A DNA stretch of 64,000 nt from an uncultured Candidatus Actinomarina sp. (GTDB lineage Bacteria; Actinomycetota; Acidimicrobiia; Actinomarinales; Actinomarinaceae), in assembly GCA_902619825.1 (NCBI GenBank), contig CACNFT010000003.1, positions 10,473-74,472 of the forward strand, in the 5' to 3' direction. This document shows positions 1-64,000 of this stretch, in pieces (position 1 is the first letter of the stretch; each line of letters begins with the position of its first letter). Made by a program: the position numbers and the translations under genes. The notes below the pieces were generated by a model. The model saw nothing but the letters and a program-made list of their open reading frames with translations, was not told the origin of the DNA and made no database searches.

Positions 1-46
1 GTATTTTGGTTGAGGATTCCAAAGTCCAACTAAAACAAAGTTAGGT

Positions 47-736
47 TTATTCTCCACTTTCTTCTGCTGGTTCTGCATCATCTGAGCCATCTTCAGATTC
101 TCCATCGCCTTCTCCAGCCTCTTCTTCGCCCTCTTCACCTTCAAGTTCTTCATCAACTACTTCTTCTTCCTCAATAGCGGCTCGAGGTATTGTTATTGTA
201 ACAAGGATTGAATCGTCATCTTCTGATGCCAACACTACTCCTTCAGGTAACTGAATATCTGTTGCGGTTACATTATCTCCAACATTTAATGGTGAGATAT
301 CTACATCCAATGATGATGGAATATTTGTAGGAAGTGCTGTAATAGAAATCGTATTATTGACTGTTTGAACAACTCCGCCTTCTTCTTTTACTCCTAGTGG
401 TGTTCCTATGAAGTTCACTTGTACATCTGCTTCAACAGTTTGAGATAGGTCAATTCTTACTAAATCAACATGGACTATCTCATCTTTATAGGCATGACGT
501 TGAATCTCTCTCGCAAGGGCTGGGAATGAATCTTTTCCTACGTTGACATTTAAAATAACATTTGATCCTGCTTCAGTTTTAAGTGCGTTATTAAATTCTC
601 TTGAATTTAATAACAATGATTGTGGTTCTGTTCCAAGACCGTACATAACAGCTGGGATTAATCCTGAAGATCGCAATCTTCTTGACTCTCCAGATCCTGT
701 TTTTTCCCTACTTGTTGCTTCTAATGTAATTTCCAT
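47..736 (-). CDS. rplY: 50S ribosomal protein L25 / general stress protein Ctc, with a long acidic (E/D/G-rich) C-terminal tail
   Basis: N-terminal region typical of the L25/Ctc family (RLRSSGLIPAVMYG...). The C-terminal ~50 aa are poly-acidic low complexity. Confidence 0.8.
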   Translation of the reverse strand: MEITLEATSREKTGSGESRRLRSSGLIPAVMYGLGTEPQSLLLNSREFNNALKTEAGSNVILNVNVGKDSFPALAREIQRHAYKDEIVHVDLVRIDLSQTVEADVQVNFIGTPLGVKEEGGVVQTVNNTISITALPTNIPSSLDVDISPLNVGDNVTATDIQLPEGVVLASEDDDSILVTITIPRAAIEEEEVVDEELEGEEGEEEAGEGDGESEDGSDDAEPAEESGE

Positions 737-791
737 GATTTCCTTAAGAATTATATAGAGTAGTTAATTTTATTTTCTATATAAAAAGTAT

Positions 792-1589
792 TTATGCTTT
801 TTCTGTTGCTTTCCTTGCTGATATTACTGCAAGAGTGAGGGTTATCACTGCAAACGAAGTTGCAGCTAGATAGCCTCTAAATAATATATCTAGTTCCCAA
901 CCTTGTACCATTACGGATCTCATTCCTTCAATTACGTAGGTTGTGGGGTTGTAGGCTGCTGCAGTTTCTAGCCATCCTTTTAATTGTTCTCTAGGTACAA
1001 AAGTAGGAGCTAAGAATATTGCAGGGAAAAATAAAAAAGTAGCTGCCTGTGCACCCTGAGATGATCCTGACTTTACTCCAGCAGCAACAGAATAACCAGC
1101 AAAACCCATCCCCCAAATAAAAGCGAGAGATAGGACGATAAAAAACCCTACATTACCGACTACAGGATCGGCTCCTATTAATTTTCCTATTAATAAAATC
1201 AATCCTGCTTGTAATAAAACTCTAAAAGCTCCAACATTCATCGGAGCCAAAATTATCGCCCATCTGGAGATTGGCATACTTTGATAACGTTTAAAGACAC
1301 CTGATTCAATATCTTCTACTAAATATATTCCAGAGGCAGCACCACTTAAAGAAGCGGAAACTATTGATACTGGGAGAATAAAATTTATAAAATTTCCATT
1401 TGCAAAATCAAAGGGCGTTCCACTTGCAGTTCCTCCAAAAACTCCTCCAAGAGCACCGTCATACACAAATAAGAAAAATGCTGAAATAATTAAATTGGGT
1501 AACTCCGCAAGAGGTCTTCTTATTACTCGTAAAACCATTCTTTTTGTTAAAACTTGTAGTTGTACAAAGGAAGATCTATTTGATTCCAT
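792..1589 (-). CDS. ABC-2 type transporter permease
   Basis: 265 aa with 6 predicted TM segments. Its start overlaps the upstream ATPase gene by 1 nt, a typical ABC-2 exporter pairing. Confidence 0.7.
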   Translation of the reverse strand: MESNRSSFVQLQVLTKRMVLRVIRRPLAELPNLIISAFFLFVYDGALGGVFGGTASGTPFDFANGNFINFILPVSIVSASLSGAASGIYLVEDIESGVFKRYQSMPISRWAIILAPMNVGAFRVLLQAGLILLIGKLIGADPVVGNVGFFIVLSLAFIWGMGFAGYSVAAGVKSGSSQGAQAATFLFFPAIFLAPTFVPREQLKGWLETAAAYNPTTYVIEGMRSVMVQGWELDILFRGYLAATSFAVITLTLAVISARKATEKA

Positions 1590-2560
1590 TACTTTTCTTC
1601 CAATTCATTTGATGAATCAGTTCCAGCTGATCCTTCAAGCCTATATCCTGTGACCTCAAGAAAAACATCATCAAGAGTTGGTTTGCTTGCTGAAACTGAA
1701 CTAACAATTATTCCATTTTTATTTAAGTCATTTATAAAACTTGGAATTTTTGCAGCACCATTTTCGACTGTAATTCTTAATTGGTCTTTATCTTCAATTG
1801 CATCATTTAAAACATTTTTTGCATTTTTTAAATCTGAATCATTTTTAAAAGAAAAGGTAATCACATCACCACCAATGCTTGCTTTTAATTCATCTGAAGT
1901 TCCCTCAGCTACGACAAGACCTTCATCTATAATTGCTAAACGATCTGCCAACTCATCGGCTTCTTCGAGATATTGTGTTGTAAGAATAATTGTTACTCCA
2001 TTATCACGAAGTCTTTTTATTTCCTCCCAAAGAACTCTTCTAGAACCAGGGTCTAACCCTGTTGTTGGCTCATCAAGAAAAAGAATATCTGGAGAATGAA
2101 CAAGACTTAATCCAAGATCAAGTCTTCTTTTCATTCCTCCAGAATAAGTTTTAACACGTCTATCCGCAGCTTCAGTTAAACCAACAAGTTCTAAAAGCTC
2201 TATAGTTCTTTTTTCTGAATCTTTTTTTGAATATCCCCAAAGTCTGCAGGTTGTAAAAAATAATTCTTTTCCTGTTAGCAAATTATCAATGCCAGTATCT
2301 TGAAGAGCTACACCAATTTTTTCTCTGACCTCTTTATCTTTGGTGACAATATCTAAACCTAAAATTGATGCTTCTCCTTTTGTAATACTTAAAAGTGTTG
2401 TAAGCATCAATATTGTTGTAGATTTACCTGCACCATTTGGACCAAGTAATCCGAATATCTCACCTTGCTCTACTTGGAAACTGACGTCTTTAACAGCCTC
2501 AACTGTCTCTTGTTTTGTAACAAAAGTTTTCTTTATATTTTTAACATCTACGGCAAGCAA
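1589..2560 (-). CDS. ABC transporter ATP-binding protein
   Basis: Walker A GPNGAGKST, ABC signature LSGGMKRRL and Walker B ILFLDEPTTGLD. Confidence 0.9.
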   Translation of the reverse strand: MLAVDVKNIKKTFVTKQETVEAVKDVSFQVEQGEIFGLLGPNGAGKSTTILMLTTLLSITKGEASILGLDIVTKDKEVREKIGVALQDTGIDNLLTGKELFFTTCRLWGYSKKDSEKRTIELLELVGLTEAADRRVKTYSGGMKRRLDLGLSLVHSPDILFLDEPTTGLDPGSRRVLWEEIKRLRDNGVTIILTTQYLEEADELADRLAIIDEGLVVAEGTSDELKASIGGDVITFSFKNDSDLKNAKNVLNDAIEDKDQLRITVENGAAKIPSFINDLNKNGIIVSSVSASKPTLDDVFLEVTGYRLEGSAGTDSSNELEEK

Positions 2561-2613
2561 GTTAATCCTTTTATAGGTAGTTATTTATGAAATTAGTTTA
2601 ACCTATTTTTTAT

Positions 2614-2688
2614 GGCCGCGTAGCTCAGGGGATAGAGCACAGGTTTCCTAAACCTGGTGTCGCAGGTTCGAATCCTGCCGTGGCCGCT
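2614..2688 (+). tRNA. tRNA-Arg (anticodon CCT)
   Basis: Cloverleaf readable: acceptor GGCCGCG/CGTGGCC, D-loop AGCTCAGGGGATAGAGC, anticodon loop TTCCTAA, T-loop GGTTCGAATCC. No encoded CCA. Confidence 0.85.
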
Positions 2689-2694
2689 AGAATG

Positions 2695-2892
2695 CTACTT
2701 TAAATTTTCTGCAGAAGTTTTACCGTTATTTTCTACAATTTCAAATTCAAGCTCTTGACCTTCTTCAAGGTCTTCCATTCCAGAATTTTTCACTGCAGAA
2801 ATATGAACAAAGACATCTTTATCGCCTTCTTCAGGTTCAATAAAACCATAACCTTTAGTTTTGTTGAACCATTTAACTTTACCTTTTGGCAT
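2695..2892 (-). CDS. cspA: cold-shock protein (CspA family)
   Basis: 65 aa with RNP motifs KGTVKWFN-like ([14 protein letters not shown]) and VFVHISA. Confidence 0.9.
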
Positions 2893-2960
2893 GTATTTCC
2901 TTTTGTAATATCTTTACGACAAAGTAACAGTAACGTGATTAATTTTTTAGTTTGCTTATT

Positions 2961-5054
2961 TTAAAAAATACTTTTTTGGGATCCAGAATTTAAATAATTT
3001 TGAGCATATATACCAGCTAATGATACGGATTTAATTTCTAACCAAGTAAACGGATTTGGTATTTCATTGTTGACATAACTAAAAAAGGTTTCAATTGTTT
3101 GTTTATGACCTTTACCATCAGAAAATACCTTGCTCTTGTCATCTGGTCCAATCAAATATCTCATTAGCTGAAAATCTTCAACAATAAATGAGTTATCATT
3201 TCCATGAATTTCAAGTCTTTCCTTCGATAAATTGTCGTTTGTGTCTGAAAAATATTGAATGGCAGCATGAGAACCGTTTGCATAATTTATATTGATGAAA
3301 ACTTGATTGTCGTAGACCTCACCTGAATCTTTATTTATTGGACTATATGAAGAAATACTTTGTGGAAGGGATTCAAAGAAATAAGTCCCAAGGTCAATTG
3401 CATGGATAGCTTCACCTACTATTCTTCCACCACCAATTTCCTTAATGTTTGTCCAATGATCTCTTTCGAGCTTTGGAACACTAAATCTAAAGTTGATTGC
3501 GTTTGCAGGGTATGTATTTAATTTTTCTTTTATAAATTGAGAAGCGTCGCTAAACCTTCTATTAAATCCCAGAAAAATTTTCGGATCTTCCGCATTATAC
3601 ATGGCTTCTTCAATTCTGGTTATTGAATCAACATCAATTGCTAAAGGTTTTTCAACATAAACAGCTTTACCAGCATTTATTGCTTTGATAACTAAATCTG
3701 CATGATTGAAATGTTGAGTAAGAACAAATACAGCATCTATTTCATCTGATTCAAATATTTCATCTTCAGTCGAGTACTTATTCTTAATTTTAAAGTTTTT
3801 TGCAAGTGTCTCAGAACTCAAACCTCCAGATGACGCAATTCCTAAAACTTGACAAGACTTTCTTAACTCCTTCAATAGAGGAATAATTGTTGTTGAGGCA
3901 AAGTTTCCAGCTCCTATAACCCCGACTTTAATTTTTTGATTATTTTCTGGAACAACATCATTTTTTTCAAATTGAATTTTTGGTTCAGTTTTTACATCGT
4001 ATCTGATTAAAACAGACAATGGTTTCTCCTCGGAATTGAATGAATTATATACCTCCGGAGATTCTTCAAAATCAATTTCGCTAGTTATCAAACCCTGAAT
4101 ACTTATTTGTCCCTGAGACAGTAATTTTAAAAATGCTTCAAAATTTCTATTCTCTGTCCAACGAACGTATTCTATAGGATAATCATTTCCAAGAACCTCA
4201 TACTGCTTGTCATATCTACCAGGTCCATAAGATTTTGATACAACCAGTTCAAGCTCCTTATAATAAAATTCATTTCTAGAAATATTTAATGGAATATCAC
4301 CAACAACAACAATTTTTGATTTATTCCTGGCAATTTTTGTTGCAGCCTCAATTGGTTCGTTGCTGTTTGAAGCAGCAGTAATAATAATGGAATCTACTTC
4401 ATCAACTGGTAAATCATCAATTGAAGGGAAAAAGTTTTTATTATCTTTTCTTCTTGTGACATCTGGATCAATTCCAAAAACTTCTGATCCTTGTGCTTCA
4501 GCTAATCTACAAACTAATTGGCCTAAAATACCTAAACCAACAACTACAATTTTTGAACCGAGAGAAGTTTCAGATAGGCGCAAACCATGCAAAGCTATGC
4601 TTCCAAGTACTGTATAAGCTGCATCTTTAGGGTTTGTTTCTTCAGGTATTCTTGAGCATAATTTTTGATTGACAACTACATACTCTGCATGATTACCGTT
4701 TGAAACAACCATATCACCTACATGAAAGTTTTTTACATCCCTGCCTACTTCTATAACTTTTCCTGAAGAACTATAACCAAGCTGGATAGGTGAAATATTT
4801 TTTGGAAATACAGCGTTCCAAACAGCCCTTACACCCTCCTTTTCCAAAAGTTCAAGACCTTTTTGAATGTTTGTAGAGTCTTGTAATTTATCGGTTACAG
4901 ACTTATTGGAAGACTCAATTGTTGCTATTTCAGTTCCAGTTGAAACTACTGAATAATGATTTTTAATTAATATCTCGCCAGGTCCAGGTTTTGGAATAGG
5001 AGTATCCCATAGAATTGGTTCGGGATTATTTATTTCAACAACTAATTGTTTCAT
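2961..5054 (-). CDS. bi-domain oxidoreductase: N-terminal MDR zinc-type alcohol dehydrogenase fused to C-terminal Gfo/Idh/MocA NAD(P) oxidoreductase
   Basis: The N-terminus has a GroES-like ADH fold and a Rossmann motif (VVVGLGILGQL). The C-terminus has GVIGAGNFA plus the VEKPLA (EKP) signature of Gfo/Idh/MocA. Confidence 0.75.
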   Translation of the reverse strand: MKQLVVEINNPEPILWDTPIPKPGPGEILIKNHYSVVSTGTEIATIESSNKSVTDKLQDSTNIQKGLELLEKEGVRAVWNAVFPKNISPIQLGYSSSGKVIEVGRDVKNFHVGDMVVSNGNHAEYVVVNQKLCSRIPEETNPKDAAYTVLGSIALHGLRLSETSLGSKIVVVGLGILGQLVCRLAEAQGSEVFGIDPDVTRRKDNKNFFPSIDDLPVDEVDSIIITAASNSNEPIEAATKIARNKSKIVVVGDIPLNISRNEFYYKELELVVSKSYGPGRYDKQYEVLGNDYPIEYVRWTENRNFEAFLKLLSQGQISIQGLITSEIDFEESPEVYNSFNSEEKPLSVLIRYDVKTEPKIQFEKNDVVPENNQKIKVGVIGAGNFASTTIIPLLKELRKSCQVLGIASSGGLSSETLAKNFKIKNKYSTEDEIFESDEIDAVFVLTQHFNHADLVIKAINAGKAVYVEKPLAIDVDSITRIEEAMYNAEDPKIFLGFNRRFSDASQFIKEKLNTYPANAINFRFSVPKLERDHWTNIKEIGGGRIVGEAIHAIDLGTYFFESLPQSISSYSPINKDSGEVYDNQVFININYANGSHAAIQYFSDTNDNLSKERLEIHGNDNSFIVEDFQLMRYLIGPDDKSKVFSDGKGHKQTIETFFSYVNNEIPNPFTWLEIKSVSLAGIYAQNYLNSGSQKSIF

Positions 5055-5079
5055 TTAACCTCTCAAGAATTAATGATAA

Positions 5080-5736
5080 CTATTTTATTTCGCTTATTAA
5101 GGGTGAGGTTAAATTTAATAATTCTCCTGATGGTGTTTCGATCATTAATGATCCGTCAGCATTTATGTCTTTTGCCCAACCTCTTCCTTCAGGATATTCA
5201 ACAAGCTTACCTAAGGTAGTGAGCTTCGATGTATAGTTTTCCAAACTGAAATCCTCATTTTTAATATAATTTAAAATTGTTTTACCCCATTCCTCAGCAT
5301 CTTGAAAAATTTTTTGATCATCTTGTTTTTCATCATATATTGCGCCAGCTCCAGGTAAAAAAGGGTTTTCCCAAAAATAATTTACTCCTAAACCAACGCA
5401 AACAAGTTCATTATTTTCTTCAACAAGGACTCCCCCAACTTTGTCATTTTTAAAGATTATGTCGTTAGGCCATTTTAATTTGAGGTTCTTATTTTTAAAT
5501 AGAGAAACATATGAGTAACCAGCCAATAGCGGGATAAGTGTTTTAGTAAAATTAATAATTTTTTTGTTAAACACTAATGAAGTGGCCAAACTTTGATCAG
5601 CATTTTGCCACTTATTTTGATTAGTACCACGACCAGACGTCTGTACTTTACTTACTATTAGGAGAGGCTCTTTTTTAAATTCATTTATAGCAAAGTCTTG
5701 AGTGTTATCAATTTCATCAAAAAAAATAGATTTCAT
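5080..5736 (-). CDS. birA: biotin--[acetyl-CoA-carboxylase] ligase, group I (no N-terminal HTH)
   Basis: BPL_LplA_LipB catalytic domain with a GRGTNQNKW motif (compare GRGRRGRKW). Only 218 aa, so no repressor domain. Adjacent to biotin-dependent carboxylase genes. Confidence 0.8.
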   Translation of the reverse strand: MKSIFFDEIDNTQDFAINEFKKEPLLIVSKVQTSGRGTNQNKWQNADQSLATSLVFNKKIINFTKTLIPLLAGYSYVSLFKNKNLKLKWPNDIIFKNDKVGGVLVEENNELVCVGLGVNYFWENPFLPGAGAIYDEKQDDQKIFQDAEEWGKTILNYIKNEDFSLENYTSKLTTLGKLVEYPEGRGWAKDINADGSLMIETPSGELLNLTSPLISEIK

Positions 5737-5800
5737 AGTGTTACTTCTTTACATATATATAGGTCAAATATATAGATTAATAATAATAAGAAAGTTGGGC

Positions 5801-7288
5801 ATGTCGGAAGAAAATTTAGCTGACGTACGTAATGAAAAAGCAAAAAAAATTCAGCATCCAAAAGGAAAATTAACCGCATATGAAAGGATTAATTTACTTT
5901 TAGATGAAGGTTCTTTTTCTGAAATAGATGAAAATGTAGTTTCAGAACAAAATCCTGATGGTGAAGCTGTAGTTACTGGTTCTGGGACAATTCACGGGAG
6001 GCCTGTTTTTGTTTTCTCTGAAGATTTTTCTGTAATGGGTGGGAGCCTTGGCGAAATAGTTGCAAAGAAAATTTTAAGAATAATGGATTTAGCTCTTGAA
6101 GCAAAAGCTCCAGTAATTGGTATTAAAGATTCAGGTGGAGCAAGGATTCAAGAAGGAATCTCATCTTTATATGGCTATGCTCAAATATTCAAAAAAAATG
6201 TAGAAGCTTCAGGAAAAATTCCACAAATATCTGTAATTGTAGGTCCATCAGCTGGTGGCGCAGTTTATAGTCCAGCATTGACTGATTTCATTTTTCAAGT
6301 TAAAGATATTGGTCAACTTTATGTAACCGGTCCTAATGTAGTAAAAACTGTTACAGGTGAAGATGTAACTTACGAAGAACTCGGCGGTGTTGAAGCGCAT
6401 GGAACCCAATCAGGAGTGAGTCATCAAGTTTGTGAAACAGAGGAGCAAGCTTTTGAGGAAGTAAGATACCTTCTTAGCTTTTTTCCACAATCATCTGATC
6501 AAAAGCCACCAAATTTTATTACGGAAGATGACCCATCAAGAAATGTTGACTCTTTAGAATCTTTAATTCCAAAACATAGAAATCAGCCATATGACATGAA
6601 TGAGGTTATAGATAAAATTGTCGATGATGGAGAGCAGTATCCAATACATGCAAACTATGCCTTAAATATCATTACTTCGTTTGTAAGAATAAATGGAAAT
6701 ACTGTTGGAGTTATTGCAAATCAACCAATGGAACTTGCTGGAGTTTTAGATATCAATTCATCCATTAAAGCATCACGATTTGTAAGATTTTGTGATGCAT
6801 TTAATATCCCTCTCCTAACTCTTGTTGATGTGCCTGGATTTTTGCCAGGTGTAGAGCAAGAACATGGAGGAATTATTAGGAGTGGGGCAAAACTTTTATA
6901 TGCATACTCAGAAGCTACTGTTCCAAGAGTCTGTGTAGTAATACGTAAGGCATATGGTGGGGCTTATATAGTTATGGATTCAATGGGTTTAGGAGCAGAC
7001 AAACTTTTTGCATGGCCTTCTGCAGAAATTGCAGTAATGGGTGCAGAGGGTGCAGTAGATGTAATTAATCGAAAAGAATTAAATGATAGTGATAATCCTG
7101 AAGAACTAAAACAAAAATTTGTAGATGAATACAATGAAAAGTTCAGTAATCCTGACATTGCGGCAAAACTTGGATTAGTAGATAAAATAATAAAACCAAG
7201 TGAAACTAGAAAAGTTGTTACTGAAGCATTTAAAGAGCTTGTAAATAAAACAAATGTAGGAGACAAACATGGAAACATTCCCCTCTAA
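5801..7288 (+). CDS. pccB: acyl-CoA carboxylase carboxyltransferase (beta) subunit, propionyl-CoA/acetyl-CoA carboxylase family
   Basis: Carboxyl_trans family over its full length. The ORF track starts at 5702, but the ATG at 5801 (MSEENLADV) avoids overlap with divergent birA and is the likelier start. Confidence 0.85.
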   Translation: MSEENLADVRNEKAKKIQHPKGKLTAYERINLLLDEGSFSEIDENVVSEQNPDGEAVVTGSGTIHGRPVFVFSEDFSVMGGSLGEIVAKKILRIMDLALEAKAPVIGIKDSGGARIQEGISSLYGYAQIFKKNVEASGKIPQISVIVGPSAGGAVYSPALTDFIFQVKDIGQLYVTGPNVVKTVTGEDVTYEELGGVEAHGTQSGVSHQVCETEEQAFEEVRYLLSFFPQSSDQKPPNFITEDDPSRNVDSLESLIPKHRNQPYDMNEVIDKIVDDGEQYPIHANYALNIITSFVRINGNTVGVIANQPMELAGVLDINSSIKASRFVRFCDAFNIPLLTLVDVPGFLPGVEQEHGGIIRSGAKLLYAYSEATVPRVCVVIRKAYGGAYIVMDSMGLGADKLFAWPSAEIAVMGAEGAVDVINRKELNDSDNPEELKQKFVDEYNEKFSNPDIAAKLGLVDKIIKPSETRKVVTEAFKELVNKTNVGDKHGNIPL

Positions 7289-7808
7289 AAATATATCAAT
7301 AGCTTGGGTTGAAAAAGGCTCATTGACAAGAAATTTATTTTTATCTTTTGGTTTTGCGATTTTAACTGCACTTAGTGCACAGATAAGATTTGAACTACCA
7401 TTTACTCCTGTACCTATAACAGCGCAGACTTTTGTCGTTATTTTATCAGGCTTACTTCTTGGAAGTAGGTTTGGTTCGTTCAGTATGATTTTATATTTAT
7501 TTACAGGTCTAGCAGGTTTTCCTTTTTTCTCAGGAAGTGTTGCTGGCTTAGCTATATTAAGAAGTCCAACAATTGGTTATATAATTGGTTTTTTTATTGC
7601 TGCACAAATAATAGGAAATATGTCACAAAAACCAACAGTGGGTATAGCCACTGGAACTCTAGCAATTTATATATGTGGAGTTCTGGGTTTGATGATTACA
7701 TTAAACATTTCCGTAGTTGAAGCTATCGGTATTGGTGTTGTTCCATTTATTTTTGGAGATTTAATTAAAGCAAGTTTAGCAATTGGAATTGCTCAAAAGT
7801 TAAAATAA
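7269..7808 (+). CDS. bioY: biotin transporter BioY (ECF S-component)
   Basis: 179 aa and 5-6 TM. BioY-like motifs (PITAQTFVVILSGLLLG ... GFPFFSG). Embedded between the two carboxylase subunits, overlapping pccB by 20 nt. Confidence 0.8.
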   Translation: METFPSKNISIAWVEKGSLTRNLFLSFGFAILTALSAQIRFELPFTPVPITAQTFVVILSGLLLGSRFGSFSMILYLFTGLAGFPFFSGSVAGLAILRSPTIGYIIGFFIAAQIIGNMSQKPTVGIATGTLAIYICGVLGLMITLNISVVEAIGIGVVPFIFGDLIKASLAIGIAQKLK

Positions 7809-7814
7809 ATTTTT

Positions 7815-9503
7815 ATGACTAAAAAAAGAGTACTAATTGCAAATCGTGGTGAGATTGCATTAAGAATAATCAGATCGGTTAAAGAAATGGACATGCACGC
7901 AATTGCTGTTTATTCAGATGTTGATGCTGATTCTTTGCATGTAAAACGTGCTGATGAATCATTTTACTTAGGAGGTTCACTTCCTGCTGATAGCTATAGA
8001 AACTTAAAAAATTTAATGAAAGCTGTAATTGAGACAAAAGCAGACATGGTTCATCCAGGGTATGGTTTTTTGGCCGAAAATGCTGATTTTGCAAAAGCAG
8101 TTCAAAAGAAAGATGTGATTTGGATTGGTCCAAATCCAGAAACAATCAAATCTATGGGAGACAAAATTGAATCAAGAAAATTAATTTCTAAAGCTGGCTT
8201 AATGCCTGTCCCTGGTCAATTGAAACCATCCAGAACAAAAAGAGAAGCAATGAAAGATGCCAATAACTTTGGCTACCCAGTTGCGCTAAAAGCAGCTCAT
8301 GGAGGTGGAGGAAAAGGTTTAAGAATTGTAAATAATGAGGAAGAATTAGATCAAAATTATGAGATTGTAAAACGTGAAAGCGAAGCATATTTTGGATCAG
8401 ATCAAATTTATGTTGAAAAATTTATAAAACCGGCAAGACATGTGGAAACTCAAATATTAAGTGATAAATATGGAAATCATGTTTATCTCGGTGAAAGAGA
8501 TTGTTCATTGCAAAGAAGGAACCAAAAACTAATAGAAGAAAGTCCTCCTGTATGGTTGTCTGAATTTGGAAAAGAAGAGTTAAAAAAAGCAACACTCATG
8601 ATTGCTAAGTCTTCAAATTACGTTAATGCAGGTACAGTAGAATTTTTAGCTGATAATGACGAAAACTTTTATTTTTTAGAAATGAATACAAGATTGCAAG
8701 TTGAGCATACGGTAACAGAAATGAGATATGGAATTGACCTAGTTAAAGAACAAATAAAAATAGCGCTTGGTAATTCTTTAGAAGATTTTGAAACAGAAGC
8801 AAGAGGACACAGCATAGAGTTTAGAATAAACGCAGAAGACCCTGCCAATAACTTTTTACCTACACCTGGAACAATTACCGAATACAGAGAACCAATGGGG
8901 AATGGTGTAAGGGTTGATGGGTGGGTAAAAACCGGTACGTCAATATCACATTTTTATGACAATCTAATTTCTAAATTAGTTGTTTGGGGAGTGTCTAGAG
9001 AAGAAGCTATTTCTAAAGGAAAAAGATGCTTAGATGAGTACATAATTGGTGGGATACCAACGACAATTTCTTTACTTTCACAAGTGATATCTACAAAAGA
9101 ATTTAAAGAAAGTCAGATACATGTAAAATTCTTGGAAGAAAATTTTAAAATCAAAGATATTTCTGAAGAAGAAACAATTAGTGATAGACCAAGTAAGGTT
9201 AATATTTCTCTTGACGATAATGAAAGTCAATCACTGGCACCCCAGAGACCTAAAAAAATTGGTATGGATCTAACCGGCAATATAAGAAATCCTGGGATTA
9301 TCAAAGCAGATATGCAAGGAACAATTATGGATACGATGACAAAGAAAGGAAAAAAAGTAAAAAAAGGAGATTCCTTGTTTGTTTTAGAAGCTATGAAAAT
9401 GGAAAATGTTGTTACTGCACCAATTGGTGGAGTTATTAAAGAATTTAATATAAAAAAAGGACAGCCTGTAAATAAGGGCGATATATTGGTTGAAATAGGA
9501 TAG
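7815..9503 (+). CDS. accA: acyl-CoA carboxylase alpha subunit: biotin carboxylase plus C-terminal biotin carboxyl carrier domain
   Basis: ATP-grasp biotin carboxylase (RGEIALRIIR, GGGGKG) and C-terminal biotinyl domain LEAMKMEN. Confidence 0.9.
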   Translation: MTKKRVLIANRGEIALRIIRSVKEMDMHAIAVYSDVDADSLHVKRADESFYLGGSLPADSYRNLKNLMKAVIETKADMVHPGYGFLAENADFAKAVQKKDVIWIGPNPETIKSMGDKIESRKLISKAGLMPVPGQLKPSRTKREAMKDANNFGYPVALKAAHGGGGKGLRIVNNEEELDQNYEIVKRESEAYFGSDQIYVEKFIKPARHVETQILSDKYGNHVYLGERDCSLQRRNQKLIEESPPVWLSEFGKEELKKATLMIAKSSNYVNAGTVEFLADNDENFYFLEMNTRLQVEHTVTEMRYGIDLVKEQIKIALGNSLEDFETEARGHSIEFRINAEDPANNFLPTPGTITEYREPMGNGVRVDGWVKTGTSISHFYDNLISKLVVWGVSREEAISKGKRCLDEYIIGGIPTTISLLSQVISTKEFKESQIHVKFLEENFKIKDISEEETISDRPSKVNISLDDNESQSLAPQRPKKIGMDLTGNIRNPGIIKADMQGTIMDTMTKKGKKVKKGDSLFVLEAMKMENVVTAPIGGVIKEFNIKKGQPVNKGDILVEIG

Positions 9504-9505
9504 GT

Positions 9506-9883
9506 ATGAGTATTTATGGCATTGGAGTAGACCAAGTTGATCTCAAAAGAGTAAAAAGATTATTGAATAAATCTGAAGATAAATTCTTGAAAAGATGTTT
9601 TACTGAACAAGAAATTAAATATGCAAAAAGATTTTCAGATCCATCAAAAAGACTAGGGGCAAGGTTTGCAGCAAAAGAAGCTGTTATGAAATCTTTAGGA
9701 AAAGGATGGAGAGAAATAAGTTGGAAAGAAATAGAAGTTACGGGTGGAGGTAAGCCAACAATTAACACCTTTGGTAGAGCATCAGCTACTGTAAAAGAAA
9801 AAAATATTACAAATATTCATATATCACTTTCACATGAGAATGAAAATGCAATAGCATTTGCTATCTCAGAAAAGGATAATTAG
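9506..9883 (+). CDS. acpS: holo-[acyl-carrier-protein] synthase
   Basis: 125 aa. The IYGIGVD start and ACPS fold are typical of AcpS, and the gene sits immediately upstream of the fab cluster. Confidence 0.8.
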   Translation: MSIYGIGVDQVDLKRVKRLLNKSEDKFLKRCFTEQEIKYAKRFSDPSKRLGARFAAKEAVMKSLGKGWREISWKEIEVTGGGKPTINTFGRASATVKEKNITNIHISLSHENENAIAFAISEKDN

Positions 9884-9885
9884 TC

Positions 9886-10791
9886 ATGCAGTGGGTCGGA
9901 ATGTTTCCAGGTCAAGGCTCTCAAGAAATAGGAATGGGTAGTGAGCTGCTTGAAACGTATGACGACCTATTAATAAATACTTTCGAAGAAACTTTAGGAT
10001 GGAGCCTAAAAGATATTATAAATTCAGAAGATCCTGAGATAATTAAAAAAACAAATATTGCTCAACCTTATATATTCTCAGTCTCTTATTGTTACGGAAT
10101 TGAAGCAATTAATAATTTAGGCAATCCTGCTGCGCTTATCGGGCATTCTTTAGGGGAATATACAGCTTTATGTCTATCAGGATATTTAGATTATAAAGAT
10201 GCATTAAAAGTAATAGCAGTAAGAGGCGAGGAGATGCATAAAGCTGTAGAAAATTCCAATACAACTATGGCAGCTGTTTTAACAGGTGATTTGGAAGCAA
10301 CAATTGAAGAAATAGAAAAATTAAATAATCAAGGAATTCAAATATGGATATCAAACTTCAATGATCCTTCACAAATAGTTATTAGTTCATACATTGATGA
10401 CATGAACTACTTAAAGTCTAACCCAAAAGCACTCGGCGCAAAAAGAGTAATTCCACTCGAAGTAGCAGGAGCATTTCATACTGAAATTGTAAGCTCTGCA
10501 AAAAAACCACTTGAGGATACATTAAATTCAATTGATATCTCTGAAGGAAAGATTCCTGTATATATGAACGTTGATGCAAAAAAAGTTGAAGTATCAACTT
10601 TGAAAGAAAGTCTTGTGAATCAGATAGATAATTCAGTTTTGTTTAACCAACAAATTGAGTTTGTTAACAATGATATAGATCCAGATTTATGGTGTCATAT
10701 CGGCCCTGGTAATGTAACTGCTGGAATGGTCCGAAAGTCTATATCATATAAGGATTTAAAGGTAATAAACTCTTTAGAATCATCAAAGTAA
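9886..10791 (+). CDS. fabD: malonyl CoA-ACP transacylase
   Basis: GHSLGEY active-site motif and acyl transferase fold. Confidence 0.9.
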   Translation: MQWVGMFPGQGSQEIGMGSELLETYDDLLINTFEETLGWSLKDIINSEDPEIIKKTNIAQPYIFSVSYCYGIEAINNLGNPAALIGHSLGEYTALCLSGYLDYKDALKVIAVRGEEMHKAVENSNTTMAAVLTGDLEATIEEIEKLNNQGIQIWISNFNDPSQIVISSYIDDMNYLKSNPKALGAKRVIPLEVAGAFHTEIVSSAKKPLEDTLNSIDISEGKIPVYMNVDAKKVEVSTLKESLVNQIDNSVLFNQQIEFVNNDIDPDLWCHIGPGNVTAGMVRKSISYKDLKVINSLESSK

Positions 10792-10800
10792 GGGGAAATT

Positions 10801-11895
10801 TTGAAATCAGCAATAACAGGTTGGGGTAAATGCACGCCCGATAACATTATGACTAACGATGATTTATCAAAATTTGTTGATACTTCTGATGAGTGGATTC
10901 AACAAAGAACAGGTGTAAAAGAACGAAGATTTAGCCATGTAAACACATCAGATATGGCTGAAATTGCTGGTAAACATGCAACAGCCTGTGCAGGTTTAAA
11001 TCCAGAAGATATTGATGTCGTAATCTTGGCTACATGTACTCCAGATAGCATTGTTCCCTCTGCAGCAGCTCATGTTCAAAAAAAACTTGGTGCTGTAAAT
11101 GCTTCTGTTTATGACGTAAATGCTGCTTGTGCAGGTTTTCTATATGCACTTGAGCAAGGAAAAGCATTCGTTGAAAGTAGTCTTTATAAAAGAGCTTTGG
11201 TAATAGGGGCAGAGCATATTACTTGGTTGCTTGATTGGTCTGATAGAAATACCGCAGTGCTTTTTGGTGATGGTGCAGGAGCAGTGGTTATTGAAGAAAG
11301 TAAAAATAAATCAGATGGTGAAATATATTCTTTCTCAAATGGCTTAAGTTCGGACAATTTAGAAATCTTAGAAATTCCTAATTTTGGTTCAGCAATGGAT
11401 AGGTTTAATCCTGACGAAGCAGCCAGAGTGCGTTGGACTTTTGATGGACAGGAAATATTTAAATCTGGTGTTAGAGCAATGGCACAAGCATCAGCAGAAG
11501 CTATTGAAAAATCAGGATTGTCAAAAGAAGACGTAGACATTTTTATTCCACATCAAGCAAATATTAGGATAGTTGAAGCACTTGAGAAAAAACTTGGACT
11601 TCCTAATGCAACTACTATCAAAAAAGTTCATCGATACGGAAATACCTCGGCAGCCTCTATACCAACAGCATTTGTAGATGCTCTTGAAGAGGGTGAGATA
11701 AAAGGTGGAGAAATTGCAGTCTTTACGGCCGTCGGAGCTGGTCTTGCCTGGGGAGCTTGTGCGGTTCGATTAGGAGATCGTGTAACTCCAATAAACAAAT
11801 CAGATGCAAAACTTCCAGATTTTGATGGAACTGCAACCGACACAATTAAAAGAGCAATTGAGTATCAAGTTCCAGATAAATTAGACAAAATATGA
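10801..11895 (+). CDS. fabH: 3-oxoacyl-ACP synthase III
   Basis: Thiolase-like fold with the FabH Cys-His-Asn arrangement (NAACAGF...HQAN...GNTSAAS). Apparent TTG start at 10801, preceded by an AAGGGGA RBS. Confidence 0.85.
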   Translation: MKSAITGWGKCTPDNIMTNDDLSKFVDTSDEWIQQRTGVKERRFSHVNTSDMAEIAGKHATACAGLNPEDIDVVILATCTPDSIVPSAAAHVQKKLGAVNASVYDVNAACAGFLYALEQGKAFVESSLYKRALVIGAEHITWLLDWSDRNTAVLFGDGAGAVVIEESKNKSDGEIYSFSNGLSSDNLEILEIPNFGSAMDRFNPDEAARVRWTFDGQEIFKSGVRAMAQASAEAIEKSGLSKEDVDIFIPHQANIRIVEALEKKLGLPNATTIKKVHRYGNTSAASIPTAFVDALEEGEIKGGEIAVFTAVGAGLAWGACAVRLGDRVTPINKSDAKLPDFDGTATDTIKRAIEYQVPDKLDKI

Positions 11896-12620
11896 AAACA
11901 GTTTTTGTAACAGGTGCTTCAAGAGGTATTGGAAAATCTATAGCTTTGGAGCTTGGAAAAGATTATCAAGTTATTGTAGGATTCGGAAATTCTAAAGATA
12001 AGGCTGAAGAAGTCGTAGAAGAAATAAAAAAATTAGGTGGTGAAAGTCTTGCTGTTCAATTAAATATTGCAGATAGAAATTCAGTTGATGAGGCGTTTAA
12101 CTTAATAGAAAAAACATATAAAAATGTTGATATTTTGGTAAATAATGCAGGAATTACAAAAGACAATATATTACCAAGAATGAAGGATGATGAGTGGAAT
12201 GATGTTATTCAAACAAACCTAACTGGCAATTTCTATACATCTCAAAGAGCCATAAAAAAAATGATTAAAAACAAATGGGGAAGGTTAATTTTTATATCTT
12301 CTGTTGTGGGGATATCTGGTAATCAAGGCCAAGCAAATTATGCTGCGTCCAAGGCAGGTTTGATTGGGTTATCAAAATCAATTAGTAAAGAAGTAGGTAG
12401 CAGAAATATTACGTCAAATGTTGTAGCCCCAGGATATATAGAAACAGACATGACATCATTTATTAATGATGAAAATAAAGAAAATATTATAGAACAACTT
12501 TCAATAAAACGCATGGGTATGCCAGAAGATATTGCAAACATGGTATCTTTTTTATGCAAAGATGAGTCAGAATATATAACAGGGCAAGTAATACCTATAG
12601 ATGGTGGACTTACAACTTAG
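11892..12620 (+). CDS. fabG: 3-oxoacyl-ACP reductase
   Basis: SDR with TGASRGIGKSIA and YAASKAG motifs. Its ATGA overlaps the fabH stop. Confidence 0.9.
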   Translation: MKTVFVTGASRGIGKSIALELGKDYQVIVGFGNSKDKAEEVVEEIKKLGGESLAVQLNIADRNSVDEAFNLIEKTYKNVDILVNNAGITKDNILPRMKDDEWNDVIQTNLTGNFYTSQRAIKKMIKNKWGRLIFISSVVGISGNQGQANYAASKAGLIGLSKSISKEVGSRNITSNVVAPGYIETDMTSFINDENKENIIEQLSIKRMGMPEDIANMVSFLCKDESEYITGQVIPIDGGLTT

Positions 12621-12871
12621 TGGGAGTAAATATGGAAGTAAATGAAGTTTTTGAGAAGGTAAAAACCCTTTTTGAAGAAGAATTAGGTATCGATTCTGAA
12701 AAAATCAATATGGATGCAAAATTAGAAGAGGATCTAGAAATTGACTCACTAGGCATCGTTGAAGTTGTAATGGCATTTGAAGATGAGTTTGAGATTGAAA
12801 TTGACGACGAAGAGCTCACAGATGTTGGGACTGTTGGTCAAGCAGTAAACTTGTTGCACTCAAAACTTTAA
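12620..12871 (+). CDS. acpP: acyl carrier protein
   Basis: DSLGIVEVVMAFEDEF phosphopantetheine-attachment motif. An alternative start at 12632 (MEVNEV) is possible. Confidence 0.85.
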   Translation: MGVNMEVNEVFEKVKTLFEEELGIDSEKINMDAKLEEDLEIDSLGIVEVVMAFEDEFEIEIDDEELTDVGTVGQAVNLLHSKL

Positions 12872-12874
12872 ACC

Positions 12875-14113
12875 ATGACAAAACAACGAGTGGTTGTAAC
12901 AGGTCTTGGAACAATTAATCCACTTGGAAACAATGTAATTGATACGTGGAATAACTTAACTAGTGGAGTTTCTGGAATAGATCACATTACTTTATTTGAT
13001 GCTTCTGATTTACCTGTGACGTTTGCAGGAGAAGTTAAAAACTTTGATGCAAATGAATATATGGGAAAACAAAATGCAAGAAAGCTGGATCGGTCTGGCC
13101 ATTTATCTATTTTTGCTGCAGAAGAGGCAATTCAAGATGCTGGATTTGATTTAAGTAAACCGCTTGGTGAAGATTTTGGTATTGTATTTGGGACTGGCAT
13201 TGGTGGAATAGGAGCAACGGAAGATGCCGTTAGAGTTTACGATGAAAGAGGATCAACAAGAATAAGTCCCCTAGCAATTACACAATTAATGCCCAATTCA
13301 AGTACAGGTCAAGTTGCAATTAAATACGGAATACAAGGTCCTTCGTTAACGATTACAACTGCTTGCGCAGCTTCTGCAAATGCAATTGGAGAAGCTAAGA
13401 GGATGATTGAACAAAATATTGTTGACAAAGTTCTTGTTGGAGGAACAGAATCTGGTACAACTTCAATGACAATCGGAGCTTTTGCACAAATAAAAGCACT
13501 TTCCAAACAGAATGATGAGCCTCAAAAAGCATGTAAACCTTTTGATAAAAATAGAGATGGATTTGTTATGGCAGAAGGATCTACAGTTTTAATACTCGAA
13601 AGTGAAAGTTCAGCAAAAGATAGGGATGCAAAAATTTACGGATATATCTCTGGATATGGATCCTCAACAGATGCTTACCATATAACTGCTCCGTCAGAGG
13701 GTGGAGTTGGTGCTTTAAGAGCAATGGAACAGGCAATCTCAAACGCTGATATTAGCAAGGAAAAGATTGATTATATCAACGCACACGGAACATCAACGCC
13801 AGCTAATGATTTAAATGAAACACTTGCGATTAAATCACTTATGAACGACTACGCATATGAAGTTAATATCTCTTCAACCAAATCAATGACAGGACACTTA
13901 CTTGGAGGAGGTGGAGCTTTTGAGGCAATGGCATCATTATTATCAATGAAGAATAGTCTCATTCCTCCAACAATAAATCTAAATGATTCAGATGAGGATT
14001 GTGATTTAAATTACACAGCTAATCATTCAATAGAAAAAAATATAGACCATTCAATGTCTAATTCATTTGGTTTTGGTGGTCATAATGCTGTTTTAATATT
14101 CAGTAAACAATAA
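12875..14113 (+). CDS. fabF: 3-oxoacyl-ACP synthase II
   Basis: KAS I/II family with Cys (TACAASANAIG), a His-His pair (NAHGTSTP ... GHLLGGGG) and the SNSFGFGGHNA C-terminus. Confidence 0.9.
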   Translation: MTKQRVVVTGLGTINPLGNNVIDTWNNLTSGVSGIDHITLFDASDLPVTFAGEVKNFDANEYMGKQNARKLDRSGHLSIFAAEEAIQDAGFDLSKPLGEDFGIVFGTGIGGIGATEDAVRVYDERGSTRISPLAITQLMPNSSTGQVAIKYGIQGPSLTITTACAASANAIGEAKRMIEQNIVDKVLVGGTESGTTSMTIGAFAQIKALSKQNDEPQKACKPFDKNRDGFVMAEGSTVLILESESSAKDRDAKIYGYISGYGSSTDAYHITAPSEGGVGALRAMEQAISNADISKEKIDYINAHGTSTPANDLNETLAIKSLMNDYAYEVNISSTKSMTGHLLGGGGAFEAMASLLSMKNSLIPPTINLNDSDEDCDLNYTANHSIEKNIDHSMSNSFGFGGHNAVLIFSKQ

Positions 14114-14116
14114 AAA

Positions 14117-14896
14117 TTAATCAGGCAACATAGAGCCACCAATAGCATGAGCTCCACCATCAACATGGATTATCTCACCAGTAATGGCTTCGGAGTAATC
14201 TGATAATAAAAAATTGATGACTTTAGCTACTGGTTCAGCATTTTTTGTATCCCACCCTAGAGGTGCTCTTTCATTCCATTCATCATTCATTGCTGAAAAT
14301 CCAGGAATATTTTTTGCTGCGGTTGTGGAAAGAGGGCCAGAGGCAACTGCATTTACCCTAACCTTATTTTTACCAACATAAAATGCAAGATATCTAACAA
14401 TCGATTGTAACGATGACTTTGCAACACCCTGCCAGTCATAACCCGGCCATGCCTGGGAGTTGTCAAAATCGACTGCTACTATCGATGCCCCTTCTTTCAA
14501 TATTGGTAAAAATTCATTGGTTAAAGTTTTTAGTGAAAAAGCTGAAACTTCAAATGATTTAATTGCATCTTCAACATTTGTATTTAAAAAATTCCCACCC
14601 ATTGCCTCAGTTGGAGAAAATGCAATTGCATGAAGAGCACCATCTATGCTTTCATGTTTATCTTTAATTTGATTTACTACTTCTTGTACTTGAACAGTAT
14701 TTTCAATATCCATCTCTAATACATCAATTTCAGCATCAAGTCTTTTTACAGCACGTTTTGTTATGCGAAGTCCGTCTCCAAAACCTGTGGCAATAATTTT
14801 TGCACCATTATCAATTGCAATTTTTGCAGCAGCAAAAGCTATGCTCTTATCAGTCAATATGCCAGTAATTACAAAGGTTTTATCTTTTAAAATCAT
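14117..14896 (-). CDS. fabI: enoyl-ACP reductase (NADH), FabI
   Basis: FabI-type SDR (FVITGILTDKSIAFAAAK ... Y-x6-K). Convergent with fabF. Confidence 0.85.
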   Translation of the reverse strand: MILKDKTFVITGILTDKSIAFAAAKIAIDNGAKIIATGFGDGLRITKRAVKRLDAEIDVLEMDIENTVQVQEVVNQIKDKHESIDGALHAIAFSPTEAMGGNFLNTNVEDAIKSFEVSAFSLKTLTNEFLPILKEGASIVAVDFDNSQAWPGYDWQGVAKSSLQSIVRYLAFYVGKNKVRVNAVASGPLSTTAAKNIPGFSAMNDEWNERAPLGWDTKNAEPVAKVINFLLSDYSEAITGEIIHVDGGAHAIGGSMLPD

Positions 14897-14938
14897 AAGT
14901 TAATGTTAATGATTGCTAAATTACTTGAAATAACTTTT

Positions 14939-15352
14939 TTAATCTTCGACGTTTGGGGTGTAACTCTCACTGCCAGACGATGGTCTTAATTGTCTTCCTG
15001 TGTACAGAGCGAGCGCAATTTCTGTAACACCAAAAATTAAAAATCCATTAAAGTTTGTAAACACAGCAAATCCTATCAAAAGTAACCCTCCAACATAACG
15101 AACGCTATTAATTTGTTTTGCATTTTCCTCTTCCCCACCTAGCAAAAAAATTAAAAGCGCTGCAAATATAACTCCAACACCATTGGCTCGGACAATAGTT
15201 GCCTCAGTAGATGATAAAACTGCATCAGGATTCAAAAGAAACAATTTATAAATTTGCTCCGGAATAACAAATCCAACAATAGATAGTATCAAATAAAGAG
15301 TTGGATCAACTCTATTTATAATTTTATAACTCATAAATGCAATTATATCCAA
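14939..15352 (-). CDS. hypothetical membrane protein
   Basis: 137 aa with 4 predicted TM helices and no recognisable motif. Confidence 0.4.
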   Translation of the reverse strand: MDIIAFMSYKIINRVDPTLYLILSIVGFVIPEQIYKLFLLNPDAVLSSTEATIVRANGVGVIFAALLIFLLGGEEENAKQINSVRYVGGLLLIGFAVFTNFNGFLIFGVTEIALALYTGRQLRPSSGSESYTPNVED

Positions 15353-15380
15353 AGATAATCATCTTTGTAATCAATTAAGT

Positions 15381-18026
15381 TTAAGATATTTCTGCTTGTG
15401 CAGCAGCTAATCTTGCAGTTGGAATTCTAAAAGGTGAACAAGAAATATAATCAATATCCAATGTATTGAGAAATTTGATTGATTTTGGATCTCCCGCATG
15501 TTCACCACAAACACCTATTTTGATATCTTTATTTACTTTTTTTCCAGCTACTATAGATGAAGCGACTAAATTTCCCACAGTATTTTCATCAATTGTAATA
15601 AAAGGATCAACGTCAAAAATATTTTTTTCTACATATTCGTTTAAAAATTTAGATGCGTCATCCCTTGATAAACCAAGAGTTGTTTGAGTTAAATCATTTG
15701 TTCCATATGAAAAAAAATCTGCGTGTTCTCCAATTTCTGATGAATTCAGGGCAGCACTTGGTAACTCAATCATAGTTCCTATGAAATATTCAAAATTGAA
15801 GTCTGATTCTTTCTTCAAGCTTTCAATTTTTTTGGTTATAATTTTTTTCATTTTTGTAAATTCACTTGCATTCATTATTAAAGGAATCATTATTTCAGGT
15901 TTGATTGTGATCTTTTCTTTTTGATGAATTTCATAACTAGCTTTAAAAATTGCCTCAACTTGCATCTTATAGATTTCTGGATAGCTTAAACCTAAACGTA
16001 CACCTCGATGACCCAACATTGGGTTACTTTCACTAATCCTCGATAAAACTTCTGAAACATATGCTGGTGAAACTCTCAAAGAATTAGCTAACTCAGAAAT
16101 TTCAATATCACTTTTTGGTAAAAATTCATGCATTGGTGGATCAAGTAGCCGAACAGTTATAGGTTTATCTTTTAAAAGCTTAAATATTTCAACAAAATCA
16201 TTTATTTGAAAATCAATAATTTTATTTAATGCTCTCTTTCTACCTTGCTTATTGTTTGCCATAATCATCTCTCTCATAGGAAGTATTCTTTCACCCTCAA
16301 AAAACATATGTTCTGTTCTGCATAAACCAATTCCATCAGCACCAAACTCTAAAGACTTGGTTGTGTCATTTACTGTTTCTGCATTTGCTCTAATTGAAAG
16401 TTTTTTAAAATCATCACACCATGCCATCAAAATATTGAATTCGTCCGTTAATTTAGGAGACTCTAACTCAACTTCCCCAAGAAAAATCTCACCAGTAGAT
16501 CCGTCTAATGAAATTAAATCACCTTCTTCGATAGTTATTTGATCATTTGATATTTTTCTTTCATCTTTGTCAATTTTCAGATTTTCTGCTCCAACTATGC
16601 ATGGTTTGCCCATTCCTCTCGCAACAACGGCTGCATGGCTTGTCATACCACCTTTTGTTGTCAATATTCCTACTGATGCAAACATTCCACTTATATCCTC
16701 TGGACTTGTTTCATCTCTAACTAAAATGACTTTTTTTCCCCTTGCAGCTTCAATCTCCGCTTTTTCTGGATCAAAAACTATTTCACCTACAGCAGCTCCG
16801 GGTGAGGCATTTAAACCTTTTTCAAACAATTTTTTACTAGCTGAGTCTACAAACTGGGGGTGGAGAACTGAGGTAATCTGATCTGCATCAATCATATTGA
16901 TTGCTTCTTGTTTACTTAGTATTTTTTCATTATGCATATCAACTGCAATTTTTACACTTGCTTGGGCTGTTCTTTTTGCATTTCTAGTTTGAAGAATAAA
17001 TAATTCTCCATCTTCAATTGTAAACTCAATATCTTGTGCATCTTTATAGTGAGTTTCTAATTTATCTCCAATAGATTTTATTTCATTAAATAGAGCTGGG
17101 TTTTCTTCTTCAAGGGAGGGTTGAGTGTTCTTTTCATGTTTTCCTATAGGATAAGGTGTTCTTATTCCTGCAACAACATCTTCTCCTTGAGCATTCATTA
17201 AATACTCTCCGTACAATTTGTTTTTTCCTGTAGACGGAAACCTCGTAAAAGCAACACCCGTTCCTGAGGATTCATTTAAATTTCCAAAAACCATAGATTG
17301 AATAGTTGTTCCAGTACCCCAATTGTTGGGTATATTATTAATTTTTCGATAAGCAACAGCTCGTTTGTTTAGCCAGCTTTTAAATACCGCCTCAATTGCC
17401 CCTTTGAGTTGAGTGACAGGGTCTTGTGGAAAAGGATTTCCAGCAAATCTTTCAACAGTGGTTTTAAAAGCATCAATAATCCAACTCAATTGTTCGGAAT
17501 CAAAATCATTATCTTTTTCAACTCCATCGATCCTTTTTTTATTATCAATAATGGCTTCAAACCTATCCATATCAATTTCTAGAACAACATTTGCATACAT
17601 TTGAATTAAGCGACGATATGAATCAAGCGCAAATCTTTCATCATTAAAATTAGATGCCAAAGCATCTACATTTTTGTCATTAATTCCAATATTTAAAATA
17701 GAATCCATCATTCCTGGCATTGATACTTTTCCTCCCGATCTAACAGATAATAAGAGAGGCGTTTTATCATCATTAAATTTCTTTTTTGTTATTTTTTCTA
17801 AGTTAGCTAATGCTTTTTTTAATTCACTATCAAATTTATCTGGAAAAGACTTGTTCTCTATAAAATAATTACAAACCTCTGTTGTTACTGTAAACCCAGG
17901 CGGGACATTAATTCCTAGGGTTGACATCTCTGCTAAATTTGCTCCTTTACCTCCAAGTAAATCCAGCATGGATTTGTCACCTTCAGTTTTGGTGGAGGAA
18001 AATTGGTAAATGAGTTTTTTATTCAT
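15381..18026 (-). CDS. ppdK: pyruvate, phosphate dikinase
   Basis: 881 aa. PPDK N-terminal ATP-grasp (GGKGANLAEM), central phospho-His domain (GGMTSHAAVVARGMGKPCIVG) and C-terminal PEP-utilising TIM barrel. Confidence 0.92.
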   Translation of the reverse strand: MNKKLIYQFSSTKTEGDKSMLDLLGGKGANLAEMSTLGINVPPGFTVTTEVCNYFIENKSFPDKFDSELKKALANLEKITKKKFNDDKTPLLLSVRSGGKVSMPGMMDSILNIGINDKNVDALASNFNDERFALDSYRRLIQMYANVVLEIDMDRFEAIIDNKKRIDGVEKDNDFDSEQLSWIIDAFKTTVERFAGNPFPQDPVTQLKGAIEAVFKSWLNKRAVAYRKINNIPNNWGTGTTIQSMVFGNLNESSGTGVAFTRFPSTGKNKLYGEYLMNAQGEDVVAGIRTPYPIGKHEKNTQPSLEEENPALFNEIKSIGDKLETHYKDAQDIEFTIEDGELFILQTRNAKRTAQASVKIAVDMHNEKILSKQEAINMIDADQITSVLHPQFVDSASKKLFEKGLNASPGAAVGEIVFDPEKAEIEAARGKKVILVRDETSPEDISGMFASVGILTTKGGMTSHAAVVARGMGKPCIVGAENLKIDKDERKISNDQITIEEGDLISLDGSTGEIFLGEVELESPKLTDEFNILMAWCDDFKKLSIRANAETVNDTTKSLEFGADGIGLCRTEHMFFEGERILPMREMIMANNKQGRKRALNKIIDFQINDFVEIFKLLKDKPITVRLLDPPMHEFLPKSDIEISELANSLRVSPAYVSEVLSRISESNPMLGHRGVRLGLSYPEIYKMQVEAIFKASYEIHQKEKITIKPEIMIPLIMNASEFTKMKKIITKKIESLKKESDFNFEYFIGTMIELPSAALNSSEIGEHADFFSYGTNDLTQTTLGLSRDDASKFLNEYVEKNIFDVDPFITIDENTVGNLVASSIVAGKKVNKDIKIGVCGEHAGDPKSIKFLNTLDIDYISCSPFRIPTARLAAAQAEIS

Positions 18027-18053
18027 GAGGTTTGATATTCTTATCTTAATATA

Positions 18054-19097
18054 GTGATGAAAAATATATTAATCGTCGGTACAGGAACAATTGGTGAGCC
18101 GCTAATTGGTCTTCTTGCGCAACATAAGAAAGAACTAGGAATCGATAATGTCTCATTTTTCAAAAGAACTCCACTATCAGATGAAAAAGGGAAAGTAGAA
18201 GCTTTAATTAGAAAAGGTGCAAAACTTGTTGCCACTTCGGAAGCAAAAAATGATTTTGTATCAATGGGCTTCAGTGTTGAACAATTAGAGAAGAGTTATG
18301 AAGAAAACCAAGTAATTATTGACTGTACTCCATCTGGCAATAAAAACTGGGATGAAATTTATTCAAATTTAGACAAAGATAAACGATATTTGGCACAGGG
18401 ATCGGAACATGGATTTGGTCCTTTCTTTGCATGGGGCATAAATAATGATTCTTTGAATCAAGAACAGAATAAATATCTAATAGCATCTTGTAATACTCAC
18501 AATATTGCATCAATAGTAAAAACATTTTCCTTAGATAAGGAGAGAAATCTTAGCGAAGGACGTTTTGTCTGTTTAAGAAGAGCTAATGATGTTTCCCAAA
18601 ATGATTCATTTTCACCTTCTCCAACAATTACAAAACATGACAATCAGGAATTTGGAACTCATCATGCAAGAGATGTTTTTGAATTATTTCAACAAGAAGG
18701 AAAAGATTTAAATCTATTTTCTTCAGCAATCAAGTTACCAACTCAATACATGCACACTTTATGGTTTAATTTATCATTTGAAGAAAATATTGATCTAGAA
18801 AATATTTCAGATGACTTAAAAAATAGTGAATTTTTAATGTCCACTGAAAAACTTTCCTCAAATAAAGTTTTTTCATTTGGTAGAGATCATGGTTATCATG
18901 GAAGACTTTTATCACATGGAATTATTGCAAAGGAATCTCTACATGTAAAAAATAACAATTTAACAGGGTATTGTTTTACTCCCCAAGATGGAAACGCATT
19001 ATTATCCTCTGTTGCAGCATCAGTAAATTATTTTTATAAGGATAGCTGGATAGATAAAATGAGTGTATTCGATAAATACATATTCAAAAACATTTAA
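18054..19097 (+). CDS. type II (archaeal-type) glyceraldehyde-3-phosphate dehydrogenase-like NAD(P) oxidoreductase
   Basis: Rossmann start IVGTGTIGEPL, CTPSGN and a catalytic-Cys motif ASCNTHNIA (compare archaeal VSCNTTGL). Downstream RRANDV and THHARDV segments align with the archaeal GAPDH layout. Confidence 0.5.
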   Translation: MMKNILIVGTGTIGEPLIGLLAQHKKELGIDNVSFFKRTPLSDEKGKVEALIRKGAKLVATSEAKNDFVSMGFSVEQLEKSYEENQVIIDCTPSGNKNWDEIYSNLDKDKRYLAQGSEHGFGPFFAWGINNDSLNQEQNKYLIASCNTHNIASIVKTFSLDKERNLSEGRFVCLRRANDVSQNDSFSPSPTITKHDNQEFGTHHARDVFELFQQEGKDLNLFSSAIKLPTQYMHTLWFNLSFEENIDLENISDDLKNSEFLMSTEKLSSNKVFSFGRDHGYHGRLLSHGIIAKESLHVKNNNLTGYCFTPQDGNALLSSVAASVNYFYKDSWIDKMSVFDKYIFKNI

Positions 19098-19102
19098 TTT
19101 TC

Positions 19103-19618
19103 ATGGAAGAAACCCTCACACTAATAACTATTATCACAGTTGTATTAGCGCCAATTATATGGTTGATTGTTACGTTAAATAAAAAAATAAATAAAGCATT
19201 GGAAAAAGCATCAGAAGTTTTGAATTTCCAGATTGATATTCCAGGAAATATCTTTAGAAAGAAAAAAATATTTGGAGAGATAGACGGATATAGATGTGAA
19301 ATAGAAGTTTTTACAAGAAGTCATGGTCGTTCCTCAACAACGTATGTTTCTTTCTATGCATTTTTTCCTCAAAGCTTAGATATGGGTATCAAAATAAATT
19401 GGAAAGGTGAAATTGACGGTGATGACGAGCATCTCACAGAATTATTTATAGAAAGAAATGATTCAAAAATTGAAGAGGCACAAAAAACTCTAAGAAGATT
19501 GAGAGTTTCTGATACTGTTGTAAATTCCAGGAAAATATTATTTATAAAATATTACAAACCAGAAGAAATTGTAAATACTATGCATGAAGTACTAAATCTT
19601 GCTAAATCTTTAAAGTAA
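19103..19618 (+). CDS. hypothetical protein with an N-terminal TM anchor
   Basis: 171 aa with one N-terminal TM and no recognisable motif. Confidence 0.4.
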   Translation: MEETLTLITIITVVLAPIIWLIVTLNKKINKALEKASEVLNFQIDIPGNIFRKKKIFGEIDGYRCEIEVFTRSHGRSSTTYVSFYAFFPQSLDMGIKINWKGEIDGDDEHLTELFIERNDSKIEEAQKTLRRLRVSDTVVNSRKILFIKYYKPEEIVNTMHEVLNLAKSLK

Positions 19619-19619
19619 A

Positions 19620-20186
19620 TTATTTTATCTTGAAGATTTCTTCTGTTTTTTTATAAACTTTATTTTCAATCGTTTCTAAATTAGATAAAATTTCAGAATC
19701 TATTTTTTCTTTCTCTTTCCATATTGGAACCATAGCGTCCCATACCCCCTCGCCTTTCAATCGTGAATAAATGGAAGCAACTATATGTATGCCGATCAAT
19801 GCATAACTAAGGAATGCTGAAAATTCATGAATTGCAACCGCAAAGTTAATGCCAGGAAGACTGTATGCAAATAAAGCAGCAATAATCAAACCTGTAGTTG
19901 GCAATAAAATTAAAGTTAAATAAACAAGCCTATGGATTGTTTTAGCAATGAATAAATGTCCTTTTGGTATTTCAACTTTGGCACCTAACAAAGTATCAAC
20001 ATCTTTCATATAGAAATATCTAATAAAAACAATCCCCAAAAATATTCCAGCAAAGACAATTTCAACCATGAGTATTGACGGATTATTCAATTGATCTAAT
20101 TCTTCTACTTGTTTAAATATTCCATAGGCATATAACAAAGAAAATGTCCAGTGTATAAACTTAGATGTTTTGGTATGGGTTTTCAC
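19620..20186 (-). CDS. cytochrome b561 family protein
   Basis: 188 aa and 4 TM. His residues positioned as in bacterial cyt b561/CybB (FIHWTFSLLYAYG; IHRLVY; AIHEFSAF...GIHIV). Confidence 0.55.
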   Translation of the reverse strand: MKTHTKTSKFIHWTFSLLYAYGIFKQVEELDQLNNPSILMVEIVFAGIFLGIVFIRYFYMKDVDTLLGAKVEIPKGHLFIAKTIHRLVYLTLILLPTTGLIIAALFAYSLPGINFAVAIHEFSAFLSYALIGIHIVASIYSRLKGEGVWDAMVPIWKEKEKIDSEILSNLETIENKVYKKTEEIFKIK

Positions 20187-20207
20187 AATCTCATTTATTG
20201 TAATTTA

Positions 20208-21539
20208 TTACACTAGCTCAAAAGATTTGATTATATTTTCTAAACCTTCTTTTGCATCGGTAAAGAGCATCTTTGCATTATCGTTAATAAACAGTGGATT
20301 TGCAATACCTGCGTAACCAGGTGACATAGATCTTTTTATAACAATTACTTGTCTTGCAAGGTCTACATCCAGTATTGGCATTCCATAGATTGGAGAATCT
20401 TCATCAGTTCTAGCCAATGGATTAACAACATCGTTTGCTCCCAAAACTAGCACAACATCCGTTGATGAAAAATCAGAATTTATATCTTCTAAAGTAAACA
20501 TATCTTCATAATCAATGTCTACCTCGGCTAAAAGAACATTCATATGCCCAGGCATTCTTCCGGCTACTGGATGTATAGCGAACTTAACTTCAATATTTTT
20601 ATCTTTCAAAGTATTTGTTAATTCTTTGACAGCTGCTTGAGCTTGTGCAACTGCCATTCCGTATCCAGGAACAATAACTACAGATTCTGCATAGCTTAAT
20701 TGAATTGCAACATCTTCTGGAGAGGTGCTAAATGGATCTTTTTCATATTCATTATTAATCGTTGTATTACCAAAACCACCTTTAAGAACATCTAAAAGTG
20801 TACGATTCATTGCAGCACACATGAGGAGTGTAAGAATTATTCCAGATGCACCTACCAAAGCACCAGCTACGATCAAGATAATACTATTTACTATAAATCC
20901 AGCTGACATGGCTGCTATTCCAGAAAGTGAGTTGAGAAAAGCAATCACTACAGGCATGTCTGCACCACCAATTACAGCAACTCGAATAATTCCAGTAATT
21001 AGTGCAACTAGGATAATAAATTCAATTACAAAATTGTCAATTTCCAAAACTGCTGGAATAAAGATAATGACAGGTAGAAATACTGAAAATATATTGGCAA
21101 ATTTTGAACTAAAGTTATTTAATTTTCCACGGAGTTTCATAACTGCAACAAGACTTCCTGAAAAAGTAAACATTCCAATAACCATTGAAAATATTGCTAC
21201 AAAATAATCATTAAAATGTAAGGAGCTATTAGATAACTCAACATATGCGATTGCACCAGAAGCGCCTCCGCCAAAACCATTAAACAAACCAACAAGTTCA
21301 GGCATTTGTGTCATTTGAACTCGTTTTGATATTAAAACTCCAAGAAGTCCTGAAATAACAATTGTGATGTAAAAAGTAGAATCATATTTTGAAAAATCAA
21401 AGTTAAAGGCACTAAATACAGCTAATGCCATAGCTAGCATTGCAAATAAATTTGCTCTATGTGCCGTTGATGGTCTTCCAAAAAGCTTTAAGGCGAATAT
21501 AAACAATACAGCAGAGATCAATAATATTATTTCAATCAT
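20208..21539 (-). CDS. pntB: NAD(P) transhydrogenase subunit beta
   Basis: N-terminal multi-TM domain plus C-terminal NADP(H)-binding domain III (GYGMAVAQAQ ... GANDVVNP). Confidence 0.9.
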   Translation of the reverse strand: MIEIILLISAVLFIFALKLFGRPSTAHRANLFAMLAMALAVFSAFNFDFSKYDSTFYITIVISGLLGVLISKRVQMTQMPELVGLFNGFGGGASGAIAYVELSNSSLHFNDYFVAIFSMVIGMFTFSGSLVAVMKLRGKLNNFSSKFANIFSVFLPVIIFIPAVLEIDNFVIEFIILVALITGIIRVAVIGGADMPVVIAFLNSLSGIAAMSAGFIVNSIILIVAGALVGASGIILTLLMCAAMNRTLLDVLKGGFGNTTINNEYEKDPFSTSPEDVAIQLSYAESVVIVPGYGMAVAQAQAAVKELTNTLKDKNIEVKFAIHPVAGRMPGHMNVLLAEVDIDYEDMFTLEDINSDFSSTDVVLVLGANDVVNPLARTDEDSPIYGMPILDVDLARQVIVIKRSMSPGYAGIANPLFINDNAKMLFTDAKEGLENIIKSFELV

Positions 21540-21819
21540 TTTTCTTAAACATTTCTAGTATTCGGCCAGTTACTGAAAACCCTCCAACAATATTGAGGGT
21601 TGCAAATGATATTGCAATTAAAACGATAATTTGAAGTATTTGAGATTCTCTTACTTCTGGGTATATCAGAATTGCTGCAATTAATGTAATTCCTGAAATA
21701 GCATTTGAACCAGACATAAGTGGTGTGTGTAGTGTCTGAGGAATTTTAGATATAAGTTCGTACCCAATAAAGCTTGCTAAAAAAGTTATTAACAATGTAA
21801 GTAAGAAAGTTGCTTCCAT
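21532..21819 (-). CDS. pntAB: NAD(P) transhydrogenase subunit alpha part 2 (membrane)
   Basis: 95 aa with 3 TM, lying between pntAA and pntB as in split-alpha Pnt operons. Confidence 0.8.
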   Translation of the reverse strand: MEATFLLTLLITFLASFIGYELISKIPQTLHTPLMSGSNAISGITLIAAILIYPEVRESQILQIIVLIAISFATLNIVGGFSVTGRILEMFKKND

Positions 21820-22832
21820 TATGAACTCATCTCTGTAAAAATCTCATCATCACTGTTCTCTATGTATAGTTCGATTAAATTTCTAACATTCTCCGAATAA
21901 AGCTTTGTTGCTGCATGTTTTACGGAATTTAGAATGTCTGTTTCACCAACTATTTTTACACCATTTAATTCAACAACTTTATTCACCACAGTACCTTCAC
22001 AGTTTCCACCTGTACCGGCTGCTAAATCGATAATCACAGAATTCTTTTTCATCTTTTCAATGGTTGACTTTTCGATTAAGACAGGTGCTTTTTTTCCTGG
22101 TATTTGAGCAAATGTTAAAACAATATCACTATCAATTACTTGTTTCTTTAATGCTTCTTGAATTTTCTGATTTTCTTCTTCAGAGACCTCTTGCGCATAA
22201 ACACTGTCTTGTGCTTCAGTGTTGGCTTCTACAAATTTAGCACCCAGAGATTCCACTTGATCCTTGGCTTCTTTTCTAATATCGAAAGCCCAAACTCTAG
22301 CACCAAGTCTTTTTGCAGTTGCAATTGCTTGAAGGCCTGCAACCCCAACTCCTAAAATCAGGACCTTGGAAGGTTGAATATTTCCTGCAGCAGTTGTCAT
22401 CATTGGTACTACATCAGATGTCTCTTTTGCAGCTCTTAAAACTGATGCGTATCCAAGCAAGTTAGCTTGAGAAGATAGAGCATCTAAATTTTGAGCTCGT
22501 GAAATTCTAGGTAGTTTGAAGAAACTCAATATCTTGATATCAGGTCTTAATTTTTTAATTTCTTCGATCTTTTCGAAATCAAATATGCCAATAAGGACTG
22601 CTCCTTCCTTCAAACCCTTAATTGTTTTATTTTCAATATTTTCTACGCAGGCGATAACATCTAAATCACTTAATTTAGAAATAGTCTTTACATTTTCTTG
22701 TTTAGAATCTGGATAATTAAGGTAATCAAATATATTTTTTTCTAAATGCAGGTCCATAGAATATTTCTCAAAAGATTCAGGGTGTATTGGAGCCCTATAT
22801 CCATCAACATCTGTTAAAAACCCAATATTCAT
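21819..22832 (-). CDS. pntAA: NAD(P) transhydrogenase subunit alpha part 1 (alanine dehydrogenase-like dI)
   Basis: AlaDh_PNT N- and C-terminal domains with the Rossmann motif VLILGVGVAGLQAIATAKRLGA. Confidence 0.9.
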   Translation of the reverse strand: MNIGFLTDVDGYRAPIHPESFEKYSMDLHLEKNIFDYLNYPDSKQENVKTISKLSDLDVIACVENIENKTIKGLKEGAVLIGIFDFEKIEEIKKLRPDIKILSFFKLPRISRAQNLDALSSQANLLGYASVLRAAKETSDVVPMMTTAAGNIQPSKVLILGVGVAGLQAIATAKRLGARVWAFDIRKEAKDQVESLGAKFVEANTEAQDSVYAQEVSEEENQKIQEALKKQVIDSDIVLTFAQIPGKKAPVLIEKSTIEKMKKNSVIIDLAAGTGGNCEGTVVNKVVELNGVKIVGETDILNSVKHAATKLYSENVRNLIELYIENSDDEIFTEMSS

Positions 22833-22880
22833 TATTTTATTTTATTCCTATTAAGAGTTATATATAAATAAACTTAAAAG

Positions 22881-23921
22881 ATGAGAATTGCTGTATTTGC
22901 TGATAAATTTTCTGGAACACTTACATCCGATGAAGTTATTGGTGAGATAAAAAAGATATTTAAATATAACAATATTAAATCATCATTCTTTCCAGTTACA
23001 GATGGTGGTGAGAACTCAACAGAGATATTTAAAGAATATGGTTTTGAAACACAACAGATGTCTATGAAACAAGATTTTTCTGGCAAATGGTTGCCTGTCG
23101 AGACTTTAAAAGTAAATAAAAATATATACATTGAAACCTCTCAGCTAATAGGTATAAAAAATACAAATGATTTATCTTTAGATCTAAATACATCATGCCT
23201 TGCAAAAATAATTGAGGATGTAGATATTTTATCAATGGGAGGCTCTAGAACAAATGACGCTGGAATAGGTTTACTCAGCAAAATGGGAATTGATTTTCTA
23301 AATAATAAAGATGTAATAGAAGATCCAAAGCCAAAAGATTTCAAATTAATAAACAATATAAAAATTAATGAGAGTTTTAAAAAACTTAATAAAAAAGTTT
23401 TAATCGATACAAATATTCCACTACTTGGTAACAACAATGCTTTTAAAGTATTTGGACCTCAAAAAGGGTTGGCAAATAGTGAAATTAAATTTTTGGAAAA
23501 AAATGTTGAGAGAATTTTGAATTTACTTTCTAATGAAATGGATAGTTCATTAGATCCATTTAAAGAAGGGACTGGTGCCTCTGGTGGTTTAAGTTTTGCA
23601 TTGGGTGAGGTACTTGGATGTGAAATAATCTCAGGTCCTCAATTCTTTTTAAATGAGACAAAACTATTAAGTAAAATAAATGATTTTGAAATTGCGATCT
23701 TATGTGAAGGAAAATTTGATTTTTCATCTATGAATGGAAAAGTTCTTGGAGAGATTTTAAAGCTTCATACTGGGCAGACTTATTTTTTAGGTGGCAAGTT
23801 TGACTACAATGATGAAAGTATCTTTACAGATACATTTGAATTAGGTAATAAAGGTATGAAAAATTCAAAAAAAGCATTAAGAGATTCGGCATATACATTG
23901 GCTAAAAAGATAGGTAAATAG
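22881..23921 (+). CDS. glxK: glycerate kinase
   Basis: Glycerate kinase I family pattern: M+IA...DKF.G.L.s, DGGE and GASGGLSFALG. Confidence 0.65.
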   Translation: MRIAVFADKFSGTLTSDEVIGEIKKIFKYNNIKSSFFPVTDGGENSTEIFKEYGFETQQMSMKQDFSGKWLPVETLKVNKNIYIETSQLIGIKNTNDLSLDLNTSCLAKIIEDVDILSMGGSRTNDAGIGLLSKMGIDFLNNKDVIEDPKPKDFKLINNIKINESFKKLNKKVLIDTNIPLLGNNNAFKVFGPQKGLANSEIKFLEKNVERILNLLSNEMDSSLDPFKEGTGASGGLSFALGEVLGCEIISGPQFFLNETKLLSKINDFEIAILCEGKFDFSSMNGKVLGEILKLHTGQTYFLGGKFDYNDESIFTDTFELGNKGMKNSKKALRDSAYTLAKKIGK

Positions 23922-23922
23922 G

Positions 23923-24171
23923 ATGACTATTACCTCTCCCTGTATAAATGTTTGTGTGACTGATCCAGATACTGATTTGTGTTACGGGTGTTCAAGAACA
24001 TCAAAAGAAATTAAAGAATGGTCAAAATATAACGATGAAGAACAATTAAAAGTTATTGAAATAAGTCGTAACAGAATGGATGGGTGGCAACGTAAAGCAT
24101 TTGATAAAGCATATAAAGAAAAAGTTGAGACCGGAACAAGTCCTTTAAAAAAACAGAAATTACAGGATTAG
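23923..24171 (+). CDS. DUF1289 family Fe-S/Cys-cluster protein
   Basis: [27 protein letters not shown] matches the DUF1289 (YdhL-like) motif. Confidence 0.7.
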
Positions 24172-25877
24172 AAACCTGGTTCTTCCAAACCAAGACTTAG
24201 GTAGACCATCCTTAACAAGTCTTTAAATGCTTGGTCAAAATAGTAATCAACTGTAGAGTCTTGGTCTAATCCATACCACCAAAACCAGTCTGAGCCTTCG
24301 GCTAACAACATGTATTCGTACGCTTGGTTTATTTGTTCATCAGAGTAATCTCCTGATTTTTTTGCCTCTTCAAAATCTATTCTGGTTTGATAAAGAAGAT
24401 CCCAAGCCTGATTTTCATCAGTCTCACCAATCCAGGTTGCAAAATTTGGTTGGAACCAAGATGAAGGATAAAGTTCATCGATCGTATCAAGACTGTCACC
24501 ATACATTTTCAAATAATCACTAGGAGTTATAGTCTCTAACCAATCATATTTTGTAAGGACTGTATACATTCCATTTAAAAAGTCGATGCCATCATTTGGA
24601 TAGTTCTCCCAAAAATTTTCACCATCAGCAATTATTGAAACAACTGGAACAAAATCTAACTCAGAAGTTTTTTCACGTAATTTTAAAATCGTATTTTCAA
24701 ATTCTTTAACAGAGAGGTCTGACCTTTTTTCTGAGTAATCAAACATTTTGTCAGATAGATAATTATCTCTAAAAAATATTGGTATTTTTTCACCATTAGA
24801 CAGTACTGTGTTCCAGGGTCGATATAATAATTCTGGCTTAGAAGCTACTCCCCCAACCCATCTTTGAATTTTTACATCTAGTGATTTCTCTAAAGGGTTT
24901 TGTCCAGTTGCTATCCAAGAAATATCTTCATCGTTGAAATATTGAAGGACTTCCTGGGCAACTGCACCTTCAGCTGGCCACATGCCATTGGGATAAAATC
25001 CAAAATTTTCAAAGAAGATATCTTTTCCCTTCTTAACATGGGCTCTCGCATCATCTTCAAAATTAAAAGTATTATTTGGAAAATCTGATACTGTATCTCC
25101 TTTTTTTCCCAAATCTGAGTTATGTATTAAGGGTAAAATAGGATGTGCAAATGGTGTTGTAATCAGCTCTATGTGATTATTTTTATATGCATAAAGATGT
25201 TCAGGTATAACTTTATCAATGAGTTCATTGTGAATTTCAAGAATTATTTTTTTATCTGCTTCAGAAAAATTACTACCTTTTTCTACAATCTTATTCAATG
25301 GATCTAATGATAGATATTTTGGATCAGTCCATCCAAGATTAAATAGAACTTGAAGATCAATATAGTCCTGTGTGGTCCAGTCTTGAGGATTTTGTCTAAG
25401 GTTTCTGAGTTCAACAAAGCGAGGATATGTATTAATGATTCTTGAGTTGATATCAAAAAATCTGTCTCTTAGAAAATCTTTTTGTTCGTCTGTAAGCTTG
25501 TCAGCTTCAACCTCTGTATGAACCCAATAGATATCTCTAGATCCATTTGAGAGCTCATTTAATTGATTCATTAATGTTGGTGTCAAATTAAACGTAACCC
25601 GAAGTCCTTCAAAATCTTGGACCATTTCAACCATATCAAGATAATCTTTTGTTGCGTGAAGTCGGACCCATGGCTTTGAAAAATTTCCATCAGTGTCTTT
25701 AGGATAATAGGGCTGATGCTGATGCCACAGTAACATCACATAAAGCTCTGGGGAGTCTTTTGTTTCTTCAATTATTAACTCTGTTGTTGGGGTAATTACT
25801 TCTTCTACCGTTTCATTACTTGAAGTTTGAGAACAAAAAGTAAAAAAGAGTATCAACAATATTGAATACTTTTTCAT
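24168..25877 (-). CDS. glycoside hydrolase family 57 (alpha-glucan-active) lipoprotein
   Basis: N-terminal signal/lipobox ([10 protein letters not shown]). GH57 region I WHQHQPYY, and [14 protein letters not shown] with [12 protein letters not shown] typical of GH57. Confidence 0.6.
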
Positions 25878-25899
25878 TTGGCAATTATAAAATAATTAT

Positions 25900-26862
25900 T
25901 TAAGAGAATAAAGATTTAAGCAATTCTTTGTCAGGAATTGTAAAGATTTTTTCAATAGTGTTAACATACAATTCAAAAGCTAAGGGTAGTTCTGATCTAA
26001 CTTCGTTTATTGTGCTGATTTCAAATTCACCATGAGGTAAATCAAATATATCACCATAACCCCAAGAGGTAACTATTACCCAAAAAGAAAATTCTTGAAC
26101 AGTAACTCTGTTATATCCCTCTATGTCTCCATTGTTTTTTATTTCTTCATAAGTAGAAATATCATAGATATTTTTTTCAACAGCTTCATTCATTGCCTTA
26201 TGAATCTTAGAATTTGTATCTTCCCAGCTCCATTCAGGAAACTCTAGGAGCAATCCTGCACCTGTAATTGTATGTAGTAAATGCTCGACAACTTCTCCAA
26301 CTGTACCAATTGTATTTGCATCTTTATATTCCCAAATAAAATCTGTGTGGTTATCTTCATACCCATTACCCGGACAGCAGTCTACAGATGGATTTGGCGA
26401 ATCAAAATTATAATATTCTGGGCCTTCAAAACCAACTCTCTGAAAAACCTTTTCATTATCAACAGAATTTAAATATCTTGATCTAAGGCTGTTGTCTATA
26501 TTATCTCCTTGTTGTAACATTTGAAAATATGTTTCTGCAACTTTATACATATATTCATCGGAAACTTCAGGAAGAGCAAAAATTCTTAATCCCGCGACAT
26601 CAACATATTTTTGATAATCCCTAAATGATGTGTCAATTACTATTTCACCAATTGAAATTACATTTTCAGAACTGTAATCTTCACTCTCTTCATTAACTTC
26701 TTCAATTGTTGTTGTTGTAGAATCATCATTTTCTTTTTGTTGTTCAGTAGTTGTTGTTGGTTCATCTGAGTTACTGCTTGTATTTTCGGTAACTTCAACA
26801 TCTCCTTCACCTGCTCCACAAGCTATAAAAAAGATTAAAAATAAAATTGTCTTGAGCTTCAT
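25900..26862 (-). CDS. secreted lipoprotein of unknown function with a Thr/Glu-rich linker
   Basis: The likely start is MKLKTILFLIFFIACGA (lipobox Cys), not the upstream Met in the ORF track. Low-complexity TTTTEQQ...TTTTIEE region. Confidence 0.5.
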   Translation of the reverse strand: MKLKTILFLIFFIACGAGEGDVEVTENTSSNSDEPTTTTEQQKENDDSTTTTIEEVNEESEDYSSENVISIGEIVIDTSFRDYQKYVDVAGLRIFALPEVSDEYMYKVAETYFQMLQQGDNIDNSLRSRYLNSVDNEKVFQRVGFEGPEYYNFDSPNPSVDCCPGNGYEDNHTDFIWEYKDANTIGTVGEVVEHLLHTITGAGLLLEFPEWSWEDTNSKIHKAMNEAVEKNIYDISTYEEIKNNGDIEGYNRVTVQEFSFWVIVTSWGYGDIFDLPHGEFEISTINEVRSELPLAFELYVNTIEKIFTIPDKELLKSLFS

Positions 26863-26904
26863 ACAAAGATTGTAACTAGCTTTAATAACGATATCATTGT
26901 CTTT

Positions 26905-27396
26905 ATGATTGAAATACATAAAACAATTGAAAAAATATTTGAAAGCAATAAAGACAAGCTAGATGCTTTTGAATGTAAGGACGAATTTTCTGATACACAA
27001 AGTTTTTGTGACCATTATGGATTTAAAATTGAAGATTCTTGTAATGCAATATTACTCAAATCAAAAAAACCAGAAGAATTTTATGGGTTGTTTTGTGTTT
27101 TAGGATCAGACAGATTGGATGTCAATCATAAAGCTAAAAGCTTATTAGGTGCAAAAAAAGTAAGTTTTGCTTCAAGAGAAGAAGCTGAGATAATTACTAA
27201 TCAAATTTACGGAGGTATAAGTCCTCTCGGCTTACCAGAGGAAATAAAGGTATATATTGATGAGAATGTAATGTTGAGAAATAAAGTCTTTATCGGTGGT
27301 GGTAATAGGATAAGTAAATTTTTTCTTAAGCCTTCTGATTTAAAAGATTTAACTAATGGAGAGGTTGCAGAGCTAACTCAATCCATCTCTACATAA
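26905..27396 (+). CDS. YbaK/ProX-type aminoacyl-tRNA deacylase domain protein
   Basis: 163 aa with YbaK-like GGISPLG and GGG motifs. Confidence 0.55.
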   Translation: MIEIHKTIEKIFESNKDKLDAFECKDEFSDTQSFCDHYGFKIEDSCNAILLKSKKPEEFYGLFCVLGSDRLDVNHKAKSLLGAKKVSFASREEAEIITNQIYGGISPLGLPEEIKVYIDENVMLRNKVFIGGGNRISKFFLKPSDLKDLTNGEVAELTQSIST

Positions 27397-27810
27397 ACTT
27401 GCTGCTTGAGGAGAGAAAGCTTTACCGTTCAAACCAGGAAATCTACCAGCCTGTAAATAATATTTTAAGAAAGTTCTAACATTTCTAAAATCATCATTTG
27501 AAATCTCCTGAGGTGTTGTCAAAACATTTAATGGATTTGGTAAATTCCTCTCTAAAAAAGATTTTTGTTCACTATCCAACTTTTCAACATATTCAGAAAG
27601 TAGAGATATTGTTACTTCATAGTCTTCAATTACATTAATACAGTTTTCATATTCATTGGCAGAAAGAGGGCTAACATCGACATCATAGTCTGCCCTATAT
27701 TGAAAAAATAAAACTATAACGACAAACAATATCAAAGTGTAGAAAAATATTTTAATTGGAAAAAAAATTACTTTTCTAATTGGCCAAAGAATTGCTTTGA
27801 TTATCCTCAC
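27373..27810 (-). CDS. hypothetical membrane-anchored protein
   Basis: 145 aa with a single N-terminal TM. Confidence 0.35.
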   Translation of the reverse strand: MRIIKAILWPIRKVIFFPIKIFFYTLILFVVIVLFFQYRADYDVDVSPLSANEYENCINVIEDYEVTISLLSEYVEKLDSEQKSFLERNLPNPLNVLTTPQEISNDDFRNVRTFLKYYLQAGRFPGLNGKAFSPQAASLCRDGLS

Positions 27811-27814
27811 AAAT

Positions 27815-28615
27815 TTATTGTAATGTAATTACAAGACACTGACACGCACCACCAGATTTAAGAAATTCTGAAACATTTGATATCTCAATATTGCATCCTA
27901 AATCAGCGACAGTTTCAATAATGTCTATATCATCAGATGGAAAGATTACAGATTCATTTATTACAAAACTGTTACAGGCAAGTTTATTTGCATCGTTTTC
28001 ACCTACTGGAATTAAATTAAATAAATCTGAAAATTCACTTAAAGAAGAATCCTCAAATGCTTCCGGATAAAAAATTGCGTCGTTATTATTTGTTGGAAGG
28101 TTCTGAAAACAAGTATCAAGATGATAAAATTTTTCATCAACTAACTTTACAATTTTTGGTTTAAGCTCAAATTGTTCTGCTATGTAAATTAAAGCCTCTT
28201 TATCACTTCTAACACCATATGATCCGATTAAATATTCACCATAAACAAAAGCATCCCCACGCCCTTCAAATTTATACTCTGAAGGAATACGGGCGACATC
28301 ATAACCATTTTTTTTGAACCAGTTCTCATAAATGATTTCTTCTCCCCGTCTTTCTTGAAATTTAAAGTTTGATATAAGAACTGACTTGTCTTTTATAATG
28401 CCTGAGTTTGCCGTAAAGACTAAGTCTGGATAAACAGTATTTCCTGGAATAACTTTAACTTCAGCTCCACACTTTTCAATAGTTGATTTAAGTCCACTCC
28501 ATTGGTCTTTTGCTAGCTCTAGATTGACCTCTACACCTTCAATCATCCATGGGTTAATTGAATACTCTAGTCTAAAATACTCTGGGGAACTCATTAAAAC
28601 AGCGCTATTTTGCAT
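27815..28615 (-). CDS. amidinotransferase / DDAH-fold (guanidino-group modifying) enzyme
   Basis: 266 aa. C-terminal catalytic-Cys motif SGGACQCL resembles the GGGxxRC(M) of DDAH/arginine deiminase-fold enzymes. Confidence 0.5.
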   Translation of the reverse strand: MQNSAVLMSSPEYFRLEYSINPWMIEGVEVNLELAKDQWSGLKSTIEKCGAEVKVIPGNTVYPDLVFTANSGIIKDKSVLISNFKFQERRGEEIIYENWFKKNGYDVARIPSEYKFEGRGDAFVYGEYLIGSYGVRSDKEALIYIAEQFELKPKIVKLVDEKFYHLDTCFQNLPTNNNDAIFYPEAFEDSSLSEFSDLFNLIPVGENDANKLACNSFVINESVIFPSDDIDIIETVADLGCNIEISNVSEFLKSGGACQCLVITLQ

Positions 28616-28659
28616 GTAAACAGTTTACAATTTTATACATTAAATGTATATTTTCATAC

Positions 28660-29175
28660 ATGGATAACATCAAGCTTTTACCTATTGATAATTCAAATCT
28701 TGAGATTTGTCATACTATAAACCAAGACAATGTACCCAATGTAGGAACAACAACTTTTGAAGAGTTTGAAGCATTGGTAGAAAACTCTGACTTTCAAAGA
28801 TGTATCATTCATGAAAACAAAGTTGTTGGATTTATTATTTGTTTTCAGGATTCATCAAAAACAAAATCATTCATGTATAACCTAAAACATAAAAATTTTA
28901 ATGAATTTAGAAATCGTTTAAAAAATTTTATGTACATCGATCGAGTTGCAGTTGATATTGAATTTAGAAAAATTGGAATAGCATCATCAATGTATGAAAA
29001 ACTTCTTGAGTTTTGTTTAGAATCTAATATCGAAAATTTGACTGCAGAAATAAATATACTTCCTTCAAGAAATGAAGTATCTTTTAGTTTTCATGAAAAA
29101 TTTGATTTCGTTGAGATTGATACGAAAAAGTACTCCGATGATTATGAAGTTTCATTACAAAAGAGAATTCTTTAA
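28660..29175 (+). CDS. GNAT family N-acetyltransferase
   Basis: Motif A-like RVAVDIEFRKIGIASSMYEKLLEF. Confidence 0.6.
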   Translation: MDNIKLLPIDNSNLEICHTINQDNVPNVGTTTFEEFEALVENSDFQRCIIHENKVVGFIICFQDSSKTKSFMYNLKHKNFNEFRNRLKNFMYIDRVAVDIEFRKIGIASSMYEKLLEFCLESNIENLTAEINILPSRNEVSFSFHEKFDFVEIDTKKYSDDYEVSLQKRIL

Positions 29176-29195
29176 GTATTAAGATATAAATATTA

Positions 29196-29474
29196 ATGAA
29201 ATTTAAATTACCTCGTAGACAAAGAAAAAGTTTTGAAACAATATCTGGAAAGCCTATAGACACTAACTTAAATAAAAAAGAAGCTCTTGAGATTTTTGAA
29301 ATGGTAAAAAATACTTACTCTATGGCTCCAAATACTTTTGGTTCTGCCAAAGGAAAAAAAGAAGAAGCATTAGAAATGTTAATGATAATAAGTGATCAAA
29401 TTTCAAAGGAGTATAAAGATTGTGAAGTTATTTGGAGGCAAGGTGTCCCAGAAATTACTAAGGTAAAAGATTAA
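29196..29474 (+). CDS. hypothetical protein
   Basis: 92 aa hydrophilic protein. The next gene shares one base with its stop. Confidence 0.35.
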   Translation: MKFKLPRRQRKSFETISGKPIDTNLNKKEALEIFEMVKNTYSMAPNTFGSAKGKKEEALEMLMIISDQISKEYKDCEVIWRQGVPEITKVKD

Positions 29475-30460
29475 TGAAAAAAGTTATTATCGATGCCGAT
29501 ACTGGGTCAGATGATGCTGTTGCCTTATTAATGGCATACAGAAACTTAGCAAAAGAGAATATATTAGGAGTTACACTCGTCTCAGGAAACGTTCCTCTTG
29601 ATCAGGCTGTTTTAAATACCATTTATGTCAATGAATTATGTGAAGTCGACATACCTATTTATAAAGGTGCTAACAAGCCATTAAATAGAGAATATCTAGA
29701 GGTTTTTGATTCAGAAACTGCAACAAACATTGCTCTAAGTTATACAAATGAGTCAACCTCAGCTCAGCACGTGCATGGTATTGATGGTCTCGGTGATATT
29801 GGGTTAACTCCTATAAATAAGGAAGTAGAAAGCAAAACTGCGGCTGAATTTTATAAAGAGGTTTTGGAAAACGAAACTGATTTAGAAATAGTAACTTTAG
29901 GTCCGTTAACAAATATTGCGAATATGATTGAAAAAAATAAAGAAAGTCTAGATTCAATAAAACATATTTACATAATGGGTGGAAGTTCAAATGCATTGGG
30001 TAATGTTACAAAATTTGCGGAATATAACTTTTGGGTTGATCCAGAAGCAGCAGATATAGTTCTCAATGCGGGAATACCTACAACAATGATTGGCTGGGAT
30101 CCTTCTTTATACGATGCAATGATTGACATAAATAAGATAAATGAAATTGAATCTTTAAATACAAAATTTTCTAAGTTTACAAATGATATTCAAGTTGTTT
30201 TAAGAGAAATGATGAAAGAATTGCTTAATCAGGATGCATATGATCTTCCTGATCCATTAGCTATGTCTGTATTTTTAGATGAAACGATAATTAGCCAATC
30301 AGCAGAAGCAAATGTAAGAGTTGATTTTCGTGATGGAATGACCAGAGGAGGATGTGTTATAGACTACATGAACATTGAGCCTGAAACACACAAGACAAGA
30401 ATTGTACAAAGGTGTAATCCTGATAAGTTTTTTGAATTATTAAAAAGCAGCTTAGTCTAG
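29474..30460 (+). CDS. iunH: nucleoside hydrolase (inosine-uridine preferring family)
   Basis: N-terminal aspartate cluster IIDADTGSDDAVALLMA (the DxDxxxDD motif of the IU-NH family). Confidence 0.85.
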   Translation: MKKVIIDADTGSDDAVALLMAYRNLAKENILGVTLVSGNVPLDQAVLNTIYVNELCEVDIPIYKGANKPLNREYLEVFDSETATNIALSYTNESTSAQHVHGIDGLGDIGLTPINKEVESKTAAEFYKEVLENETDLEIVTLGPLTNIANMIEKNKESLDSIKHIYIMGGSSNALGNVTKFAEYNFWVDPEAADIVLNAGIPTTMIGWDPSLYDAMIDINKINEIESLNTKFSKFTNDIQVVLREMMKELLNQDAYDLPDPLAMSVFLDETIISQSAEANVRVDFRDGMTRGGCVIDYMNIEPETHKTRIVQRCNPDKFFELLKSSLV

Positions 30461-30464
30461 TCTA

Positions 30465-31412
30465 TTATTCTTCTTTATCTTCAGATTCAGTCGAATCTTT
30501 GTTTTCATCCTTGAACAATTCTGAAATTGCTCCAATACTGCCCAAAGTTGCAGATAGATCTGCTGGCAAAAATATTTTTGTAGCATTTCCATCAGCAACT
30601 TTTTCAAGAGATTCTAGATATTTTATTGCTATCAAATCGTTTGAAGGATCACCTTCATGAATTGCATTGAAAACTTTTAATATAGCCTCAGCTTCACCTT
30701 CTGCTGTAACTACTCTTTCATACTTTTCAGCATCAGCAACTTGTTTTAATGCTTCAGCTTCACCTTGAGCACTTAAAATTTGTGACTCTCTTTCACCTTC
30801 TGCTGTCAAAATTGCAGCTCTTTTTTCACCTTCAGCTTCGGTAACAGCAGCTCTTCTATCCCTTTCAGCTTTCATAACTTTGTTCATTGCATCTTGAACA
30901 TCTTGAGGTGGATCAATTCTTTGAATTTCAACACGAACAACTCTAGTACCCCACTTATCTGTTGCTTCGTCAAGGATCAATTTTAAAGATGTATTAATAG
31001 TCTCTCTTGAAGTTAAAGCAGCATCTAATTCAAGATCACCAACGACATTTCTTAGGTTGGTTTGTGCTAATTTTGTTGCTGCAGTGATAAAATCTCCGAC
31101 GTTATATACAAGTTTTTTAGGATCAGTTGGTTCATAATAAATGACTGCATCAACAGTAATCGTTACATTGTCTTTTGTAATAACTTCTTGTGGTGGAACA
31201 TCGATAACTTGTTCCCTCATGTCTACAATGATTAATTTTTCAATCCCAGGAATTACAATGTTGAGTCCTGCGGTTGCCTCTCGATTATACTTACCAAATC
31301 TTTCAACTAATCCTTTCTCGAATGGTCTTAGAATTCTAAATATTCTGAATGCAATAAAGATTACAAGACCAAATAATATTACGCTTCTTACAATTGATAA
31401 TATAAATTCCAT
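30465..31412 (-). CDS. SPFH/band 7 (stomatin-prohibitin-like) membrane protein
   Basis: N-terminal TM followed by an SPFH domain and a coiled-coil Ala/Glu-rich region. Confidence 0.8.
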   Translation of the reverse strand: MEFILSIVRSVILFGLVIFIAFRIFRILRPFEKGLVERFGKYNREATAGLNIVIPGIEKLIIVDMREQVIDVPPQEVITKDNVTITVDAVIYYEPTDPKKLVYNVGDFITAATKLAQTNLRNVVGDLELDAALTSRETINTSLKLILDEATDKWGTRVVRVEIQRIDPPQDVQDAMNKVMKAERDRRAAVTEAEGEKRAAILTAEGERESQILSAQGEAEALKQVADAEKYERVVTAEGEAEAILKVFNAIHEGDPSNDLIAIKYLESLEKVADGNATKIFLPADLSATLGSIGAISELFKDENKDSTESEDKEE

Positions 31413-31453
31413 ACAACAATTCTATTCATGAAAGAGATATACGCTAATCGAGA

Positions 31454-31822
31454 TTAACTATTTGTTTCTTCTGTGTCTTTTTCTTCTTGTTCGTATCTAT
31501 TTAGAGCAAGCATAAACATAATAAAAAGTATTAAAGATCCGACAAAATAAGTAATTGGAATAATTCTTATTTCTAGAGCGTTTAGACCATCTATTGATGA
31601 TGGGGCTGGGCCCCTAGGAGCATAAAGTATAAACAGAAATGAATTAATAACTAGCCAACCAAAAGTTGCAGCTCCAACAACAAGGAAGCCAAGTCTTCTA
31701 CCTAAGTTTGTTGCGTTCAAAATAAAAGTTGATCCAAAAAATGAGAGAACAAAAAAAACAAAAAGAAAAATTCCTGTAAATGTCAAATTAGATGACAACA
31801 GGGTTCTCATTATTTCACGCAT
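31454..31822 (-). CDS. small membrane protein (3 TM), possible accessory subunit of the respiratory complex
   Basis: 122 aa. Its start overlaps the stop of the cytochrome c gene by 8 nt, suggesting translational coupling. Confidence 0.4.
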   Translation of the reverse strand: MREIMRTLLSSNLTFTGIFLFVFFVLSFFGSTFILNATNLGRRLGFLVVGAATFGWLVINSFLFILYAPRGPAPSSIDGLNALEIRIIPITYFVGSLILFIMFMLALNRYEQEEKDTEETNS

Positions 31823-33239
31823 CAGGTGTCATTCCTCTCAAATAATCTATAACCAATTCTATATCTGACTGTGGAAGTACCGCACCAAATCCTGGCATTT
31901 TTCCACCACCAACTCCATTAACTCCATAACCTTTACCATTGACAGAACCATTAATAATAAAATCGATAAAGTCATCTCTCTCTTTAAACTGAATGTTTAC
32001 TCGTCCACCTTTTAATGCAGGGCCTAAACCTCCAGAGCCAATTGTTTTTGTATATGCAGCTCCTGCAGAGTATCCAGCAGTGTGACATCTCGCACAATAT
32101 GCATTAAATATTCCTACTGCTCTTGTTGCTTTGTCATAATCTCCATCAAAAGTTGAATCTGCAATATCTTGAAAATCAATAAGCCATAATTTTTGTTCGT
32201 AGGCATTTTCAAGAAATGCTAAACCTTTTTCTGCTTCCTGCATAAATTTGTCATAACCATCAGTAAGTATTCCTAGATTAATAACACTCGTTTCGAGATC
32301 AGAAAGATATCCTCTAACAACTGATGCATCTTTTCTTCCTGGAGTTGATTCTTCTTCATCTGGGTTTAGATTTAAAATTGCAGTACCCAAAATATCTGCA
32401 ATACTTTCACTGTAAACTGATATATCTGTTTCTACTGAATCAAAAAGTCCATCTTCATCGGTATCGATTCCGTTCTGCCTTGCTAGGATGGCAGAAACAA
32501 TTTCAACAGCTTCAATTGCAACAGGTAATCTTTCCGGAGCCAACATTATGTTATTGATAAGTTCATTTTGTTTGTTTATCTCACTTTCAACTTGTAAATC
32601 GGAGTTTTCAATGCGTAACAAAGATGAATTTATATTTTGTTCAATTTGTTGAAGTTCCTCACTTTGTGGAATTTGAAAATAATGCAAATACTCTATCAAA
32701 TCGTCAAGCTGTCCATCATTCATTGGACCTCCACCTTTAAGACCCCAAGCTGGCATAGGTGAGTTTGCTCTACCGTATATAAGCCAATACCTAACTTCAT
32801 CATCATCATATCTATAAAATACATTGTTTATTGCAGGGGCTACCCATGTAACACTTACACCACTTCTTTTTTCAACATATGAAGCTGCTCCTCCACTACC
32901 ATCTACTCCATGGCAGTTTCCGCAGCCAAACTCTTCATAAAGATGATGTCCTCTTTCAACTGAAACATCGTCAAACTCTTCTACAAAACTCTCTTGTCGA
33001 GCTGGTTCACCGAGATAATAAAGTGGGATCATAATTGTAAGTAAAGAAGCTAGGACAACTGCTATTGATAATGTTTTATCAAGATGAGTGGTCTCTAATT
33101 CATCATCTGGAAGATATTTTTGTAAATTTCTTGGTACTTTTTTGATTTTTCCTGCACCACGAAAACCAACTGCGGAAAAATAAGCTATTGCCCCAACAAC
33201 AGCTAAGGCAATTAATGTTATGAAAAATGAGCTGTTCAC
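31815..33239 (-). CDS. membrane-anchored diheme cytochrome c (QcrC-like)
   Basis: Two CxxCH sites (CGNCHG and CARCHT). N-terminal TM. Lies directly downstream of the Rieske gene. Confidence 0.75.
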   Translation of the reverse strand: MNSSFFITLIALAVVGAIAYFSAVGFRGAGKIKKVPRNLQKYLPDDELETTHLDKTLSIAVVLASLLTIMIPLYYLGEPARQESFVEEFDDVSVERGHHLYEEFGCGNCHGVDGSGGAASYVEKRSGVSVTWVAPAINNVFYRYDDDEVRYWLIYGRANSPMPAWGLKGGGPMNDGQLDDLIEYLHYFQIPQSEELQQIEQNINSSLLRIENSDLQVESEINKQNELINNIMLAPERLPVAIEAVEIVSAILARQNGIDTDEDGLFDSVETDISVYSESIADILGTAILNLNPDEEESTPGRKDASVVRGYLSDLETSVINLGILTDGYDKFMQEAEKGLAFLENAYEQKLWLIDFQDIADSTFDGDYDKATRAVGIFNAYCARCHTAGYSAGAAYTKTIGSGGLGPALKGGRVNIQFKERDDFIDFIINGSVNGKGYGVNGVGGGKMPGFGAVLPQSDIELVIDYLRGMTPDA

Positions 33240-33241
33240 TT

Positions 33242-34120
33242 TTATTCCTCAGTCTCTGCAATCGTAATACACGAAAGTCCTTGTGGATATTTCACAGACA
33301 TACCACCAGCACGTGGTGATTCGATGACTGATCCAGTGTCAATAATTAATTTTCCACCCGAAACACTTACAATAAATCTATCTAAGTTTCTTGGAGCGGG
33401 GCCTGCATAATACTCCCCAACCATGTTGTATTTCGAACCATGACATGGACATTCAAATCCTTGAGAAGTGTTACACCATGGAACACGACAGCCTAAATGA
33501 ACACATCTTTGATAAACAGCAACTAAACCTTCTGCAATGGTTCCACTATCAGAAAACTGAGAGTTACCATTATCATCAAATGGTAAGACGTAAGCTCTTG
33601 CTTCTGGAATGAATGCAGGAATAACTGAACCATCTGATTGAAAAATTTGGTTTTTAAGATCATCAACTCTTCCAGCATCTATTTTAGATCCAAAACCTCC
33701 GGAAACTTTTGGATAAAAGAATCCAAGCCAAGAAATTAATTGGATACCAGCAAATGCTCCAAACGTTATTCCAAGAGCTTTACCCAAAAATTGTCTGCGA
33801 GTCATTCCAGCTTCTTCCTCTGAAATTTCTTCATAAATAATTTCTTCTTTTATAGCAATGGATCCATCGGTTTGAATTTCTTCTTCCTCTTGTTCATCAT
33901 CTTCGGATACGTTTTCTTCTTCAAAATCTGGTTCATCTGGAGCTAAAAAATTTGTTTGAGATTTATCAACTTTTAAAGCTTTTTTGTCTAAATTCTTTTT
34001 CCAATTTAATCTTTTTGTTACAGCCTTTGGGGTTCTTCCAGTTACTACAGCTGCAATTCCAATTACACCAAATACACCAATAAATGCGATTGCAATAAAT
34101 GAAAGCTCAACAAGAGTCAT
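33242..34120 (-). CDS. Rieske [2Fe-2S] iron-sulfur subunit with N-terminal TM, acidic linker and internal twin-arginine motif
   Basis: Rieske boxes CVHLGC and CPCHGS. TRRQFLGKALG Tat motif around residue 107, preceded by an extra TM helix and an E/D-rich segment. Confidence 0.85.
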   Translation of the reverse strand: MTLVELSFIAIAFIGVFGVIGIAAVVTGRTPKAVTKRLNWKKNLDKKALKVDKSQTNFLAPDEPDFEEENVSEDDEQEEEEIQTDGSIAIKEEIIYEEISEEEAGMTRRQFLGKALGITFGAFAGIQLISWLGFFYPKVSGGFGSKIDAGRVDDLKNQIFQSDGSVIPAFIPEARAYVLPFDDNGNSQFSDSGTIAEGLVAVYQRCVHLGCRVPWCNTSQGFECPCHGSKYNMVGEYYAGPAPRNLDRFIVSVSGGKLIIDTGSVIESPRAGGMSVKYPQGLSCITIAETEE

Positions 34121-35031
34121 TCGAAATGGACCCAGTCAAGTAAGTCATCGAACCATACACCATCAATCCATGGATAAGTCCAGTTCCAACCTGGGCCTCT
34201 AAATAAAATACCTATAAGACTTAATGTTCCAGCACCTGCAAGAAAAAAGGTCCACAACATTATTGCATACTTTCTTTTTGAAGGCTTATTTTCTTTATTT
34301 CGATCAATATATGGAATTGCCATAAATGCTGCAACACCAATTAGAAGAGGTATCATCACACCTGCGATCTGTGGATCCCAATAGGAGAGTAATTCTTGTA
34401 ATCCTAAAAAGTACCATGGTGCTTTTGCAGGGTTTGGTGTAATATTTGGATTTGCTTCTTCTAATAAAGGAGCTTGCAAAATTGCACTTATAAAAATCAA
34501 AAACGCTGTCATTGCCATTAATGAAATAAACTCTGGCAACATTAGATGAGGCCATGTGTTTACTTTATCAACTGGTTCAGAAGTTGGTTTTTGTATTGGC
34601 TTTGCTTTGACTACTGTAAGCAACCTTTGTGTTACTTTTGTCTCAGGAGCAAAATCTACTTCGGTAGGTACCTGTCCATTTGATTTTTCAGGTGCAGGAG
34701 CTGGTGCTTCTTTGACTGCAGACGCTGCTGCTGGTGTTTCTTTGACCTCAGCTGCTGGTGGCGCTGTTTCTTTGACTTCAGCTGCTGGTGGTGGTGTTTC
34801 TTTGACTTCAACTGCTGGTGGCGCTGTTTCTTTGACCTCAGCTGCTGGTGGCGGTGTTTCTTTGACTTCTACTTCAATTGGAGTAACTTCAATTACATCT
34901 GGTTCTTTCTCAATTTTGGTAGGTTGTACTTCACCTCTCATTTCAGCCAGAGCTTGTTCAACTGAAATACCTAAGGCCTTGGCTCTTGCTTCTGCAGTTT
35001 TTAATAATAAATGTTCTGGAATATCAACCAT
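34117..35031 (-). CDS. cytochrome b C-terminal half (b6f subunit IV-like) with N-terminal helical module and a Pro/Ala-rich repeat linker
   Basis: C-terminal NPNITPNPAKAPWYFLGLQELL matches the conserved P-E-W-Y region of cytochrome b / SUIV. The N-terminal ~40 aa (LLLKTAEARAKALGISVEQALAEM) are hydrophilic. Contains 5x AEVKETPPPA repeats. Confidence 0.75.
   Translation of the reverse strand: MVDIPEHLLLKTAEARAKALGISVEQALAEMRGEVQPTKIEKEPDVIEVTPIEVEVKETPPPAAEVKETAPPAVEVKETPPPAAEVKETAPPAAEVKETPAAASAVKEAPAPAPEKSNGQVPTEVDFAPETKVTQRLLTVVKAKPIQKPTSEPVDKVNTWPHLMLPEFISLMAMTAFLIFISAILQAPLLEEANPNITPNPAKAPWYFLGLQELLSYWDPQIAGVMIPLLIGVAAFMAIPYIDRNKENKPSKRKYAIMLWTFFLAGAGTLSLIGILFRGPGWNWTYPWIDGVWFDDLLDWVHFE
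34711..34870 (-). repeat. about 5 tandem copies of a 30-bp repeat encoding AEVKETPPPA inside the SUIV-like gene
   Basis: The unit TTTGAC(C/T)TCAGCTGCTGGTGG(C/T)G(C/G)TGTTTC recurs at 30-bp periodicity. Confidence 0.85.
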
Positions 35032-35037
35032 ACATAT

Positions 35038-35817
35038 CTATAGAGGACCTGAGATCCCTCCATCCTTTCTTACTCGCCAGAAATGAATTGCCATAAAAAT
35101 TACAATGATGAAAGGAAAAAATAGAACATGTAAAACATAAAATCTAAGAAGTGTTGCTTCAGTAGCTTCTAGTCCTGCAAATAAGGCAAACTTTACTTGA
35201 GCACCAAAAACAGGAGTGTATCCTGCCATATTTCCACCAACTGTCACAGCCCAAATTGCTAACTGATCCCATGGAAGTAAATAGCCAGTGAATGAAAGTA
35301 AGAGTGTAAGAATTAATAATATAACTCCAATCACCCAGTTAAACTCTCTAGGTGCTTTGTACGCCCCATGATAAAAAACTCGAGACATGTGAAGAAATAC
35401 TACTAACACCATGATATGGGCCGCCCATCTGTGCATATTTCTAACAAGTGATCCAAATGCAATACTTGTCTGTAAAGATTGGATATCAACATACGCCATT
35501 TCTGTAGGCCTAAAGTAAAACATTAACCAAATACCAGTTATGGTCAAAACAATAAAAGTAAAGAAACTTAATCCTCCAAGACAAAGGGTGTATGATAACC
35601 TCACGCCATGTCTTTTTACTTTTACTGGGTGAAGGTGATATAAAACATTGTTCATAACAACATAAGATCTGTTTCTTGGGCTATCGGAATAGCCTTTCCT
35701 AAATGGAGAACCAGGTCTAAAAATACTTCCCCAAAGCGTGCTTTCTTTAAGCGAATCACCAAGACCAGAACTTATGTCTTTTAATCTATCTTTAAATTTA
35801 ATTTTTTCGTTTTTCAT
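35038..35817 (-). CDS. cytochrome b N-terminal half (b6-like), heme-binding
   Basis: 4 TM with His pairs as in cytochrome b (VRNMHRWAAHIMVLVVFLHM ... HFWRV). Confidence 0.8.
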   Translation of the reverse strand: MKNEKIKFKDRLKDISSGLGDSLKESTLWGSIFRPGSPFRKGYSDSPRNRSYVVMNNVLYHLHPVKVKRHGVRLSYTLCLGGLSFFTFIVLTITGIWLMFYFRPTEMAYVDIQSLQTSIAFGSLVRNMHRWAAHIMVLVVFLHMSRVFYHGAYKAPREFNWVIGVILLILTLLLSFTGYLLPWDQLAIWAVTVGGNMAGYTPVFGAQVKFALFAGLEATEATLLRFYVLHVLFFPFIIVIFMAIHFWRVRKDGGISGPL

Positions 35818-36272
35818 TAAAGTCTTCCATATATATAGCCATGACGGTCACTTCTCTCTCCAGAGTCTTCATCCCATGGAGATTCATAAACACCATTCTT
35901 TATTGCTGCATCTGCTAAAGATCCAGCAAACTTACCAAGCGATATAACCCCTGTTGGGCACCTATCAACACATAATGCACATCTTGTACAAGCTTCTTCA
36001 TCTACAACAAAGAATCCCGTTTCATTATCTTCCATGTTAGGAGCTTCCACATTTATAGAGTCTTCTATAGCGTCTGTTGATAAGTAATGTATGCACTTCC
36101 ATGGACAGATATCTACACATCCTTCACATAAAATGCACTCTGCCTCATCAATATGTAAAAACTGTTTTGGCCTTACTCTTGAAGAAACCTTTTCCGCGTC
36201 TACCATCGCTAAATTGTATTTTTTTTCAAATTCAGGCATTTCAATAAGTACTTCTGATTTAGCCATCAGCAC
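35817..36272 (-). CDS. 2[4Fe-4S] dicluster ferredoxin-domain protein encoded within the Rieske/cytochrome b operon
   Basis: CILCEGCVDICP and CTRCALCVDRCP motifs. Its stop overlaps the cytochrome b6-like start codon. Confidence 0.75.
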   Translation of the reverse strand: MLMAKSEVLIEMPEFEKKYNLAMVDAEKVSSRVRPKQFLHIDEAECILCEGCVDICPWKCIHYLSTDAIEDSINVEAPNMEDNETGFFVVDEEACTRCALCVDRCPTGVISLGKFAGSLADAAIKNGVYESPWDEDSGERSDRHGYIYGRL

Positions 36273-36852
36273 CTACCTTCACGACTTGTTTTCCATAATC
36301 AGAAACTCTAGTTTTTCCTCTTTCTTTTGCTTCGTTGATATCTTGAATTAGATACCCTACTACAAAAGCTGTCACTAATGCTCCACCTGATATACCAAGT
36401 TGAATAATGTCTTTCAGAGCTCCGAGGCTCATTCCTATTTCGTTACCTAAAAATAAAATTGGAGGAAAGTTGATAAACTCTCTTTGATTTGTCCATTCAA
36501 GAGGTCCTTGAGAAAGGTTTAACCACTCTGAAGGCAATACACCAAATATAAGTGCAAATTGTATCCAACTAAGAAATGCGAGATATGTTGCTCTGGCCCA
36601 AGTTAATTCAGAATCTTGCCATGCAAGCATTGCCATTCCGATCAATAGAAATTGACCTGCACCAAAAGCAATGAGTTGCCCGATGGTTTGCATTAGCCAT
36701 CCCCTAGGCATCCAATTAAAATAATCGATTACTTCGCCTTCTGGAAATCCAGCGAAATGTGCAATAATTACTCCAATTGTTATGCCACCTACTCCAGCAA
36801 AAATTAAAGCAACTCCGATTTTGTATCGGTTAATAAATATAAAATTTAACAA
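36259..36852 (-). CDS. hypothetical integral membrane protein, first gene of the Rieske/cytochrome b operon
   Basis: 197 aa with ~5 TM. Overlaps the ferredoxin gene by 14 nt. Confidence 0.45.
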   Translation of the reverse strand: MLNFIFINRYKIGVALIFAGVGGITIGVIIAHFAGFPEGEVIDYFNWMPRGWLMQTIGQLIAFGAGQFLLIGMAMLAWQDSELTWARATYLAFLSWIQFALIFGVLPSEWLNLSQGPLEWTNQREFINFPPILFLGNEIGMSLGALKDIIQLGISGGALVTAFVVGYLIQDINEAKERGKTRVSDYGKQVVKVGADG

Positions 36853-37021
36853 GTTTCCCTCAACACGTTATATACTCAAAACCTTCAATATCTATTCTAT
36901 CAAGGATTACCTAGATATTATAAATTTTATAACCCAACTTTTTCAAAAAATTACTAATTTTATTGGAGTAATTTCTATGGTTTAATAGTAAAGTCAAATT
37001 GAGTACTTACTTTTTAAATTA

Positions 37022-38425
37022 ATGAGAATAAAAATTTTTCCAAAAAATGAACAAGCGTTTTCAAAATTTTTTATTGTTTTAACTCCACTTTTTTTGCTTC
37101 TTTTAGGAACTATTGCATTAACGAAAGAGGCTTATTTCATTTTTGCAGCCATACTCCCTCAAAATAGTTTTCTCAATAGTGGATATTTAGAAAAACTAAA
37201 TAACCATATAACTTACAATTTGATGCTTTCATTTTTAATTGTGTTTTTGACTGTTTACTTATTACCAAAAACACTTGGAAGAAAATTAATAATATTCCCA
37301 ATTTTTTTTCTAACTTCATTAGGAGTTATTGGATTGGAGTCACTTGATCTATTATTAGGAATATTATTTCCTAATAGTTTTTTGTTCTTTGGAAATACTA
37401 GTTATACATTAATTTTTAAAATTTTAATATTTTTTGCCTTTGTTGGACTCATTATTTTAAATATATTGGCCAAAAAAGAAGCTTCTCTGTTTGTTAGTAG
37501 TCAGTATCTTTTTGGTGCAAGTATTTTTTATTTGATATCACTTCTAATTTATAGGGCTGATTTTGTTGTATTTAGCGACAATTTTTTCATTAATTCAATG
37601 TATGTTTCAACACATATATATGTCGGATATTCGTTCGTATTTCTATCATTACTTCATTTCATGATTACAAAAGGTATAAATGCTACGTTATACAGTAAAA
37701 CATTAGGATCTATTGGATTTTGGGGATTCTTGTTTCTTATTCCTTGGTCAAATTTTAAATTTTACTTTGGTTCTGTATTGCCAAATTGGATAGAAAATAT
37801 ATCTCTTTATTTGTCTATGAGTTTGTCTCTCCCACTGCTTGCTATAGCTGTAAATTTCTTCAGAACGGTTTCAACGAGAATTGAGGAAAATAAAGTAATT
37901 TATAGTCTTATAAGTTTCTCGTTTGGGATATTTGTTATAACAAATATCTTTCAAATTGTGTCCTCGCTCTCAAATATCATTCCCATATTGAGTCTTACAA
38001 ATTTTGAGATAGCAATTAGATATGGATATGTTTTCAGTGCAATATTAATTACAATCTCGTTTGTTTATTATCTGATTCCTAAAATCTTTGGAAGAGAAGT
38101 CAAATTTTCAAGGCTTGAATCTTTAACTAGTTTTCTATTAAAACTTGTGGTGTCTTTAACATTATTTTCTAATGCTTTAATCGGAATTATTTCTGGTTAC
38201 TCATGGAATGCTGGTGCCAATGCAGGAAACCCAACAATCTATGGTGAAGGGTTCAGTTTATTGTGGTCACTAATCAGTACTCCTTTAACGCTAAATATGT
38301 TTTTATCTTTGACATTACTTCTGCCATTTCTGTTGTTTTTCATTTCAGTCGTCAAGGCTGTAGTAAATGGAGAAATTACAGAAGCAGAAACAATTGAACT
38401 TACTGAAGAGGAGCTTCCAGTATGA
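37022..38425 (+). CDS. polytopic membrane protein (about 12 TM) of unknown function, first gene of a cytochrome c operon
   Basis: 467 aa. Overlaps the next gene by 4 nt. One segment (VYYLIPKIFGREVKFSRL) vaguely recalls a cbb3 CcoN helix, but the His metal ligands are absent. Confidence 0.45.
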   Translation: MRIKIFPKNEQAFSKFFIVLTPLFLLLLGTIALTKEAYFIFAAILPQNSFLNSGYLEKLNNHITYNLMLSFLIVFLTVYLLPKTLGRKLIIFPIFFLTSLGVIGLESLDLLLGILFPNSFLFFGNTSYTLIFKILIFFAFVGLIILNILAKKEASLFVSSQYLFGASIFYLISLLIYRADFVVFSDNFFINSMYVSTHIYVGYSFVFLSLLHFMITKGINATLYSKTLGSIGFWGFLFLIPWSNFKFYFGSVLPNWIENISLYLSMSLSLPLLAIAVNFFRTVSTRIEENKVIYSLISFSFGIFVITNIFQIVSSLSNIIPILSLTNFEIAIRYGYVFSAILITISFVYYLIPKIFGREVKFSRLESLTSFLLKLVVSLTLFSNALIGIISGYSWNAGANAGNPTIYGEGFSLLWSLISTPLTLNMFLSLTLLLPFLLFFISVVKAVVNGEITEAETIELTEEELPV

Positions 38426-38620
38426 GTGAACTCTTAAGTAAAGTTGCTGAATTATTAAACGCGCCAGAATCATTGGTGCAACGATCTGCTGAAGCAAGAG
38501 CAGAGGCCTCTGGAAGAACTGTAGATGAAGTTTTACAATCCTGGGCTGGAGGAGAGTCTGTGGCTGCTGCAGAAAAACCTGTCGAAGAAACACCTCCTGT
38601 GGAAGAAGTGGCACAACCTA
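38422..38620 (+). repeat. 199-bp perfect direct repeat, copy 1 (5' end of the first cytochrome c gene)
   Basis: Identical to 39236-39434. The antisense shadow ORFs 38345-38614 and 39210-39428 encode the same peptide, which confirms the identity. Confidence 0.9.
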
Positions 38621-39243
38621 TAGAGAAACCTGTAGAAACATCAGAAGAGGAAAAAGATGAAGAACAAGAATCAACTGAAGAATCATCAATTGTTTTTGAT
38701 GAAAATGTTTCTGAATTGATTACGGAGGTATTAATAGAAGAAGAAAATGTTGCAGTAAAAAAAGAAAGTTCGATTGGATTTATTGCCGGTGTAATTGGAG
38801 TAGTTGTCTTTACATACCTATTTGCTTTCTCAATACCAAAACAACAAAGCGAGGAATTAGTCAGACAATCTTTAAATAATTCAATTCAAGTTAGTGATGA
38901 TATATTAAAAGGAGCAATTGTGTATAACCAATTAAATTGTCAATCATGTCATACACAAAATGTAAGAATACTTATTCCTGATTCACAAAATGGAAAAATA
39001 CTAAAAAATCAACTTGCAGATAAAAATATTATAGAAAATACTGGGTTACTTAGATTAGCTACTGACCTATCAACATTTGGAAATAGGGAGCCAATAAACC
39101 AAAAAGCATGGCTACAAAGATATTTAACTCAACCTTCCTCTGTAAGAGAAGAAATACCCCATCCATCAGTAAATTTCCTTACCGATCAAGATTTAGATTA
39201 TTTGATAACTTATTTATTATCTTTAGGAAGTACAAATGAGTGA
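38422..39243 (+). CDS. membrane-anchored mono-heme cytochrome c with N-terminal cytoplasmic helical module
   Basis: CQSCHT heme site, one TM (IGFIAGVIGVVVFTYLFAF), and an N-terminal 66 aa identical to the next gene. Confidence 0.7.
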   Translation: MSELLSKVAELLNAPESLVQRSAEARAEASGRTVDEVLQSWAGGESVAAAEKPVEETPPVEEVAQPIEKPVETSEEEKDEEQESTEESSIVFDENVSELITEVLIEEENVAVKKESSIGFIAGVIGVVVFTYLFAFSIPKQQSEELVRQSLNNSIQVSDDILKGAIVYNQLNCQSCHTQNVRILIPDSQNGKILKNQLADKNIIENTGLLRLATDLSTFGNREPINQKAWLQRYLTQPSSVREEIPHPSVNFLTDQDLDYLITYLLSLGSTNE

Positions 39244-39434
39244 ACTCTTAAGTAAAGTTGCTGAATTATTAAACGCGCCAGAATCATTGGTGCAACGATC
39301 TGCTGAAGCAAGAGCAGAGGCCTCTGGAAGAACTGTAGATGAAGTTTTACAATCCTGGGCTGGAGGAGAGTCTGTGGCTGCTGCAGAAAAACCTGTCGAA
39401 GAAACACCTCCTGTGGAAGAAGTGGCACAACCAG
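39236..39434 (+). repeat. 199-bp perfect direct repeat, copy 2 (5' end of the second cytochrome c gene)
   Basis: See copy 1. Confidence 0.9.
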
Positions 39435-40186
39435 TTGATGAAAAAAAAGATGTAGAGGAACCCAAAGAAGAGTCTGTAGAAATAATCAAGAATGAGAGCG
39501 AAAAATTACCAACTGTATCTTCTCAAACAAATATAAAAAAAGTTATACAAAAAGTATCTTTTGCAAATAAGACATTGGATATAAAGGTAAATGCGGAAAC
39601 ATCTTTGCCGAGATGGCTAAATTTTAGTTTTGTATTTATTCCTCTCTTTATTGTTATTGGGATAATCAATACATCATCGACACAAGAATGTGGGGAGAAT
39701 GGAATTTTAGATGTTGATCGAAAAACTCAATTAACTGTGAATTGTGATGGATCGCCATTTGAAGGTAAAGGTGTTGGATCTGCAAGCTCAATAAACTATA
39801 TCGCACTTGGACAACAAGTTTATTCTGGCGCTGCTGCTTGTGCTGGTTGTCATGGAGTAAATGGTGGCGGCGGGGTAGGTCCTGCATTTACAGGTGGAGA
39901 GCTTTATACAACTTTTCCAACTTGTAGTGATCATGCATTGTGGATTGAACTTGGTTCTGCAGGTTGGCAGGCTGAAATTGGACCCGCATATGGAGCAGAG
40001 AATAAAGTATCAATCGGCGGAATGCCCGGATTTGTAGGAAAACTTACTGAAGATGAGATTTACGCAGTTGTGGTTTTTGAAAGAGTAGTATTTGGTGGTG
40101 GAAATACTGACGAAGTACTCGAAGACTGTGGACTTCTTGAAACAGATGAGGAAATCACTACAGAAGCTATTGAGCCAACTGGTTAA
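39236..40186 (+). CDS. membrane-anchored mono-heme cytochrome c, paralog of the upstream gene
   Basis: CAGCHG heme site, one TM, and the same N-terminal 66 aa module as the previous gene. Confidence 0.7.
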   Translation: MSELLSKVAELLNAPESLVQRSAEARAEASGRTVDEVLQSWAGGESVAAAEKPVEETPPVEEVAQPVDEKKDVEEPKEESVEIIKNESEKLPTVSSQTNIKKVIQKVSFANKTLDIKVNAETSLPRWLNFSFVFIPLFIVIGIINTSSTQECGENGILDVDRKTQLTVNCDGSPFEGKGVGSASSINYIALGQQVYSGAAACAGCHGVNGGGGVGPAFTGGELYTTFPTCSDHALWIELGSAGWQAEIGPAYGAENKVSIGGMPGFVGKLTEDEIYAVVVFERVVFGGGNTDEVLEDCGLLETDEEITTEAIEPTG

Positions 40187-40314
40187 ATAATCACAAAAAA
40201 TCAAGTTGATTGTTATAAGATTCAAACTATTATTTTTTTATGTTACCTGCAATATATATTCATATATTTTTAATCGCTTTTAGCATTGTTCTCTTTTACG
40301 TTGTTTTATAAATT

Positions 40315-40761
40315 ATGGCGAAAAAGAAACGAGAGAAAAAAGTTGTTGGCTGGAAAGAACAAGTTGCTTTACCTGATTTAAAAATAAAAAGTGTAATTGC
40401 AAAAATTGATACTGGAGCAAATTTAGCAACAATTGATGCTGCTGATATTAAGTTTGTTACGAGAAAAGATGTAAAGTACGTAAAATTTACTGTTAAAAAA
40501 AGAAACAACACCGTTAGAAAAACTTCCGCTCCCCTTGCAGGATTTAAAAGAATAAGAAGTTCCAACGGAGATGTTGAAAAAAGACCGTATATAAAAACTG
40601 ATATCTTAATGGATGGAATTACCAAAAATATTGAATTGACTCTTACTGACAGAGGCCCCATGGATTACACAATGTTAATTGGAAGAAAAGCTTTGGGAAG
40701 AAGATGGATTGTAAATCCCTCAATTAGCTTTTTGACAAAACCCAAAAGAAATACAAAATGA
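40315..40761 (+). CDS. RimK-associated retropepsin-like aspartic peptidase (ATP-dependent zinc protease/DUF785 family)
   Basis: KIDTGANLATIDA aspartyl-protease D-T-G-A motif. Overlaps rimK by 4 nt, the conserved pairing. Confidence 0.65.
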   Translation: MAKKKREKKVVGWKEQVALPDLKIKSVIAKIDTGANLATIDAADIKFVTRKDVKYVKFTVKKRNNTVRKTSAPLAGFKRIRSSNGDVEKRPYIKTDILMDGITKNIELTLTDRGPMDYTMLIGRKALGRRWIVNPSISFLTKPKRNTK

Positions 40762-41660
40762 AGATAGGAATATTATCACAAGACATAAGGTTATATTCAA
40801 CAAAACGTCTTTACGATACGGCAATTAATAGAGGTCATGATACTGAGGTTGTAAGTTATTTAAGATGTTACATGAATATTGCAAAAGCAAAGCCAAGAAT
40901 ATTCTCTGCTGGTCGTGAATTAAATTATGATTCTGTAATACCAAGAATTGCTGCAACGTGGACATTTTATGGTGCGGCTGTTGTAAGACAGTTTGAACTA
41001 ATGGGTTCTGTTTCAGCTAATTCATCAGCCGGAATTAGTAGATCTAGAGATAAATTAAGAGCCTTACAGCTAATTGGAAATACAGGTGTAGAGATGCCAA
41101 TAACTGGTTATGTTCATTTTTCAAGAGATGTTGAAGCTGTTTTAAAAAGTGTAGGGGAACCACCATTTGTTATTAAGTTACTTGAGGGAACTCAAGGAAG
41201 AGGTGTTGTCTTAACTGAAACAATGGATGCTGCAATAAGTGTGATTGAGACAATGAAAAAAATCGATGCAAACATTCTTGTTCAGGAGTTTATCAGTGAG
41301 TCTAAAGGTGAAGATATAAGAGCAATCGTTGTAGGAGATAAAGTAGTTGCCTCAATGAAACGAATTGCAAAACCTGGAGAATTTAGATCAAATGTACACT
41401 TAGGTGGAAGAGTTGATAATTATGATATATCTCCTGAAGAGGAAGAGAGTGCAGTTAAAGCAGCAAAGATTCTTAAACTTGATGTTGCAGGAGTTGATCT
41501 AATTCAATCAAACAGAGGTCCTTTGGTACTTGAAGTAAATTCTTCTCCCGGATTAGAAGGAATCGAAACTGCAACAGATATTGATGTTGCAGATGAAATT
41601 ATTTCATTTTTAGAAGATAAAGTAGAAAACACTGACAAATCAAAACCAATAGATATATAG
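40758..41660 (+). CDS. rimK: RimK-family ATP-grasp alpha-L-glutamate ligase
   Basis: ATP-grasp fold with the same length and layout as RimK (VIKLLEGTQGRGVVL ... EVNSSPGLEGIE). Confidence 0.8.
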   Translation: MKIGILSQDIRLYSTKRLYDTAINRGHDTEVVSYLRCYMNIAKAKPRIFSAGRELNYDSVIPRIAATWTFYGAAVVRQFELMGSVSANSSAGISRSRDKLRALQLIGNTGVEMPITGYVHFSRDVEAVLKSVGEPPFVIKLLEGTQGRGVVLTETMDAAISVIETMKKIDANILVQEFISESKGEDIRAIVVGDKVVASMKRIAKPGEFRSNVHLGGRVDNYDISPEEEESAVKAAKILKLDVAGVDLIQSNRGPLVLEVNSSPGLEGIETATDIDVADEIISFLEDKVENTDKSKPIDI

Positions 41661-41664
41661 TTTT

Positions 41665-41955
41665 TTAAATATCCATATTTAATAAGATTTTAAGAATATT
41701 GTATTTTAGAAAATTTTTCACAATATTGAATTGACTCAAGATTCCCTCATCTAAAACTTTTTTACCATATAAAACCACGGGTACTCTCAATAAAAATTCT
41801 TCATAACCATCTTCAACATCAACTTTTTGAATAGTAAAAAGGTTTTTTAAATAACCAAGACTTTTTAAACCTTTATCACATAACTCACAATTTTCTGTTA
41901 CGACAATACGTATAGTGGGCATATCTCTAATATAGTCAAATGAGACCCTGGACAT
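41665..41955 (-). CDS. glutaredoxin-like thioredoxin-fold protein
   Basis: 96 aa with a CELC (CxxC) motif in a short thioredoxin-like frame. Confidence 0.45.
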   Translation of the reverse strand: MSRVSFDYIRDMPTIRIVVTENCELCDKGLKSLGYLKNLFTIQKVDVEDGYEEFLLRVPVVLYGKKVLDEGILSQFNIVKNFLKYNILKILLNMDI

Positions 41956-42015
41956 TAATATTTATAGTTTTGTTAGCTGTCATTATTTTTGTCTCAGGTG
42001 CAATTGTCTTGAATA

Positions 42016-42819
42016 TTATTTCTTGATATCTATTTTTTCGCCATCAACAACACTTATTATTTTTGAGGCATTATTGTTTTTTGCAAAAATTGAAATCATA
42101 CCCCACGAATCAGTGATCAATCCTACTTGATTTACTCCATCGCTTTGATATGTTTCAGACCAGGTCATTTTAATCTCTTGATTTTGAATAATAACACTTA
42201 AGACATCTCCAATACCTTTTCCAAGATCAGTTAATTCATCCGGTGAAATGTTAGTCTGACAATTACCATAATGATCCACCCATAAAACCTCACCCTTTAC
42301 TTCATCATCTTTCTTTTCTGTCAATGGAATCAAATATTGTTGAAGATTCATAAGATCAACTTCCTCACCACAATCTTTGATATCAAGTTGACCTGAGGCA
42401 ATTCCAGCTGCAAAAGGAGAAAATACATCTCTAGCATGAAAGGTGTTCCCGTCACTGGGGATAATCCAATTTTCATTTTCAAGGAGATAAGCTCTTTTTG
42501 CTCCCCCGACAGTTGCACATGCAAGATTTAGTAATCCATTATCAGGTCCTATCATCACTCCCCAATCAGTTTCAATAGCAACAGGTTTTCTTTCCGTCCC
42601 CACGCCTGGATCAACAACCGCCAAAAGAACACCCTGTGGAATGTACTGAATAGCCCTCATCAATAACAAACTTCCATACTTTATATTTTGTGCTGGAATA
42701 CCATGAGAAATGTCGTTGATTTTTAACTCTGAATCAATTCTATTGATCACACCTTTTACAACACCGACGGAACCATCTGATAAACCAAAATCAGATGCAA
42801 ACGATATGATTTTTTTCAT
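42016..42819 (-). CDS. SAM hydroxide adenosyltransferase (DUF62; fluorinase/chlorinase-like SAM hydrolase family)
   Basis: The N-terminus ISFASDFGLSDGSVGVVKGVI...DISHGIP matches the DUF62 signature (TDFG..D.YVG.MKGVI...DI.H). Confidence 0.75.
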   Translation of the reverse strand: MKKIISFASDFGLSDGSVGVVKGVINRIDSELKINDISHGIPAQNIKYGSLLLMRAIQYIPQGVLLAVVDPGVGTERKPVAIETDWGVMIGPDNGLLNLACATVGGAKRAYLLENENWIIPSDGNTFHARDVFSPFAAGIASGQLDIKDCGEEVDLMNLQQYLIPLTEKKDDEVKGEVLWVDHYGNCQTNISPDELTDLGKGIGDVLSVIIQNQEIKMTWSETYQSDGVNQVGLITDSWGMISIFAKNNNASKIISVVDGEKIDIKK

Positions 42820-42885
42820 TATTTAATTATAAGTAATCTACTGAACTTAATAAATACTTAATATTTTACGAAGATACATCAAGTA

Positions 42886-43866
42886 GTGTATTCTGAAATA
42901 ATATTAACAATGAAAAAAGCACTAATAGTCATATTGTTACTTGTACTTGTAGGGGGATATTTCTTTGCTGGTTACAACGTTTACACTCAAGCTACTTTAG
43001 TTGAATGTGCAGTACCTGAAGTAGATCAAAACAATAGACCAGATAATTTTTCTCTTTCCGATAAAGATGTTTTTTGGGATCCTTCAGAATATTTTGTTAA
43101 TGATTATGAAGTTGTAAATATTGAACTTTCAGATGAAAACATAGCCTTAAATTCTTGGTGGTTAGATGCACAAAACAACAATGGCCCTACAGTTTTAGTT
43201 CTGCATGGACTAGGTAGCGGTAAGCACTCTCCGGATATGTTGCTGACTGCAGGAATGCTTTACAAAAATGGATTTAATGTTCTTGCTATCGATTTTAGAG
43301 ACCATGGAGAAAGCACTTGTGAAGACGGATTCCATTCAGCTGGACAAAAAGAATCTGATGATGTTGTTGCGTCTTTAGATTGGATAGTAAATGAAAAAGG
43401 TATTTCAGCAGATAACATTGGTATTTATGGCTCATCTTTGGGTGCATTAGTAGGTTTATTAACTCCCTCAAAATCAAACAATTTCTCAGCACTAGCTGTA
43501 TTGGATGCTCCATTTGATTTTGAAACCCTAGTAAGAGAAGAATTAATCTACCAAGGATTTTCAGAGTTGTTGTGGACACCTCTTTATCATTATGTTTTAA
43601 TCTTCGAGGGTATAAATTTATTAGCAAACAATCCAGAAGACTCTTTGAAAGCAGGAAATAAACAACCAATATTAATATTTAATGGTATGGATAACGATAG
43701 AGTGCTTCCACACCATACTGATGATTTAATTGATTCAGCAACTGAAATTGGAATCGAATTAGAAATTAATCGTTATGAAGAACTTGGTCATACTAGGGTG
43801 TTATATGATTATCCTAAAGAATTTTCTATAAAACTTGTACAGTTCTTTTCAAGGCATCTTAACTAA
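42886..43866 (+). CDS. membrane-anchored alpha/beta hydrolase
   Basis: N-terminal TM, LHGLGSGKHSP, nucleophile elbow GSSLGA and a C-terminal His. Confidence 0.6.
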   Translation: MYSEIILTMKKALIVILLLVLVGGYFFAGYNVYTQATLVECAVPEVDQNNRPDNFSLSDKDVFWDPSEYFVNDYEVVNIELSDENIALNSWWLDAQNNNGPTVLVLHGLGSGKHSPDMLLTAGMLYKNGFNVLAIDFRDHGESTCEDGFHSAGQKESDDVVASLDWIVNEKGISADNIGIYGSSLGALVGLLTPSKSNNFSALAVLDAPFDFETLVREELIYQGFSELLWTPLYHYVLIFEGINLLANNPEDSLKAGNKQPILIFNGMDNDRVLPHHTDDLIDSATEIGIELEINRYEELGHTRVLYDYPKEFSIKLVQFFSRHLN

Positions 43867-45080
43867 TGAAAAAAGTAATAACCGGTATAGGTATTTTGGT
43901 ATTGCTGGGGATTTTAGGTGGAGGATGGTTTTTTTCTGGTGTTACTTATGAAGTTGGTTTAAATCCTGAATTTGAAAACACAAGTGAAGTAGGAGTGGCA
44001 GAAGATAGAGTAACAATTGAGAATATCACGCAGGGAACAATCTCACTCAATGTCGAAGAGGAAATGTGGGGTGTCATGTTAGAAGATGGGGTTTATGGTG
44101 TTCTTGGAGCAAATGGAAGTGCCGTTGTAAACAAAATTATTTCTCTCGAAGGCGACATAATTACAAGAGAAATTCTTCAACTTAACGGAAAATTAGAAAT
44201 TGGTGAAAGAGTTGCGTCTTCCGCTCTGTTAAAAATTGAGGATGGAGTTTATAGCATTCTTGGAACAGACGATTATGAAGGAATTGATGAGAGTGGAAAG
44301 TACACTCCTAAATCAGTCTCAAACACTAACTATGAATATATTGAGTATGAATCAGATCTTGGAATGTTTCCAGCATATTTAACCTCTAAAGGTGATACCG
44401 GGGTTGTTATATTTGTTCATGGTTTTAGAGGAGCGTTTGAGAGAGACTTTACGGCTATGCTTCGTGCACCAGATTTTGAAAGTCTTGGTTTTAGATCAAT
44501 GATTATATCTTATAGAAATGATGCTAACGCACCAAAAGATCCCTCTGGTCTATATCAATATGGAGTGACAGAATGGATAGATCTTGATAATGCTATTAAA
44601 TATGTTGAAGAAAATATTAATCCCGAAAAAATAGTGTTGTGGGGAACAAGTGGTGGTGGCGGACCGGTAACAAGTTGGCTCCAAAATAATCCCAATTCAG
44701 ATAGAGTAGATGGAATTATCTTTGAAGCTCCTGTTATAAGTTTTTGGGAAAGTGTTGAAGTTAATGGAAAAGCTAGATATCCATTCATTCCAGAATTATT
44801 TTTTCCTTATATAAAACTTTTCACTGAGATTAGGTATGGTGTAGATTTTGACACCATGGATTTTAGAGATGCATTAGTTAAATCAGAGGTTCCTGTTCTA
44901 CTTTTTCATGGAGATGATGATGAATGGGTACCGGTAGATATGTCAGATTACATTGCTGCAAACAGAAGAACAAATTTTACTTATATAAGAATGTCTAACG
45001 TCGGTCATGTCACATCATGGAATGCTGATCCAGTCAGATATATTTTTGAGATTAAAAAATTTCTTGAATCTTTAAACTAG
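43866..45080 (+). CDS. membrane-anchored alpha/beta hydrolase (paralog of the upstream gene)
   Basis: N-terminal TM, VHGFRGA, nucleophile GTSGGGG and HGDDDEWVP. Its ATG shares one base with the previous stop. Confidence 0.6.
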   Translation: MKKVITGIGILVLLGILGGGWFFSGVTYEVGLNPEFENTSEVGVAEDRVTIENITQGTISLNVEEEMWGVMLEDGVYGVLGANGSAVVNKIISLEGDIITREILQLNGKLEIGERVASSALLKIEDGVYSILGTDDYEGIDESGKYTPKSVSNTNYEYIEYESDLGMFPAYLTSKGDTGVVIFVHGFRGAFERDFTAMLRAPDFESLGFRSMIISYRNDANAPKDPSGLYQYGVTEWIDLDNAIKYVEENINPEKIVLWGTSGGGGPVTSWLQNNPNSDRVDGIIFEAPVISFWESVEVNGKARYPFIPELFFPYIKLFTEIRYGVDFDTMDFRDALVKSEVPVLLFHGDDDEWVPVDMSDYIAANRRTNFTYIRMSNVGHVTSWNADPVRYIFEIKKFLESLN

Positions 45081-46205
45081 ACTTTCATATATTTTATTTA
45101 AATTTTTTGAAGTAATCTCCCAATCGTATTGTTTTGATTTCTCTATACAAGCTGATTCAATTTCTTTAAATTTTTTCTTATCATTAAGCAAATTGTTTAC
45201 AAAATTGTTAACATTTCCATCTAATAAATTTTCTGATAAGTAACCATTTTTATTATTTTCAATAACTTCCATCAGAGATCCATTATTTACCGAGAGTACA
45301 GGAACGCCCATCGAGTTAGCTTCAATTGCAACAAGTCCAAAAGTCTCATATTGTGATGTATGTATTAATAATTTTGCTTTATTAAGTAACTCTATAATTT
45401 CTTCTTGAGAAAGGCTGTTTAAAAACTCAACATGTGTTTCTAATTTAAAATTTATTACACTTTCTTTCAGTTCTTGTAAATATTCATTTCCTTTTTTTCC
45501 ACTTGGACCACCAATAAAATAACATTTAAAATTATTTTCTATCTTTCTAAAGCTATTTAGAAATTGAAGAGTTTTTAGTTGTCCTTTTTGTTCTTGTATT
45601 CTTCCTATTGATAAAAAAATATTTTCTTTTTCAACAGATGAATCCGGAGAAAATATTTTTTTATCAACTCCAGGAATAATTTTTTTAATTTTATTTTCGT
45701 CAACATTGTATGTTTCACAAATCAGCATATTTTCAAATTCTGAAGAAGCAGTAACTAAATCAGCTGAGGTCATTACAATTTTTTCACAATCAACTCTTTC
45801 TTTGTTGTAACCATCTAGAAAAACTCCCAAACTATGTGATGTAAAAATTAAAGGTATGTTTAATTGATTTGAGATCTCTTTTGCAACAAGACCTGACAAC
45901 CAGTAGTGTGCATGAATTACGTCAAAACTTTTTAGGTCTAAAGATTCTTCAAGCTTATTTTTAAATTCTTGTAAAAAAACTTCTTTATCTTCGACATTAA
46001 GATCGGATTCAAAAATGTTCAGCGAAATAAATTCAAGATTGTTATCTTTAAAGCTTTCTGCTTTTTCACCTGTTACAACAGTTACATTGTGATTGTCTGA
46101 TAAATGTCTTGAAATTTGTTGAACATAAATACTCATACCTCCGCCATCATTCTTTCCTACTTCATTAAAAGGAGAGGTGTGAAATGCAAGCTGAAGAATA
46201 TTCAT
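45072..46205 (-). CDS. GT4 family glycosyltransferase, MshA-like
   Basis: N-terminal HTSPFNEVGKNDGGGMSIYV resembles the MshA motif HTSP..PG.GD.GGMNVY. The C-terminus has the GT4 EX7E region. Confidence 0.6.
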   Translation of the reverse strand: MNILQLAFHTSPFNEVGKNDGGGMSIYVQQISRHLSDNHNVTVVTGEKAESFKDNNLEFISLNIFESDLNVEDKEVFLQEFKNKLEESLDLKSFDVIHAHYWLSGLVAKEISNQLNIPLIFTSHSLGVFLDGYNKERVDCEKIVMTSADLVTASSEFENMLICETYNVDENKIKKIIPGVDKKIFSPDSSVEKENIFLSIGRIQEQKGQLKTLQFLNSFRKIENNFKCYFIGGPSGKKGNEYLQELKESVINFKLETHVEFLNSLSQEEIIELLNKAKLLIHTSQYETFGLVAIEANSMGVPVLSVNNGSLMEVIENNKNGYLSENLLDGNVNNFVNNLLNDKKKFKEIESACIEKSKQYDWEITSKNLNKIYESLV

Positions 46206-47023
46206 ACTTTAATTTTTAGATCATATAATTGATGTACTTGACCACCGAAATTAAATTTATATTTTTCCTCACCCTTTAAATAATCGAAATATCTTTTTTT
46301 ATTATTGATACTGTTTTGCAATAACTGATCATTCAAATAAGTCCCCGTATTAAATTCTTCTAAAGAATGATCTCTGCATGAGTTATAAAGATAATCTACG
46401 ATTTCTGACTCGTATACAAAAGCTGAGGAAATCATAGAATCGTTGTAATCAATATAATAAATGTACCAATTTTCCTGTTCAATTAGTGATCTATAGAAAT
46501 TCTCAACTGTTTCAGTCATGTACTTCCCTTTTGCACCTGTGGACTTCTTGTGTAATCTTACAAATTCATCAAAAATATCACTATTTTTACTTTTTTGAAA
46601 AGAGATATCTCCAAATTTATCATTGAATATTCTTTTCTTTCTCTTTAGCTCATGTCTATTTTTTTTAGATAGAGCACTTAGGTATATTTCATAACTTTCA
46701 GGAAGCTCAAGGTATACAGATATATCACTTTTGACAATTTCAATAGAATTAAAAGTGTTTTGGTTTAAGAATTGAGAAATCTGAAAGTAACTAAGCGAAT
46801 CAAATTGAAAATACTCTATTTTCAAGTCCTTGATTTGGTCCTCAGAAAAATAGGGTGTAATTCGATAGTCAGTAAAATCCCTATCAATTTGAAATTCAAG
46901 AGTGTATGACTCTAACTTGTAGTAATCAAAAATAGCTTCTGATTTTGAATTGTTTAATTTTGCACCAGATTGTGTGAACCCGATATCAATAAATGGAGAG
47001 TTTGCTACTAAGTCTTTAACCAC
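46202..47023 (-). CDS. GNAT-fold acetyltransferase of the CelD/BcsL (Acetyltransf_6, FemAB-like) family
   Basis: C-terminal FDYLKGEEKYKFNFGG matches the family FDFLRGDE.YK..WG motif. Confidence 0.55.
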   Translation of the reverse strand: MVKDLVANSPFIDIGFTQSGAKLNNSKSEAIFDYYKLESYTLEFQIDRDFTDYRITPYFSEDQIKDLKIEYFQFDSLSYFQISQFLNQNTFNSIEIVKSDISVYLELPESYEIYLSALSKKNRHELKRKKRIFNDKFGDISFQKSKNSDIFDEFVRLHKKSTGAKGKYMTETVENFYRSLIEQENWYIYYIDYNDSMISSAFVYESEIVDYLYNSCRDHSLEEFNTGTYLNDQLLQNSINNKKRYFDYLKGEEKYKFNFGGQVHQLYDLKIKV

Positions 47024-47028
47024 AAATT

Positions 47029-47772
47029 CTAGAATAATCCATTAATGAGATTTAATACATCTACAAAATACAAAGCAAATAAAAAAGAAACTAAATAATC
47101 ATAAAGATAGATTTGGGTCGTGAGTGTTGAAAAATATTTATATTCTCTTCTGTTTCTCTGAAAGAGAAAATTCATTATCACTGTAAAAATTGATATTAAT
47201 CCTGCTGCAATCAAAACATATTGTATGGTGAAGCCAGAGAACAAACTAACTGTTGAAACAACAAAAAACGATGCAAAAAAATTAAAGAAATATTGATAAT
47301 TGCTAAATTGTATATTGAAAAAAGTTGCCAAAGTTTTTATAAAAAAAAGTATTAGAAACAAAAAAGTTAGAAAATCTAAATTTTCACTAAATGTTTTTGA
47401 AACAAAAAAAGACACTAGAAAAAAAGAAATAAATGTCACTAAATAAGCATTTCCGAATGTAGAAATACTTATATCTTTAAAAGTAAGATAAAAAATACCT
47501 ATCAGGATCGAAATCAAAAAGATCATATTCTTTATTTCGCTAATTTCAATAAATATTGTTGCGACAGGGGAAAAAGAGGTTATGAGTAGTAGAAGAATTA
47601 GTATAAATTCATTATTGGTTGTCCGTAACTCACATGCAAGTAGCTCTAATTGCCAAGCTAGTATTAATCCAACAAAACAAGAGATAATTAAATTTTCGTT
47701 GTTTAAAAAAATTGTTATAAAAATTCCAAAAGTAAGAACTGTCTGGATGTATCTAAGTTGGGTTTGTAACAT
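47029..47772 (-). CDS. hypothetical polytopic membrane protein
   Basis: 247 aa with about 7 TM and an extremely I/F/L-rich composition. Confidence 0.4.
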   Translation of the reverse strand: MLQTQLRYIQTVLTFGIFITIFLNNENLIISCFVGLILAWQLELLACELRTTNNEFILILLLLITSFSPVATIFIEISEIKNMIFLISILIGIFYLTFKDISISTFGNAYLVTFISFFLVSFFVSKTFSENLDFLTFLFLILFFIKTLATFFNIQFSNYQYFFNFFASFFVVSTVSLFSGFTIQYVLIAAGLISIFTVIMNFLFQRNRREYKYFSTLTTQIYLYDYLVSFLFALYFVDVLNLINGLF

Positions 47773-47836
47773 TATCCTCGCGAAAATTTTACCTAGATAT
47801 GCTTGAAAACTAAAGCGATTTGTATATAATTAAAAA

Positions 47837-47883
47837 ACACTACATTTAGTGTCAAAAACAGTGGCATATACTACATTTAGTTA
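47837..47883 (+). promoter_or_regulatory. tandem NrdR boxes upstream of nrdJ
   Basis: Two 16-bp palindrome-like sites, ACACTACATTTAGTGT (47837-47852) and ATACTACATTTAGTTA (47868-47883), 31 bp start-to-start, match the NrdR-box consensus acaCwAtATaTwGtgt. An AAAGGAG RBS at 47886 precedes the GTG start. Confidence 0.7.
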
Positions 47884-47898
47884 TAAAAAGGAGATATT

Positions 47899-50800
47899 GT
47901 GGCAAAAAATACAGGGCTTAAGATAAATAGGAAATATACCTCACCTGGTGATCCTTACAAAGATATAGTTTGGGAAAAGAGAAGTTCAAGGATAACAAAC
48001 CCAGACGGCTCAGTAGTTTTCGAAATGAATAATGTTGAGATCCCTTCAACCTGGTCTCAAGTAGCTACTGACATAATGGTTTCAAAGTATTTTAGAAAAG
48101 CTGGTGTTCCTCAGACAGATGAAAATGGAAATGAACTTAAAGATGATAATGGTAATGCAGTTCTAGGACCTGAAACATCTTCAAAGCAAGTATTCAACCG
48201 ACTTGCAGAGACATGGAGACACTGGGGTGAAGAAACTGGATATTTTGCATCAACAGAAGACGCTCAGGCTTTTGAAGATGAATTAAAGTATATGCTTGCA
48301 ACCCAGATGGCAGCTCCAAACAGTCCACAATGGTTTAACACAGGTCTAAATTACAAATATGGATTGACTGGGAAACCACAAGGATTTTGGTATGTTGATC
48401 CGAGTACAGGTGAATTAACAGCAGGAGAAGACTCTTACTCAAGACCACAACCGCACGCTTGTTTCATTCAATCTATTGATGATGATCTTGTCAACGAAGG
48501 TGGAATTATGGACCTTTGGGTAAAAGAAGCAAGATTATTTAAGTTTGGATCCGGGACGGGAACAAACTTTTCAAACCTAAGAGGTGAGGGAGAAAAACTT
48601 TCTGGGGGAGGTGTCTCTTCAGGTGTTATGTCATTTCTAAAAATTGGCGATAGAGCAGCAGGTGCAATTAAATCAGGTGGTACAACAAGAAGAGCTGCGA
48701 AAATGGTTATTCTTGATCTTGACCATCCAGATATTGAAGATTTCATTGAGTGGAAAGCTATTGAAGAAGATAAGGCAAGAGCACTAATCAATGCTGGGTA
48801 TCCATCAGACTATAACGGCGAAGCATATGCTACTGTGTCTGGTCAAAACTCAAACAACTCTGTAAGAGTACCAAATGAATTTATAAAAGCACTCGAGACA
48901 GATGGAGATTGGGAACTTACAGCTAGAACTGATGGTTCAACAATGAAAACTGTAAAAGCAAGAGAATTATGGAACAAAATAGCAGATGCTGCTTGGAGAT
49001 GTGCAGACCCTGGTGTTCAATTCAACACAACCATCAATGAGTGGCACACTTCCCCAGCAGGTGGACAAATTAGAGCATCAAATCCATGCTCTGAATACTT
49101 ATTTTTAGACAATACTGCCTGTAACTTAGCAAGTTTGAACTTAGTTAAGTTTTATGATGATGATAACCAAGTATTTGATGTTGCATCATATAAGCATGCA
49201 CTAAGAATTTGGACTGTTGTCCTTGAAATATCCGTTGAAATGGCCCAGTTTCCATCAAAAGAAATTGCTCAAGGATCTTATGACTATAGAACACTTGGTT
49301 TGGGATATGCAAACCTTGGATCCCTATTGATGAGAAAAGGTATTGCGTATGACTCAGAATTAGGTAGAGCTATTGCAGGTGCTTTGACAGCAATGCTGAC
49401 TGGTGAAGCATATAAAGCTTCAGCAGAAATGGCAAGCATAGTGGGACCATTTCCAAAATATTCAGAAAACAAAGAAAATATGCTTCGTGTTATGGGGAAC
49501 CACAGAAAAGCAGCTTATGATTCTGGTGATTATGTTGGAATCAGTCATGATTTATTAGCAATAGATCAAGACTTGTGTCCTGATGATTTACTAAAAGGTG
49601 CACAAGAGTCATGGGATGGTGCCCTTGAACTTGGTGAGGAACATGGATATAGAAATGCACAAGCTACCGTACTGGCTCCAACCGGAACAATTGGTTTACT
49701 CATGGATTGTGATACCACAGGTGTAGAACCAGACTTTGCTTTAATGAAATTTAAGAAACTAGCTGGTGGTGGTTATATGAAGATAGCAAACCAGTCAATT
49801 GGTCCAGCATTGAATGCACTCGGTTACACTAATCAACAAACTGAGGAAATAATTCAATATGTCATTGGATCAATGTCACTAGATGGTGCTCCATTTATTA
49901 ATAAAGAAACACTAATAGATAAAGGTTTGAATGATCAAGACATTGAAAATATTGAAAATTCATTACCTGGTGCATTTGAAATACAACATGCATTTAACGT
50001 TTTTGTTGTTGGTGAAGAAACAATGCAAAGGCTAAATATACAAGAAGAAGAATATACATCTTTTGATTTCAATCTTTTAGAAAAACTAGGATTTACAAAG
50101 ACTGAAATAGCAGAAGCAAACAAATTTATTTGTGGAACTCAAACAATCGAGGGAGCTCTCCATCTAAAAGATGAGGATCTTAGCGTCTTTGATTGTGCTA
50201 ACAAATGTGGAAAAGATGGTGAGAGATTTATTCATTATATGGGCCACGTAAGAATGATGGCAGCAGCGCAACCGTTTATTTCTGGTGCGATTTCAAAAAC
50301 TGTAAATATGCCCAATGAAGCAACAATAGAAGATATTGAAAACTGCTATTTCGAATCTGCAGGTCTTGGTATTAAAGCAATTGCAATTTATCGAGATGGA
50401 TCAAAAGCATCTCAACCATTGTCTGCATCTTCTGATGATGGTGAATCAGAAGAAACTGATCCTCAAGTCTCAGAGATAATTGAAAACGAATCAATGCTAA
50501 TGCACGGAAACTATCCTGCTGGAACAAGTCCAACAAAAGCCTACGCTGGAACGACAAGACCAAGGTTCTTGTTGCCTGAAAGAAGAGAGGGATGGACTCA
50601 AGAAGCAAAAATAGCTGGCCATAAAGTATATCTAAGAACTGGAGAATATCCAGATGGAACACTTGGTGAAGTTTTCATAGATATAGCAAAGGAGGGTGCG
50701 ACACTGAAAGGGGTTCTGGGATGTTTTGCTATTGCAGTATCTAAGGGTCTTCAATATGGTGTTCCACTTGAAGAGTTTGTAGACACTTTCACTTTTCAGA

Positions 50801-51288
50801 CATTTGAACCACGAGGAATGGTTGAAGGACATGAAAATATAAAAATGAGTAATTCCATTGTTGATTATGTCTTTAGAGCTTTGGGCTTAGAATATTTGAA
50901 TAGAACAGATATTGTACAAAACCCACCTGAGGAATCTGCTTCAGCTCCTGTTGAGGAAGCTACTTCAGCTCCTGTTGAGGAAGCTACTTCAGCTCCTGTT
51001 GAGGAAGCTGAACCAGTAGTTGAGGTAAAAGAATCAGATCCTCCGAGCAGTTCTAAAGCGACAGAAGTTTCAAATGAAGTACAAGAAGTACAGTTTGTTA
51101 CAAAAGTTAAAGAGGTAGAAGCTTTAGACACAACTGAGGCTACTTCAAATTCAGTCACTACAGTACAAGAAGTTCTTGGTGATATGATGGGTGATGCCCC
51201 TGCATGTCCTGATTGTGGTCACATAACAATAAGAAATGGTTCTTGTTACAAATGTCTTAATTGTGGAAACTCTTTGGGTTGCAGCTAA
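47899..51288 (+). CDS. nrdJ: class II (adenosylcobalamin-dependent) ribonucleotide reductase with C-terminal zinc ribbon
   Basis: 1129 aa with N-terminal NrdJ conservation and a GTG start. C-terminal CPDCG...CYKCLNCG zinc ribbon preceded by SAPVEEAT x3 repeats. Confidence 0.9.
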   Translation: MAKNTGLKINRKYTSPGDPYKDIVWEKRSSRITNPDGSVVFEMNNVEIPSTWSQVATDIMVSKYFRKAGVPQTDENGNELKDDNGNAVLGPETSSKQVFNRLAETWRHWGEETGYFASTEDAQAFEDELKYMLATQMAAPNSPQWFNTGLNYKYGLTGKPQGFWYVDPSTGELTAGEDSYSRPQPHACFIQSIDDDLVNEGGIMDLWVKEARLFKFGSGTGTNFSNLRGEGEKLSGGGVSSGVMSFLKIGDRAAGAIKSGGTTRRAAKMVILDLDHPDIEDFIEWKAIEEDKARALINAGYPSDYNGEAYATVSGQNSNNSVRVPNEFIKALETDGDWELTARTDGSTMKTVKARELWNKIADAAWRCADPGVQFNTTINEWHTSPAGGQIRASNPCSEYLFLDNTACNLASLNLVKFYDDDNQVFDVASYKHALRIWTVVLEISVEMAQFPSKEIAQGSYDYRTLGLGYANLGSLLMRKGIAYDSELGRAIAGALTAMLTGEAYKASAEMASIVGPFPKYSENKENMLRVMGNHRKAAYDSGDYVGISHDLLAIDQDLCPDDLLKGAQESWDGALELGEEHGYRNAQATVLAPTGTIGLLMDCDTTGVEPDFALMKFKKLAGGGYMKIANQSIGPALNALGYTNQQTEEIIQYVIGSMSLDGAPFINKETLIDKGLNDQDIENIENSLPGAFEIQHAFNVFVVGEETMQRLNIQEEEYTSFDFNLLEKLGFTKTEIAEANKFICGTQTIEGALHLKDEDLSVFDCANKCGKDGERFIHYMGHVRMMAAAQPFISGAISKTVNMPNEATIEDIENCYFESAGLGIKAIAIYRDGSKASQPLSASSDDGESEETDPQVSEIIENESMLMHGNYPAGTSPTKAYAGTTRPRFLLPERREGWTQEAKIAGHKVYLRTGEYPDGTLGEVFIDIAKEGATLKGVLGCFAIAVSKGLQYGVPLEEFVDTFTFQTFEPRGMVEGHENIKMSNSIVDYVFRALGLEYLNRTDIVQNPPEESASAPVEEATSAPVEEATSAPVEEAEPVVEVKESDPPSSSKATEVSNEVQEVQFVTKVKEVEALDTTEATSNSVTTVQEVLGDMMGDAPACPDCGHITIRNGSCYKCLNCGNSLGCS
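50938..51010 (+). repeat. 27-bp tandem repeat (about 2.7 copies) encoding ASAPVEEAT in the nrdJ C-terminal linker
   Basis: GCTTCAGCTCCTGTTGAGGAAGCTACT is repeated head to tail. Confidence 0.85.
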
Positions 51289-52613
51289 AAAAACTAAAAA
51301 TAATTTATAACCTACAAATATTTAAAATATCAGTAATTTTACTTGTATCCATGATTGGATATTATTTTTTTGAATTTTATATAAGAGAAAACAATCCAAG
51401 TTTACATTTTTGGTGTATTCAAATAAGTAACGATTTTAATTTTGGTCCATTTAATAGGGTGTCTCTTCCAATACACTGTGATGAGGGTCCATATAGACTT
51501 TCATCACAATCACTTGAGCAATTTTTTAGTAAAAACAATCCATATCAAACCCGACCATTGTATGTATTTTTAATTTATGCTTTAAGCAATTTAATTGATT
51601 TTTTTACCTTTTATAATTTGACTGAATATCAAAATTTTCGATTTTCAATAATTGTTCTACAAATTTTAATTATGACTCCAATTATTTACTTATTTATTTC
51701 TTTATTAAATATTAAATTTAAATCTTTCAAAGATTTTTTTATAATTGTCCTTTTAATAGGAATACCTGGAATAAGGTGGAATATTTTTTTTCCGTCTGCA
51801 GGAAATTTAACACTACTATTTTTTCTAATAGTTTTAAATCTGATAGTTAAGAAAGAGAAGTTTAAAAATGATAAAAAGTCTATTTATTTATTACTAAGTG
51901 TTTTATCTTTGGCACACCTCTCTTCTATTGTTTATGGTTTAATTATTGAATTAGTAGATCTTTTTAATACCAAAAAAATTAATCTTTTAAATAGGATTTT
52001 AGATCTAGGAATACTTGTTATTTTTCCCTTGATATATAGATTTATCGTTCATCTCTCACCATACGAGTTTTATGATTGGCATACAGGTGTTTATAGTCAA
52101 TTCTCTTGGATAATTTATGAGTTACAAAATGGAACATTTTTTAATTTTGAAACCCTTAATACCCATATCATTACCTATATTGAGATTACATCTAATTATT
52201 TAGGATACTTTTTTATTCTTTTATCTTATTTTTTTGCACTACTGTTACTCCTAAAATACAAGAAAAAAGAGATACCAATAAAAGTAAAGTACGCTTTTTT
52301 TATAAATTTAATCATTTTTATATTTTGGGGACTACAAGGTTTATATGAATCATTCAGATTTACTAATTACAGCATCGGCTACTTTTTGTTCATTGCAATA
52401 TTTATATTATTAGTTGAAAGTTTTGAAAAAGATATATATTTGATTACAGCTATCTTTTTCTATATTTTATCTGTTGGTTATATTGAACCTTACAATGAAG
52501 CATTAAATTATCCTCAACTAAATTATTTAACTTTTTTATCGTCCTTCTTATTTTTTGTTTTTATATCTAAAGAGATAAGATTAGATAAAGAAAGTTTAAG
52601 TTATGAATCATAA
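51261..52613 (+). CDS. large polytopic membrane protein, candidate GT-C-fold glycosyltransferase
   Basis: About 12 TM with very low-GC I/F/L/N/K-rich composition. The likely start is internal (about 51351, MIGYYFF), which avoids overlap with nrdJ. Confidence 0.4.
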   Translation: MWKLFGLQLKKLKIIYNLQIFKISVILLVSMIGYYFFEFYIRENNPSLHFWCIQISNDFNFGPFNRVSLPIHCDEGPYRLSSQSLEQFFSKNNPYQTRPLYVFLIYALSNLIDFFTFYNLTEYQNFRFSIIVLQILIMTPIIYLFISLLNIKFKSFKDFFIIVLLIGIPGIRWNIFFPSAGNLTLLFFLIVLNLIVKKEKFKNDKKSIYLLLSVLSLAHLSSIVYGLIIELVDLFNTKKINLLNRILDLGILVIFPLIYRFIVHLSPYEFYDWHTGVYSQFSWIIYELQNGTFFNFETLNTHIITYIEITSNYLGYFFILLSYFFALLLLLKYKKKEIPIKVKYAFFINLIIFIFWGLQGLYESFRFTNYSIGYFLFIAIFILLVESFEKDIYLITAIFFYILSVGYIEPYNEALNYPQLNYLTFLSSFLFFVFISKEIRLDKESLSYES

Positions 52614-54033
52614 AATTCTCATTATTGGAGCAGGGCCTGCTGGCTTAACTGCTGCATGGGAGGCTGAGAAATTAGGCATCAAAACACTTGTTTTAGAAGG
52701 TGATAAAGAGGTCGGTGGAATAAGTAGGACAGTCGAACGAAATGGATGGAGATTTGATATTGGAGGTCATAGATTTTTTACAAAAGTTGATGAGGTTTAT
52801 AAAATTTGGGATGAAATATTGGGCAGCGATGATTTTTTATTACGTCCAAGAATGAGTCGAATATATTACAAACAAAAATTTTATGATTATCCTCTCAAAG
52901 CATCAAATGCTTTATTCAATCTTGGTATTTTTGAAGCAATTAGGTGTGTTCTTTCCTATTTCTATGTAAGAATCAGGCCCCCTAAGAATCAGGACAATTT
53001 TGAAAATTGGGTTGCTGCAAGATTTGGGTGGAGACTATACAACATCTTTTTTAAAACTTATACAGAAAAAGTATGGGGAGTTGATGCAACAAAAATTGGT
53101 TCTGATTGGGCGAGTCAAAGAATAAAAAACCTATCATTAATGAAAGCCATACTTAACGCATTTCAAATAAATAAATCCGGAGAAATTATTACAACACTAA
53201 TTGATAAATTCAAATATCCAAAGTATGGGCCTGGAATGATGTGGGAAACAGCTTATAAAAAATTGCTCGATAAAGGTCATGAAATAAAACTAAATAAAAG
53301 AATCGTTGAGATATCAAAAGAAGATGATCATTATTTAGTTACTACAAAAGATGGGGAACAATTCAAAGCAGATAATATTTTAAGTAGTATGCCACTTGCA
53401 CATCTTCCTAAAACTATAAAGCCCTCTCCTAGTAAGGAAGTATTAAATTCTGGAGAAAATCTTAAATTCAGAGATTTCCTTTCAGTTGCACTAGTCATTA
53501 ATGAAGAAGATGCTTTCCCAGATAATTGGATTTATATTCATGAGCCTGGAGTGAAAGTCGGACGAGTACAAAATTATGGTAGTTGGTCTCCATTTATGGT
53601 CAAGGAGGGGAAAACCTGTTTAGGCCTTGAATATTTTGTAAATATTGGTGATGAACTCTGGAGTATGGAAGATGAAAAGCTTATTGCACTTGCAACTCAT
53701 GAACTTGAGAAACTGTCATTGATTAAAAAAGATTCATCTCTAGAAGGATATGTAGTCAGGATGCCAAAAGCTTATCCAGTATATGATTTAAACTACTCTA
53801 AAAACATAGAAAATATAGCTGATTGGTTATCTAAAGAACATAAAGGCATACATCCAATTGGAAGAAATGGAATGCATAGATATAACAATCAAGATCACTC
53901 AATGATGACTGCAGTTAAAAGTGTAAGAAATATTGTTCTAAATGAAGTTAATGATATTTGGAAAATTAATGTGGAAGAGGATTATCACGAAGAAATTAGC
54001 ACAGGAAGATCAGCTCCGGTACAAAAAGACTAA
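52603..54033 (+). CDS. FAD-dependent oxidoreductase (amine oxidase / UDP-galactopyranose-mutase-like fold)
   Basis: N-terminal dinucleotide motif ILIIGAGPAGLTAAWEA, then VGGISRT and IGGHRFF (compare UGM GAHIFHT). Confidence 0.55.
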   Translation: MNHKILIIGAGPAGLTAAWEAEKLGIKTLVLEGDKEVGGISRTVERNGWRFDIGGHRFFTKVDEVYKIWDEILGSDDFLLRPRMSRIYYKQKFYDYPLKASNALFNLGIFEAIRCVLSYFYVRIRPPKNQDNFENWVAARFGWRLYNIFFKTYTEKVWGVDATKIGSDWASQRIKNLSLMKAILNAFQINKSGEIITTLIDKFKYPKYGPGMMWETAYKKLLDKGHEIKLNKRIVEISKEDDHYLVTTKDGEQFKADNILSSMPLAHLPKTIKPSPSKEVLNSGENLKFRDFLSVALVINEEDAFPDNWIYIHEPGVKVGRVQNYGSWSPFMVKEGKTCLGLEYFVNIGDELWSMEDEKLIALATHELEKLSLIKKDSSLEGYVVRMPKAYPVYDLNYSKNIENIADWLSKEHKGIHPIGRNGMHRYNNQDHSMMTAVKSVRNIVLNEVNDIWKINVEEDYHEEISTGRSAPVQKD

Positions 54034-54078
54034 TTATCTTTAACTTAATATTTTTACTTTGAATATAATTATTTTTTA

Positions 54079-54152
54079 GGGCGCTTAGCTCAGTCCGGCA
54101 GAGCGCTTCCCTTACAAGGAAGAAGTCACAGGTTCAAATCCTGTAGCGCCCA
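54079..54152 (+). tRNA. tRNA-Val (anticodon TAC)
   Basis: Acceptor GGGCGCT/AGCGCCC, D-loop AGCTCAGTCCGGCAGAGC, anticodon loop CTTACAA and T-loop GGTTCAAATCC. No encoded CCA. Confidence 0.85.
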
Positions 54153-54247
54153 CAAGGGTTTTTCAGAAATCTTTACATATATATACTCAAAAGACACCTA
54201 AAAGACACCGCTTCTGTAGAGTTTCATTTGGTAACATACATTTAGTT

Positions 54248-54769
54248 ATGGAATTAGATTTTGAATTTGAGTTAAGCAAAGGAAAACAGAACTCACTTGG
54301 AGAGACATTAAAAGTAGTAGAACATATTCAAAACAATATAAAAGAAATTGATAAATTATTCTTATGTTTTTTTTCTAACAATTCTTTAGTTGCAATGAGA
54401 GCTATGAATGCAACAAAAAGAATAATAAAAGGTGATAATCATATTTTTGTTGAAAATAAAAAAAGATTCATAGATGAGTTTTCAGAGTCTGAACATAATG
54501 TAGTCAAACTTGGGCTTATTACAATTTATTATGATTTCATTTCATATTTTGACGATAAAGAATACAAAGTTATTAGTAAAAATGCAATGAGTTGGGTGGA
54601 AAATAGTAAAGACTGGATGATACTTGCTCAAGGTTTAAAACTTCTAGAAAAATTATCCAATTCAGACGAAATATTGAAGTCAAATGTTATAAGTATCGCA
54701 AGACAGTTAAAGAATGATGAAAGAAAAGCTGTTAGATCTCAGGCACAAAAAATTTTAAAAGACACCTAA
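54248..54769 (+). CDS. hypothetical all-alpha (HEAT-like) protein inside the tRNA-Val-flanked cassette
   Basis: 173 aa hydrophilic protein. It is bracketed by AAAAGACACCTAAAAGACACC direct repeats, and its stop codon lies inside the downstream copy. Confidence 0.45.
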   Translation: MELDFEFELSKGKQNSLGETLKVVEHIQNNIKEIDKLFLCFFSNNSLVAMRAMNATKRIIKGDNHIFVENKKRFIDEFSESEHNVVKLGLITIYYDFISYFDDKEYKVISKNAMSWVENSKDWMILAQGLKLLEKLSNSDEILKSNVISIARQLKNDERKAVRSQAQKILKDT

Positions 54770-54892
54770 AAGACACCAAAATTTTCTAAAACTGTAGATA
54801 CTCTCTGATAACCTCTGATATCTTTCTGAAAAAGCTTACGTTCGTTGACTCTATAAATTGATACTCTCTGATATTACCAAGTATTTAATGGC

Positions 54893-54950
54893 TCTTTCCT
54901 TACAAGGAAGAAGTCACAGGTTCAAATCCTGTAGCGCCCACTAGGGTTTT
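54893..54950 (+). repeat. duplicated 3' fragment of tRNA-Val (anticodon stem to acceptor end) plus about 35 bp of flank
   Basis: TTCCTTACAAGGAAGAAGTCACAGGTTCAAATCCTGTAGCGCCCA is identical to the 3' part of the tRNA at 54079-54152. The flanks GGGTTTTTCAGAAATCTTTA(C/T)ATATATAT are also conserved. Confidence 0.8.
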
Positions 54951-55259
54951 TCAGAAATCTTTATATATATATGTGCCTCAACCCCACATTTTGCTTAAAT
55001 TTTTGTAAACTTTAAATTATGAAATACAAAAAAAACTTAGGTGCTTTATTAGTTTTTTTAGCTTTAACCGGGCAAGCATTTGGCTCTCTTAACTCTAGCT
55101 ACACTCCAACTCAAGCAATTCTTGTTGTTCTGTTTGCGTATCTTGGAATTCAATTAACTTACTTCGTTTATTTTAAAAATAACTAAGACGAGTGCGAAAA
55201 AATTAATTTAAACCCCTTGAATTTATAAATTCACAGAATTTTGGAATTATAATACTTCT

Positions 55260-55973
55260 ATGGATTTTGACTATGAAAATATTCCTATAGGTTATTATGA
55301 CAAAGTTTTGACAGAAGGATTAAAGAAAAAAAGAGGCCTTCAATCAAGTTGGCACAACTTAAAATTTTGTACTGTTAAAGAAAATCTATATGAATATGAT
55401 TCTCACCTAGATATAGCTTGCGGTCCTGGAACCTTTATAGGTAATTATTTGGACAATAGGTCATTTGGAATTGATATTTCAAATAAACAAATTGATTATG
55501 CAAAGAATACTTATCCTGAGCTCAAAGATAATTTTATGGTTTCTGATATTAGATATGAAGCAGTCGATAAAAATGATTTTGATGTAATTACCGTTCTTGA
55601 GCTGATTGAGCACTTTCAACCTAACGAAGTTAATGAGCTAGTAAATTTGCTTATGAGCAAGTTAGGGGAAAATGGTAAATTGATCTTAACCACACCAAAT
55701 TATTCTGGCATATGGTTATTTCTTGAGAAAATAGTCTCTATTGTTGGTCCAGTAAATTACAAATATCAACATATAAATAGATATACAAAAAATAGAATAT
55801 TAAAACAATTTACAGAGTACAGAGTTGAAGTAAAAAAATATATTAATTTTGGAATTTTCTTTTCAATATTTAGTACAGATTTAGGTATATTTATGAATAA
55901 GTTAATATCCAAAATATTTTTTAATTTTTTTGGTTACTCGTTAATAATTACGATATACAAATCTAAAAAATGA
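55260..55973 (+). CDS. class I SAM-dependent methyltransferase
   Basis: Motif I LDIACGPGTF, then motif II/III (DVITVLELIEH). Confidence 0.7.
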   Translation: MDFDYENIPIGYYDKVLTEGLKKKRGLQSSWHNLKFCTVKENLYEYDSHLDIACGPGTFIGNYLDNRSFGIDISNKQIDYAKNTYPELKDNFMVSDIRYEAVDKNDFDVITVLELIEHFQPNEVNELVNLLMSKLGENGKLILTTPNYSGIWLFLEKIVSIVGPVNYKYQHINRYTKNRILKQFTEYRVEVKKYINFGIFFSIFSTDLGIFMNKLISKIFFNFFGYSLIITIYKSKK

Positions 55974-56686
55974 ATCCTGCCAAAGAATATGTCGTAATAA
56001 TCCCTACATATAACGAGGCAAGCAATATCACTGAGTTACTTGATAACTTACTAGATGAGAATTTGCACATACTTGTTGTAGATGATGGTTCTCCAGATGG
56101 TACATCAAAGATAGTTGAAAATAATTCATTTTATAACCAAAGAACTTTTTTAATTAATCGTGGGTCAAAAAAAGGATATGCAAGTGCCTGTATAGAAGGA
56201 TTTGAATGGAGTATAAATAATAAATATGATTTTGTTATCCAAATGGATGCAGATTTTTCACACTCAATAAAAGACTTGAAAAATATGTTACGTTATTCTG
56301 AAGAATACGATTTAGTTTTGGGAAGTAGATACATTCCGGGTGGTGAAATAATCGGCTGGGGATTATTAAGACAAATATTATCAAAATATGCCAATATTGT
56401 CGCAAGAATTATGACTAGATCAAAATTAAAAGATCTGACAACCGGGTTTAGAATTTATGATATCAAGCTATTAAAAAATATTAATCTTAAAGGTTTAGAG
56501 TCTGAAGGGTACGGTTTTTTAGTTGAAATCCTCAATTTAATTATTAAAAAAAATAAAAATATAAAGGAAATACCGATTACTTTTAATGATAGAAAACTTG
56601 GGGAGTCAAAAATGTCCTTTAATGTAATTCTTGACGCTATGAAAACAACTTTAAAAATTGGATTTATTAATTACATTAAAAATTAA
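55970..56686 (+). CDS. GT2 family glycosyltransferase, polyprenol-phosphate mannose synthase (Ppm1/DPM1)-like
   Basis: IIPTYNEASNI ... VVDDGSPDGT ... DADFSH motifs and a ~240 aa size typical of DPM1-like GT2. Overlaps the methyltransferase gene by 4 nt. Confidence 0.7.
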   Translation: MNPAKEYVVIIPTYNEASNITELLDNLLDENLHILVVDDGSPDGTSKIVENNSFYNQRTFLINRGSKKGYASACIEGFEWSINNKYDFVIQMDADFSHSIKDLKNMLRYSEEYDLVLGSRYIPGGEIIGWGLLRQILSKYANIVARIMTRSKLKDLTTGFRIYDIKLLKNINLKGLESEGYGFLVEILNLIIKKNKNIKEIPITFNDRKLGESKMSFNVILDAMKTTLKIGFINYIKN

Positions 56687-56691
56687 ATATT

Positions 56692-58638
56692 TTAAGAATG
56701 GAATTTATAAATATTTACATTACCTTTTGAAAAAATTAGACTACCACAATCACTATCTTTATCTATTACTACAAAAAAAATATTAGAAAAGTTTGCAAAT
56801 TCTGCACAGTCCCCACCATAGAAGTTTCTTAGTTTGTCAATTCTTTCTCTCCAAATTGATATATCTCGGATGTTATAAGCATTGAATTTCCATGTAGCGT
56901 AGGTTGGCACCTGAGTTTCGTATTCAATAAAATTAAGTGTGCTTTTCATAGATGCACTATCGTATAAAGGCAATAGTAAAATATCAATCTCATTTTCTGA
57001 TACAAAATCAAGTATTTCTGAGTCAATTTTTGTATTTAACTCGTCGAAATAATAATCATTTTGAACATTAGTGAATCCTTGTAGAAAAACAAAAAGTGAA
57101 ATTACTATTGAAACAAAATTTAATACGGGTATATTTTCATTTGAAATATATGAACAAATAAAAAGATAAAAGAAGATTAAGAAAACAGATCCAATTCTAA
57201 AAGGAAATAGCATAGTAAATTGGCTAAATGGAAAAATAAATACAATTAACAAATAAATCCAAAAAATAATTGAAATAAAAATAGAAATATCTAATAGTTC
57301 ATTCTGAGTATTTAGTTTTAAACGAAAATAAAACAGAAAAAAAAGAATTGAAGCCATCACTGCAATTCCAAAAATCCACTGATCATTAATAGTAATGAGA
57401 TTATCTGAATACTTATCAAATGGATAAAGATGATGTGGGGCTCTTACTTTAATCATATTTATTAGATTTGAATTAATTAAATCTGAGTCAATGGACATAT
57501 TTGAAAATAAGTTTTGTCTCATTAGATTAATTATTAAAGGTAAAGAGAGTAAAAAAGAAACAAAGTTAAAGGTTAAAATATTTTTTAATTCAAATTTTTT
57601 CAGTTGTATATAAATATATACAGGGAAAGTAACAATCGCCACAGATGCATGAAAATAAAGGGTGAGTAAGTAAAAAAAACAGGACCATAAAAGATTTCTT
57701 TTATAACCAAATATAAAAGAAGTAAGCAAAGATAAGTAAGCAAATACTTTACCTTCAACAGAACCAAAATAAAATTCTCCACTTAGAATTGATTGCTGCC
57801 CAATTAACAATATAATTAAAAAAATTGATGCACCTAAATTAATTTTAAAATTATATGTAAATTCTCGAACAAGAATGGCAAACCAAACACAAATAATAAT
57901 CTCTAATATAATTTTGAAGCTATCACCAAACAAAAGGTTTGAATATTTAACGATAATATTGAACAAATATAAATGTGAATCACCAATATATGCTGAGTAG
58001 GGAGAGTTGTCTACAATTGCATGACCAAAATAAGTTAGTTCGTTAAGTGTAATATTTTGATTTAGTACATCTGATAAAACACCAGCAACTAATAAATAGA
58101 AAATAATACTTAAACTCTTTGATTCTGATAATGCAGAAAAAATATAATAAATAATAATTACTTTAAGTAAGAGCCAAAGTAAACCATTCCACGTAAAAAA
58201 GTAATAGTCATATATAAGCGATAAAAGTATTGAATTAATTGAAATCAAAAAAATTAGCCTAGACTTTTTAATATTATTTATATTTAGATAAATCAAAGTA
58301 AAAATTAGTGTGTTTGTTAGCACCTCAAATCTTTTGCTAGAGCTGGTTTCAACTATTATTCTTTTTTCCTCAACAACTAAATTATTTATTGTTCCCAAGC
58401 AAAAGAAATTGCTTACGTTTGGAAAAACGCTTATTGGTTTATTTACGATTTGAATAAATTCTTCTGGATAAAGATTTTTATATGAAACTACATCATGTAT
58501 ACATCGATCTTGTGTTTCAAATTTAAAATTGACATCGTTATTGAAGTTTGTATTTTGAATTTTCGTAAATGTTAAAACAATCAAAAAAATAACGCATATA
58601 TAAAGTAGTATTTCGTTAGATTTTTTGTTTATCAACAT
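56692..58638 (-). CDS. large integral membrane protein with a C-terminal soluble domain, candidate GT-C glycosyltransferase
   Basis: 648 aa with about 14 TM followed by a ~150 aa hydrophilic C-terminal domain. Confidence 0.4.
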   Translation of the reverse strand: MLINKKSNEILLYICVIFLIVLTFTKIQNTNFNNDVNFKFETQDRCIHDVVSYKNLYPEEFIQIVNKPISVFPNVSNFFCLGTINNLVVEEKRIIVETSSSKRFEVLTNTLIFTLIYLNINNIKKSRLIFLISINSILLSLIYDYYFFTWNGLLWLLLKVIIIYYIFSALSESKSLSIIFYLLVAGVLSDVLNQNITLNELTYFGHAIVDNSPYSAYIGDSHLYLFNIIVKYSNLLFGDSFKIILEIIICVWFAILVREFTYNFKINLGASIFLIILLIGQQSILSGEFYFGSVEGKVFAYLSLLTSFIFGYKRNLLWSCFFYLLTLYFHASVAIVTFPVYIYIQLKKFELKNILTFNFVSFLLSLPLIINLMRQNLFSNMSIDSDLINSNLINMIKVRAPHHLYPFDKYSDNLITINDQWIFGIAVMASILFFLFYFRLKLNTQNELLDISIFISIIFWIYLLIVFIFPFSQFTMLFPFRIGSVFLIFFYLFICSYISNENIPVLNFVSIVISLFVFLQGFTNVQNDYYFDELNTKIDSEILDFVSENEIDILLLPLYDSASMKSTLNFIEYETQVPTYATWKFNAYNIRDISIWRERIDKLRNFYGGDCAEFANFSNIFFVVIDKDSDCGSLIFSKGNVNIYKFHS

Positions 58639-58785
58639 AAAAAAGCTTTTGTAAATAGCCTAGTAATAAAATCCAAATAGTTTTAGCAAGTAATAAATAG
58701 TTAAATTCACTCTTAAATTTTTTGTAAATGCTATTTAGTTAATAAAGAATTTATTTTTTAAAGTGTAATTATAATTATCGAAGTA

Positions 58786-60213
58786 ATGAGAATTGTAAAC
58801 CTGTTTAAGAGTAATTTATTAATTATCCTTATATTTTTGCCACTTCTAGCAAATTTGTTGAATAATATTTTTCAAGATAGTGATATTATCAGCAATTTAT
58901 CATATGTAAATTTAGTCAACTTTTTATCAGTATGTTTGGGTTCTGTTTTTTATTTAAATTTATTTATGAAAATAAATAAATATTTGAAAATTCAGTCAAT
59001 TACGTTGACTTCCTTATTTTTTTTAATAAGCTATTTTTTATTCGACTCAATTTTTGTTTTTCTTTCTAAAAATTTCTCGTTTTCAATTAGTTATTTAATA
59101 GTCAGTTCTTTATGGTTACTAATTCTGATTTTTAAGAAAATTAAAATACTTGATATAAGTAGCATTGGTCTGACATATTTTCTATTTCGATATTTTAATC
59201 ATAAATATTTTGATATCTTATCAAATAATTTAAAATATCAAGAGCTTAACTCAGATGTCCCTTATCAATGGAATCAAATTGTTAGTATGATTTACAATGA
59301 AAATTATTTTTATTCATTAACAAATAATCCTATTAGCGGTCAAGGTTTACTTCTTAGTCATATTCAGGCTTTGTTGTTGAAGATAAACTTTGATACTGAA
59401 AATTTTATTTTTATCAAAAGTAACTATAATTTAATAATTTTTTTCAGTCTTTTATTTATTTTTGATCTTGACATAAAGAAAAAAAATAAAGTAATTTGTT
59501 GCTTGTCTTTTATATTGATTCTCATTAATAATGACTGGCTTTATTATCTTATAACAAATTCTCTTATGTTGGAGGGCCTTGCCAGTCTTCTGTTCGCAGT
59601 ATTTACCTATTATTTCCTTCAATTTTTAACAACTAAAAATAGGGCATCTAAATTCTTCTTTTTATGTTTTGGAAGCCTTGTACTTTCAAAAAATTTTATA
59701 ACTTTAATTGTGTTTTTTTTAATGTTGACGTCTTTATTTTTTTTAAAGAAAAATAAAGACGTAATATATGCTTTTATACCCTATATTTTTTATTTGACAT
59801 ATCAAAGAATATATTCAGCAGAGGTTCAAACTTTTGCATATACAAACGAAATAGATTTTAATAAATTATTATTGGATCTTTTTTATCTTCGCAATCTTGA
59901 ACTTCAAAATATTCTAAATATTTTAAAACAATTTTTAATAGATAAACCAACTAGTTATTTATTTATATTATTTTTCTTAACTAGTGTTTATTACATTTCA
60001 AAATCATCAAAAAGATTTAGTTTCATACAATTAAGCTTCATAATCGTCATATTAAATTACTTACTAGTAAATATACTTTACGTGTCCTATTGGCAAAATG
60101 TAGAATACGAATCTTCATATCGATACATAATAAATACTTTTCATTTAGTTTTTATAACGTTATGTATAAATTTAAATTATTTTGAAGTGTTATCTAAAAA
60201 TAAACGAATTTAA
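58786..60213 (+). CDS. large integral membrane protein of unknown function
   Basis: 475 aa with about 12 TM and extreme AT-driven composition. Confidence 0.4.
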   Translation: MRIVNLFKSNLLIILIFLPLLANLLNNIFQDSDIISNLSYVNLVNFLSVCLGSVFYLNLFMKINKYLKIQSITLTSLFFLISYFLFDSIFVFLSKNFSFSISYLIVSSLWLLILIFKKIKILDISSIGLTYFLFRYFNHKYFDILSNNLKYQELNSDVPYQWNQIVSMIYNENYFYSLTNNPISGQGLLLSHIQALLLKINFDTENFIFIKSNYNLIIFFSLLFIFDLDIKKKNKVICCLSFILILINNDWLYYLITNSLMLEGLASLLFAVFTYYFLQFLTTKNRASKFFFLCFGSLVLSKNFITLIVFFLMLTSLFFLKKNKDVIYAFIPYIFYLTYQRIYSAEVQTFAYTNEIDFNKLLLDLFYLRNLELQNILNILKQFLIDKPTSYLFILFFLTSVYYISKSSKRFSFIQLSFIIVILNYLLVNILYVSYWQNVEYESSYRYIINTFHLVFITLCINLNYFEVLSKNKRI

Positions 60214-61526
60214 TTTTTAGATTGAATCAATTTTTCAATATTGAAAACCAATATAAGAAAAGTAAAAGTCAAAAAACAATAATATAAAGTTTTACTTAGA
60301 AAGAATAAAAAAAGTTCAACAATATTATTTTCAAGCGACGTGCCTACAAAGTATTGAAGAGGAATTACCGCAAAGGTAATTAAAAATAGTAAAGTCATAT
60401 TTTTATTCAAGAATTTAAATACTGCTAAAAATAATAAAATGTTTAAAGAGAATTTATAGCCATAATTAGAGTAGGAATTTATAAAAATTGAAAGAAATGA
60501 AAATATTATTATCAATAGTGAGTCTTGAGTCTTCCACTCTTTAATTTGAATCTTGAATATAGATGAATACAATTTTTGTCTTAAGATAAATAATGAAATT
60601 AAAAATATGGACAAAGAGGTAATAAATATATATAAATACACTGTATTTATCGACTCTAAAAGAGTGAGGTCGTGGAAGAGACCAAATGTATTAACTTTTG
60701 ATATTGGACTAGGAACTGAAATATTGAGTGAGTTGTAATACCACAAAAGTACAACCGTATTAATTAAAGATACAATTGTAATTTTTTTTATATTTTCATA
60801 ATCTTTGCTTATCAATTTATAGACTATTACACCAAATAAGATAAAAATTGGATAAATTTTAAATAGTGTAAGCAAAGTCAAGAAAAACATATATAAATTG
60901 CTAGCTAAAAATTTTTCGTTTTTGAATAAAATCAAGAAATAAAAAATAAAAATAATGTCATGATTTAATGTTTGAAATAAAAATAGGAATGGTGGAAAGG
61001 TAATCAATAAATTTAAGAATAAAAAATTGTTATTTTTTTGTTTATAAATTAAGTAAATCATAGTTGAGAAAGTAATAACAAATATAAAGATAGATGATGT
61101 CCATGGATTTAATGTAATATTAAATTGCCTTGCAAAAGGGCCGTAAATGTATTCTGAAAACGGACCAAAGCCCAATGAAATACATTCCATTTTTTCAGTA
61201 GTAAATTTATAGGTGTAATGTAGGCTCCAATCAACCTGGCAATTTAACTTAAATAAAAATAGTTGCATATCCCAAAAAATTGACTTATTTTGATGTATAA
61301 AAATTGTGATGATTCTTAGTAAATAAAAAAATATTGGAAAAAATTTTAATAAGTTTACATTAGTTTTAGTCAACCAATTTTTATTTTTAGAGTTAAATAA
61401 GTAAATAAAAAATAATATCGATATCAAAATGAAATACTCATAAAAAAAATTACTGAGTAAATACAGACAAGCAATAAAAACCGTAGCTACCGTACTCAAT
61501 TTGAAAATTTTTAACTCATTAATCAT
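60210..61526 (-). CDS. large integral membrane protein (O-antigen ligase/polymerase-like topology)
   Basis: 438 aa with about 11 TM. Convergent 4-nt overlap with the previous gene. Confidence 0.4.
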   Translation of the reverse strand: MINELKIFKLSTVATVFIACLYLLSNFFYEYFILISILFFIYLFNSKNKNWLTKTNVNLLKFFPIFFYLLRIITIFIHQNKSIFWDMQLFLFKLNCQVDWSLHYTYKFTTEKMECISLGFGPFSEYIYGPFARQFNITLNPWTSSIFIFVITFSTMIYLIYKQKNNNFLFLNLLITFPPFLFLFQTLNHDIIFIFYFLILFKNEKFLASNLYMFFLTLLTLFKIYPIFILFGVIVYKLISKDYENIKKITIVSLINTVVLLWYYNSLNISVPSPISKVNTFGLFHDLTLLESINTVYLYIFITSLSIFLISLFILRQKLYSSIFKIQIKEWKTQDSLLIIIFSFLSIFINSYSNYGYKFSLNILLFLAVFKFLNKNMTLLFLITFAVIPLQYFVGTSLENNIVELFLFFLSKTLYYCFLTFTFLILVFNIEKLIQSKN

Positions 61527-61667
61527 GTGTTCATTGTAATTTTATTTTTTTAATTTATTGGACTTACTTTTATTTCTATTTGAATAAATAAATGATGAGT
61601 TAACAAAAATTTAATTTATGACTTTCTTATTTGATATGAATAACTAGACAATGTGTAATATGGTTGT

Positions 61668-62654
61668 ATGAAAACTGCACTAGTCCTCGGAGGTGGTGGT
61701 TTTATTGGAAGCCACATGGTAACTCAATTAAAAAATGAAGGTTATTTTGTAAGAGCCTTAGATGTTAAGTTACCAGAATTTTCAACAACTAGCGCTGATG
61801 AATTCGAAGTCTATGACCTTACTAACCCAGAAAAATATGAAGACTTTTTTACAATAAATAACTCTTGTTTTGATGAAATCTATCAGTATGCAGCAGATAT
61901 GGGAGGAGCAGGTTATATATTTAGTGGTGAAAATGACTCTAGTGTTATGACAAACTCATCATTGGTCAACCTAAATACTCTCAAAACTATAGTGACATTG
62001 AATAATAAATATGAAACAAATAAAAGTAGAGTTTTCTACGCAAGTTCAGCTTGTATTTATCCTGAGCATAATCAATTAGACCCTGAGAATCCAAATTGCT
62101 CAGAAGATTCAGCATATCCGGCTATGCCAGATTCTGAATACGGATGGGAAAAACTTTTTTCTGAAAGACTTTATCTCAGTTATGCAAGAAATTTTTCCAT
62201 AAATGTAAGGATTGCTAGATTTCATAACATATTTGGCCCTGAAGGTACATATGATGGTGGAAAAGAAAAAGTACCTGCTGCAATTTGTAGAAAAGTTGCT
62301 TTATCAAATGGTGAAATAGAAGTTTGGGGTGATGGAAAACAAACAAGATCTTTTCTTTTTATTGATGAGTGTATAAATGCTACAAGAAAATTAATGCTAT
62401 CAAATGAGACTGGCCCTTTTAATATCGGATCAGAAGAAATGGTGTCAATAAACGAATTAGTTGATATCGTCGCCGATGTTGCTGGCAAGAATATAACAAT
62501 AAAACATATTGATGGACCATTAGGTGTTAGAGGTAGAAACTCAGACAATAAATTAATAAAAGAGAAATTAAATTGGGATTATAAAATGTCATTAAAGGAC
62601 GGAATCAAAATAACTTATGACTGGATAGAGAAACAGCTTTTAAATATTGAGTAA
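61668..62654 (+). CDS. NAD-dependent sugar-nucleotide epimerase/dehydratase (extended SDR)
   Basis: LVLGGGGFIGSHMV Rossmann motif and the YxxxK catalytic region of the extended SDR family. Confidence 0.7.
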   Translation: MKTALVLGGGGFIGSHMVTQLKNEGYFVRALDVKLPEFSTTSADEFEVYDLTNPEKYEDFFTINNSCFDEIYQYAADMGGAGYIFSGENDSSVMTNSSLVNLNTLKTIVTLNNKYETNKSRVFYASSACIYPEHNQLDPENPNCSEDSAYPAMPDSEYGWEKLFSERLYLSYARNFSINVRIARFHNIFGPEGTYDGGKEKVPAAICRKVALSNGEIEVWGDGKQTRSFLFIDECINATRKLMLSNETGPFNIGSEEMVSINELVDIVADVAGKNITIKHIDGPLGVRGRNSDNKLIKEKLNWDYKMSLKDGIKITYDWIEKQLLNIE

Positions 62655-63531
62655 ATTTTTAGTTATTTTAACTGGCTCTCCAAGAGGAGGTCTTAAAACC
62701 TGGAATAGTCTATTCAAAAATATTATTGATCCATTGAATGCGGATTTAGCTATATGTTTTGGCAACAAATTTTTGGAAAAAGATAACTCATTATTGGTTA
62801 AAAAAGCTACTCACGATTGGACTTTTGAGGAACCAAATAATTGGTCAACATATTATCAAGATAATTATTCAAAAAAAGCTATAGATTTTCTAATATCTGG
62901 TTCAGATTATGGAATGGCAGGTGGAATAGACGACAACACTGGTTCAGGAGCTATCGTTAGTGCATTAAAAGATATAATATATAAAAATCATATCAAAATA
63001 GTAGAAGATTACGATTTTGTAATTCATACAAGAGCTGATCAATATTACGTGGATAAATTACCAGAAATAAAAGATAATGAAATCCTTATTCCAAGTGGTG
63101 AAGACTATTTTGGAATTTGTGACAGGTTTATATTATTTCATAGTAAATTTGCAAAAAATTATTTCAGCTTATGTAATTTCTTAGAAAATGCACAAGATAA
63201 GAATTTAGCGCCAGATTTTGTGACACCAGAAAGTGTCCTACTTTCCCACCTTAAAAATGAAAATTTGTATTCAAATGTAAAAAGAATAGACCGATTTAAT
63301 TTTACAGTTACATTAAAAAACGAACACACCCGCTGGAGAGTTGCAAAATATAATTTATACCTAAAAAATCTTATGATAAAGTATCCTGATGAGTTTTTAG
63401 ACTCGATGGAAAATTTACGAAAAAAATATGGTTTTTATAGATTCTTATTAAAAGATATTGTTTTAGCTTTAAATTTTTACTACCTTGTCTTACGTAAAGT
63501 TCTTGGCAAACTTAAGAAACTATTTTCTTAA
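62647..63531 (+). CDS. hypothetical protein
   Basis: 294 aa soluble ORF overlapping the epimerase by 8 nt, with no recognisable motif. Confidence 0.35.
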   Translation: MSKFLVILTGSPRGGLKTWNSLFKNIIDPLNADLAICFGNKFLEKDNSLLVKKATHDWTFEEPNNWSTYYQDNYSKKAIDFLISGSDYGMAGGIDDNTGSGAIVSALKDIIYKNHIKIVEDYDFVIHTRADQYYVDKLPEIKDNEILIPSGEDYFGICDRFILFHSKFAKNYFSLCNFLENAQDKNLAPDFVTPESVLLSHLKNENLYSNVKRIDRFNFTVTLKNEHTRWRVAKYNLYLKNLMIKYPDEFLDSMENLRKKYGFYRFLLKDIVLALNFYYLVLRKVLGKLKKLFS

Positions 63532-64000
63532 TAGCGTTATTGGATTTGTATAGTCTATGTTTAAATCTTGTTCTTCAATTTTGAAATTGTGAGTTTCAGC
63601 AAGATTTAAAAAATTTTTTATTCCTACCCAATACCATCTTCCTGGAAAGGGTTTGCCATTACTGTCTTTTAAAGCATCTTTAATTAACTTATTGTTTGAG
63701 AGTTTGTAAATAAATTTTTTTTCTGGCAGATATTGGATTACATGGTTCCTATTTTCAGGTTCGCTATTTATATATTTAGCAGGATCAGCATACATTATCA
63801 AAAGTTTTGATCCAGGTTTGCATTTTTTATTTAAAGATTTTAAATAAGCTTCAACTCCAGATTGAGATATATGACAGAAAACATCATAACTAAATACAAA
63901 GTCTATTGAGTTGTTTTCAATGTGATCTAAGGAAAAATCTAAGTTTTGTTTATATTTAACTTTTTTTTTGCTTTCTTCTCCCATATATTCCCAAAAACTA
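63520..64000 (-). CDS. class I SAM-dependent methyltransferase, 5'-truncated by the window edge
   Basis: Post-motif-I region SIDFVFSYDVFCHIS. The reading frame stays open upstream of the annotated Met through position 64000. Confidence 0.5.
   Translation of the reverse strand, partial: SFWEYMGEESKKKVKYKQNLDFSLDHIENNSIDFVFSYDVFCHISQSGVEAYLKSLNKKCKPGSKLLIMYADPAKYINSEPENRNHVIQYLPEKKFIYKLSNNKLIKDALKDSNGKPFPGRWYWVGIKNFLNLAETHNFKIEEQDLNIDYTNPITLLRK

Follow-up and report, generated by a model that had tools for sequence, protein, structure and literature searches.

Gene cassettes bounded by partial tRNA-Val copies at the start of a flexible genomic island in Candidatus Actinomarina

Among the closest known systems to the locus described here is the additive flexible genomic island fGI1 of Candidatus Actinomarinales (Lopez-Perez 2020, mSystems, PMC7771536), together with the HVR of a study with 84 complete Actinomarina genomes (Nielsen and Lui 2026, bioRxiv). 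In the former, fGI1 is described as an island in which tRNAs are the targets of cassettes and partial tRNAs form direct repeats, and no identifiable mobile elements are reported in these genomes (Lopez-Perez 2020, PMC7771536). In outline, the phenomenon is already described for the Actinomarina taxon. The words “integrase” and “recombinase” are absent from PMC7771536, and “integrase,” “recombinase” and “mobile” from the preprint of Nielsen and Lui (2026); furthermore, the accessible portions of both contain no 250-bp attachment (att) module, no doublets, no mention of the absence of a recombinase, nothing on the defence content of the tRNA-Val array and no relocated core gene.

The window, which is the whole 64-kb stretch of DNA that was analysed, has its closest genome matches in Actinomarina/OCS155 single-cell genomes. 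Low GC and tRNA islands would also bring Prochlorococcus to mind, an assignment that these matches set aside. Genes for a ribonucleotide reductase, a membrane protein and a flavin oxidoreductase lie upstream of its tRNA-Val gene; past this gene the GC content drops to 0.23-0.29, and methyltransferase, GT2 and large membrane-protein genes follow. The region corresponds to fGI1 both as a low-GC envelope-glycosylation island at a conserved place in the Actinomarinales genome and in having cassettes that are inserted at the island tRNA and end in a partial tRNA repeat. The cassette under study stands at the start of this island, in agreement with one option of the first-pass annotation of this DNA, which had considered it the edge of a hypervariable island.

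The tRNA-Val gene, its partial copy and the cassette in the window

The features of the locus are as follows.

54079-54153, + strand: intact tRNA-Val(TAC), attL side (ARAGORN; Rfam tRNA 54079-54152, 73.8 bits)
54106-54110 and 54118-54122, + strand: anticodon stem of tRNA-Val, with the loop CTTACAA at 54111-54117 (read from the sequence)
54154-54188, + strand: proximal flank of the P' arm, with a conserved 19-nt block AAGGGTTTTTCAGAAATCT followed by 16 class-specific nt TTACATATATATACTC
54189-54209, + strand: left 11-bp tandem doublet AAAAGACACCT AAAAGACACC
54210-54247, + strand: leader 5' of the cassette ORF, partly common to the second cassette of L005
54248-54769, + strand: cargo ORF, 173-aa conserved HEAT-repeat protein
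54757-54777, + strand: right doublet, the same as the left one, containing the stop codon of the ORF
54778-54898, + strand: P arm, made up of a 14-nt spacer and, after it, the conserved 108-nt arm; junction AGTATTTAATGGCTCTTTCC
54797-54810, 54807-54820 and 54860-54873, + strand: three CTCTGATA motifs inside the P arm
54899-54972, + strand: partial tRNA-Val from the anticodon loop to the 3' end (54899-54941) and copy of the 31-nt flank (54942-54972), attR side
54980-54987, + strand: single doublet-like unit AACCCCAC
55019-55186, + strand: 55-aa small membrane-protein gene (p55), after AACCCCAC

The intact tRNA gene had already been recognized at 54079-54152, and both programs recovered it there, ARAGORN with one more nucleotide. 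Its 3' part is repeated together with the flank: 54103-54184 matches 54891-54972 over 82 nt with 95% identity and the similarity stops at 54972, so that the repeat formerly placed at 54893-54985 is real and its extent has to be redrawn. The 36-mer running from the anticodon stem to the 3' end has exactly two exact copies in the 64 kb against zero expected. In Rfam the second copy (54876-54932) reaches 28 bits, below the gathering score of 29, and its anticodon hairpin is lengthened to ~8 bp. At both ends of the cassette the tRNA 3' part is present as a direct repeat, and at one end the tRNA is intact, as in tRNA-targeting integrative elements of the tyrosine-integrase type; those elements, unlike this cassette, contain an integrase gene. 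Placed by the start of identity with the partial copies, the crossover region would be the anticodon loop at 54111-54117.

As the first-pass annotation stated, the repeats enclose one 173-aa ORF (54248-54769), encoding the HEAT-repeat protein, and no integrase: motif scans and phmmer found none within the cassette or elsewhere in the 64-kb window. The ORF is flanked by two exact copies of the 21-mer AAAAGACACCTAAAAGACACC (54189-54209 and 54757-54777); these had been noticed with coordinates off by one (54188-54209 and 54756-54777), and the second copy does include the stop codon, TAA at 54767-54769. The 10-mer of the doublet occurs four times in the window, each time at this cassette, against an expectation of 0.22. 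The 14-mer GATACTCTCTGATA, previously reported at 54796-54809 and 54860-54873, is indeed present twice, the first time at 54797-54810, and a third copy with two mismatches lies at 54807-54820; from the window alone, with two mismatches allowed, this count is not significant (three of 100 shuffles give three matches), and in 74 distinct cassette arms at other loci its positions are 78-100% conserved. No terminal inverted repeats were found, the cassette ends being direct repeats, so that the locus does not belong with transposons or MITEs. A scan of the cassette for promoters and terminators gave sites no more frequent than in shuffled sequence.

The gene p55 is the first island gene beyond the array here and in several other loci, and it comes after a partial tRNA in L001, L052, L061, L104, L106 and L129; it is probably an older, fixed cassette.

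Cassette arrays and doublets at other loci

The locus was compared with five relatives (L001-L005) and 120 metagenome loci, among which presence/absence polymorphism is found at one site. Relatives carry additional cassettes of 2-3.4 kb between tRNA-Val and the cassette with the 173-aa ORF (ORF173): a cassette of 1.9 kb in L001 and one of 3.4 kb in L004 separate the full tRNA from the ORF173 cassette, L002 and L109 have the same arrangement as the window, and in L048, L086 and L073 the ORF173 cassette occupies other ranks of the array. The insertions in L001 and L004, compared with the window, fall exactly at the tRNA, which bears out the attL/attR footprint of integration at a tRNA 3' part that had been proposed from the window. 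The first-pass annotation had also suggested comparing relatives and looking for the motifs at other mobile loci, on the grounds that a fixed arrangement and motifs lacking elsewhere would speak for a tandem duplication; the insertions are polymorphic, and the motifs are present at other mobile loci.

In the 120 metagenome loci, 71 complete cassettes of 0.18-4.8 kb were delimited, in arrays holding up to six partial tRNAs. They have a common layout, consisting of the tRNA 3' part, the 19-nt flank, an 11-bp doublet, the cargo, a matching doublet, the conserved 108-nt arm and the next partial tRNA, and in more than 100 other loci differing cargo lies between identical end types. Each cassette contains one to a few genes, mostly a single one, mostly co-oriented, and the cargo consists mostly of restriction and other defence genes. 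Conservation at flank positions +1 to +19 ranges from 64 to 97% in 147 distinct copies and mostly exceeds 80%; of the 50 cassettes in which the arm was found, 46 have its start 108 nt ahead of the next core, and most columns are more than 85% conserved in the 74 distinct arms. Brought together as they would be in a circle, the ends form a complex site of ~250 bp made of doublet, 14 nt, 108-nt arm, anticodon-loop core TTACAAGG, tRNA 3' part, 19-nt flank, 16 nt and doublet, in which the core dyad surrounds the anticodon loop. The cassette ends are the two halves of this attachment site. Recombinase-borrowing elements (CIME, IMEX) likewise have a complete att site at either end and lack recombination genes, and the option of a miniature non-autonomous element, raised from the window, is supported in that many such cassettes exist, all without an integrase and with ends that are complete and conserved in length. 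Folding the consensus of 69 modules gave nothing beyond the two tRNA hairpins: there was no long palindrome, no covariation and no sign of a structured RNA or an attC-like fold. Neither circular nor empty-site forms were observed among the loci examined. An observation going beyond the first-pass annotation is that the two short motifs described there belong to the ~250-bp att module common to all cassettes.

The direction of growth of the arrays can be read from their junctions. In L001, the flank and doublet of the incoming cassette follow the full tRNA, and the displaced partial copy retains the old flank and doublet, an arrangement that fits the logic of B-O-P' and P-O-B' sites; more generally, the P'-arm flank moves together with the cassette on its right when junctions are compared between loci. 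On this comparison, the intact tRNA is evidently the entry point of new cassettes, each of which arrives with its own tRNA 3' part, flank and left doublet, and the older cassette is pushed outward by the newcomer behind a partial tRNA; the resulting arrays contain from one to five or more cassettes.

The doublet has the same position in nearly all cassettes and occurs in at least 12 variants, each retaining the 11-bp tandem form on a fixed frame. Across the cargo, left and right doublets agree: their distance is at most 1 in 44 of 48 cassettes, the random mean is 3.1 and none of 5000 permutations reaches the observed value. Across a partial tRNA copy, none of 11 pairs matches. Many different cargos are found with one doublet type, and the GACACC doublet is also present after tRNA-Arg(CCT) in L044 with another cargo. 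Furthermore, a hybrid doublet in L001 has a junction inside it that joins two non-identical variants, L005 has the order doublet-ORF173-doublet-ORF300-doublet and L105 has an empty module with one doublet; these traces of recombination inside doublets show that doublets do more than bind an arm domain. In L003, a deletion at a microhomology took out a partial tRNA, an instance of decay at the same locus.

The cargo gene and the search for a recombinase

The 173-aa protein has 423 homologues, with identities from 99 to ~50%, and 55 invariant columns. It has no credible Pfam or PHROG match (weak, sub-threshold ones only) and no PDB sequence match; its AF2 model is all-helical (pLDDT 95), and the structural matches are only generic HEAT, TOG and adaptin ones. 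With a dN/dS of 0.21 between the window and L007, the gene is under purifying selection. Its usual home is empty in the window:

23923-25877: usual home of the 173-aa gene, empty here, with DUF1289 at 23923-24171 (+ strand) and a glycoside-hydrolase-like gene at 24168-25877 (- strand)

The order ORF173-DUF1289-glycerate kinase-pntAB is seen in L007 and L008-L011. In the window, DUF1289 and the glycoside-hydrolase-like gene overlap by 4 bp (24168-24171) where the 173-aa gene usually sits, and the empty site was confirmed by tblastn and by the window sequence itself. The cargo of the window is no defence gene: it is a conserved HEAT-repeat core gene that has moved out of its normal chromosomal position. 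The identity of the ORF as a relocated core gene had not been part of the first-pass annotation.

A recombinase was sought in 645 kb, and none was found, in the window or in any array, by motif scans and by phmmer with four query sequences (XerD, lambda Int, Cre and a resolvase). The best weak XerD match, in L041, is a ketopantoate hydroxymethyltransferase and not a recombinase. The Pfam families listed for 70 cargo proteins and 10 end-adjacent ORFs include no recombinase, and no ORF or ORF fragment of at least 70 aa in the cassettes has an integrase match or motif. In viral contigs, four exact patterns (42-mer core, attR junction, 25-mer T-arm and arm motif) returned nothing, or unrelated high-GC or chance matches; blastn against 50,697 phage records returned only unrelated phage tRNA-Val genes, so that neither search turned up an element with this att. 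Two candidate helpers are on record in the literature. One is a phage fragment that has an integrase together with an att of 43 bp, identical to Actinomarina tRNA-Val (PMC3861242), although this att could belong to another tRNA-Val isoacceptor; the other is a 24-kb prophage in the tRNA-Val of AH-324-A03.

Explanations and comparison with known systems

In our reading, to which we give a probability of roughly 0.6, the feature is one of the cassettes residing at a tRNA-Val(TAC) integration hotspot where the cell-envelope island fGI1 begins; it would be a non-autonomous element of attP type whose movement depends on a tyrosine integrase acting in trans, from a gene that is not linked to it and is probably carried by a phage. 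Since no integrase was found, its key enzyme is one that we infer: recombination would be carried out by a tyrosine integrase encoded elsewhere, the likeliest source being a temperate phage or another element targeting the same tRNA-Val. Crossover would take place in the 7-nt anticodon loop between the inverted arms of the anticodon stem, the doublets may serve as arm-type sites and the CTCTGATA repeats as binding sites of accessory or excision factors. If the doublets are arm-type sites, their 12 or more variants require many arm specificities. Also speaking against this reading are the viral searches that yielded no element with this att, the GACACC doublet after tRNA-Arg(CCT), the recombination inside doublets and the fact that neither circles nor empty sites were observed. 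More tentatively, and with clearly lower confidence, the arrays might form an integron-like gene bank of Actinomarina built on tRNA instead of attI/attC, in which gene-sized cassettes lacking recombinases each carry a full complex attP and an 11-bp “address” on both sides of the cargo, in at least 12 compatibility classes common to different tRNA hotspots; such a bank would store anti-phage genes and could capture chromosomal genes, with recombinases acting in trans and possibly coming from the very phages defended against.

An unlikely alternative is that homologous recombination alone is at work today, without any site-specific enzyme. The ~190-250 bp att modules would then be fossils of old integrations, now used as portable homology in double crossovers after DNA uptake, and homogenised by unequal crossing-over and gene conversion. 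The failure to find a recombinase in the 645 kb agrees with this, as do the report of no identifiable mobile elements in these genomes (Lopez-Perez 2020, PMC7771536) and the short-repeat events seen in the L001 hybrid doublet, the L003 deletion and the L105 empty module; variable doublets would stay linked to their cargo simply by their position at the edge of a conserved block. Left unexplained, however, are the same variant in the left and right doublets of a cassette, the 11-bp tandem form on a fixed frame in each variant and the base-exact length of the arm, and the modules must still have originated by site-specific integration.

Rather improbable, in our opinion, is a system of two layers, in which the tRNA core integrates whole modules and a second enzyme swaps the doublet-cargo-doublet unit between modules, requiring identity at the variable positions in the manner of lox or FRT spacer variants. 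It would account for the agreement of left and right doublets, the crossover inside the L001 doublet, the order in L005, the empty module with one doublet, the GACACC doublet with other cargo at tRNA-Arg(CCT) and the many cargos of a single doublet type. However, slippage or short-homology deletion between 21-bp direct repeats explains all of these events too, and the L001 junction united non-identical variants. Moreover, the doublets are direct tandem repeats, whereas the tyrosine and serine recombinases that are known act on inverted pairs; no enzyme of this kind was found, nor is one known.

It is very improbable that the cassette is what decay has left, a single gene, of a larger island or prophage that once had an integrase, the scar that the first-pass annotation had considered. 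The lack of an integrase between attL and attR and the decay that does happen at this locus, for example in L003, are compatible with it, but both ends are intact, the cargo lies flush against intact arms in the 71 cassettes, their ORFs and fragments of at least 70 aa are free of integrase matches and motifs, and the cargo here is an intact core gene under selection (dN/dS 0.21). A simple ancient tandem duplication of the tRNA region without mobility, in favour of which there is the repeat itself and nothing else, is refuted by insertions that vary between close relatives and by the more than 100 other loci with different cargo between the same ends, and has next to no credibility.

In streamlined ocean bacteria, among them Actinomarina, SAR11 and Prochlorococcus, large flexible gene pools go together with a near absence of recognisable mobile elements, which raises the question of how genes are acquired. 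The locus supplies a concrete unit of exchange, a cassette the size of a gene that has a defined recombination site of 250 bp, lacks an enzyme and is present in many variants in ocean metagenomes, and it points to a helper integrase. Furthermore, the tRNA-Val array is a store of defence genes in a 1.1-Mb genome previously said to be devoid of such systems, and a core gene is documented that has entered the mobile compartment. As for the 11-bp doublets, their co-variation could reveal either many integrase arm specificities or a second layer of recombination.

Several known mobile systems share part of this organization. The tycheposons of Prochlorococcus (Hackl et al., bioRxiv 10.1101/2020.12.28.424599) likewise belong to a streamlined marine bacterium, with islands seeded at tRNAs and scattered partial tRNAs. 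They differ in having their own tyrosine recombinase and often replication genes, neither of which is found in the Actinomarina cassettes. Integrons, especially the sedentary chromosomal ones that store defence cassettes, resemble the arrays in their small, mostly single-gene and mostly co-oriented cassettes without a recombinase of their own, in the position of the newest cassette beside the primary site and in keeping defence genes in the array. However, integrons have intI, attI and Pc by the array, whereas no tyrosine recombinase was found in the 64-kb window or next to the arrays, and each of their cassettes has an attC hairpin, which is absent from the fold of the 69 modules and in place of which there is a complex site of attP type around a tRNA fragment.

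By analogy, the module is comparable to the complex attP of lambda and mycobacteriophage L5 in its length of ~250 bp, its core dyad, a putative crossover in the anticodon loop of a tRNA, the paired direct repeats of ~10-11 bp towards the outside of either arm and the further repeats in one arm. In these phages, excision factors bind in the arm with the further repeats; the repeats here may have a similar binding role, and the Actinomarina sites differ in that the outer repeats come in many sequence variants and have no adjacent integrase gene. CIMEs, the cis-mobilisable elements of streptococci, and IMEX, which use XerCD, are flanked by functional att sites, are devoid of integration genes, and build up tandem arrays through accretion at one site. 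The Actinomarina cassettes share this att-flanked, integrase-less form with tandem accretion; unlike CIMEs, which derive from and move with ICEs, and IMEX, which use dif, they are gene-sized and very numerous units that occupy a tRNA site.

The tRNA-Val repeat and its cassette

The cassette lies between an intact tRNA-Val and a partial copy of it, and it is built from doublets (tandem pairs of 11-bp units flanking the cargo) and an arm, the conserved block that precedes the next core, i.e., the anticodon-loop region of the tRNA. Its elements in the window are:

54079-54153: intact tRNA-Val(TAC), Rfam 73.8 bits
54189-54209 and 54757-54777: exact copies of the 21-mer doublet AAAAGACACCTAAAAGACACC
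54248-54769: sole ORF between the tRNA copies, 173 aa
54797-54810 and 54860-54873: arm motif GATACTCTCTGATA, with a degenerate third copy at 54807-54820

The repeated tRNA part is an 82-nt block (54103-54184) that spans the tRNA from the anticodon stem (5' strand) to the 3' end, plus 31 nt of the downstream flank, and its second copy is found at 54891-54972 with 95% identity. The central 36-mer occurs exactly twice in the 64 kb, where no occurrence is expected, and the 10-mer doublet unit four times, always at this locus, against 0.22 expected; the stop codon of the ORF falls within the second copy of AAAAGACACCTAAAAGACACC. All the elements listed in the first-pass annotation (tRNA, partial repeat, ORF and short motifs) are present, with coordinates that were off by 1-2 bases, and the long repeat, which had been extended to 54985, ends at 54972. 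The attL/attR footprint recognized there is genuine; the pair encloses a non-autonomous cassette, and the site is a known hotspot.

A 16-nt inverted repeat (54823-54838 and 54942-54957, 88% complementary) flanks the partial tRNA, with one half in the arm (TTTCTGAAAAAGCTTA) and the other in the flank (TAGGGTTTTTCAGAAA); it did not come out as a conserved stem and may, therefore, be a protein site that occurs in both orientations. Elsewhere in the window, a 197-nt direct repeat of 100% identity (38422-38618 and 39236-39432, spacing 814) gives two neighbouring genes, beside a 467-aa membrane protein, the same first ~65 codons:

38422-39243: cytochrome-c-type gene, CxxCH motif
39236-40186: cytochrome-c-type gene, CAGCH motif

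The tandem paralogues could have undergone gene conversion recently, or the repeat could be an artefact of the assembly. In-frame coding tandem repeats are located at 50928-51009 and 34657-34896; a repeat with a 24-nt period lies in the C-terminal linker of the class II ribonucleotide reductase, with a different repeat number in the related locus L003, and another gene holds a coding repeat with a 30-nt period.

Insertion polymorphism and the shared att module

The genomes closest to the window are single-cell assemblies of Candidatus Actinomarina/OCS155. The locus variability raised in the first-pass annotation is visible among five genome loci (L001-L005) that carry the 173-aa gene at 98-100% identity in differing arrangements. 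L002 matches the window. In L001 a 1.9-kb cassette follows the full tRNA, and the 173-aa cassette comes after it, now preceded by a partial tRNA; a 3.4-kb cassette occupies this position in L004. An additional gene separates the 173-aa gene of L005 from the partial tRNA, which has been lost in L003. The full tRNA of L001 carries the flank and doublet of the incoming cassette, and the displaced partial copy retains those of the window type. Recombination of attB with attP, with the crossover 5' of the tRNA 3' part, would give a left junction B-O-P' and a right junction P-O-B', and this predicted outcome is the junction arrangement of L001.

The 3.4-kb cassette of L004 (539-3685) has three minus-strand genes, whose products are a 766-aa Hsp70/MreB-like ATPase, a coiled-coil protein of 195 aa and a protein of 103 aa; this is possibly a multi-gene defence system. 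In the same locus a ~51-nt unit (AAATCTTTACATATATATAGAAAAATTGGCACTTTGGCTGATTTTGTACAA) is duplicated in tandem after a degenerate partial tRNA (4700-4840), and beyond it lies a further, more diverged tRNA-Val-like 3' fragment (4930-4971). The 173-aa cassette of L041 (contig Ga0255751_10000608) and a partial tRNA-Val(TAC) adjoin ordinary chromosomal genes (typA, an aldo-keto reductase gene and panB), which are 10 kb from a tRNA-Val(GAC), and upstream there is no conserved arm; this is a rearranged or different genomic context.

Scanning of metagenome contigs for the partial-tRNA junction AGTATTTARTGGYTCTTTCCTTACAAGGAAG gave at least 120 loci. Among the matches listed and the genome loci there are at least 71 complete intervals between consecutive tRNA cores, of 178-4834 bp, and among the matches listed arrays reach five or six partial tRNAs per contig (L021, L086, L059). 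Nearly every cassette has one order of elements: tRNA 3' part, 19-nt flank AAGGGTTTTTCAGAAATCT, ~16 class-specific nt, doublet of 11-bp units, cargo, the same doublet again, a 14-nt spacer, the conserved arm and the next core. In the matches listed and the genome loci the arm was found in 50 cassettes, and in 46 of them its start is 108 nt ahead of the next core. Most of its columns, including three CTCTGATA motifs and the junction sequence, are more than 85% conserved over the 74 distinct arms among the matches listed; a minority of cassettes carries an arm of another family, in which the geometry is unchanged. The short motifs, whose recurrence beyond the window had been left to be searched for, are found, as doublets and arm motifs, in cassettes at other loci.

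In the partial tRNA copies the anticodon hairpin is extended to ~8 bp around TTAC(AA), giving a dyad of the kind used by the core-binding domains of tyrosine integrases; fold analysis of the module revealed no structure besides the anticodon hairpin/tRNA, and no covariation. When the cassette ends are joined head to tail, a ~250-bp site results, with the core in the centre and a doublet at each outer edge, which is the layout of a complex attP, as in lambda and mycobacteriophage L5.

Doublet pairing, cargo and the relocated core gene

The doublet unit has a fixed frame (four A, two variable positions, C, one variable, C, two variable; period 11) and at least 12 variants: GACACC, GACACAC, ACCGCAC, ACCCCAC, GACCCAC, GACGCAC, CACCCAC, GACCCGC, TGACGCCC, TGACACAC, CCCCTAC and AGTCACT. 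The left and right variants of one cargo differ by a distance of 0 or 1 in 44 of 48 non-redundant cassettes among the matches listed, a value reached in none of 5000 permutations (mean distance of random pairs, 3.1), and none of 11 pairs is that close across a partial tRNA, from a right doublet to the left one of the next cassette. Furthermore, L001 contains a hybrid doublet (2683-2706; first unit of the CCGCAC type, second of the CCCCAC type) exactly at the fusion of two cassettes, where arm, partial tRNA and flank have been lost and whose second partner is found alone in locus L065; L005 has the order doublet-ORF173-doublet-ORF300-doublet, ORF173 being the 173-aa gene, and locus L105 has an empty 178-bp module with a single doublet. 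These arrangements indicate that recombination occurs within the doublets. The doublets may be the sites of a second recombination requiring identity at the variable positions, which would account for the left-right pairing of variants as well as for the swaps, but such recombination has no known enzyme. Alternatively, they may be arm-type integrase sites; this would account for their position, but it demands many specificities.

The same GACACC doublet AAAAGACACCTAAAAGACACC follows, after 24 nt, a tRNA-Arg(CCT) in locus L044 (5-121), with a different cargo encoding an HNH-like protein, and this unit terminates at a partial tRNA-Val that retains only the last ~22 nt of the arm; therefore, cassette ends are common to two tRNA hotspots. 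tRNA-Arg(CCT) is likewise close to the Val array in loci L030 and L054. At the left end of a 4.1-kb cassette in locus L100, the doublet variant AAAGTCACTAAAAAGTCACT resembles the AAGTCACA stretch of the tRNA core and also the lambda arm-type consensus (C/A)AGTCACTAT; this resemblance is a lead only and not evidence.

In the matches listed and the genome loci, 104 cargo ORFs form 88 clusters; 73 point in the direction of the tRNA, and the distance from the core to the start of the first ORF is usually 60-140 nt. By Pfam and PADLOC, the cargo is mainly defence: GmrSD (four), Mrr with ResIII helicase, HNH, SAD/SRA, NucS-like, type I R-M subunits, N6 methylases, Schlafen/AlbA_2, T5orf172/GIY-YIG, trypsin-like proteases and an Hsp70-like ATPase. 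Surface-related cargo comprises an AT3-SGNH acyltransferase and fn3 and collagen repeats.

The 173-aa protein has 423 homologues (99 to ~50% identity, 55 invariant columns) and a confident, all-helical HEAT-type model (pLDDT 95) with only generic structural neighbours; it has no credible match in Pfam, PHROG or PDB sequences. In lineages at 89% (L006, L007) and 63% identity (L008-L011), its gene adjoins DUF1289, glycerate kinase and pntAB, with neither tRNA nor doublets nearby. The corresponding region of the window is:

21819-25877: native neighbourhood (pntA, glycerate kinase, DUF1289, glycoside-hydrolase-like gene)
23923-24171: DUF1289
24168-25877: glycoside-hydrolase-like gene, convergent with DUF1289

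The last two genes overlap by 4 bp and, therefore, the 173-aa gene is absent from this locus: the cassette of the window carries a core gene that has been relocated. The cassette copy is homologous to the native locus from a few bases before the ATG to the last three codons, at which the first unit of the doublet starts, and it is under purifying selection relative to that of L007 (dN/dS 0.21, dS 0.25). Since identity to L007 is 91% for pntA but only 44% for glycerate kinase and 52% for the hydrolase, which is also shorter, the native locus may have been overwritten by a foreign allele lacking the 173-aa gene. The second cassette of L005 (4569-5471) encodes a 300-aa NucS_C/PD-(D/E)xK-like nuclease; its gene has a homologous 38-nt leader and the same first five codons (MELDF) as the 173-aa gene, which suggests that cargo was replaced within an existing cassette frame.

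Recombinases, the hotspot and related systems

We infer that an enzyme recombines the cassettes, and the cognate integrase anticipated elsewhere was not found in the window and 133 loci (645 kb), in which scans for tyrosine and serine recombinase motifs gave nothing. In 1220 ORFs, phmmer searches for relatives of XerD, lambda Int, Cre and gamma-delta resolvase likewise gave nothing, and Pfam analysis of 70 cargo proteins and 10 ORFs adjoining the array ends showed no integrase or transposase among the families listed, where a weak hit could be hidden because one table gives 25 of 33 families. Candidate helpers come from the literature: a phage fragment in which an integrase lies 173 bp from a 43-bp att identical to Ca. 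Actinomarina tRNA-Val (Mizuno et al., 2013, PMC3861242) and, in Lopez-Perez et al. (2020, PMC7771536), a 24-kb prophage in the tRNA-Val of AH-324-A03 and two 'IS' elements within a boundary tRNA of fGI1, the additive flexible genomic island of Candidatus Actinomarinales. Pattern scans of viral contigs and blastn against phage records revealed no element with this att.

Downstream of the tRNA the GC content drops from ~0.31-0.39 to 0.23-0.29, and the region there, with genes for a methyltransferase, a family-2 glycosyltransferase and large membrane proteins of the multi-pass type, is fGI1, the envelope-glycosylation island. Cassette insertion at the tRNA is a known phenomenon for this taxon, because the available portions of two papers describe the tRNA-bounded island: tRNA-targeted insertion at fGI1 was reported by Lopez-Perez et al. 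(2020, PMC7771536), and the tRNA-bounded hypervariable region was confirmed in 84 complete genomes (Nielsen and Lui, 2026). Those portions contain no discussion of the recombinase, site structure or content of this array. "Already described in outline" is true of the hotspot; four features of the anatomy appear to be new, namely a complete complex att site carried by gene-sized cassettes without a recombinase, doublets that co-vary across the cargo and are common to different tRNA sites, the defence content of the tRNA-Val array, and the capture of a core gene by a cassette. Both defining features of the integron, intI and attC, are missing from the array, but in function it is like the chromosomal, defence-storing integron, in that it stores defence cassettes.
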